From positions 1 through 31,275 of IMG/VR virus record IMGVR_UViG_3300047557_001954: DNA of 31,275 nucleotides; one strand, given 5' to 3'. The translations under genes were made by a program, and so were the position numbers. This document shows, in pieces, positions 1-31,275 of this stretch. Source of the stretch: a virus (taxonomy: Duplodnaviria > Caudoviricetes). How positions within the stretch are numbered: position 1 is the stretch's first letter; the number at the start of each line of letters is the position of its first letter. The notes under the pieces were generated by a model. That model worked only from the letters and a program-made list of their open reading frames with translations, was not told the DNA's origin and ran no database searches.

Positions 1-28
1 CTAGTGAACAGTCCGCACTGGATGAGGG
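1..28. repeat. Terminal direct repeat / circular assembly overlap (identical to 31248-31275)
   Basis: CTAGTGAACAGTCCGCACTGGATGAGGG occurs at both ends; the tape-measure frame continues across the join. Confidence 0.95.
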
Positions 29-623
29 ATTAGCGAAATTGCAAACTAACTTCAACAATCGTAAAGAAGTGTATGACGGACTGCTAAGAACAATTAAAGA
101 ATTTTATGATGGAGCACTTGAAAGAAACCGGAAAGCATTTGAAGAAGAAAAAGCAGAAGACAAACTGCAAAAGGAAGCTCGCGAAGGGATTTTGAAAGGT
201 GAACAAAAAGACCTGCTGGATTTGCTTGCAACTTACAATCCGGATTGGTTAAATGCTGGTAAGACATTTGGCGAGAAACTGCTTGAAGGCATTTTGAAAA
301 TGTCGCCTTCGATTGATTCCGCCGTTCAAACAATGCTGGATAAAGTTAAGCCTTTGACGGTAACACCCACTAAAAAAACCGGAAAAACAACAACAGGCGG
401 AACAAAAGTAACAGGCGCGGCCTACGGTGGTATTTTTACAAGCCCGACGCTGGCGATGGTCGGAGACGGTGGACAAGCGGAAGCGATCTTGCCATTATCC
501 AGACTGGCAGAGATCACAGGCCAGCAATCGACACATATCTATCTAGACGGTCGGGAGATCACGCGATCGGTAGCACCTTTAATGGTAGATTCTATAAGGA
601 CAAAATTAGGGGTAGCCTATTAA
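3..623 (+). CDS. Tape measure protein, C-terminal part (continues from 28742 across the circular junction)
   Basis: In frame with the ORF running off the right end (...YKQELA|SEQSALDEGLAKLQ...). Ends in the typical TMP C-terminal motif AYGGIFTSPTLAMVGDGGQAEAILPL and IYLDGREI. Confidence 0.9.
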   Translation, partial: SEQSALDEGLAKLQTNFNNRKEVYDGLLRTIKEFYDGALERNRKAFEEEKAEDKLQKEAREGILKGEQKDLLDLLATYNPDWLNAGKTFGEKLLEGILKMSPSIDSAVQTMLDKVKPLTVTPTKKTGKTTTGGTKVTGAAYGGIFTSPTLAMVGDGGQAEAILPLSRLAEITGQQSTHIYLDGREITRSVAPLMVDSIRTKLGVAY

Positions 624-641
624 AAACAGGTAGGTGAAATC

Positions 642-2375
642 ATGGTTTCAGGATTTACAATTTTGACATATAAAGAATTTGCGCCAAATGATATTTCCGG
701 ATTGGTCGGATGGTATGATGCGACAACTTTAAGCGGTGCAGACGGATCGAGCCTTAACCAGTGGCTTGATTCGTCTGGTAATGAAGCCCATATGTTTCAA
801 ACAACAAGCGCAGCACAGCCGACTTTACAAACGGCAGAATTAAACGGGAGAAATGTCGTGCGGTTTGATGGTGTCGATGACAACTTTAATATGTCTGCAC
901 CATTTAATCAATTGCCTATCGGATCAAGTAATGAAAACAACACCGAGTTTTCAGGAACTGGAACATATTTGGTAATAACTCAAGCTGGAGCGACAGAACG
1001 GATGGCTATTTATAAAAGGAATAGTAATATTTTTAACAGATTAACAAACCCAGCCGTTTTACCGGCAACGGCCGCGACTTCCGGAACATGGACAAGTGAC
1101 GACAACTATCTAGCGGTTGGTTCGGTATCATCGCCATTTGTTAATATTTATAAAAGATCAGGCGATACATTCACAAAATTAAGTAATCCGGCAACACTTC
1201 CGACAAGCGCGGCCAGCAGTTTGGATTTTTCCAATAGTGATACTTATTTAGCACTTGGTGGATCAATGACTGGCCGGATGCTTGTCTATAAAAGGTCTGG
1301 CGATACATTCACAGCCTTAACAAATCCGGTTACTGTTCCGGCAGGAACGAATGCAAATGCTATCAAATTTTCACGTTCGGATAATTATTTAGCAGTCGGA
1401 TCGAATGCCAGCCCATGGATTCAATTCTATTCAAGATCAGGCGATACGTTCACCAAATTAACTGATCCAGCAAATTTACCAACTGCGACAGTAAGATCAA
1501 TTAGCTGGTTGTCTGATACAGTCTGCGCAATCGGTGGTAATGAAGCTACAGTTTCGATTTATGAATATAATCCGTCCACAACAAGGTTTGATAGAATCAA
1601 TACAATAACGACAGCAGGAACGGTTGCCGGATTAGACTATTCTACAAACGGAAATTTTTTAGCAATCGGTCAAGGCGCTACAGGGTTCCTGAATGTATAT
1701 AGTCAAGTTTCAAATGTCTATACGAATATAACAACGATTGACCGGTTGCCTACTTCTGCAGTTAGAGGTGTATCCTTCAATCCGACTGATGATATGCTGG
1801 CAGTCACGAATTCAGTTTCGCCATTCGTTCAGATATATAAAATAACAGGATCGACTTTTTCAAACATGAATCGTATGAATATGTTAAGAAACGTTTCCGG
1901 TGCTACAGTTTTTCAAGTAATTAAATATACAGTAAGTGGCAGCGATCAACTAGGTTTTTTTGCTAGTATAGGAACATTTTCGAGCACATCAAGATTCGCG
2001 GCAAATAAAAACACTACAAACAATTTCAGGCATAACGCAAGGGCACTAGATGGCGACACCAATATTTTGAACGATTCAACCAGTACAGTAAATGGAACAA
2101 GCTATTATATTCAAGCGATCACTTCTAATTTTTTGACTAGAGAACACCGGCAATTTGTAAACAATGTTCTAAGCGGTTCGAAAAGTGGGATAACTACAGC
2201 CGGAAATACCAGCAACACCGATTCATTATCTATTACACTTGGCCGGATCGGAACCGGTACTGCCTTTTTACTTGGCGATATTGCAGAAGTGATTGTGTTT
2301 AATCGTGCATTATCTAATTCTGAATTAACCGATATTCATAATTATTTATCTGTGAAGTGGGGTATCAGCATATGA
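642..2375 (+). CDS. Tail-tip / receptor-binding protein: LamG (concanavalin A-like) domain with an inserted beta-propeller
   Basis: N-terminal GLVGWYDA..WLDSSGN..FDGVDD and C-terminal GDIAEVIVFNRALS..YLSVKWG are LamG-like halves. They flank ~45-aa repeats (YKRSGDTFTKL.NPA.LP; DNYLAVGS..SPFV.IY). RBS AGGTG. Confidence 0.7.
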   Translation: MVSGFTILTYKEFAPNDISGLVGWYDATTLSGADGSSLNQWLDSSGNEAHMFQTTSAAQPTLQTAELNGRNVVRFDGVDDNFNMSAPFNQLPIGSSNENNTEFSGTGTYLVITQAGATERMAIYKRNSNIFNRLTNPAVLPATAATSGTWTSDDNYLAVGSVSSPFVNIYKRSGDTFTKLSNPATLPTSAASSLDFSNSDTYLALGGSMTGRMLVYKRSGDTFTALTNPVTVPAGTNANAIKFSRSDNYLAVGSNASPWIQFYSRSGDTFTKLTDPANLPTATVRSISWLSDTVCAIGGNEATVSIYEYNPSTTRFDRINTITTAGTVAGLDYSTNGNFLAIGQGATGFLNVYSQVSNVYTNITTIDRLPTSAVRGVSFNPTDDMLAVTNSVSPFVQIYKITGSTFSNMNRMNMLRNVSGATVFQVIKYTVSGSDQLGFFASIGTFSSTSRFAANKNTTNNFRHNARALDGDTNILNDSTSTVNGTSYYIQAITSNFLTREHRQFVNNVLSGSKSGITTAGNTSNTDSLSITLGRIGTGTAFLLGDIAEVIVFNRALSNSELTDIHNYLSVKWGISI

Positions 2376-2632
2376 CAAATTTAATTTTAGTAATTGATGC
2401 TGATAACCTTGAATCTGCAAATGAATTCTGCAATTTAATTGGTGCAGTCGGTGATACATTTACAGTCGGATTGTATGATAGTAAAAACGAACTCAAAGCA
2501 TATTGGGCCGGATGGAACATGACAGCAGTGCAAGAGGAAGCAATTAGCGAAAATTTGATTTTTACTATTTTCGATTCGCCAGCCGAAGCACTTCAGGCAA
2601 CAGGTTTGCATACGTATCAAGGCGGTGATTAA
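2372..2632 (+). CDS. Small hypothetical protein, probable partner/chaperone of the upstream tail protein
   Basis: ATGA overlap with the 642-2375 stop; 86 aa, acidic. Confidence 0.55.
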   Translation: MTNLILVIDADNLESANEFCNLIGAVGDTFTVGLYDSKNELKAYWAGWNMTAVQEEAISENLIFTIFDSPAEALQATGLHTYQGGD

Positions 2633-4078
2633 ATGCGGCTATTTATTCCGGTCGATATTACGAATTATTATCAGCCGACAACGCTAGAGATTGAAGACAC
2701 AATCAATGAACGATCGACAGCTAGATTCCAAATGGTCGATGTGACTGGAGTGCTAGATATTGAAGATGGCGCACCAATAGAAATCTATGATTATAGCAGT
2801 AACCTTATTTTTGGCGGATTCGTTTTTTATCCTAGAAGAATGAATCCAATTGGTACGACTGCGATTTTTTTTGATATTGAAGCAGTAGATCAGCAGTGTA
2901 TTGCGGATCGTTATCTGGTCGCGGAATCATATACCAGCCAAACGGCTGGCTATATCGTCAATGATATTTTAACGAATTATTTAGCGGCTGATGGAATAAC
3001 GGCCGGAACGATTCAAGATGGAGTGACTCTAGACATAGTAAAGTTTCCGCGAAATGGTACAGTTACACAGGCATTTGACGAACTTGCAGAGGTTTGCGGT
3101 TTTATCTGGTATATCGACTATGACAAGACCCTTCATTTCAAAGCGCGTTCTGCTGATGTCGCACCTTTCAATATTATTGATACGTCTGCAATCGTCAATA
3201 TTAATGTAAGGCAAGACCGGAGCCGATATAGAAACCGGCAGTATTTACGCGGCGGCCAGACACCGACAGATTCACCGATCACAGGGGAGGATGTGACACC
3301 GAAACCGGACGGTGTGACAAGAACATTTGTCACACGTTTTCCGATTGCTGAACGGCCAGTGATTCGCATAAATTCCGTAGCGGTCGATCCGGCGCAGATC
3401 GGGGTTAATGGATTAGACGGACAGGTCATACCGCTTCAGTGGTATTGGTCGTATGGTTCAAACTCAATTACGCAGGACAATTCACAGACGGTACTATCGA
3501 CTTCTGATACAATTGAGATAGATTATATTGGACTGATTCCGCTATTGGTGGTTGTGGAAGACAGCAACGCTATAACAGCGCGGCAGACATTGGAGAATAC
3601 TTCCGGTGTATATGAATCGCTGGAGACAATGCCTAACGTGGTAGATAAACAACAAGCGCTGGATATCGCTAACGGACGACTGTCTAAATATACAAAGGTA
3701 GAACGTGAGTTGACTTTCCAGACGTACACAAACGGATTAGCGGCCGGTCAGCTTCAGACGGTAACGCTTACGAAGTACGGAATAAGCGCGGCAGAATTTT
3801 TAATTGACCGCGTGACAATGCGAGACTTAAATGATAACGGCCTATTCGTCTATGATATCCACGCAGTGGACGGTCAAGCATTCGGCGGATGGACAAACTT
3901 TTTTAAGGGATTGATCCGTAAGGAATCCGGACTGATTATTGATTCAAATGAGCGCTTAATCGTATTGAAAACAACTTATGAAACCGACAACTGGAGCGAG
4001 ACAACGACACCTACTATTTTTGCTTGTCCTGTTCCGGACAATGCGCTTTATCCGAGTACAACGCTATATCCTTGTTAG
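2633..4078 (+). CDS. Tail hub / baseplate (Tal/gp27-like) protein
   Basis: Position after TMP; motifs AFDELAEVCGFIWYIDYDKTLHF and RYRNRQYLRGG are typical of tail hub proteins. Confidence 0.7.
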   Translation: MRLFIPVDITNYYQPTTLEIEDTINERSTARFQMVDVTGVLDIEDGAPIEIYDYSSNLIFGGFVFYPRRMNPIGTTAIFFDIEAVDQQCIADRYLVAESYTSQTAGYIVNDILTNYLAADGITAGTIQDGVTLDIVKFPRNGTVTQAFDELAEVCGFIWYIDYDKTLHFKARSADVAPFNIIDTSAIVNINVRQDRSRYRNRQYLRGGQTPTDSPITGEDVTPKPDGVTRTFVTRFPIAERPVIRINSVAVDPAQIGVNGLDGQVIPLQWYWSYGSNSITQDNSQTVLSTSDTIEIDYIGLIPLLVVVEDSNAITARQTLENTSGVYESLETMPNVVDKQQALDIANGRLSKYTKVERELTFQTYTNGLAAGQLQTVTLTKYGISAAEFLIDRVTMRDLNDNGLFVYDIHAVDGQAFGGWTNFFKGLIRKESGLIIDSNERLIVLKTTYETDNWSETTTPTIFACPVPDNALYPSTTLYPC

Positions 4079-4092
4079 AAGGAGGTATAAAA

Positions 4093-4560
4093 ATGGAACA
4101 TGATTTACGCGGCTGGTTAGGGGAATTTGACGTATATATAAAACCGGTAGGCGGCGATTGGGAGCACGATCAGCATATCAATAACATGATTACCGATTCC
4201 GGATTAAATTTAATCCGCGAGAGCCTACGCGGCACGATAACAAACAGCGAGATTAAATTTATAGCGGTCGGTTCCGGATCGGCTTCAGTATCGGCTACTG
4301 ATACGCAACTAGGCGCAGAGTTTTTTCGGAAAGCCGTTTATAGTAAAACAGCAGTTTCAACCGGTGTATTGCAGACGATTGCGATTTTGACCGAGACGGA
4401 AGCCGTAGCCCAGATTTATGAGGTCGGTGTCTTTGCCGGAGCGACTGCGACAACGGCAACAAATAGCGGTGTGATGATTAGCCGGATTCTTTACAGCCGG
4501 AACAAAACAAACCTAGAATCTGTTCAATTTCAGCGAACGGATACGATTGCGAGGGGATAA
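4093..4560 (+). CDS. Tail collar / baseplate structural protein
   Basis: RBS GGAGG before ATG 4093; NMITDSGLN..IAVGSG...TDTQLGAE motif seen in tail-collar fibre proteins. Confidence 0.6.
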   Translation: MEHDLRGWLGEFDVYIKPVGGDWEHDQHINNMITDSGLNLIRESLRGTITNSEIKFIAVGSGSASVSATDTQLGAEFFRKAVYSKTAVSTGVLQTIAILTETEAVAQIYEVGVFAGATATTATNSGVMISRILYSRNKTNLESVQFQRTDTIARG

Positions 4561-4562
4561 AG

Positions 4563-4862
4563 ATGCCAGCATACAGTCCAACGACTTGGGTGAATGGAAC
4601 AGCGCCAGCGCTATCGGCAACTAATCTGAATAAAATTGAATCCGGAATATCTGCCGCTTTGCCTATTGATGGATCGGTAGCCATGACTGGACAGCTTGAC
4701 GTTATAACCGGAACACAGGGAACACCTTCTATTGCGATAGCTACAGATTCTAACACCGGAATATACTGGGCTGCGGCTGATAAATTGGCAATAACAGAAG
4801 GTGGACGAGGTTTGACCTTTGATGAATTTAAAATGTCTTTAAGTATGGGGGCGATGATTTGA
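4563..4862 (+). CDS. Short tail fibre/adaptor protein
   Basis: YSPTTWVNG..PALSATNLNKIESGI is a common fibre N-terminal anchor motif; also D.NTGIYW. Confidence 0.6.
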   Translation: MPAYSPTTWVNGTAPALSATNLNKIESGISAALPIDGSVAMTGQLDVITGTQGTPSIAIATDSNTGIYWAAADKLAITEGGRGLTFDEFKMSLSMGAMI

Positions 4863-4863
4863 T

Positions 4864-5184
4864 ATGGCACGCTACGCAAAAAGATTAGCACAAACAGCCT
4901 TATCAACAACAACGGCGGCGGTGTACACAGTACCAGCGAGTACAACGGCGCAGGTTACAGAAATTTATTTTGCCAATACCGGCACGACACAGCGAACAAT
5001 TAACGTGACGGTAGGCGGCACGTTTTCAACAAATTCAGTTATTATTGGTTTGCAAGTAAACGGAACAGCTTCGGTAATTGTTCAGGATACAAAAATTGTA
5101 GCGGCGGCCAGTACGATTGTAGCGGCTAGACAAGATGCAGGGACAGATATTATTTGTACGATTTTTGGAATTGAGGAGGTATAA
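4864..5184 (+). CDS. Small Thr-rich beta-sandwich virion protein
   Basis: VYTVPASTTA...I.FAN motif common in phage minor structural proteins; tail context. Confidence 0.55.
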   Translation: MARYAKRLAQTALSTTTAAVYTVPASTTAQVTEIYFANTGTTQRTINVTVGGTFSTNSVIIGLQVNGTASVIVQDTKIVAAASTIVAARQDAGTDIICTIFGIEEV

Positions 5185-5188
5185 TAAA

Positions 5189-5611
5189 ATGCCTATTGTA
5201 TCTTTTCCGAATTCAACAGTTGTAAATCGAGCAGCAAAAATTTTTGTGTACGTCAACAATACAACAGCCAGTGGGACATATTATACACTGGTCAACAGTA
5301 CGGGTGTACGCGGTAGAATTTCAAAAATTACAATAACAAGCGGTAGCGTTTCATCACAGTACATGACAATTCGGGTAACTATAGATGGTGTTCAAAGTAC
5401 AATATCACCGAGCGCGGCGGCAACTTTCGGCGGTGTCGGTCTGGATCACAATAATAACGCGGCGAACGTATCGTTATATTTTGCCGGTCGATCATTTGAT
5501 TATTATTGCGATTTAACATTTTTAAATTCTGTTCAGGTTGAAATCATGCAGAACTTGGGAGCTTCACAAGAATTAATTTCTAACGTCATGTACAATCAAG
5601 AGAACAATTAG
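5189..5611 (+). CDS. Putative tail fibre tip / receptor-binding domain protein
   Basis: RBS GAGGAGG before ATG 5189; beta-rich with an IRVTIDG motif; tail context. Confidence 0.5.
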   Translation: MPIVSFPNSTVVNRAAKIFVYVNNTTASGTYYTLVNSTGVRGRISKITITSGSVSSQYMTIRVTIDGVQSTISPSAAATFGGVGLDHNNNAANVSLYFAGRSFDYYCDLTFLNSVQVEIMQNLGASQELISNVMYNQENN

Positions 5612-5624
5612 GAGTGATAAAAAA

Positions 5625-5759
5625 ATGACGATTGAACAATTTGAACAACTGCCTACAAAGACGCTTGAGAACGGCCAGAAGCTGGTTGAAATTGAGCCTA
5701 ATACATGGGTAGATTACGAGACTTACAAACCGAAACCGGTCGATCAGCCGACTGAATAG
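5625..5759 (+). CDS. Small hypothetical protein, 44 aa (not in ORF track)
   Basis: RBS AGGAG, ATG 5625, MTIEQFEQLPTKTLENGQKLVEIEPNTWVDYETYKPKPVDQPTE; fills the gap between genes. Confidence 0.65.
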   Translation: MTIEQFEQLPTKTLENGQKLVEIEPNTWVDYETYKPKPVDQPTE

Positions 5760-5770
5760 GCGGTGATGAA

Positions 5771-5956
5771 GTGGACAATAACACCGAGATTTTACAGCGA
5801 TTGACGCGACTTGAAACAAAGCTAGATATGATGATTGCCGATCCCACTGTAAACCGCAGATTAACGGAATTGGAAGACAATCAGCGCTGGTTGTGGAGGG
5901 CAGTTTTCGGTGTATTTCTTACTGGAGCAGTAACCTATATAATCCGGATCATGTGA
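5771..5956 (+). CDS. xhlA: XhlA-like hemolysin/holin
   Basis: EILQRLTRLETKLD coiled coil, LEDNQRWLWR followed by a C-terminal TM segment; lies upstream of the endolysin. Confidence 0.8.
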   Translation: MDNNTEILQRLTRLETKLDMMIADPTVNRRLTELEDNQRWLWRAVFGVFLTGAVTYIIRIM

Positions 5957-5959
5957 GGG

Positions 5960-6721
5960 GTGGAACGGTTGACCTTTAAGCAGAAACACATGATAAAAAA
6001 AGTATTTTTGTCTCATGGTACAAAGCGCCGATCCGGTCGGAAGCTGGACAAAGTGAAATTCATAGTAGCCCATGACACCGGAAACAGCGGAAGCGGTGCA
6101 CGCGCGAATGTGATGTACTATGAACGGACAGCAAATGAACAAAGTGTATCCGCACATATATTTGTAGACGGATTTGAAATAGTCGAGTGCATCCCAGCCT
6201 TTGATAATCCGGAAATAGCATGGCACGTTCTTTTCAATGTCGATGAAGATAACAAGCGCTTCGGAGATGATGCCAACACCAGCGCAATTGGGGTAGAATT
6301 ATGTTTTGGCGATCCAGTCAACACTAGGGAAGCCTATTCAAAATATGTCTGGACGCTGGCCTATCTATGTCACCAGTATGGACTAAATCCACACCTGCAC
6401 ATAGTCGGTCATTTTGAACTTGACCCGAAGCGGAAAACAGATCCGGTAAATAGCTTAAAATTGATTAATAAAACTATGGATGATTTACTAGATGATGTCG
6501 CTTTTGAAATGGAATTATGCCTATATGGAGATGATCCGCAGATGATGGAAGTATTGAAGCGCTTGGACATATTAGAGAAAAAGGTCAGTCAGCCGGTTCC
6601 GGATTGGGCGAAATCGGCAGTCGATGCCGCTTTGAAAAAAGGGTTATTCACTGCGATAGAATCCGGATCACATGACTTTTTCCGGTTGCTGGTGGCCTTA
6701 CAAAGGGCGAAGGTGATCTGA
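5960..6721 (+). CDS. Endolysin, N-acetylmuramoyl-L-alanine amidase (Amidase_2)
   Basis: IVAHDTGN, SAHIFVD, AWH, SAIGVELC, IVGHFELDP..KTDP; C-terminal VPDWAK.AV...GL cell-wall-binding tail. Start may be TTG 5969. Confidence 0.9.
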   Translation: MERLTFKQKHMIKKVFLSHGTKRRSGRKLDKVKFIVAHDTGNSGSGARANVMYYERTANEQSVSAHIFVDGFEIVECIPAFDNPEIAWHVLFNVDEDNKRFGDDANTSAIGVELCFGDPVNTREAYSKYVWTLAYLCHQYGLNPHLHIVGHFELDPKRKTDPVNSLKLINKTMDDLLDDVAFEMELCLYGDDPQMMEVLKRLDILEKKVSQPVPDWAKSAVDAALKKGLFTAIESGSHDFFRLLVALQRAKVI

Positions 6722-6957
6722 TGACAATTGACGCGCAATATTTAGCAATCGTTCCGGTGTTGGTTGGGATTCTGGCGGCTATGAAGCAGGCCGGATTCGA
6801 GCCGCGTTATATCCCTACGCTGGCCATTCTAAGCGGTGTATTGATCGGGTTGATGCTGAAGCAGTGGGACGTTCTAGAAGGCATTACGCTAGGCGGTGCA
6901 ATCGGATTAGCGGCTATTGGCGCACATTCCGGAGTGAAAAATACATTAAAGAAATGA
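6721..6957 (+). CDS. Holin
   Basis: 78 aa with three hydrophobic segments, GLAAIGAHSGVKN and a basic C-terminus; follows the endolysin. Confidence 0.85.
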   Translation: MTIDAQYLAIVPVLVGILAAMKQAGFEPRYIPTLAILSGVLIGLMLKQWDVLEGITLGGAIGLAAIGAHSGVKNTLKK

Positions 6958-6979
6958 CCGCCGAGCGCGGTCTTTTTTT
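6956..6979 (+). terminator. Rho-independent terminator ending the late/lysis operon
   Basis: GACCGC-cgagc-GCGGTC followed by T7. Confidence 0.85.
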
Positions 6980-6994
6980 ATGAATAAATTATGC

Positions 6995-7023
6995 TTTACT
7001 TATCATCATCATGATGATATTAT
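6995..7023 (+). promoter_or_regulatory. SigA-type early promoter with a palindromic operator in the spacer
   Basis: TTTACT-17 nt-TATTAT with TGn extension; spacer contains the perfect palindrome ATCATCATGATGAT (7005-7018). Confidence 0.7.
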
Positions 7024-7088
7024 GTATATATAAGCAGTTGCCCATACTATGCTTAAAAAACACAAATTCAAGTAAAGGGGAAATCGAA

Positions 7089-7358
7089 ATGACAAACGAA
7101 AAAGCGCAACAAATCGCCAGCAAATTAATCGCACTTGCGGCAACACCGGAAACGATCAAAGAGGTTATCAATTCACATTTCAAAGGCTTCACCGGATATG
7201 AAATTCATTTCATGACAGGTCAGGCTAACGTTGAATTCAAGAACGGTTATTACTTTGCGATTGTTCTAGAATCAGATATTTATCAAAATTGCGTTTGGTC
7301 AAATCAAGTTATTGCGCAGGCTTCTGATGAAAAAATTATCTGCAATATCGAAAGGTAA
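7089..7358 (+). CDS. Early hypothetical protein
   Basis: RBS AAAGGGG before ATG 7089; first gene after the early promoter. Confidence 0.7.
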   Translation: MTNEKAQQIASKLIALAATPETIKEVINSHFKGFTGYEIHFMTGQANVEFKNGYYFAIVLESDIYQNCVWSNQVIAQASDEKIICNIER

Positions 7359-7360
7359 GA

Positions 7361-7407
7361 GACGTTTCACAGGTTGCCGGAGCCTATCCGGCAATCAATG
7401 AAGCGCC
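7361..7407 (+). repeat. Intergenic 47-nt structured repeat, copy 1
   Basis: 37/47 identical to 7709-7755; long stem with an internal loop. Confidence 0.8.
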
Positions 7408-7439
7408 GCTTCAAATATTACTCAAAGGGGAAATGACAA

Positions 7440-7706
7440 ATGACAGAATTTGAATTCGTGGACATGATGAAGGCAGAGGGAGCACATGGTTACGACTTGG
7501 AATTTTCGTTCAGTGATTTTGTTGAAAAGATCAAAAACTGCACTGATCCGGATCGTGAAGGCAATTATGGGCATAACATCTTCGAATGGGAAACAGCAGA
7601 CGGTCAGCCGATCACGTTTTCAGTTTGGATGAACGTGACAGAGAAAGTCGGACGCGGTGACGATGACAGCGAATGGATTTATAAATTCAACACCGTACCA
7701 TTTTGA
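7440..7706 (+). CDS. Early hypothetical protein (acidic)
   Basis: RBS AAAGGGG; 88 aa, Asp/Glu rich. Confidence 0.7.
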   Translation: MTEFEFVDMMKAEGAHGYDLEFSFSDFVEKIKNCTDPDREGNYGHNIFEWETADGQPITFSVWMNVTEKVGRGDDDSEWIYKFNTVPF

Positions 7707-7708
7707 TT

Positions 7709-7755
7709 GACGTTTTACAGGTAGCCGGACGCGATCCGGCCGCCGATAAAGCGCC
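7709..7755 (+). repeat. Intergenic 47-nt structured repeat, copy 2
   Basis: Matches 7361-7407, with compensatory base changes. Confidence 0.8.
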
Positions 7756-7773
7756 AATGAAGGAGGTGACACA

Positions 7774-8010
7774 ATGGAACTACAGAAGATTGAATTTAAG
7801 AACGAAGTAACAAATGAGCAGGTGCAGAAATTGATTGAAGGTTATCATCAGAAACTTCAGCATTTCATTAATAGTTACATGGAATCAAATCTGCAATACG
7901 GCCATGACATCGACAGGGCACAGGCGAAAGCACTGGATTTTGCGTTAAAGATTTTTGAAATCGAAGTCTACAAGCATTTTAATATTTCAATTTACAAGGC
8001 CAATGATTAA
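7774..8010 (+). CDS. Early hypothetical protein
   Basis: Strong RBS AAGGAGGTG; 78 aa. Confidence 0.7.
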   Translation: MELQKIEFKNEVTNEQVQKLIEGYHQKLQHFINSYMESNLQYGHDIDRAQAKALDFALKIFEIEVYKHFNISIYKAND

Positions 8011-8019
8011 CGTTATAAT
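7991..8019 (+). promoter_or_regulatory. SigA-type promoter
   Basis: TTTACA-17 nt-TATAAT. Confidence 0.7.
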
Positions 8020-8060
8020 GATTATGATATAAAATTCTTGTAAGTCGGGGAGGTGAATTT

Positions 8061-8201
8061 ATGAGCAATTTTATTTATGAGTTTTTCGCCGATTTTTTCG
8101 AAGGCGATAAAGCCAGCAAACAAGATTATATTTACATGATTCGCTGTTCAGCGGTTTTAATCGTCTTGTTATCGCTGGCGGCAGTAGTGGAGGGATTATA
8201 A
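8061..8201 (+). CDS. Small membrane protein, 46 aa (not in ORF track)
   Basis: RBS GGGGAGGTG; C-terminal TM segment SAVLIVLLSLAAVV; TAATG overlap with the next gene. Confidence 0.65.
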   Translation: MSNFIYEFFADFFEGDKASKQDYIYMIRCSAVLIVLLSLAAVVEGL

Positions 8202-8494
8202 TGCGAAAGCGGCTACAAGAGCGCCGGAAACAGTTAATGACACAATCAGAACTTGCAAAACGTCTAGGTGTTCAAGTAGTGACAATCAGCCGTATCGAGA
8301 CAGCATGGTGCGGTGTATCATTCGATTTAGCAATTAGAGTATCAGAGGAAATCGGATATGACATTGACCCGACTGGTGTCGTATCCGAAGCGTTTAAGGA
8401 CATAATGGATTCGAGTCTATCGGCAGTGATCCACGCGGCAAAGACCTTTAATGTCGCGTTCGATCCAGACAATTTATTTGAGGTGATAAAATGA
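8201..8494 (+). CDS. XRE-family HTH transcriptional regulator (Cro-like)
   Basis: MTQSELAKRLGVQVVTISRIE HTH_3 signature. Confidence 0.85.
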   Translation: MRKRLQERRKQLMTQSELAKRLGVQVVTISRIETAWCGVSFDLAIRVSEEIGYDIDPTGVVSEAFKDIMDSSLSAVIHAAKTFNVAFDPDNLFEVIK

Positions 8495-9057
8495 CAAAGC
8501 AATTTCAAAGCAAGCCGCAGACAAATGACCGGCTAGCTAACTATGTCGAAGTTAACGAACGTATTCATTCGTTTTGGGCGAAGCATCCGAACGGCCGGAT
8601 TCATACGGAAATTGTAAGTTGGCAAGATGGCATTTTAGTAATGCGTGCGATGGTATGGCGAGATATGAACGATCCGCACCCATGCGCGGTAGGTCACACC
8701 TACGAAATCGAAGGAAGCAGTCACATTTTGAAGGGCTCTTTAATCGAGGTGGCAGAGACTAGTGTAATAGGCAGAGCGCTGGCCGTAGCTGGTGAATTAG
8801 TCAAACGTGCGGTATCCAGTAAGGAAGAAGTAGAAAACGCGATCAGTCACCAGAAAGAACTTGAGAACGAGCCAGACCGTAGCAACGATCCGGCAATCAA
8901 AGCGAAATGGCAACTGTTAGCCGGAGATTTACAAGGATATGAAGAAGGCATCCAGAAACTACGCAACAAGGGTATGACATGGAGCCAGATCGAAGAGGTT
9001 TTAACGGATAAGTTAAAGCAGAGAAAAACTAAACAGGAGGAAGTAAATAATGAATAA
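8491..9057 (+). CDS. Putative ssDNA-annealing protein (Rad52/Sak-like)
   Basis: YVEVNERI..F, EVAETS.IGRALA motifs; directly upstream of SSB. Confidence 0.55.
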   Translation: MTKQFQSKPQTNDRLANYVEVNERIHSFWAKHPNGRIHTEIVSWQDGILVMRAMVWRDMNDPHPCAVGHTYEIEGSSHILKGSLIEVAETSVIGRALAVAGELVKRAVSSKEEVENAISHQKELENEPDRSNDPAIKAKWQLLAGDLQGYEEGIQKLRNKGMTWSQIEEVLTDKLKQRKTKQEEVNNE

Positions 9058-9406
9058 CGTAAACCTAATTGGCAATTTAACAAAGGAGCCAGAATTGTTC
9101 TACTCGAAATCTGGAGTAGCGGTTCTAGATAACTCAATTGCAGTGAATGACGGATTCGGTGAAAACAAAAAGACCTATTTTTTTAATATCAAATGGTTTG
9201 ATAAAGTAGCCGAAAAAGTAGCGACAATCACATATAAAGGTCAAAAGATTGCAATAAGCGGAAACCTTATCCAGCGTACTTGGGATAAAGACGGAAAAAA
9301 ACAGTATGCCGTAGAAATCCGCGTCAAAGAATTCAAATTGCTATCATTCAAAGAATCTAATGCACCGGATGAATATGTTGTCGCGGATGCAGACCTGCCT
9401 TTCTGA
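9050..9406 (+). CDS. ssb: Single-stranded DNA-binding protein
   Basis: MNNVNLIGNLTKEPEL, KGQKIAISGNL..R.W, acidic tail DADLPF. Confidence 0.93.
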   Translation: MNNVNLIGNLTKEPELFYSKSGVAVLDNSIAVNDGFGENKKTYFFNIKWFDKVAEKVATITYKGQKIAISGNLIQRTWDKDGKKQYAVEIRVKEFKLLSFKESNAPDEYVVADADLPF

Positions 9407-9726
9407 TGGATCGGGCCGGATATGCTGAACGAATTGAAGCGCTTATCACACGACTAGACGAAGCACAGAGAATCCTTTACAAGCAGGCTAAAGAAAAGGC
9501 CGAAAGCGAAAGGGTGTATCGAATGGACTTAGCACAGGAAATTCTACGATTACGCGCGGAAGGTCAACCGGCGGCACTGGTCGGAGACTTGGCGCGAGGA
9601 TCATGCGCGGATCAGAAGTTTAAGAGGGATTTTGCGGAATCACGTTTTAAGGCAACGCTAGAAGCAATCGAGATAATCAAGGTACAGATTAGCGCACTGC
9701 AAAGTCTGTACAGACATAACGATTAA
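9406..9726 (+). CDS. Helical hypothetical protein, possibly a UvsY-like recombination mediator
   Basis: All-helical 106 aa in the recombination module; family assignment is tentative. Confidence 0.4.
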   Translation: MDRAGYAERIEALITRLDEAQRILYKQAKEKAESERVYRMDLAQEILRLRAEGQPAALVGDLARGSCADQKFKRDFAESRFKATLEAIEIIKVQISALQSLYRHND

Positions 9727-9729
9727 ATG

Positions 9730-9760
9730 AAAAAGGCTTCCGCCTGAACTCGGAAGCCTT
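9730..9760 (-). terminator. Minus-strand intrinsic terminator
   Basis: AAGGCTTCCG-8 nt-CGGAAGCCTT hairpin with an A-run on the left side only. Confidence 0.55.
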
Positions 9761-9804
9761 CCCCACCAGATTTATATTATATCAATAATCCGGAGCGTGA
9801 CAAT

Positions 9805-10311
9805 ATGAAATTATATGAATTGTCCACACAATATGCACAGATTGTGGATATGATGGAAGCGGCGCAGGTAGAAGGTTCTGAACAACTGGATGCTGAAGTT
9901 TTACGCGATACACTGGACGCAATTGAAGAAGCATTCGAAGCAAAAGCAGATAACATCGCGCGTATCATGGCACAACTGACAGCAACAGAAGAAGCGATTA
10001 AGGCAGAAGTAAAGCGACTATCTGAACGCGCCGCGATTGTCAGCAAACAGCGCGAGAGCCTTAAAAGTTATCTGTTCGCCAGCATGGAAGCGGCGAAACG
10101 CGATAAATTCAAAACGGCTTTTTACAACTTCACGATCCGGAACAATCCGGCATCCGTTCAGATCATAGATGAATCGTTGATTCCTGCAGAGTACATCCGC
10201 GAAGTCATAGAACGGAAGACAGATAAAAAGGCTATTGCTGAAGCGATTAAATCCGGATCAGAGGTAGCCGGATGCACTCTCACGCAGTCGCGGTCATTGG
10301 TGATTAAATGA
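9805..10311 (+). CDS. Siphovirus Gp157-like protein
   Basis: MKLYEL, KADNIA, IKAEVKRL, LKSYL...M, DKKAIAEAIKSG.EVAG..L. Confidence 0.9.
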   Translation: MKLYELSTQYAQIVDMMEAAQVEGSEQLDAEVLRDTLDAIEEAFEAKADNIARIMAQLTATEEAIKAEVKRLSERAAIVSKQRESLKSYLFASMEAAKRDKFKTAFYNFTIRNNPASVQIIDESLIPAEYIREVIERKTDKKAIAEAIKSGSEVAGCTLTQSRSLVIK

Positions 10312-10778
10312 ATTTAGTTAAAGATTGGACACATGACCATAAAATTATTTGTGATTGCGGAAGCAAAAAAAACAAAATTATTGAATTAGATAATTATCCT
10401 TGGGGAGAATACAAAAAATATTACAGATTAGAAATTGAATTTTTATGCTTAAAGTGTAAAAAAAAATTCTCACTAGATTATTACGAACAATCAGACACAG
10501 GTTTGCAGTGTTGCAATTGGTGGGAAGGTTATTTAGATATAGGCGAAAATATGTATTTATACAAAGGTTACAATTTTGAATTTGATAGAATCAATATCTT
10601 ATTATGTTCAAAAAATGCTTATGTGGTATCAATAAACGATAATCATGAAAACAATTTAATAACTTATGACGTATATCTATATCCAGAAAAAGAAGTATCA
10701 ATTTTAAGGCCGTACTTTGCAATAAATGAAACGACTGATCGGGAAATGAAAAAGTTTTTTTCTAGGAGGGGAATATAA
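10308..10778 (+). CDS. AT-rich accessory protein, possible Zn-binding
   Basis: CDCG and CLKC motifs; visibly lower GC than neighbours. Confidence 0.6.
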   Translation: MNLVKDWTHDHKIICDCGSKKNKIIELDNYPWGEYKKYYRLEIEFLCLKCKKKFSLDYYEQSDTGLQCCNWWEGYLDIGENMYLYKGYNFEFDRINILLCSKNAYVVSINDNHENNLITYDVYLYPEKEVSILRPYFAINETTDREMKKFFSRRGI

Positions 10779-11041
10779 TCAACAGAGAGACGCGCCGCAG
10801 ATTGAAACAGAATGAGGTTGTAAAGCGTTCGGTTATTATGCCGGACGCTTCAAAGCTAAGAGAGCATGAGCGGATCAGGAAGGCACTAGACGAAGGGATC
10901 ATGGTAGGATTCAGCGCCGCTTCTGCTTTATTTGAAAAGGTCGCTATGTCAGTTTCCGGAATCGGACAAGCCAGAGCAAAGAAGATCAGGGAAGCATTCG
11001 AGGAAGAAATAAAAAGAATTCAGGAGGAAATCGGACAATGA
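10778..11041 (+). CDS. Hypothetical protein with an HhH-like motif (start ATC 10778 or TTG 10802)
   Basis: AGGAGG sits 8 nt before an in-frame ATC-AAC-AGA-GAG-ACG-CGC-CGC; VSGIGQARAKKI resembles helix-hairpin-helix. Confidence 0.6.
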   Translation: MNRETRRRLKQNEVVKRSVIMPDASKLREHERIRKALDEGIMVGFSAASALFEKVAMSVSGIGQARAKKIREAFEEEIKRIQEEIGQ

Positions 11042-11547
11042 AAAAAATATTATTATCGGTGCTGGCTTTAAGTATGGTTATTATTTGGACAAGCGTTATG
11101 AGTTATCCACAGGCGGCGCAGGCTTATCTAAGCCAAACGGAGACAACAGAATTTAAGGACATCAAACATCTGCCTAACGGTTACCGGCTGGGAGTGCTAG
11201 GGATCGGCCAACTAAGCCGTAACCTACCCAATACATACATGAGCGTAAACGCAGCGGTGCAGGTAGTAAAAACAAACAATAAATCAAAGTCACAATTGAA
11301 AACAGTAAAAGTGAGTTATATGGTATTTGGCTATCAGATAGCCGGTAGCAATTTGCAGAATATAGTCAAAAACTTCAACGAAACGCTAACAGCATCATGC
11401 GGTGATTTAGGGTATAACCATTGTAGCCTATCCACTGGCAAGGTGTTGCAGGGTGTGATTTTATATCCTAGCGTCCAGCTTAAAATTGATATGACATTCA
11501 CAGACGGATCATATACAGTGTATAGTGCGAAACAGAGGATATATTGA
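11038..11547 (+). CDS. Secreted protein with a Sec signal peptide
   Basis: MKK, hydrophobic core, then AQA cleavage site; beta-rich mature part with one Cys pair. Confidence 0.7.
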   Translation: MKKILLSVLALSMVIIWTSVMSYPQAAQAYLSQTETTEFKDIKHLPNGYRLGVLGIGQLSRNLPNTYMSVNAAVQVVKTNNKSKSQLKTVKVSYMVFGYQIAGSNLQNIVKNFNETLTASCGDLGYNHCSLSTGKVLQGVILYPSVQLKIDMTFTDGSYTVYSAKQRIY

Positions 11548-11558
11548 TTATTTAGCAA

Positions 11559-11585
11559 GGAGCCGGAGCCGATCCGGCTTTTTTT
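11559..11585 (+). terminator. Rho-independent terminator
   Basis: AGCCGGA-gccga-TCCGGCT followed by a T run. Confidence 0.85.
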
Positions 11586-11602
11586 ATTGCATACAAAAAC
11601 CC

Positions 11603-11790
11603 AAAATAACCGAAGCATAACCGGTGGGTTATTTTAATAACCTAATCAAAAGCTAAAAAAACCTAAGTAAAAGCTAAATTAACCTAACCGAAAGCTAAAT
11701 TAACCTAACCGAAAGCTAAATTAACCAAAAGAAATAAAAAGAAATTAAAAGAAAAGAAATTAAAATAAAGTAGATAAAGATAATAAGTGT
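11603..11790. repeat. Putative replication origin: inverted repeat, four 21-bp iterons (11639-11722) and an A-rich tract
   Basis: Units AACCTAAnnnAAAGCTAAAww x4; AAAATAACC/GGTTATTTT inverted repeat; purine-rich AT tract follows; upstream of the initiator gene. Confidence 0.75.
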
Positions 11791-11841
11791 TTTTTTCAAA
11801 AACACGATGTGAAATTTTCTATTTATTTATTCATTTTTTTA

Positions 11842-11850
11842 TGTTATAAT
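11842..11850 (+). promoter_or_regulatory. Extended -10 promoter for the replication operon
   Basis: TGTTATAAT about 25 nt upstream of the RHH gene start. Confidence 0.6.
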
Positions 11851-11873
11851 TGTTTTCTGTGAAGGGTGGTGAA

Positions 11874-12038
11874 ATGATGCAAAACATTCAAACCAAAAAA
11901 GATAGCAAATTAATTAGTGTTCAGGTTGAAATTGATTTATTAGAAAAACTAAGAATCAAAGCATTTGAATATGGACATGGCGGAAAACAGTTAATCGTTA
12001 ACGAAGCACTAAGAACTTACTTACAGAGAGATAAATAA
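11874..12038 (+). CDS. Ribbon-helix-helix DNA-binding protein
   Basis: LISVQVEIDLLEKLR...KQLIVNEALRTYL is a beta-alpha-alpha pattern; RBS GGGTGGTG. Confidence 0.75.
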   Translation: MMQNIQTKKDSKLISVQVEIDLLEKLRIKAFEYGHGGKQLIVNEALRTYLQRDK

Positions 12039-12081
12039 AAAAAGGTGGAGACGGGAGCCGATCGAAACGAGAGGTGACCAG

Positions 12082-12168
12082 ATGAAGGTTTTATATCTTG
12101 GATTATTTGCAATCCATTTCATGACCGGTAAAGCACTAGAAAAAGTTATTAAAAAAATTGAGGTGTAG
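12082..12168 (+). CDS. Small protein, 28 aa (not in ORF track)
   Basis: RBS GAGGTG; MKVLYLGLFAIHFMTGKALEKVIKKIEV; abuts the initiator gene. Confidence 0.5.
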   Translation: MKVLYLGLFAIHFMTGKALEKVIKKIEV

Positions 12169-12171
12169 CGC

Positions 12172-13077
12172 TTGAAAGATGCATTTTATTTCTCACACGA
12201 TTCAAACGCAAGAAGCGACTTGAAAATTCAAGCGCTACGCTCTAAGTATGGAACGGCCGGTTATGGTATGTATTGGATCATAATTGAAATGATGCGTGAA
12301 AGCGCAGATCATAAACTGCCATTTAATCAGAAGTTTGCATACTACGGTTTTTCAAATGAATTTGGATGCACTGCCGAAGAAGCTAAAAATTTTATAAATG
12401 ATTGTATTTATGAGTTTGCTTTATTTGTTTGTGATGAACATTTCTTCTGGTCTGATTCATTGAATAGACGGATGGAAAAATACAAGCAAAAGGTTAATGT
12501 TAAATCAGAAAACGGACTTAAAGGAGGAAGGCCTAAGAAGCAAGCAGAACAGCCGCAGGAAGCGGCGGAAGTTATCGAAACGGAACAAGACAAGCCAAAG
12601 CGCGAAAAACCTGTTAGAGCGAAAAATGCAACGGTTGCACAGTATTCGGATGATGTGATTTTTTTAACCGATTTGTTGATTCAAAAAATGAAAGTGAACA
12701 ATCCGAATGTGAACGATCCGAATTTAAACAACTGGCGCGAGAATATCCGGCTGATGATGGACAATGATGGTTACACCTTCGATCAGGTCAAGCGAATGAT
12801 TGAATTTAGCCAGACGGACGATTTTTGGAAGTCGAACATCTTGAGCACTAAGAAGCTACGAGATAAGGCCGGAACTCTAGTTATCCAGATGAATCGGGAG
12901 GTGTCGAGTGCGAAAGGTTGGAGCGACAACAGAAAGCCTATTGTCACGCCTTCGAGATTTGCAGGCATTAACGATTCCTGCACACTTATCTGCGATGACG
13001 AGCCAGAGCCGGAACGAATTGAACAGATCAGAGCAAAGGCCGCAGAATATGACGGTGTACGACTGCGAACGGTGTAG
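12172..13077 (+). CDS. Phage replication initiator (DUF4373 / Lin1244-Lin1753-like N-terminus)
   Basis: YFSHDSNARSD.KI..LR..YG..GYG.YW.IIE, NGLKGGRPKK, C-terminal DDFWKSNILSTKKLR. Confidence 0.85.
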   Translation: MKDAFYFSHDSNARSDLKIQALRSKYGTAGYGMYWIIIEMMRESADHKLPFNQKFAYYGFSNEFGCTAEEAKNFINDCIYEFALFVCDEHFFWSDSLNRRMEKYKQKVNVKSENGLKGGRPKKQAEQPQEAAEVIETEQDKPKREKPVRAKNATVAQYSDDVIFLTDLLIQKMKVNNPNVNDPNLNNWRENIRLMMDNDGYTFDQVKRMIEFSQTDDFWKSNILSTKKLRDKAGTLVIQMNREVSSAKGWSDNRKPIVTPSRFAGINDSCTLICDDEPEPERIEQIRAKAAEYDGVRLRTV

Positions 13078-13741
13078 GGATGAGGAAGGTTATTTGATCC
13101 GTAGCGAAGGCCGCGAAGCGTGGAAAATATGCGAATGCGCGGCAGTTAAGCGGATTAAAAAACTGGTTAAGACTTCACAGATCACAGAACAATTTCAGAA
13201 ATTGACCTTTGAAACCTTTATAACAGATGAAAAGCCTGCGCCAGTTATTCAGGTTAAAAATGCGGCTATGCAGTATGTAAAGCAATTCGCAGAAATCGAA
13301 GGTGAACGGTGTAATAGTTTTGCAGTGGTCGGTCAGGTCGGATCAGGGAAAACACACTTAACTTGTTCAATCGCTAATGAACTTCTGAAAAGTGGGATTC
13401 AGGTTTTATATTTTCCCTATGTAGAAGGAATTAATAACCTTAAATCTAACTTTGATGAAATTGAACAGAAAACCGATTACATAAAAAAAGTCAGAGTGCT
13501 ATTTATTGACGACTTGTTCAAAGGCCGCGATAAACCAACTGCTTTTCAGATCGAGACGATTTTTTCAATTATTAATTACAGATACTTAAATCACCTTCCG
13601 GTGTTATTGACCAGTGAAAAAGATTTTGAAAATTTACTGGATATAGACGAAGCGCTAGGTAGCAGAATTTATGAAATGACGCGAGGAAATCGGTTTGTGT
13701 TAAAAGGTCAAAATATGAATCATAGGCTTAAAAATAGATAA
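12908..13741 (+). CDS. DnaC/IstB-like helicase loader ATPase
   Basis: Zn motif C..C...C.C, Walker A GQVGSGKTHL, Walker B LFIDDL, IINYRY, SRIYEM. Confidence 0.92.
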   Translation: MRKVGATTESLLSRLRDLQALTIPAHLSAMTSQSRNELNRSEQRPQNMTVYDCERCRDEEGYLIRSEGREAWKICECAAVKRIKKLVKTSQITEQFQKLTFETFITDEKPAPVIQVKNAAMQYVKQFAEIEGERCNSFAVVGQVGSGKTHLTCSIANELLKSGIQVLYFPYVEGINNLKSNFDEIEQKTDYIKKVRVLFIDDLFKGRDKPTAFQIETIFSIINYRYLNHLPVLLTSEKDFENLLDIDEALGSRIYEMTRGNRFVLKGQNMNHRLKNR

Positions 13742-13764
13742 AAAAATGATCCCAAAAAGGGATC

Positions 13765-13953
13765 ATGGAGAGGGCATATAATCATTCAATCAAAGGGAAG
13801 GTGACTGATTACATGGTACCACTTTATAGGGTTTGTTACAAAGGTTATAAATTGACCGAGCCAATGCGGTTATGTGAAGCGATGAAAAAGATTGAACGGT
13901 TGCGCGGTGTGCTACTAGGGATTTACTTGGAGCGTGAGCCGGATGCAGGTTGA
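13765..13953 (+). CDS. Hypothetical protein
   Basis: 62-aa ORF in the operon; start lies inside a hairpin. Confidence 0.5.
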   Translation: MERAYNHSIKGKVTDYMVPLYRVCYKGYKLTEPMRLCEAMKKIERLRGVLLGIYLEREPDAG

Positions 13954-14617
13954 CGTAACGTTATTTCAATATGAAGTCCTAAATGCAATAGGCGCGGATC
14001 GGATCGGCTATGATGAAATACTGAAGCGTTTGACGACAACAATGCAGAAAAAGCAGGTAGCCGGTGTTATTCGGTTTCTGAATGAACGCAAGATGGTGAA
14101 GCGGCACGATGACGACACTTTTGAAGTTATCAACAAAAACTATGGACTAAATAAGCGCGTGTTAAAAATTCAGGAATTCGGGACACTGGATTTACTGGTT
14201 CCACCTATTAAACCATTCGTTCCGGATCAGCTAACAAAATTTGATGTCATGCGATTAAATGCGCAGGGGTTGTCAAGATCGGAAATAGCGCGGCGGCTGA
14301 ATTTGACGAAAGCACAGGTTTTATGGACGCTGGCAAATATCAATTTTAACGCGGTCGAGCCTTCAAATGAAGATTCCGTTTTCATGGATGATGTACAGTT
14401 TAAGATTTATAACGGATTAAAAAAGCGCTGGAAAACAGAAGGTGAACTGGAAAAGCGTTTTAATATGCCGTATGAAATTATATTCCAGATCGTTCGGGAA
14501 CTGGCGGATATGAATGCGGTAAGTTTGCAAAAGATTAACGGCAAGTACATATTTGAACGGTTAGACATTCATGCAGTACAGATAAAAATTAGGGAGGAAG
14601 TATATCATGCAAATTAA
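13934..14617 (+). CDS. Multi-HTH DNA-binding protein, candidate late regulator
   Basis: Central GLSRSEIARRLNLTKAQV HTH flanked by two winged-helix-like segments. Confidence 0.6.
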   Translation: MSRMQVDVTLFQYEVLNAIGADRIGYDEILKRLTTTMQKKQVAGVIRFLNERKMVKRHDDDTFEVINKNYGLNKRVLKIQEFGTLDLLVPPIKPFVPDQLTKFDVMRLNAQGLSRSEIARRLNLTKAQVLWTLANINFNAVEPSNEDSVFMDDVQFKIYNGLKKRWKTEGELEKRFNMPYEIIFQIVRELADMNAVSLQKINGKYIFERLDIHAVQIKIREEVYHAN

Positions 14618-15083
14618 AATCAAACTGGCAGAAGGCGCGCAGATGCCGAAGCGGATGACAACAGGCGCGGCAGGATTCGATTTGATGGCGCTAGATAGTG
14701 AATTGATTCCAGCCGGTGAAACGCGAGTAATTAAAACTGGTGTCAGTATTGAATTGCCGCCGGATTGGGAAATGCAGATCAGGCCGCGATCCGGATTGTC
14801 TGTGAAGTATGATATTATCCAGATTCTTGGCACGATTGATTCAGATTATCGTGGAGATATCGGGGTTATCATTAAAAATATTGGATCAACTGATTTTATC
14901 GTCAATGCTGAGGATAGAATCGCTCAGGCGGTATTTAATCGGGTTGAATTGCCGGAATTAGTGATTTCAGACGAGTTAAGCGAAACAAAGCGCGGAAGCG
15001 GCGGTTTCGGCCACACCGGAATAGTAGCACAACAGGCCAGCGAACTGGAGCGGCTAGTTAGGCAGGTAATGAAAAGTGAATGA
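14607..15083 (+). CDS. dut: Trimeric dUTPase
   Basis: Motifs AAGFDL, RPRSG, GTIDSDYRG, DRIAQ, RGSGGFGHTG. Confidence 0.97.
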   Translation: MQIKIKLAEGAQMPKRMTTGAAGFDLMALDSELIPAGETRVIKTGVSIELPPDWEMQIRPRSGLSVKYDIIQILGTIDSDYRGDIGVIIKNIGSTDFIVNAEDRIAQAVFNRVELPELVISDELSETKRGSGGFGHTGIVAQQASELERLVRQVMKSE

Positions 15084-15192
15084 TAGCGAATGTATGTTAA
15101 CTTTTTTTGACATGGTTGTAATTGGATTAATATTTTTCTGGTTTTTTATTGGAATTGCAGTCGGTTACATTTGGAGTGAATATAAAAAATGA
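15076..15192 (+). CDS. Small membrane protein, about 38 aa (not in ORF track)
   Basis: MVVIGLIFFWFFIGIAVGYIW TM segment; ATGA overlap with the next gene; start uncertain. Confidence 0.5.
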   Translation: MNDSECMLTFFDMVVIGLIFFWFFIGIAVGYIWSEYKK

Positions 15193-15404
15193 ATCATGAT
15201 CCGGTGAACAGTCCACAGCATTACACGACAGGCGGAATTGAAACGATTGATTATTTGAAGGCGAAAATGAGCGCGGAAATGTATAGGGGATTCTTACTGG
15301 GGAATGTTATGAAGTACATAAGCAGATTCCAGCTGAAAAACGGAAAGCAGGATTTAGAAAAGGCGAAATGGTATTTAGAAAAGTTGCTGGAGATTGAAAA
15401 ATGA
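15189..15404 (+). CDS. DUF3310 (SaV-like) protein
   Basis: DPVNSPQHYT.GGIETIDY, GNVMKYISR...KNG.QDLEKAKWYL. Confidence 0.92.
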   Translation: MNHDPVNSPQHYTTGGIETIDYLKAKMSAEMYRGFLLGNVMKYISRFQLKNGKQDLEKAKWYLEKLLEIEK

Positions 15405-15604
15405 AATTGACCAGAGAGCAAGCGCGGCAGATCACAAATTTGCACATCCAGTTGACCAATATAGGCAAGGTAGCAACGGCAGGCCAGATCATAGAAATGG
15501 TGCTGGATATATTAGAAGTTAGTCACGAGCGATATAACGATATAGAGAAAAAGAAATTTTATTTTTGGCGGATCAGGCCGGAAAGTGTGAGCGATATTGA
15601 CTAA
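15401..15604 (+). CDS. Hypothetical protein
   Basis: ATGA overlap, RBS GGAG. Confidence 0.6.
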   Translation: MKLTREQARQITNLHIQLTNIGKVATAGQIIEMVLDILEVSHERYNDIEKKKFYFWRIRPESVSDID

Positions 15605-15821
15605 TAAATTATATTATGACCGGTTGCACATGATAACGTCTTTGCACCAGTTTTTTGATAGTCAAGTGTATAAAGAACATAAGACTTTCTGCGGCAGAAC
15701 GAAAGATGATTTGATTTATTGCAGTGAGGTAGAGTTGATTTTGATATATGAAAAAATGATCGAATTGATGAACTATATAGAAATAAGGTCAATTTGGAAT
15801 CTGAAAGGGTTTGGAAAATGA
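15597..15821 (+). CDS. Hypothetical protein
   Basis: Overlapping ORF in a tightly packed operon; TTG start. Confidence 0.5.
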   Translation: MTNKLYYDRLHMITSLHQFFDSQVYKEHKTFCGRTKDDLIYCSEVELILIYEKMIELMNYIEIRSIWNLKGFGK

Positions 15822-15985
15822 ATAGAGCAGAAATAGAAATAGCAGTTTTGCAAGAAGCAAAACAAAACCTTCAAAATTTGTTAGACAATATTTTGGTTGA
15901 AGGTCAAATGACAAAGTACGGTATTATGATGTCAATTCTAGAAATTCAAAACATGATAGACGAAACGGAAACTCAAAATGATTGA
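15818..15985 (+). CDS. Hypothetical protein
   Basis: ATGA overlap at 15818. Confidence 0.55.
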   Translation: MNRAEIEIAVLQEAKQNLQNLLDNILVEGQMTKYGIMMSILEIQNMIDETETQND

Positions 15986-16223
15986 CCGTAATGTCAGGAT
16001 CAGATTGCTTCAGGTGTTGAATATATTGGCGAATGCACAAAAGGAATTAAGTGTGAGCGAAATTATATTTGAATTAAAGCGGATATATTCAAATTGGTTC
16101 CAAGTCGAGCGCCGAGCGATATATGCAGACTTGAAAGCGCTAGAGCAATTTGGATATGTAAGTTTAAGGACTGGAGCGGCTAACAAAACTTATGCGAAAT
16201 ATGCAGACGATTACGATTTATGA
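15978..16223 (+). CDS. Stand-alone winged-helix HTH protein (HTH_11-like)
   Basis: RLLQVLNIL...LSVSEI...VERRAIYADLKALEQFG resembles the N-terminal wHTH of WYL/DeoR regulators. Confidence 0.7.
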   Translation: MIDRNVRIRLLQVLNILANAQKELSVSEIIFELKRIYSNWFQVERRAIYADLKALEQFGYVSLRTGAANKTYAKYADDYDL

Positions 16224-16557
16224 GAAGCCGTACAGCCTAAACGAATACCGAAACGAGCATTATATAAAACTGAATAAGATTAAAAAACAATGGTCAAATG
16301 CGGTCGAATTGGCTTGTATATGGAATAAGATAAATCCTGTGGATAAATGCGAAGTGCGATTCACTTTTATATTTGGTGATCGTAAGCGGCGCGATCCGGA
16401 TAACTATGCGGCAACGGTCAAAATGATAATTGATGGTTTGGTACTGGCTGGGATATTGCCGGATGATAATTTTAATCATGTGGTAAAAATTGAAATGTCT
16501 ATAGCGATTGAAAAAGGTATAGAAGGTGTAAAAGTCGAAATGCTGGAGGTAGTATGA
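16192..16557 (+). CDS. rusA: RusA-like Holliday junction resolvase
   Basis: RRDPDNY...K.IIDGL..AGILPDD catalytic motif. Confidence 0.85.
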   Translation: MRNMQTITIYEKPYSLNEYRNEHYIKLNKIKKQWSNAVELACIWNKINPVDKCEVRFTFIFGDRKRRDPDNYAATVKMIIDGLVLAGILPDDNFNHVVKIEMSIAIEKGIEGVKVEMLEVV

Positions 16558-16898
16558 GCGAAAAAGTAAAACTGCCGAAAGACGTGTGTGATGCGTTAGA
16601 TTTAGTACAAAGAATTTTTGATATCAGCCCTGCTTCGATTGTGATGGATGTATTGCAAAAAGAACATGATTATGACGAGCGCGTTAAAATATTAAACGAA
16701 CAAGACGCCAACGTTATTATGCGAGCATTGGTTCTTGGGTATGAGCCGGAGTTATCGGCGGAAGAACAAATAAAGCATTTATACAGCGATGCACCAAGCA
16801 TAAAAGGATATTACGAAATTGTATATTATCAAAAAGGAATTAGAGATGCTTTGAAAATTCATGGAATCCACTACGATTGGATGGATGGTTCGGAATGA
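16554..16898 (+). CDS. Hypothetical protein (DUF1642-like)
   Basis: KVKLPKDVCDAL...MRALVLGYE pattern common in Bacillota phages. Confidence 0.6.
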   Translation: MSEKVKLPKDVCDALDLVQRIFDISPASIVMDVLQKEHDYDERVKILNEQDANVIMRALVLGYEPELSAEEQIKHLYSDAPSIKGYYEIVYYQKGIRDALKIHGIHYDWMDGSE

Positions 16899-17080
16899 GC
16901 GATCAATTAAAAATGTACGGTGTACGGATCAAAAGGAAATCGTCTGAACACGTTATGACGTTCTGGTTTGAGAATCCGGAGGAGATGGAACGGCAGATTA
17001 ATATGTTTCATCCAGATGAATTCGAGATAGACGAGTATCTGCACGAACAGCAAGAATTGATTTTTGATATTCCGGAATGA
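16895..17080 (+). CDS. Hypothetical protein
   Basis: ATGA overlap at 16895. Confidence 0.55.
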   Translation: MSDQLKMYGVRIKRKSSEHVMTFWFENPEEMERQINMFHPDEFEIDEYLHEQQELIFDIPE

Positions 17081-17102
17081 TGATAAAATAGAAGTGAGCA
17101 TG

Positions 17103-17128
17103 AGCCAGCCGCTTGCGGTTGGTTTTTT
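17103..17128 (+). terminator. Intrinsic terminator before the packaging genes
   Basis: AGCCAGCCG-cttg-CGGTTGGTT followed by a T run. Confidence 0.7.
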
Positions 17129-17157
17129 GCTATAAATTTATGGAGTGGGGTGCGAAT

Positions 17158-17529
17158 ATGCGCACGACTAAATTAAATGAACAGGTTATAAAAGAGATAG
17201 CGCAATATGTGAGGGATGGATCATTCTATAAAGATGCCGCAACACTGGCTGGAATAGGTGAACACACTTTTTTCGATTGGAAAAAACGCGGTATTCAAGA
17301 TTTAGAACAAAACAAAAACACCATTTATTCGCAGTTTCTGCAGGCTTTAAGGCAGGCAGAAGCAGAAGCGAAGGCCGAAGCGATTAAATATATCCAAAGG
17401 TCAGATGACTGGAAGGCTCGTGCTTGGTATTTAGAAAGAAAGTACAACGATGAATATGGCAATAAGCAAAAAATAGAACATAGCGGAGATGAGGAAAAGC
17501 CAGTAAGGGTGAAGTTAAAATGGGATTAG
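17158..17529 (+). CDS. terS: Terminase small subunit
   Basis: HTH (KDAATLAGIGEHTFFDW), DWKARAWYLER, KIEHSG; overlaps terL. Confidence 0.85.
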   Translation: MRTTKLNEQVIKEIAQYVRDGSFYKDAATLAGIGEHTFFDWKKRGIQDLEQNKNTIYSQFLQALRQAEAEAKAEAIKYIQRSDDWKARAWYLERKYNDEYGNKQKIEHSGDEEKPVRVKLKWD

Positions 17530-18731
17530 AAGAAATAGAATTATATGCGCCGCACGCTGGGCAAAAACAATTTCATGAATCACAAGACATTAAAAAGCGT
17601 TCAAGGTTTCGGATAGCGTGTTGCGGCCGCCGCTTCGGTAAAACAATGGCCAGCGCAAATGAATTATTGGAACACGCGATAGCATATAAAAAAACTGTTA
17701 ACTGGTGGGTTAGTCCGACTTATCAGCAGGCTATGATTGTATATAGAATGGTCGAAAACGCTTTGATGGATTCTGGTTTTATGATCGAGAATTTGAAAAG
17801 CGAAAAAAGAATATTATTGCGTAATGGTTCAACTATTTCTTTTAAGTCTGCGGATAATTTCAACGCACTACGCGGCGAAGGTGTCAATTTTTTAGTAATA
17901 GATGAAGCGGCTACGATCCAGCGCGAAGCATGGGAACAAGCGCTAAGGCCTACGCTATCAGATAAGAATGGACGCGCTTTGATCGTAGGAACACCAAAAG
18001 GCCGGAATTGGTTCTATGAATTATATGCTAGAGGAGCCGATCCGGAACAAACGGAATATAGAAGCTATTCATTTCCGACATGGACAAATCCATTAATTCC
18101 ACAGTCAGAGATAGACGAGGTGCGGAGATCCCTTCCGGCTGATGTATTCCGGCAAGAGTACGAAGCACAATTCCTAGAAGACAGCGCCGGAGTATTCAGG
18201 AATATACGCGATTGCGTAGCAGGTCAATTCGAGGAGCCTATCAGATCAAAGCAGTATTATATAGGCTGGGATATCGCGAAGCATCAAGATTTTTCAGTGT
18301 TGGTTTGCATGGATTCAAACCGCCATGTTGTGGCATTTGATCGTTTTAATCAGATCGACTATAGCCTTCAATTATCGAGGGTTCAGGCGATGGCAGATAA
18401 ATATAAGGCCAGTGTGCTGATGGATTCAACCGGCGCAGGCGATCCGGTAATGGAACAGCTTCGGGCTAGAGGTGTAATGGTTGAAGGCTACAATCTATCC
18501 AGCCAGTCAAAACAGCAATTGATAGAACATTTGGCGGTTGGTATCGAACAGCGCCTTTTAACATTTCCGCAAATTGATGTACTGATTAATGAATTGCAGA
18601 TATACGAATACGAGATTACTAGAGCAGGAAACGTTCGTTATAATGCGCCTTCCGGATTCCATGACGATACTGTGATAGCGCTAGGTTTGGCCTATTGGAA
18701 GTCAAAGCAGACACCTGCGATTCTATTTTAA
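17520..18731 (+). CDS. terL: Terminase large subunit
   Basis: Walker A GRRFGKT, Walker B LVIDE, GTPKG, nuclease GWDIA...HDDTV. Confidence 0.95.
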   Translation: MGLEEIELYAPHAGQKQFHESQDIKKRSRFRIACCGRRFGKTMASANELLEHAIAYKKTVNWWVSPTYQQAMIVYRMVENALMDSGFMIENLKSEKRILLRNGSTISFKSADNFNALRGEGVNFLVIDEAATIQREAWEQALRPTLSDKNGRALIVGTPKGRNWFYELYARGADPEQTEYRSYSFPTWTNPLIPQSEIDEVRRSLPADVFRQEYEAQFLEDSAGVFRNIRDCVAGQFEEPIRSKQYYIGWDIAKHQDFSVLVCMDSNRHVVAFDRFNQIDYSLQLSRVQAMADKYKASVLMDSTGAGDPVMEQLRARGVMVEGYNLSSQSKQQLIEHLAVGIEQRLLTFPQIDVLINELQIYEYEITRAGNVRYNAPSGFHDDTVIALGLAYWKSKQTPAILF

Positions 18732-18780
18732 TTTTGCGCTATAATATAACTAGTCAAATTCAAAAAATGGAGGTGAGCGA

Positions 18781-21306
18781 GTGGGCATTTTTGACTTTCT
18801 GAAAAAGGATAAATGGCGCTATGTTATGTCTGGAAATCTGGATCGGCCGGTGTGGACAACTCAAAAAGATAAGCAATTTATCAGCGAGGGTTATAACCGC
18901 GTTGTGTGGGTGTATGCTTGTGTAAGCGCAATTTCTGGCGCAGTGTCAAGCGTTCCTTGGTTGTTATATCGTAAAGGTCGCGGCGGTCGGTTAATTGAAA
19001 TTACAGATCATCCGATTTTAACCATGCTAAATCAAAGAGCTAACCCTTATATGTCGGGGAAAGACTTTTTAGATTATTGGGCTACCTATTTGGCTATAGA
19101 GGGTAAATTCTACGCTGAATATAGCAATCCAAACGCGCCAGCGGCACTATATCCTTTATATCCACACTATATGTATCCGATTCCACACCGAACACAATTT
19201 ATAGGTGGATACGAATACAGGCTGGATTCACCAATTTATTATGAGCCGCAGGAAATACTTTGGTCTAAATTTAATGATCCTTTAGACGTATATCAGGGAC
19301 AGTCACCGATTAGAGCATTAAGTCGGACAATCGACACCGAAAATGAAGCGGTCGACTGGAATAAATCGACACTGCAAAATGCAGGGGTTCCGGCCGGTGT
19401 ATTCCAGATTCAGAATCCGTCTCCAGAATTACAGCAAACGTTGCGCGAAGAATGGCAAAAACGATATGCTGGCGGATCGAATGCGCGTATTCCATTGATT
19501 CTCAATTCGGATAAGGCGACTTATCAGCAGATAGGCTTAAGCGCTTTGGACATGGACTTTCTAAACCAACGCAAGGTTAACCGGATCGAAATTTGTTCTG
19601 CCTTTGGTGTTCCGTCTCAAATTGTAGGCGATCCGGAAGGTCAGACCTACAGTAATTACGGCGAAGCGCAAAAGGCATTCTGGGAAAATACCGTTATATC
19701 GAGATATCTTGACCATATTAAAGATAAGCTGGAGCAAGACCTTTTGCCTAGATACGCTGACAATTTGGAATTGCGTTATGACCTTTCCAATGTCGGAGCG
19801 CTTAAAGAGAATGAAGACAATAAAGCAAAACGTATTGATATGCTATGGAAATCCGGATTGATTAAAAGAAATGAAGGCCGTTATGCACTGGATTACGAAG
19901 ACGATCCGGTCAGCGGCAATCTATATTTCAATGAGTTATCTATCGGAGCCACAGCGCAAGCAGTAACCGCGCCGCTTCCGACACAGCCAGTTATGCCGGA
20001 ACAAGAACAGCCAGAGATGGAAGATGAACTAGAAGAAGTCGAGCCGGAAGAAATCGAACTTGAAGACGGTGACGAGGAAGAAGAAGCCACCGAAATCCAG
20101 ATTGAAATTGCAAAAAAAAAAGAGCCTACTAACTTTCCGGTAGCCGGTCAAGATGAAACGATTACACTTGCCAATTCTCAATATCAATTATTCCCTTTGG
20201 ACTATGCCGAAGACTTGCGTAATAACTGGCCCGATATTTGGGCAAAAGGTGGAAATATTCAAGGTAATGACACCTACCGAGTTATTAAACGAGTAAGGGA
20301 CGAAGGGAAAAGCGCTGATGAATTAACAGCCAACGATATCGATATCATCCGGATGCGTGAAGCATGGAGCGCCAGACACTTTCGAGATCATCGGCTTGCT
20401 GGTGTAATTGCACAGGTTAAATGGCACATGGTCGGAAGTCGTGGACTGGATCACATGAAAGCAGTTATTCAGGAAGCGAAGGACAAGCAAAAAAAAGCAG
20501 TAGATATGAAGCCGGACGAGGAAAAAGCATACTGGAAACGAATTGATGATGAGCGCGAAAAAATCATTGTAAAGGTTCAGCGAGAGATTAAAAAATACTT
20601 CGGCGAACAAAACGATGATTTGCAAAAGGCCATTCGTGGAAAGTCGCCTACAGAAGCGGCGGAAATCGTTGACATTGTGGTCGAAGAGACAAGCGCAGAC
20701 CTAAGGAACATTTTAACGGCGCTTTATATGTCCACGATACAGAAATTTGGATTGCAGACCTTTGACGAATTGCAAGATAAGAAAATGATGACAAAAAGGT
20801 TTGAAGGTTATACGGACGCACTGCTTTACTGGATCACCTTAAATGTCGGGAACGCGGTTGTCATGATTGATGATACAACGAAGCGCGAAATTAAAGATAT
20901 CATCATTTCTGGAATTGCCGCAGGTCTGGCCATTGGAAAAGCTGGTCAGCCAGATACGATTGCGGATAATATTGAAAAGTTATATCTGGATCAAATTATT
21001 CCCAATAGGTCAGAGGTTATTGCACGAACGGAAACAATGACCGCCGCGTCAAAAGGAAGTTTAGAAGGCGCACAACAGGCGGAACAACAAGGTGCGAGAA
21101 TCCGCAAAATCTGGATATCCACACCGGACGATGACACCAGAGATACGCACGCGGATATGCGCGGCAAAGACCCGATCCCACTTGAAGCACTTTTTAGGGT
21201 AGGCCAATCATCTGGTGAATTCCCTGCTGATCCGCAGTTATCGGCGCGTGAAAGAATAAATTGCAGATGCACAATCGGATATAGAAGAATTCGGGATATC
21301 CAATAG
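18781..21306 (+). CDS. Portal protein (HK97-like) fused to an unknown domain and a MuF head-morphogenesis domain
   Basis: Portal motifs VYACVSAI, GQSPI, NAGVPAG, EICSAFGVP, YSN in about aa 1-385; acidic linker; C-terminal IARTET...WIST.D..TR.TH...INCRC (MuF). Confidence 0.9.
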   Translation: MGIFDFLKKDKWRYVMSGNLDRPVWTTQKDKQFISEGYNRVVWVYACVSAISGAVSSVPWLLYRKGRGGRLIEITDHPILTMLNQRANPYMSGKDFLDYWATYLAIEGKFYAEYSNPNAPAALYPLYPHYMYPIPHRTQFIGGYEYRLDSPIYYEPQEILWSKFNDPLDVYQGQSPIRALSRTIDTENEAVDWNKSTLQNAGVPAGVFQIQNPSPELQQTLREEWQKRYAGGSNARIPLILNSDKATYQQIGLSALDMDFLNQRKVNRIEICSAFGVPSQIVGDPEGQTYSNYGEAQKAFWENTVISRYLDHIKDKLEQDLLPRYADNLELRYDLSNVGALKENEDNKAKRIDMLWKSGLIKRNEGRYALDYEDDPVSGNLYFNELSIGATAQAVTAPLPTQPVMPEQEQPEMEDELEEVEPEEIELEDGDEEEEATEIQIEIAKKKEPTNFPVAGQDETITLANSQYQLFPLDYAEDLRNNWPDIWAKGGNIQGNDTYRVIKRVRDEGKSADELTANDIDIIRMREAWSARHFRDHRLAGVIAQVKWHMVGSRGLDHMKAVIQEAKDKQKKAVDMKPDEEKAYWKRIDDEREKIIVKVQREIKKYFGEQNDDLQKAIRGKSPTEAAEIVDIVVEETSADLRNILTALYMSTIQKFGLQTFDELQDKKMMTKRFEGYTDALLYWITLNVGNAVVMIDDTTKREIKDIIISGIAAGLAIGKAGQPDTIADNIEKLYLDQIIPNRSEVIARTETMTAASKGSLEGAQQAEQQGARIRKIWISTPDDDTRDTHADMRGKDPIPLEALFRVGQSSGEFPADPQLSARERINCRCTIGYRRIRDIQ

Positions 21307-21317
21307 GAGGTGTAAAG

Positions 21318-21941
21318 ATGCAATATAAAGCGAGTAGATTTGAATTAAAAGCGGCTGGCGATAATACGATTGAAGGCTACGCGGCTTACTTCGGGAATGT
21401 CGATTCATATGGCGATATTATCGAAAATGGCGCTTTCACGAAAACGCTAAAAGAGAACAGCGGACGCGTAAAGGTTTTATGGCAGCACGATACCAGCGAG
21501 CCAATCGGGAAGCCGATTCACATGGAACAGGATTCCAAAGGATTATATATCAAAGCGAAAATTTCAATGACCGACACAGGCCGAAAGGCTATGGAATTGA
21601 TGCGCGATGGTGTCATTGATGAGATGAGCATAGGTTATGATATAATCAAAGACGAGTACAAAGCTAAAAATCGTATGCTAAAAGAGTTGCGCCTGTGGGA
21701 GTTTTCGCCGGTTACATTTGCGGCAAACGAGAAAGCGCGGATTACTTCTGCAAAGTCTCTAAGCGAACTTTTATATGATGTAAAACACGCTGATATTGGC
21801 GAGATTAAAAACGCAATTCAAAAATTAAATGAGTTAATCAAACAGCTTGAGCCGGAAGAATCCACTCAAAAAGTTGATGATGAAGAACAAAAAGAAGTGC
21901 AAGCAATCCTGCAAATGATTCGAGGATTCAAAAATGCCTAG
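21318..21941 (+). CDS. Prohead protease (HK97 family)
   Basis: IEGYAAYFGNVDSYGD, LWQHD, MSIGY, LWEFSPVTFAAN. Confidence 0.95.
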   Translation: MQYKASRFELKAAGDNTIEGYAAYFGNVDSYGDIIENGAFTKTLKENSGRVKVLWQHDTSEPIGKPIHMEQDSKGLYIKAKISMTDTGRKAMELMRDGVIDEMSIGYDIIKDEYKAKNRMLKELRLWEFSPVTFAANEKARITSAKSLSELLYDVKHADIGEIKNAIQKLNELIKQLEPEESTQKVDDEEQKEVQAILQMIRGFKNA

Positions 21942-23316
21942 TCCGCGATCCGGAGAAAGCAGAGACGAATTTATTGATCGTTGCATGGGTGATGCTGAAG
22001 CAGTAGCGGACTTTCCGGACAATGGCCAAAGGTTCGCAGTATGTAACGCTTTTTATGATGAAGGACAAAAAACAAAACTTGAAGGAGTGACAAAGATGGA
22101 TGCAATTAAAGAAATCCAACAAGCAATTGGCGAAGCGCTTTCCAATGGCGCAAGCAAGCACGAATTGAAATCCCTTGAAGATCGACTGATGGAGCGCCTT
22201 AATAATCGCGCAGACCAATCTGCAGATGTCGATGCACTTTTTAGTAAATTCCAAACGGAACTTGAAAAAACAAAATCGGAGATTTTTGAGCAATCCAAAA
22301 AATCCGCATTTGTAGCTCCAGAGAAAAAAGAAACATTTGGAGAATTCTTGGTAAAAGCACGCCGCGGTGATTCCGGCCTGCGCGAAATGACGCGTAAAGC
22401 GCTTGGTGAATCCGTAGGTGTAGACGGAGGTTTCTTGGTTCCGGAGCAATTCATGAACGAAGTAGCACAGGTTCGTCTTGAGCGTTCCGTAGTGCGAGGA
22501 AGCGGCGCACGCGTTATCAATATGAACAGTAACATTTTGAAAATGCCAGCATTAAATGTGGCAAGTAATGCCGCAGGTTCTATCTTTGGTGGTGTTGCCG
22601 CTTACTGGACAGGCGAAGCAGAAACAAAAACACCGAGCGCTCCGAAATTCAAACAGATTACGCTTGAAGCTAATAAGCTGATTGGTTACGTTGAATCATC
22701 GGATGAATTGAACAATGACGCTATCGTTTCAATGGGCGGATTGCTTCAAGACCTGTTCGCACAAACAATTGCGTTTGAAGAAGATGTGGCTTTCTTGACT
22801 GGTAACGGTGTAGGGAAGCCGCTTGGTATCCTGAATGCACCTGCTACGATTGCAGAGACGCGCACGACTGCAAGCCGCGTAGGTACGGTTGACCTTGTTA
22901 AAATGCTGGCACGTTCTTACGGTTCTCTTTCTTCGAAAGTATGGGTTATCAATCAATCCGTACTGCCGGAAATCTATAAGCTGAAAGACGAAAACAGCAA
23001 TTATATCTTATTGCCAGGCTCTAATAGCAATATCGCAGGCGCTCTGCCGCAAACTATCTATGGTATTCCGGTTATCGTATCGGAAAAACTTCCGGCGCTG
23101 GGAACTTCCGGTGATATCTTGCTTGCTGATATGTCCTATTATCTGATCGGTGACCGTCAACAATTGACTGTGGATGAATCCATTCATGTGAAATTCCAGA
23201 CGGATGAAAAAAGCTGGCGATTTGTTAGCCGCGTAGCCGGTCAGCCATGGATTGATTCTGCAATTACACCACGCGCAGGCGGTTCTACTCTTTCGCCGTT
23301 CGTAAAATTGACTTAA
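21934..23316 (+). CDS. Major capsid protein, HK97 fold (two in-frame starts, 21934 and 22096)
   Basis: DGGFLVPEQF, AAYWTGE, FLTGNGVGKPLGIL, TIYGIPV; strong RBS AAGGAG before ATG 22096 and GAGGA before ATG 21934. Confidence 0.95.
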   Translation: MPSPRSGESRDEFIDRCMGDAEAVADFPDNGQRFAVCNAFYDEGQKTKLEGVTKMDAIKEIQQAIGEALSNGASKHELKSLEDRLMERLNNRADQSADVDALFSKFQTELEKTKSEIFEQSKKSAFVAPEKKETFGEFLVKARRGDSGLREMTRKALGESVGVDGGFLVPEQFMNEVAQVRLERSVVRGSGARVINMNSNILKMPALNVASNAAGSIFGGVAAYWTGEAETKTPSAPKFKQITLEANKLIGYVESSDELNNDAIVSMGGLLQDLFAQTIAFEEDVAFLTGNGVGKPLGILNAPATIAETRTTASRVGTVDLVKMLARSYGSLSSKVWVINQSVLPEIYKLKDENSNYILLPGSNSNIAGALPQTIYGIPVIVSEKLPALGTSGDILLADMSYYLIGDRQQLTVDESIHVKFQTDEKSWRFVSRVAGQPWIDSAITPRAGGSTLSPFVKLT

Positions 23317-23334
23317 TAAAAGGAGGGTTAAAAA

Positions 23335-23727
23335 ATGCCAAACGCAAAAATCACTGAACAAGTAACAATTTCAGAGGCAATTTATCCGCAGGTGTCTGCT
23401 GGTATTTCCTCCAGTACGCTTGTTGATATGAGTCAATTCGGACGTTATGCCGCAGTCGCTTCACATGGTACAGCAACAACAGCTTCGACATTTGTTGTGA
23501 AACTGTATGAATCAAGCGCGGCAACGTGGGCTGGTGCGGTCGCTACTCTGCTTTCCACTACAACTGTATCTGTGGCGACAGCCGCAACAAATGTTACAAC
23601 GGTTGACGCTAACGTTACAGACCTGACAGAAGGTAACCGTTACATCGGGGTTTACTTGACGAAAGTAGATACTGCTTCGAGTATCAGCGCGGTTCACGTA
23701 CGCGGTAATGATCGTTATCAAGGTTAA
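23335..23727 (+). CDS. Probable capsid decoration/cement protein, Ser/Thr rich
   Basis: Directly after the capsid gene with strong RBS AAGGAGG; beta-rich; RYIGVYL motif. Confidence 0.65.
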   Translation: MPNAKITEQVTISEAIYPQVSAGISSSTLVDMSQFGRYAAVASHGTATTASTFVVKLYESSAATWAGAVATLLSTTTVSVATAATNVTTVDANVTDLTEGNRYIGVYLTKVDTASSISAVHVRGNDRYQG

Positions 23728-23736
23728 TAATTAGAG

Positions 23737-23841
23737 CCGCGATTCGCGCGGATCGGGGAATAGAAGACGTTCGACAAGGTGAAGCCTGTATCACTTTTCC
23801 CCGATTAATTACAGGAAACACGAAAACAGGAGCGTGTGAAA
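23737..23841 (+). promoter_or_regulatory. Structured cis-regulatory RNA candidate (pseudoknot) in the glycosyltransferase leader
   Basis: Stems ATCGGGGAA/TTCCCCGAT and AGGTGA/TCACTT; loop CCTGTA complementary to TACAGG and to ACAGG overlapping the SD. Confidence 0.5.
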
Positions 23842-24501
23842 ATGGAATTGAAGCCAATTAAAAAAGTGATGGTTGGTGTACCGATTAACCGGCCGATTGA
23901 ATTTTTTTGCTTTGAATCATTTGTAAAACTAGCGAATAGAAATAGTGAAATAGAATTGGCTTTTTGTATGACGCAGAATAGCCTAGTATATGATGCACGC
24001 GAGACAATCGCGCAGAAATTTCTAGAATCAGAAGCGGATGCGCTAATGTTTATTGATTCTGACATGACTTTCCATTCTGGATCAATTGAATATTTAGCTA
24101 GGCATAATAAGCCGTTCGTTACGGCTAAAGCATTTAAGCGTGTCCATCCATATCAGCCATGCTTTTATAGTAAATTGGAGCCTGCCGAAAATAACGAATG
24201 GTATATGGAAAGTCCGGTAGAGTATGGCGAAGGGTTGCTTCGGATCGAAGGCGCTGGAATGGCCTGTGCATTAATTCGTAGGGAAGCCTTTGAAGCGATT
24301 GAGCCGCCATATTTTTTCCCTAAAGTCGGACTAGGTGAAGACCTTTCATTTTGTCTGAAATTAAAAGATGCTGGTGTCGAAATGTTTCTGGACACGACTA
24401 TTCAATTCGGACATTTGGCACAGGTTGCAATCATGGAATCACATTTCAAAGAAGTCTATGAAGCAAACAAACATAACGCGAAAAAATTATATGTCGATTG
24501 A
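23842..24501 (+). CDS. GT-A fold (GT2-like) glycosyltransferase 1
   Basis: VMVGVP, ARETIA..FL, LMFIDSD (DxD), GAGMACALIRR, GEDLSFC, GH. Confidence 0.85.
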   Translation: MELKPIKKVMVGVPINRPIEFFCFESFVKLANRNSEIELAFCMTQNSLVYDARETIAQKFLESEADALMFIDSDMTFHSGSIEYLARHNKPFVTAKAFKRVHPYQPCFYSKLEPAENNEWYMESPVEYGEGLLRIEGAGMACALIRREAFEAIEPPYFFPKVGLGEDLSFCLKLKDAGVEMFLDTTIQFGHLAQVAIMESHFKEVYEANKHNAKKLYVD

Positions 24502-24517
24502 TCCGGAGGTGCCAAAC

Positions 24518-25255
24518 ATGAAGATATTATTAGGCGCACCGGTACGACAGGATCACACGACATTTTATAAATATTTGAAAGCAATCAATCAACTGAAGAC
24601 CGAAGGGTTTAAGGTTGATTTATTTTTTATCCTGCACAATTCACCGAGATTAAAAAGGTTTCTCAAGCCAGATCAATATATTGAGTTTGAAAGTGAACAT
24701 GAATATATAAGAGACGATCAAACGCACCACTGGACGAACGAGAATTTGAAAGACGTTACGAAGATGAAAAACGCTTTGCTGAAATATACAATCGCCAATA
24801 ATTATGATTACTTTTTTCTTGTTGATTCAGATTTGATTTTGCATCCTGAAACGTTAATCAAATTATTAAGCCATAAAAAAGAAATCGTAGCGGAAGTTTT
24901 TTGGACACAGTGGACACCGGAAACAGATGAACAGCCGAATGCGTGGATATTCGATTTTTACGGATTCCGAGCAGATCAGGAATATAACCGATTTAGGGAA
25001 AAGGGATTGCATCGCGTGGGGATGTCGGGCGCTTGTATCCTGATTCATAGATCGGTTATAGAATCCGGTGTGAATTATAGCCCGATTTATAACGTGAGTT
25101 ATTCGTTATGGGAGGATCGCGCTTTCTGCATTCGGGCGGCAGTCGCTGGATATGAAATATGGCTGGATTCACATTATCCGCCGGTTCATTTATACCGGAC
25201 AAAGCCGAATAGACCCGATCAAAACAAAGCGAAACAAAAGCATTTGAGGAAGTAG
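24518..25255 (+). CDS. GT-A fold (GT2-like) glycosyltransferase 2
   Basis: RBS GGAGG before ATG 24518; ILLGAPVRQ, YDYFFLVDSD (DxD), GACILI, EDRAFCIRA, HLYR. Confidence 0.85.
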   Translation: MKILLGAPVRQDHTTFYKYLKAINQLKTEGFKVDLFFILHNSPRLKRFLKPDQYIEFESEHEYIRDDQTHHWTNENLKDVTKMKNALLKYTIANNYDYFFLVDSDLILHPETLIKLLSHKKEIVAEVFWTQWTPETDEQPNAWIFDFYGFRADQEYNRFREKGLHRVGMSGACILIHRSVIESGVNYSPIYNVSYSLWEDRAFCIRAAVAGYEIWLDSHYPPVHLYRTKPNRPDQNKAKQKHLRK

Positions 25256-25265
25256 GCGGAAGGTC

Positions 25266-25811
25266 ATGACAAGAAATAGCATTGAATCGAGATCCTTTGC
25301 ACGAAAGACAATCGAATACGAACACGCAAGGATTCACGAGGGTTATGGATTTGATTGTGATATTGAATTTACTTTATCAACAACAGTACCGAAGTATTAT
25401 CATATTCGGACTGGGACGGATGAGATCCATTTAAAAGATATTGTAATTACGACGAATAAGCCAGAAGTGAAACTGTATTTGTACACAAATCCGACGGTTG
25501 CGTTAAACGGAAGTCCAACACAAGAAACAATTTACAATTCCGATGAAGACAGCAACAACGTTTCATCCATGAGGATTTACAATAATAGTACAGTGACTTC
25601 AGACGGAACAAAACGTAGAGTTTATTATTTATCCGGATCAACCGGAATCGGTCATTCATCTGCAGGCGAAGCGTCTGCATTTGGAGCATGGGAAATTATT
25701 TTGCTACCGAATACAGACTATTTAATCAAGATCATTCGCATAGTTTCAGATGGAGACACAACTGGAGTATTTAAGTTGCGGTTTTATGAAGAAGACGAAA
25801 CGCCAATGTAG
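25266..25811 (+). CDS. Hypothetical protein, probably structural (beta-rich)
   Basis: Sits between the GTs and the head-tail connector; EHARIHEG motif; ILLPNTDYLI. Confidence 0.55.
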   Translation: MTRNSIESRSFARKTIEYEHARIHEGYGFDCDIEFTLSTTVPKYYHIRTGTDEIHLKDIVITTNKPEVKLYLYTNPTVALNGSPTQETIYNSDEDSNNVSSMRIYNNSTVTSDGTKRRVYYLSGSTGIGHSSAGEASAFGAWEIILLPNTDYLIKIIRIVSDGDTTGVFKLRFYEEDETPM

Positions 25812-25822
25812 GAGGTGAGTTT

Positions 25823-26485
25823 ATGACGTATTGGAAATGGGATTCAGACCAGCTTTACAGGTCAAAACCGCCGCTTCAGTCGGTCACAGTGACTGTTCCA
25901 GAGCCTACTCATGAGTTATTCGATATCGTAACAACTAAAAACTATTTGAAGGTCGATTACTCAACTGATGATAATTTAATTGAGTTAATTTATAAGTCAG
26001 TTAGAAAACAGCTAGAAAATGAACTGGGCGGTGTTTTGATAGTAAAACGTGCAGTCACTCAAAAACAAACTGGCGGAATTGAAACTATTGACCTTCTGCG
26101 AAGCCCAGTAAATTCAATTACATCTGTGACTTATTATGAAGATTTTAATTCTACCGGTGAAGTTTTAAGCGCTTCGGATTATCGGTTTCATGACGGCCAG
26201 TTATACCACAAAGATGGATACTGGAAACAAGGCCGAGCAGGGAACGGTTATGTGATTGTCTATAACGCAGGTCACGTTGACGATTCCGGACAAGCCGCAG
26301 AAAATGCTACACCTTCAATCAGAATGGCGGCGCTTAGACTTATTGGATACTTGTATGAAAATAGGGAAGAATTCGCTACCACTATTTCAGAAGGCGGTTA
26401 TTCAATTTCATACAATACTATTGTAGGTAACAGCGAATTGAAAAACCTGCTAATGCCTTATATGAGCGCAAAGGCGGTGTTCTAA
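25823..26485 (+). CDS. Head-tail connector / adaptor (gp6-like)
   Basis: KNYLKVD..DDNLI, P.IRMAALRLIGYLYENRE, LLMPY. Confidence 0.88.
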   Translation: MTYWKWDSDQLYRSKPPLQSVTVTVPEPTHELFDIVTTKNYLKVDYSTDDNLIELIYKSVRKQLENELGGVLIVKRAVTQKQTGGIETIDLLRSPVNSITSVTYYEDFNSTGEVLSASDYRFHDGQLYHKDGYWKQGRAGNGYVIVYNAGHVDDSGQAAENATPSIRMAALRLIGYLYENREEFATTISEGGYSISYNTIVGNSELKNLLMPYMSAKAVF

Positions 26486-26800
26486 ATGCTAACAAGATTG
26501 CGGCAAAGGCTAGATATTCAGACGCTAAGCGTGACCAGCGCTGGCGGCGGTTGTTTTAATGAAACATGGACGACAACGGCAACACGCTGGGCTAATGTTC
26601 AGATTCAACGAGCGAGTGAGGAATTCAGTTATAATAAAGATCAACAGGCCAATTTTTATCGAATATTAATGCGCAAAGAATCGTTCACTAATAAAAACCG
26701 GTTCGTCTTTAATGGCCTAGTTTTGACGATCCAGTCAATCAGCGATCCGACAAGCGCAGGCCGAATGATGGAAGTCCTAGCAAGGGGTGAGCCAGCATGA
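26486..26800 (+). CDS. Head closure protein (SPP1 gp16-like)
   Basis: LRQRLDIQ...GGG...W.T.ATRWANV; gene order. Confidence 0.85.
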   Translation: MLTRLRQRLDIQTLSVTSAGGGCFNETWTTTATRWANVQIQRASEEFSYNKDQQANFYRILMRKESFTNKNRFVFNGLVLTIQSISDPTSAGRMMEVLARGEPA

Positions 26801-27288
26801 CAACAAGGATAGATGGTGAGCGCCTTCTTATGCAACAGCTTGAGCAATTGAAAAGACAATTCCCAGATCAGGTTAACCAGATCGTCTGGGAAGTCGCTCT
26901 AAATGATGTGGAGACCTACGCAAAAGAAAACGAAATACCGGTAGACACCGGAAGGTTACGAAACTCAATTCACACCGAATTTATAGCAGGATTTGCCGGA
27001 AAGAATCCATCTCCTACAACTTATAAAGACAATTCCGGAAATTCGTTCGATGGAAAGTTATCTGCCGGACTAGATAATAATTCGGTTGTGGTGGGTACGA
27101 ATTTAGAATACGCGCAGAAGATTAACCGGATCGGCGGCGGCGGCCCGAATTCAAGAAGAAAATCCAAAGGAGAAAAAAGACCTAAGGGATACGGTCAAGG
27201 ATTCTGGGATAAAGCAGTAAAGAACGGCGAAGCATCATTGATTCGTGAATTAACTGATTTAGTACGAAACGCAGGGGGGATGATTTAA
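26797..27288 (+). CDS. HK97 gp10-like neck/tail completion protein
   Basis: PVDTGRLRNSI, VGTNLEYA. Confidence 0.85.
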   Translation: MTTRIDGERLLMQQLEQLKRQFPDQVNQIVWEVALNDVETYAKENEIPVDTGRLRNSIHTEFIAGFAGKNPSPTTYKDNSGNSFDGKLSAGLDNNSVVVGTNLEYAQKINRIGGGGPNSRRKSKGEKRPKGYGQGFWDKAVKNGEASLIRELTDLVRNAGGMI

Positions 27289-27690
27289 TTGTCTGCCATG
27301 TGGGAAGCGCAAAAAGCATTGTACACAGCACTATCAACAGATAGCGCCTTTATGACAAAAGTAGGTAGCCGGTTATATGACGAGCCACCAACAAATGAGA
27401 CTTTCCCATATTGCGTACTTGGGAATATGATTGAACAGCGTTATAACCGCATCGGTAACAAAGGTTTTTCGATTTCTGCTAGAATGGACATATACACTAA
27501 GGCTGGCAGGTTAGGTTATAAACCAGCTAAGGAAATCCTAGTCGAAATGGACAGGGTTCTAAATCATAAGATTTTTAGCATGACCGGTTACAAGATGATT
27601 CAGTGTTTTTTTGAATCATCCGATACCGAACGAGATGAGGATAAGCGGATTATTTCCGCTTACTATACTATTTTAATTCAAGAAAATTAA
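27289..27690 (+). CDS. Tail terminator (DUF3168 / SPP1 gp17-like)
   Basis: QKALYTAL, LYDEPP...FPYCVLG; precedes the tail tube. Confidence 0.85.
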   Translation: MSAMWEAQKALYTALSTDSAFMTKVGSRLYDEPPTNETFPYCVLGNMIEQRYNRIGNKGFSISARMDIYTKAGRLGYKPAKEILVEMDRVLNHKIFSMTGYKMIQCFFESSDTERDEDKRIISAYYTILIQEN

Positions 27691-27704
27691 AGGAGGTTTT
27701 ACAA

Positions 27705-28103
27705 ATGGCTTTTTTCGCTAATGCTTCAGTCTTCAAATTGGGTTCTACGACTATTTCCGAAGTGACTTCAATTTCTGCACCGTCCATGACAGCGGACACG
27801 ATTGATGTAACAACTCATGGATCGGCAGACCGCCACAGAGAATTTATTCAAGGGTTGCGCGATGGTGGCGAAATCACTGTAGAAGGATTTTACACGACAG
27901 CAACGGCTAACACGATCGTTACACAATTTAACACATCCAGCACTGCGACAGCTACGATTGACCTGCCGACAACACCGAGCACCACGCGTTTTACGGCAAC
28001 AGTTATCTGTACAGCATTTAGCGCAGAATCACCGGTAGATGGCGCGATCGGTTACAGCGCGACTTTTAAGGTGACTGGCAAACCTTCACTGGGCACAATT
28101 TAA
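27705..28103 (+). CDS. Major tail tube protein
   Basis: Strong RBS; DTIDVTTH...REFIQGLRDGGEIT, SATFKVTGKP. Confidence 0.9.
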   Translation: MAFFANASVFKLGSTTISEVTSISAPSMTADTIDVTTHGSADRHREFIQGLRDGGEITVEGFYTTATANTIVTQFNTSSTATATIDLPTTPSTTRFTATVICTAFSAESPVDGAIGYSATFKVTGKPSLGTI

Positions 28104-28125
28104 TCATTGAATTGAGGTAGAAATC

Positions 28126-28431
28126 ATGAGAAAAAATTCAACTATCACGCTGGACAGGGAACGTGAATTGCGGTTGGATATGAACGCGATGGCAGAATTT
28201 GAAGAACTCACAGGCCGTTCGATTTTTCTGCTGCAAGAGAAATTAGCCGAAGCGCGGAACATGAGAGCGATTTTATTCTGTGCGATGCGGTCAGCCGGTG
28301 AAGATATTACGCTGGAGCAGGTAGGCGGATTAATTGATTTTAACAACTTGAAATATGTAATGGATACAGTACAGAAATTAATGACGGATTCATTTGGTGA
28401 ATCAGAGGAAACCGGCGAAAAGGGAAAGTGA
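28126..28431 (+). CDS. Tail assembly chaperone (gpG-like)
   Basis: Between tail tube and TMP; ends in the slippery sequence G GGA AAG. Confidence 0.85.
   Translation: MRKNSTITLDRERELRLDMNAMAEFEELTGRSIFLLQEKLAEARNMRAILFCAMRSAGEDITLEQVGGLIDFNNLKYVMDTVQKLMTDSFGESEETGEKGK
28422..28428 (+). other. -1 programmed frameshift site (GGGAAAG)
   Basis: In-frame G GGA AAG before the stop, same heptamer as lambda G-T; the next ORF is in the -1 frame. Confidence 0.85.
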
Positions 28432-28748
28432 AAGCGCCGGATTGGTCGGAATTATGGGCGATAGGGATATATGATTTAGGCCTAGATGATGACCAGTTTT
28501 GGCGATTGACCATTAGACAATTTAATAAATTGGTCGAAAGACATAAAGAAAACAAAAGAGCCGAGTTATTTAATTCGGCTCTTATTTGTTCAGTTATCGC
28601 AAATGTAAATCGAGGTAAAGGCAAGCCTTTTCAACCTTCGGACTTTATGCCGAAGGAAAATAAGAAAAAGGCAAAAATGACAACGGAGCAAATGGTCGAA
28701 ATGCTTCGAATGATAACCTTGCAAAATGGGGGTGAAGTAACTTGTTAA
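28428..28748 (+). CDS. Tail assembly chaperone frameshift extension (gpT-like)
   Basis: -1 frame relative to gpG; LGLDDDQFWRLT..F, PSDFMP. Confidence 0.8.
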   Translation: MKAPDWSELWAIGIYDLGLDDDQFWRLTIRQFNKLVERHKENKRAELFNSALICSVIANVNRGKGKPFQPSDFMPKENKKKAKMTTEQMVEMLRMITLQNGGEVTC

Positions 28749-31275
28749 AAGAGTTAATGGTCAGGATCGGAGCCGATCCGAGCGGTGTTGTCAAAGCTAT
28801 GACAACTGTTGGGAATCAGATTGCAGAAGCTACTAGCAGTTTCCGGACATTTGGAAATAATATTTCATCGGTTATGAATCGTTTCGACACTACAATGACA
28901 AATGTCGGCGCGACTGTAGGACAATTCGCTACGCAAGCAACTTCAAGATTTAGAACAATGTCGGATCAGGTTAGCCAGCATTTTAATAGAATGAGTGCGA
29001 ACATAGACCGAGAATTTAGAGAAGTCAGAAGCAGTTTTAGGCAAACGATCAACGAAACGGAAGCTTCAACCGATGAACTGGCCGCAGTAGGAGGCGGTAT
29101 GACTGCCGCGTTAACTCTGCCAATTATCGCGGCTGGAGCGGCTTCGATTAAACTTTCTTCAGATTTTAGTGAATCGTTAAATAAGGTTAATGTAGCGTTT
29201 GGTTCATCCGGTCAAGAGGTTATTGCTTGGAGCAAAACGAGCATTGAGCAAATGGGGCTTGCATCCGGATCAGCACTAGATGCGGCGGCACTATTTGGTG
29301 ATATGGCCACCAGTATGGGAATTAGTCAACAAAAAGCGGCTGATATGGCTATGAGTTTAACCCAGCTAGGCGCAGATTTGGCATCCTTTAAAAATATCCC
29401 GATTGAACAGGCTATGCAAGCATTGAACGGTGTCTTCACCGGTGAGACTGAAAGCCTTAAGATGCTTGGGGTTGTCATGACAGAAACCCAGCTTAAAGCA
29501 TTTGCACTAGAGCAGGGAATCACTAAAAACGTAGAAAAAATGACTGAAGCGGAAATGGTCGCACTTCGGTATGCGTTCGTGATGGATCGCACAAAGAATT
29601 CACAGGGTGACTTTGCTAGGACTTCAGAGGGATCGGCAAACCAAATGCGAATGTTTGGTGAACTGATGAAAGAAATAGGGGTACAGCTAGGCACAGTTAT
29701 CCTTCCTGTTTTTAATCAAATTATCAAATCCGTCAATGAAAAGCTAAAAGCATTTGCCGATTTGAGCGAAGGCACTAAAAAATTAATCGTAGTTTCCGGA
29801 TTATTAGCGGCCGCACTTGGCCCAGTGTTATTAATCATGGGTTCTATCGTTCCGTCTATCGTAACGGCAGTCGCGGCTTACCGAGCGCTTGGTGTTGCTA
29901 TGACAGTGACAGCAGGCACAGCCATGACAGCAGGTACGACAATGGGCGCGGCGATGACGATTGCAACTGGCCCAATCGGAATTATTACTGCCGCTATTGC
30001 CGGATTGGTAGCCGGTGCAGTTTACATGGCCAAAAACTGGGAAGATTTAAGTGTACGATTTAGGACAGCAGTTATGATAATGTCGCCGCCGGTTTATGGA
30101 CTTATTCAAACAATTAAATATCTGATGGACAATTGGGAAGATGTAAAGGCGACTGCATGGGCTTTAACTCAATATATTAAAAATTGGTGGTCGGATGCAT
30201 TTGAGACAATGGCAACGACAACAACCCAAAAGGTTAATCAGGTCAAAGCGATCATTGAATTTTTACAGTCAACTTTTCAACGCGTTTTCCCGAATATATC
30301 CGGAATTTTTACTCAAGCATTTTCTAACATTTCTAATTCAATCGGATTTGTAAGCGACAAATTTAATAATTTTGTAAATTCAATTCTGCAAAAACTAGGT
30401 GTAGCATTTCAAGATTCAGCGATGGCTGTAGAGGTTGCCGAGTACAAAAAGCAATATGCACTGAATAAATCAATTGAGAAAATCAACGAGAACGCTGGCA
30501 AAACGGACTATATGACAGACCGCACGCTTATTATGACCGGACGAGTGAAGGAAGCGGCAACAGCGCTGGATACAGAGACAACAGCAACAGATAAAAATGC
30601 ACAGGCAAAATCAAATGCGGCGCAAAAGGCCAAAGAACTGGCGGCAGAACAAGAAAAATTAATATCGTCTTCCGTTCGTCTAGCAGATCAATTAGGGAAT
30701 GCGGTCGTGTCTGCACTTAAAGCGCAGTACAGCAAGCAGGAGGAAGCCCAGCGAAACACTTTGCTAAAAATGCAACAGACACAAACGGATCACTATACAA
30801 AATTGAATGCACAATTAAAAACACAATATGATAAAGATGTAGCCAATTTTAAGGCATCCCAACAGAAAAAAATGGATGAATTAAAATCAGTATTTGATGC
30901 GGATATGTCAGCAATCGATGATGAAACAAAATTTAAAGTTAAAAATTTGAATGACCAAATTGCAGATATTGAAAAGCAAACAAGCGAAGAAGAAAAAGTT
31001 TTGAGAGCGGCAGAATTTGAAAAGGCTAGACAGCAAAAACATTCAGCAATTTTGGCCGCCACTACGGAAGGCGACAGAATAAAATTAGTTGAAGAATTGC
31101 GCGATATGGAAGCAAAACGAGAACGTGAATTGCTTCTAGAAAAAAGACAATTTGCAATTGAAGAAATCAGACGAGCACAGGAACTTATTCGTGAAGATGC
31201 AGAAAAGAGAAAGAAAGATAGAGAAAATCAATACAAACAGGAACTAGCTAGTGAACAGTCCGCACTGGATGAGGG
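28742..31275 (+). CDS. Tape measure protein, N-terminal part (about 1042 aa in total with 1-623; missing from the ORF track)
   Basis: TTG start, MLKELMVRIGAD..., GGMTAALTLPIIAAGAASIK, LFGDMATSMG, helical Ala/Gly/Trp repeats. Frame matches 39-623 across the overlap; I did not translate every codon. Confidence 0.9.
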   Translation, partial: MLKELMVRIGADPSGVVKAMTTVGNQIAEATSSFRTFGNNISSVMNRFDTTMTNVGATVGQFATQATSRFRTMSDQVSQHFNRMSANIDREFREVRSSFRQTINETEASTDELAAVGGGMTAALTLPIIAAGAASIKLSSDFSESLNKVNVAFGSSGQEVIAWSKTSIEQMGLASGSALDAAALFGDMATSMGISQQKAADMAMSLTQLGADLASFKNIPIEQAMQALNGVFTGETESLKMLGVVMTETQLKAFALEQGITKNVEKMTEAEMVALRYAFVMDRTKNSQGDFARTSEGSANQMRMFGELMKEIGVQLGTVILPVFNQIIKSVNEKLKAFADLSEGTKKLIVVSGLLAAALGPVLLIMGSIVPSIVTAVAAYRALGVAMTVTAGTAMTAGTTMGAAMTIATGPIGIITAAIAGLVAGAVYMAKNWEDLSVRFRTAVMIMSPPVYGLIQTIKYLMDNWEDVKATAWALTQYIKNWWSDAFETMATTTTQKVNQVKAIIEFLQSTFQRVFPNISGIFTQAFSNISNSIGFVSDKFNNFVNSILQKLGVAFQDSAMAVEVAEYKKQYALNKSIEKINENAGKTDYMTDRTLIMTGRVKEAATALDTETTATDKNAQAKSNAAQKAKELAAEQEKLISSSVRLADQLGNAVVSALKAQYSKQEEAQRNTLLKMQQTQTDHYTKLNAQLKTQYDKDVANFKASQQKKMDELKSVFDADMSAIDDETKFKVKNLNDQIADIEKQTSEEEKVLRAAEFEKARQQKHSAILAATTEGDRIKLVEELRDMEAKRERELLLEKRQFAIEEIRRAQELIREDAEKRKKDRENQYKQELASEQSALDE
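31248..31275. repeat. Terminal direct repeat (identical to 1-28)
   Basis: Exact 28-nt match. Confidence 0.95.

Follow-up and report, generated by a model that had tools for sequence, protein, structure and literature searches.

What is a structured untranslated gap doing in the middle of a tightly packed phage late operon, directly in front of two putative glycosyltransferase (GT) genes? The window analysed here is the whole stretch of 31,275 nt, a 31-kb virus record of an HK97-type tailed phage. Its late genes run in the order terminase, portal, protease, major capsid protein, a 130-aa protein, a 114-nt gap, GT1, GT2, a 181-aa protein, and then the head-tail and tail genes. The original prediction had singled out this gap as the only large one in the late operon, and this was borne out: among the 16 gaps from the small terminase to the tape measure gene, the runner-up measures 49 nt. 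The genes around it are as follows.

21934..23316, plus strand: HK97-type major capsid protein gene (Pfam Phage_capsid, E 7.8e-48; PHROG major head protein)
23335..23727, plus strand: putative capsid decoration protein, 130 aa, all-beta, Ser/Thr-rich (27%), with its role proposed from position and fold
23842..24501, plus strand: GT1, putative GT-A-type glycosyltransferase with a FIDSD motif that is invariant in the alignment (PHROG 12406 glycosyltransferase, E 9.1e-5)
24518..25255, plus strand: GT2, second putative glycosyltransferase with its own Shine-Dalgarno (SD) sequence GGAGGT (Pfam Anp1, E 1.4e-9; Glycos_transf_2, E 8.5e-5)

Pfam and PHROG searches gave no match for the 130-aa protein, and none of its 87 homologues carries an informative name. 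Its AlphaFold model is all beta (pLDDT 84.7), and its Ser+Thr fraction is 0.27, compared to 0.14 in the capsid protein and 0.31 in the tail tube. Position and fold together suggest a capsid decoration protein, and it is a candidate substrate for glycosylation. Invariant STWAG(A/G)VAT-like and Ser/Thr motifs were also observed in this protein. GT1 starts with the ATG at 23842 and has a weak PDB match (E 0.031) to 2c0n, A197, which we take to be a glycosyltransferase of an archaeal virus. The position of GT1 and GT2 suggests that they modify the virion; in mycobacteriophages, phage glycosyltransferases are reported to glycosylate capsids (excerpt of PMC11256854, citing Freeman et al. 2023). A prophage-like locus in Paenibacillus oryzisoli has the same gene order, with a GT1 that is 52% identical, and the phage host is therefore likely to be a member of the Bacillota.

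Three neighbouring genes have peculiarities of their own. The capsid reading frame opens (21934-22060) with 42 aa that distant relatives encode 0.7-1.6 kb further upstream, inside another gene; a later Met, near residue 55, may be where the capsid proper begins. The 841-aa portal (18781-21306) is a fusion that also comprises an acidic linker, an additional domain and a head morphogenesis domain resembling Mu gpF. The 181-aa gene (PHROG 5335; 25266-25811) is mobile in position, being 3' of GT2 here, before the protease/capsid region in L032-L039, and missing from other loci.

Inside the gap, the elements follow each other in the order P1-UA-P2-GACA-P3-P1', site 1 and finally P4, whose loop contains site 2 and the SD.

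23737..23751, plus strand: P0, accessory 5' hairpin CCGCG/CGCGG, seen in the sequence
23752..23805, plus strand: three-way junction core, from covariation and a covariance model of non-GT relatives
23752-60/23797-805, plus strand: P1, ATCGGGGAA/TTCCCCGAT, from sequence and covariation
23761-62, plus strand: UA linker from P1 to P2, part of the junction core
23763..23772, plus strand: P2 hairpin GAA-GACG-TTC with loop L2, GACG, at 23766-69, from covariation
23773-76, plus strand: GACA linker from P2 to P3, part of the junction core
23777..23796, plus strand: P3 hairpin AGGTGA/TCACTT with the targeting loop L3, AGCCTGTA, at 23783-90, from covariation
23810..23815, plus strand: site 1 (decoy), TACAGG, 6-bp partner of L3, from duplex energy
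23818..23837, plus strand: P4 hairpin ACACG/CGTGT, arms 23818-22/23833-37, from the MFE fold
23826-30, plus strand: site 2, ACAGG, in the P4 loop, overlapping the SD
23828-32, plus strand: SD, AGGAG, in the P4 loop, overlapping site 2

The stems, loops, L3 partners and SD hairpin that had been read from the sequence are all present. What had been described as a one-sided purine-rich junction, on the other hand, contains a third hairpin, P2, and no part of the leader is more informative than this overlooked hairpin and its self-complementary loop. Folding of the single sequence is only modestly above chance (z -2.26; 5 of 200 shuffles equally good), with pair probabilities of 0.35-0.44 for P2 and P3 of the window copy. 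The predicted duplex of site 1 has -7.9 kcal/mol with L3 and -4.3 with an anti-SD probe; the corresponding values for site 2 are -7.4 and -9.7. P0 is absent from L023, L024, L054 and a more distant group; judged by this distribution, it is accessory and lies outside the family core.

We compared 40 distinct upstream regions of GT1 homologues (at least 45% identity), 37 of them from loci that contain the 130-aa gene. The leader is present in all 37 distinct gaps between the capsid/decoration genes and GT1; 36 of these fit the core pattern and the 37th (L154) was recovered by the covariance model with 33.2 bits. It is absent in front of all three GT1 homologues (51-58% identical) that have no decoration gene upstream. 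Across 12 close relatives, pairing holds in 96.6% of 348 cells, and 41 changes are double-sided; none of 500 shuffles did as well, and slid controls gave 33-58%. All three P2 pairs are kept in 12 of 12 relatives, two of them with double-sided changes; such changes are also found at four of the six P3 pairs and in P1, which is paired up to the junction. P4 is the weakest helix, with 80% of its cells paired. In contigs from four sequencing runs, X1 covers the stretch with no differences but may itself be where this DNA came from, and X4, X5 and X8 contain related strains that do not enter the counts. The original prediction had named covariation among homologous leaders as a check and lack of conservation as an objection, and the covariation found is strong. 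These alignments show that the leader is a real, conserved, covarying three-way junction.

In the GT loci the element starts 5-24 nt past the upstream stop codon. Two local variants were observed. A partial duplicate of the junction (the P2 arm, with a GCGC loop; ∼85 extra bases) lies 5' of the full element in L008 (663-760), L010 and L028. L004, L007, L011, L031 and L144 carry an additional 27-nt hairpin that separates site 1 from P4 while leaving both sites and P4 intact.

Several known folds and functions were considered and rejected. The core of a hammerhead ribozyme has CUGANGA 5' of stem II and GAAA 3' of it; here only UA lies between P1 and P2, P1 is paired up to the junction, and Rfam gave no match. 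Likenesses to HDV-like, twister and xrRNA folds were dropped on linker order and missing cores. A stimulator of stop-codon readthrough or frameshifting was rejected because the distance from the stop codon to P1 varies (5, 10, 24 nt). Mu-gpT-DE had no Rfam match, and OmrA-B, the best match in the window by Rfam E-value, is a chance match on the minus strand (E 0.71).

The family to which the junction is related is the int-alpA RNA motif, reportedly credited to Weinberg and colleagues in 2017 and, as the name implies, presumably located between integrase and alpA. It is catalogued as Rfam RF02996 and typed 'Gene; sRNA'; the name int-alpA is absent from the main text of PMC5737381. An Rfam scan had been proposed as a check on the original prediction. 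It gave no int-alpA match for the window copy, whether the threshold was the gathering cut-off of 35.8 bits or E 10 (on 351 nt), and a family search of the record gave none either. But same-slot relatives exceed that cut-off, namely the GT leaders L008, L041 and L004 (41.4-42.9 bits) and L135 (38.6 bits); the Paenibacillus copy is among those that pass. The view that the leader matches no known family was therefore wrong in substance. The int-alpA search gave three matches in 18 same-slot loci (13 with the junction). Across 151 genomes from the order to which G001 belongs, it gave two, one of them above the cut-off. Of the elements in 20 selected family loci, 17 pass.

A covariance model was built on 32 elements from outside the GT leaders, in which 95.8% of 543 cells are paired and 143 changes are double-sided. 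It scores the window copy at 32.1 bits (E 2.9e-8), as a single copy with nothing else in the window below E 0.06. The same model scores L308, L286 and L292, which pass the Rfam cut-off, at 24-30 bits. That the non-GT model finds the window copy, and that same-slot leaders pass the int-alpA cut-off, argues that the window element is a divergent int-alpA relative, short of formal membership. Shared with int-alpA are the three-way junction P1-UA-P2(G..C)-GA(N)AA-P3-(C)U-P1' and, in the consensus, a CC-containing L3 and a downstream AAGGG; the window copy has the UA and GA(N)AA linkers, with P2 and P3 each opened by G-Y. It differs in its one-base J3/1 instead of CU and in its shorter P2 with loop GACG. 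The Rfam model ends at site 1, without site 2, P4 and the loop pairings. The context differs as well: the window copy lies between the putative decoration gene and GT1, a capsid-to-glycosyltransferase instead of an integrase-to-alpA position. Members that pass Rfam occur in other contexts too, for example before a tail chaperone in L295. The leader is a variant of a catalogued, functionally unexplained motif.

For family-wide statistics we used at least 286 parsed elements (150 unique; 73 clusters at 72% identity) among the matches listed by viral-contig pattern scans and protein-led scans, one viral-contig scan listing at least 120 of an estimated 720 or so matches. Elements with a 2-bp P2 or a broken P1 are outside this set, the clusters are not wholly independent of one another, and the junction bases were set by the scan patterns. 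L2 was analysed in 72 of the 73 clusters, as the scan pattern had fixed L2 in the other one, and the L3 sites in the 69 of 72 with enough downstream sequence. Of 66 called downstream ORFs, 62 were scanned (L144, L278, L202 and L221 were left out). By best match, 16 of the 62 proteins are nucleases (HNH/endonuclease), two are replication initiators or loaders and two are tail assembly chaperones; 23 have no match. Single cases are a major tail protein, a terminase, a Rha-like regulator, ParB, a methyltransferase and another glycosyltransferase family.

These neighbours bear directly on the sensing of a nucleotide sugar or a GT protein that had been proposed originally. A metabolite riboswitch for a nucleotide sugar would suit the GT genes downstream, the invariant junction bases UA/GA(N)A and the one independent GT association found (L216, PHROG 2170). 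But most classified downstream genes are unrelated to sugars and share no common metabolic theme, GT1 homologues in other settings lack the element, and no Rfam riboswitch matched; we consider this reading very improbable. As the fold also precedes nucleases, initiators, chaperones and a terminase, and three GT1 homologues do without it, the proposed sensing of sugar or protein is not supported. The element is a portable module, not a sugar sensor.

The element begins behind a stop codon, at a promoter-like -10 box or behind a tRNA. In L269 (526-764) and L279 (278-420) it lies directly 3' of tRNA genes, so that tRNA processing could set its 5' end. Two int-alpA-type elements occur within 0.4-1 kb in L166, L270, L279 and L284, with different L3 codes and different L2 loops; the two L2 of L279 have a TGCA core in common, and copies in the same phage are therefore not always orthogonal in L2. 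In L182, L229 and L295, the element precedes tail assembly chaperone genes, another step-down point in the late operon; in L182 it directly follows a gene that looks tail-tube-like by eye.

In the GT leaders, the codes of L3 and its partners change together (CCTGT/ACAGG, CCCT/AGGG, CCTG/CAGG), and L3 and both partners take many further codes family-wide. Counting Watson-Crick pairs only, 62 of 69 clusters have a best L3 site of 5 bp or more, and 59 of 69 have another of at least 4 bp (permutation mean 24.4, maximum 37). Within position windows, both sites pair with their own L3 over at least 5 bp in 48 of 69 clusters, against a cross rate of 0.149 of 4692. Of these 48, 41 have site 1 beginning 13-18 nt from the junction, and in 34 site 2 comes 12-16 nt after it; site 2 ends 4-12 nt ahead of a start codon in 40 and is SD-like in 41, whereas site 1 is SD-like in 18. 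This is strong sequence evidence that L3 pairs alternatively with a decoy and with a site overlapping the SD. Of the translational switch predicted originally, the conserved structured leader and the loop with two alternative partners, the second over the SD, are supported; the sensing of a sugar or GT protein is not. The two sites are equally strong (25 vs 19, p 0.32), which favours neither direction of the switch. In members with a P1 of 9-11 bp, the linker from P1 to site 1 is 4-7 nt, so short that decoy pairing in cis needs a bent junction.

The other loop, L2, contains a palindrome of at least 4 nt in 53 of 72 clusters, compared to 22.4±3.4 in within-loop shuffles (maximum 35 in 3000); counted by distinct loops, the figures are 27 of 33 and 10.4±2.4. 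L3, taken as control, has a palindrome in 1 of 72 clusters. Twelve of the 16 possible 4-nt palindrome cores are in use, and in 20 of the 29 loops longer than 4 nt the palindrome is off-axis (shuffles 8.0±2.2; 0 of 20000 as high), from which it follows that the palindromes are not a by-product of inverted repeats. The remaining 19 clusters all have a 2-nt palindrome. Nine of them have other CG/GC loops (TCGCT, TAGCA, TCGCC, CGACGA, CGGCGTC), for which we know of no kissing precedent, and ten have GACG. The GACG tetraloop of MoMuSV forms a stable 2-bp kissing homodimer via two C-G pairs (PMC7357161, in part). L2 is GACG in all 17 unique sequences of the window copy's cluster, and GCGC, GGCC or AGCGCA in the other 18 of the 35 unique GT leaders. 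Across the family, there is strong sequence evidence that self-complementarity of L2 is conserved as a property. A partner of the L2 palindrome in cis is not in excess (19 of 51; cross rate 0.37). The simplest partner is another molecule of the same RNA.

Palindromes could also be read at the DNA level, as an operator for a protein. P2 with L2 is indeed a perfect DNA palindrome in 21 of 150 unique elements, but these fall into only 6 of 73 clusters, P2 has G-U pairs in 42 of the 150 elements, and the palindromes are off-axis and embedded in a covarying RNA junction. We think it exceedingly improbable that the element is such an operator.

A single RNA molecule might instead use its two sites by itself. 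L3 would then alternate between decoy and SD through folding kinetics, through ribosomes ending the upstream gene, or through a P2-binding protein, and the L2 palindromes would serve otherwise. The equal strength of the sites, the position of the element just behind the upstream stop codon in GT loci, and a single-hairpin form that has no L2 (see below) are consistent with this. But the 12 different, mostly off-axis palindromic cores would be left unexplained, a P2-binding protein would conserve sequence and not self-complementarity, and many members have no upstream ribosome, as they begin at a promoter-like -10 box or behind a tRNA. On balance we regard a monomeric cis switch as unlikely.

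One L3, two equal sites and a self-pairing L2 together suggest a dimer with two L3 heads. We tentatively favour, with confidence a little short of even, an RNA-only mechanism in which the three-way-junction leader caps GT translation: a second copy would dock by L2 and cover the SD with its L3. On a lone transcript, L3 would take the decoy, site 1, which is transcribed first, leaving the SD free and GT1 translated. Copies would then accumulate, above all those that end at P1 and hence lack the decoy; in this operon, the abundant capsid-decoration message would provide them as its 3' ends. Kissing between two L2 loops would bring a spare L3 onto site 2 in the loop of P4 and so shut out the ribosome, with the dimer acting as a two-headed repressor on a tandem operator. 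The outcome would be expression stepped down from capsid to enzyme level.

The supply of decoy-less copies can be related to the U-tracts of the family. Absence of a U-tract, noted in the original prediction, holds for the window copy, where P1 is followed by TTAATT and no terminator-like call was made; it does not hold for its cluster, in which a T6 run directly follows P1 in 9 of 17 unique sequences. Taking a GC stem with a U-tract as the mark of an intrinsic terminator, these nine qualify and the window copy does not. U-rich 8-mers after P1, exactly between P1 and site 1, occur in 25% of the 69 clusters compared to 6% of control windows, and the Rfam int-alpA consensus includes a U run. Such runs would supply the decoy-less copies of the dimer model. 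A distant GT cluster of 17 sequences has no U-tract (longest T run 1-2), and the U-tract is missing in ∼75% of the family. As the window copy and most of the family are without one, the short decoy-less RNA would have to come from processing or breathing.

The same observations raise the possibility of a partial terminator, or a processing or stability element, that closes the capsid-decoration message. The stop codon directly preceding the element, the T6 runs, the family-wide U enrichment and the U run in the Rfam consensus speak for it. The window copy without a U-tract speaks against it, and it leaves both the covariation of L3 with two sites and the L2 palindromes unexplained. As a full account it is improbable; it may be a component of the dimer-based cap rather than an alternative.

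A related arrangement was observed at four loci, where a P2-less single-hairpin leader lies directly between the capsid gene and a distant GT1 homologue (35-38%).

L079:2590-2695, L080:2900-3006, L131:3895-4002, L388:640-740 (minus strand): single-hairpin leaders in the capsid-to-GT slot

This leader has the loop CTCCGAC, a U-tract and two GTCGGAG copies, the second being the SD; in L079 and L080 a third copy lies within the coding region. It has no Rfam match, and its exact pattern was found in only three viral contigs. Its loop-target duplex is about -13.8 kcal/mol compared to -7.4. A stronger duplex in the form without P2 is as expected if L2 kissing makes up for short targets.

For the dimer-based cap, the U-tract, two sites and strong duplex of the single-hairpin form fit docking in trans without a kiss, and the module stands in front of gene types whose expression is usually held low (nucleases, initiators, chaperones). 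T-even nuclease genes, for example, are held down by hairpins that mask the ribosome-binding site (PMC2988022, in part). Against it, the GACG kiss has only 2 bp, nine clusters have L2 loops for which we know of no kissing precedent, decoy pairing in cis calls for a bent junction, the window copy and most of the family have no U-tract, and the single-hairpin form shows that two-site logic is possible without L2, which makes L2 dispensable.

Dimerisation could also work in the opposite direction. In a threshold switch of this kind, L3 of the monomer would cover the SD, and an L2-L2 dimer would swap the two L3s onto the partners' site 1, freeing both SDs, so that translation occurs only above a threshold of RNA. 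The L2 and two-site statistics are equally compatible with this. The short linker from P1 to site 1 (4-7 nt, with a long P1) and the constant start of site 1 suit swapped pairing, and there is a precedent in IsrK, the short isoform of which activates in trans (excerpt of PMC4825925). But U-tracts between P1 and site 1 would yield RNAs with no site 1 to offer, the P2-less form retains both sites, and the constant distance from the junction is also explained by substitutions that shorten P1 without indels. We therefore give little credence to dimerisation as an activating step.

The reading in which the dimer covers the SD has partial parallels in known systems. IsrK of Gifsy-1 and the CI RNA of P4 are likewise phage RNAs, a short form of which targets in trans the transcript that reads through the locus of its origin, and CI RNA also pairs with two sites. 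Both have a fold different from that of the window leader; IsrK activates, and the CI targets, unlike those here, lie up- and downstream and cause termination (parts of PMC4825925). The words 'palindrom', 'dimer' and 'kissing' are absent from the main text of that paper. Retroviral dimer-initiation loops share the GACG tetraloop, which is found in MoMuLV and MoMuSV as in L2 of the window; other family members have 4-6-nt palindromes like the palindromic DIS loops, mostly with extra 5' bases. The retroviral loops join two genomes for packaging, whereas L2, with its proposed dimerisation, sits on an mRNA leader beside an anti-SD loop (excerpts of PMC7357161 and PMC516450). The hairpins that sequester ribosome-binding sites of T-even homing endonuclease and late genes have in common with the leader that RNA structure limits translation of nuclease or late genes; they differ in being simple cis hairpins, released by a late promoter, with no decoy and no kissing loop (parts of PMC2988022). 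In the literature covered, which excluded subscription journals and the 2017 supplement, we found no description of int-alpA function, of a dimerising phage leader (palindromic loop, homodimer, SD), or of phage structured RNAs with HNH genes. As regards novelty, the 2017 supplement may already mention the pseudoknot or the palindrome.

Taken beyond this operon, there is in our estimate an even chance that int-alpA-type leaders are widespread RNA-only concentration sensors, in which a palindromic loop picks self and a programmable loop picks the own SD, such that an mRNA would regulate its translation by homodimerising, with no protein or metabolite. On that reading, phages would plug the module in before nucleases, initiators and chaperones, and here before virion glycosyltransferases. 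A review on RNA dimers, as far as covered here, regards those of riboswitches as largely crystallographic (PMC7357161); a bacterial or phage leader that naturally functions as a dimer would therefore be a new regulatory principle. If true, it would also offer a simple explanation of how phages lower expression partway along a long late operon, and would give synthetic biology a programmable part ready for use. The sequence evidence makes control of translation by mRNA self-dimerisation testable with a 95-nt RNA, and the GT context indicates that genes of the structural operon use the module, not only selfish nucleases.
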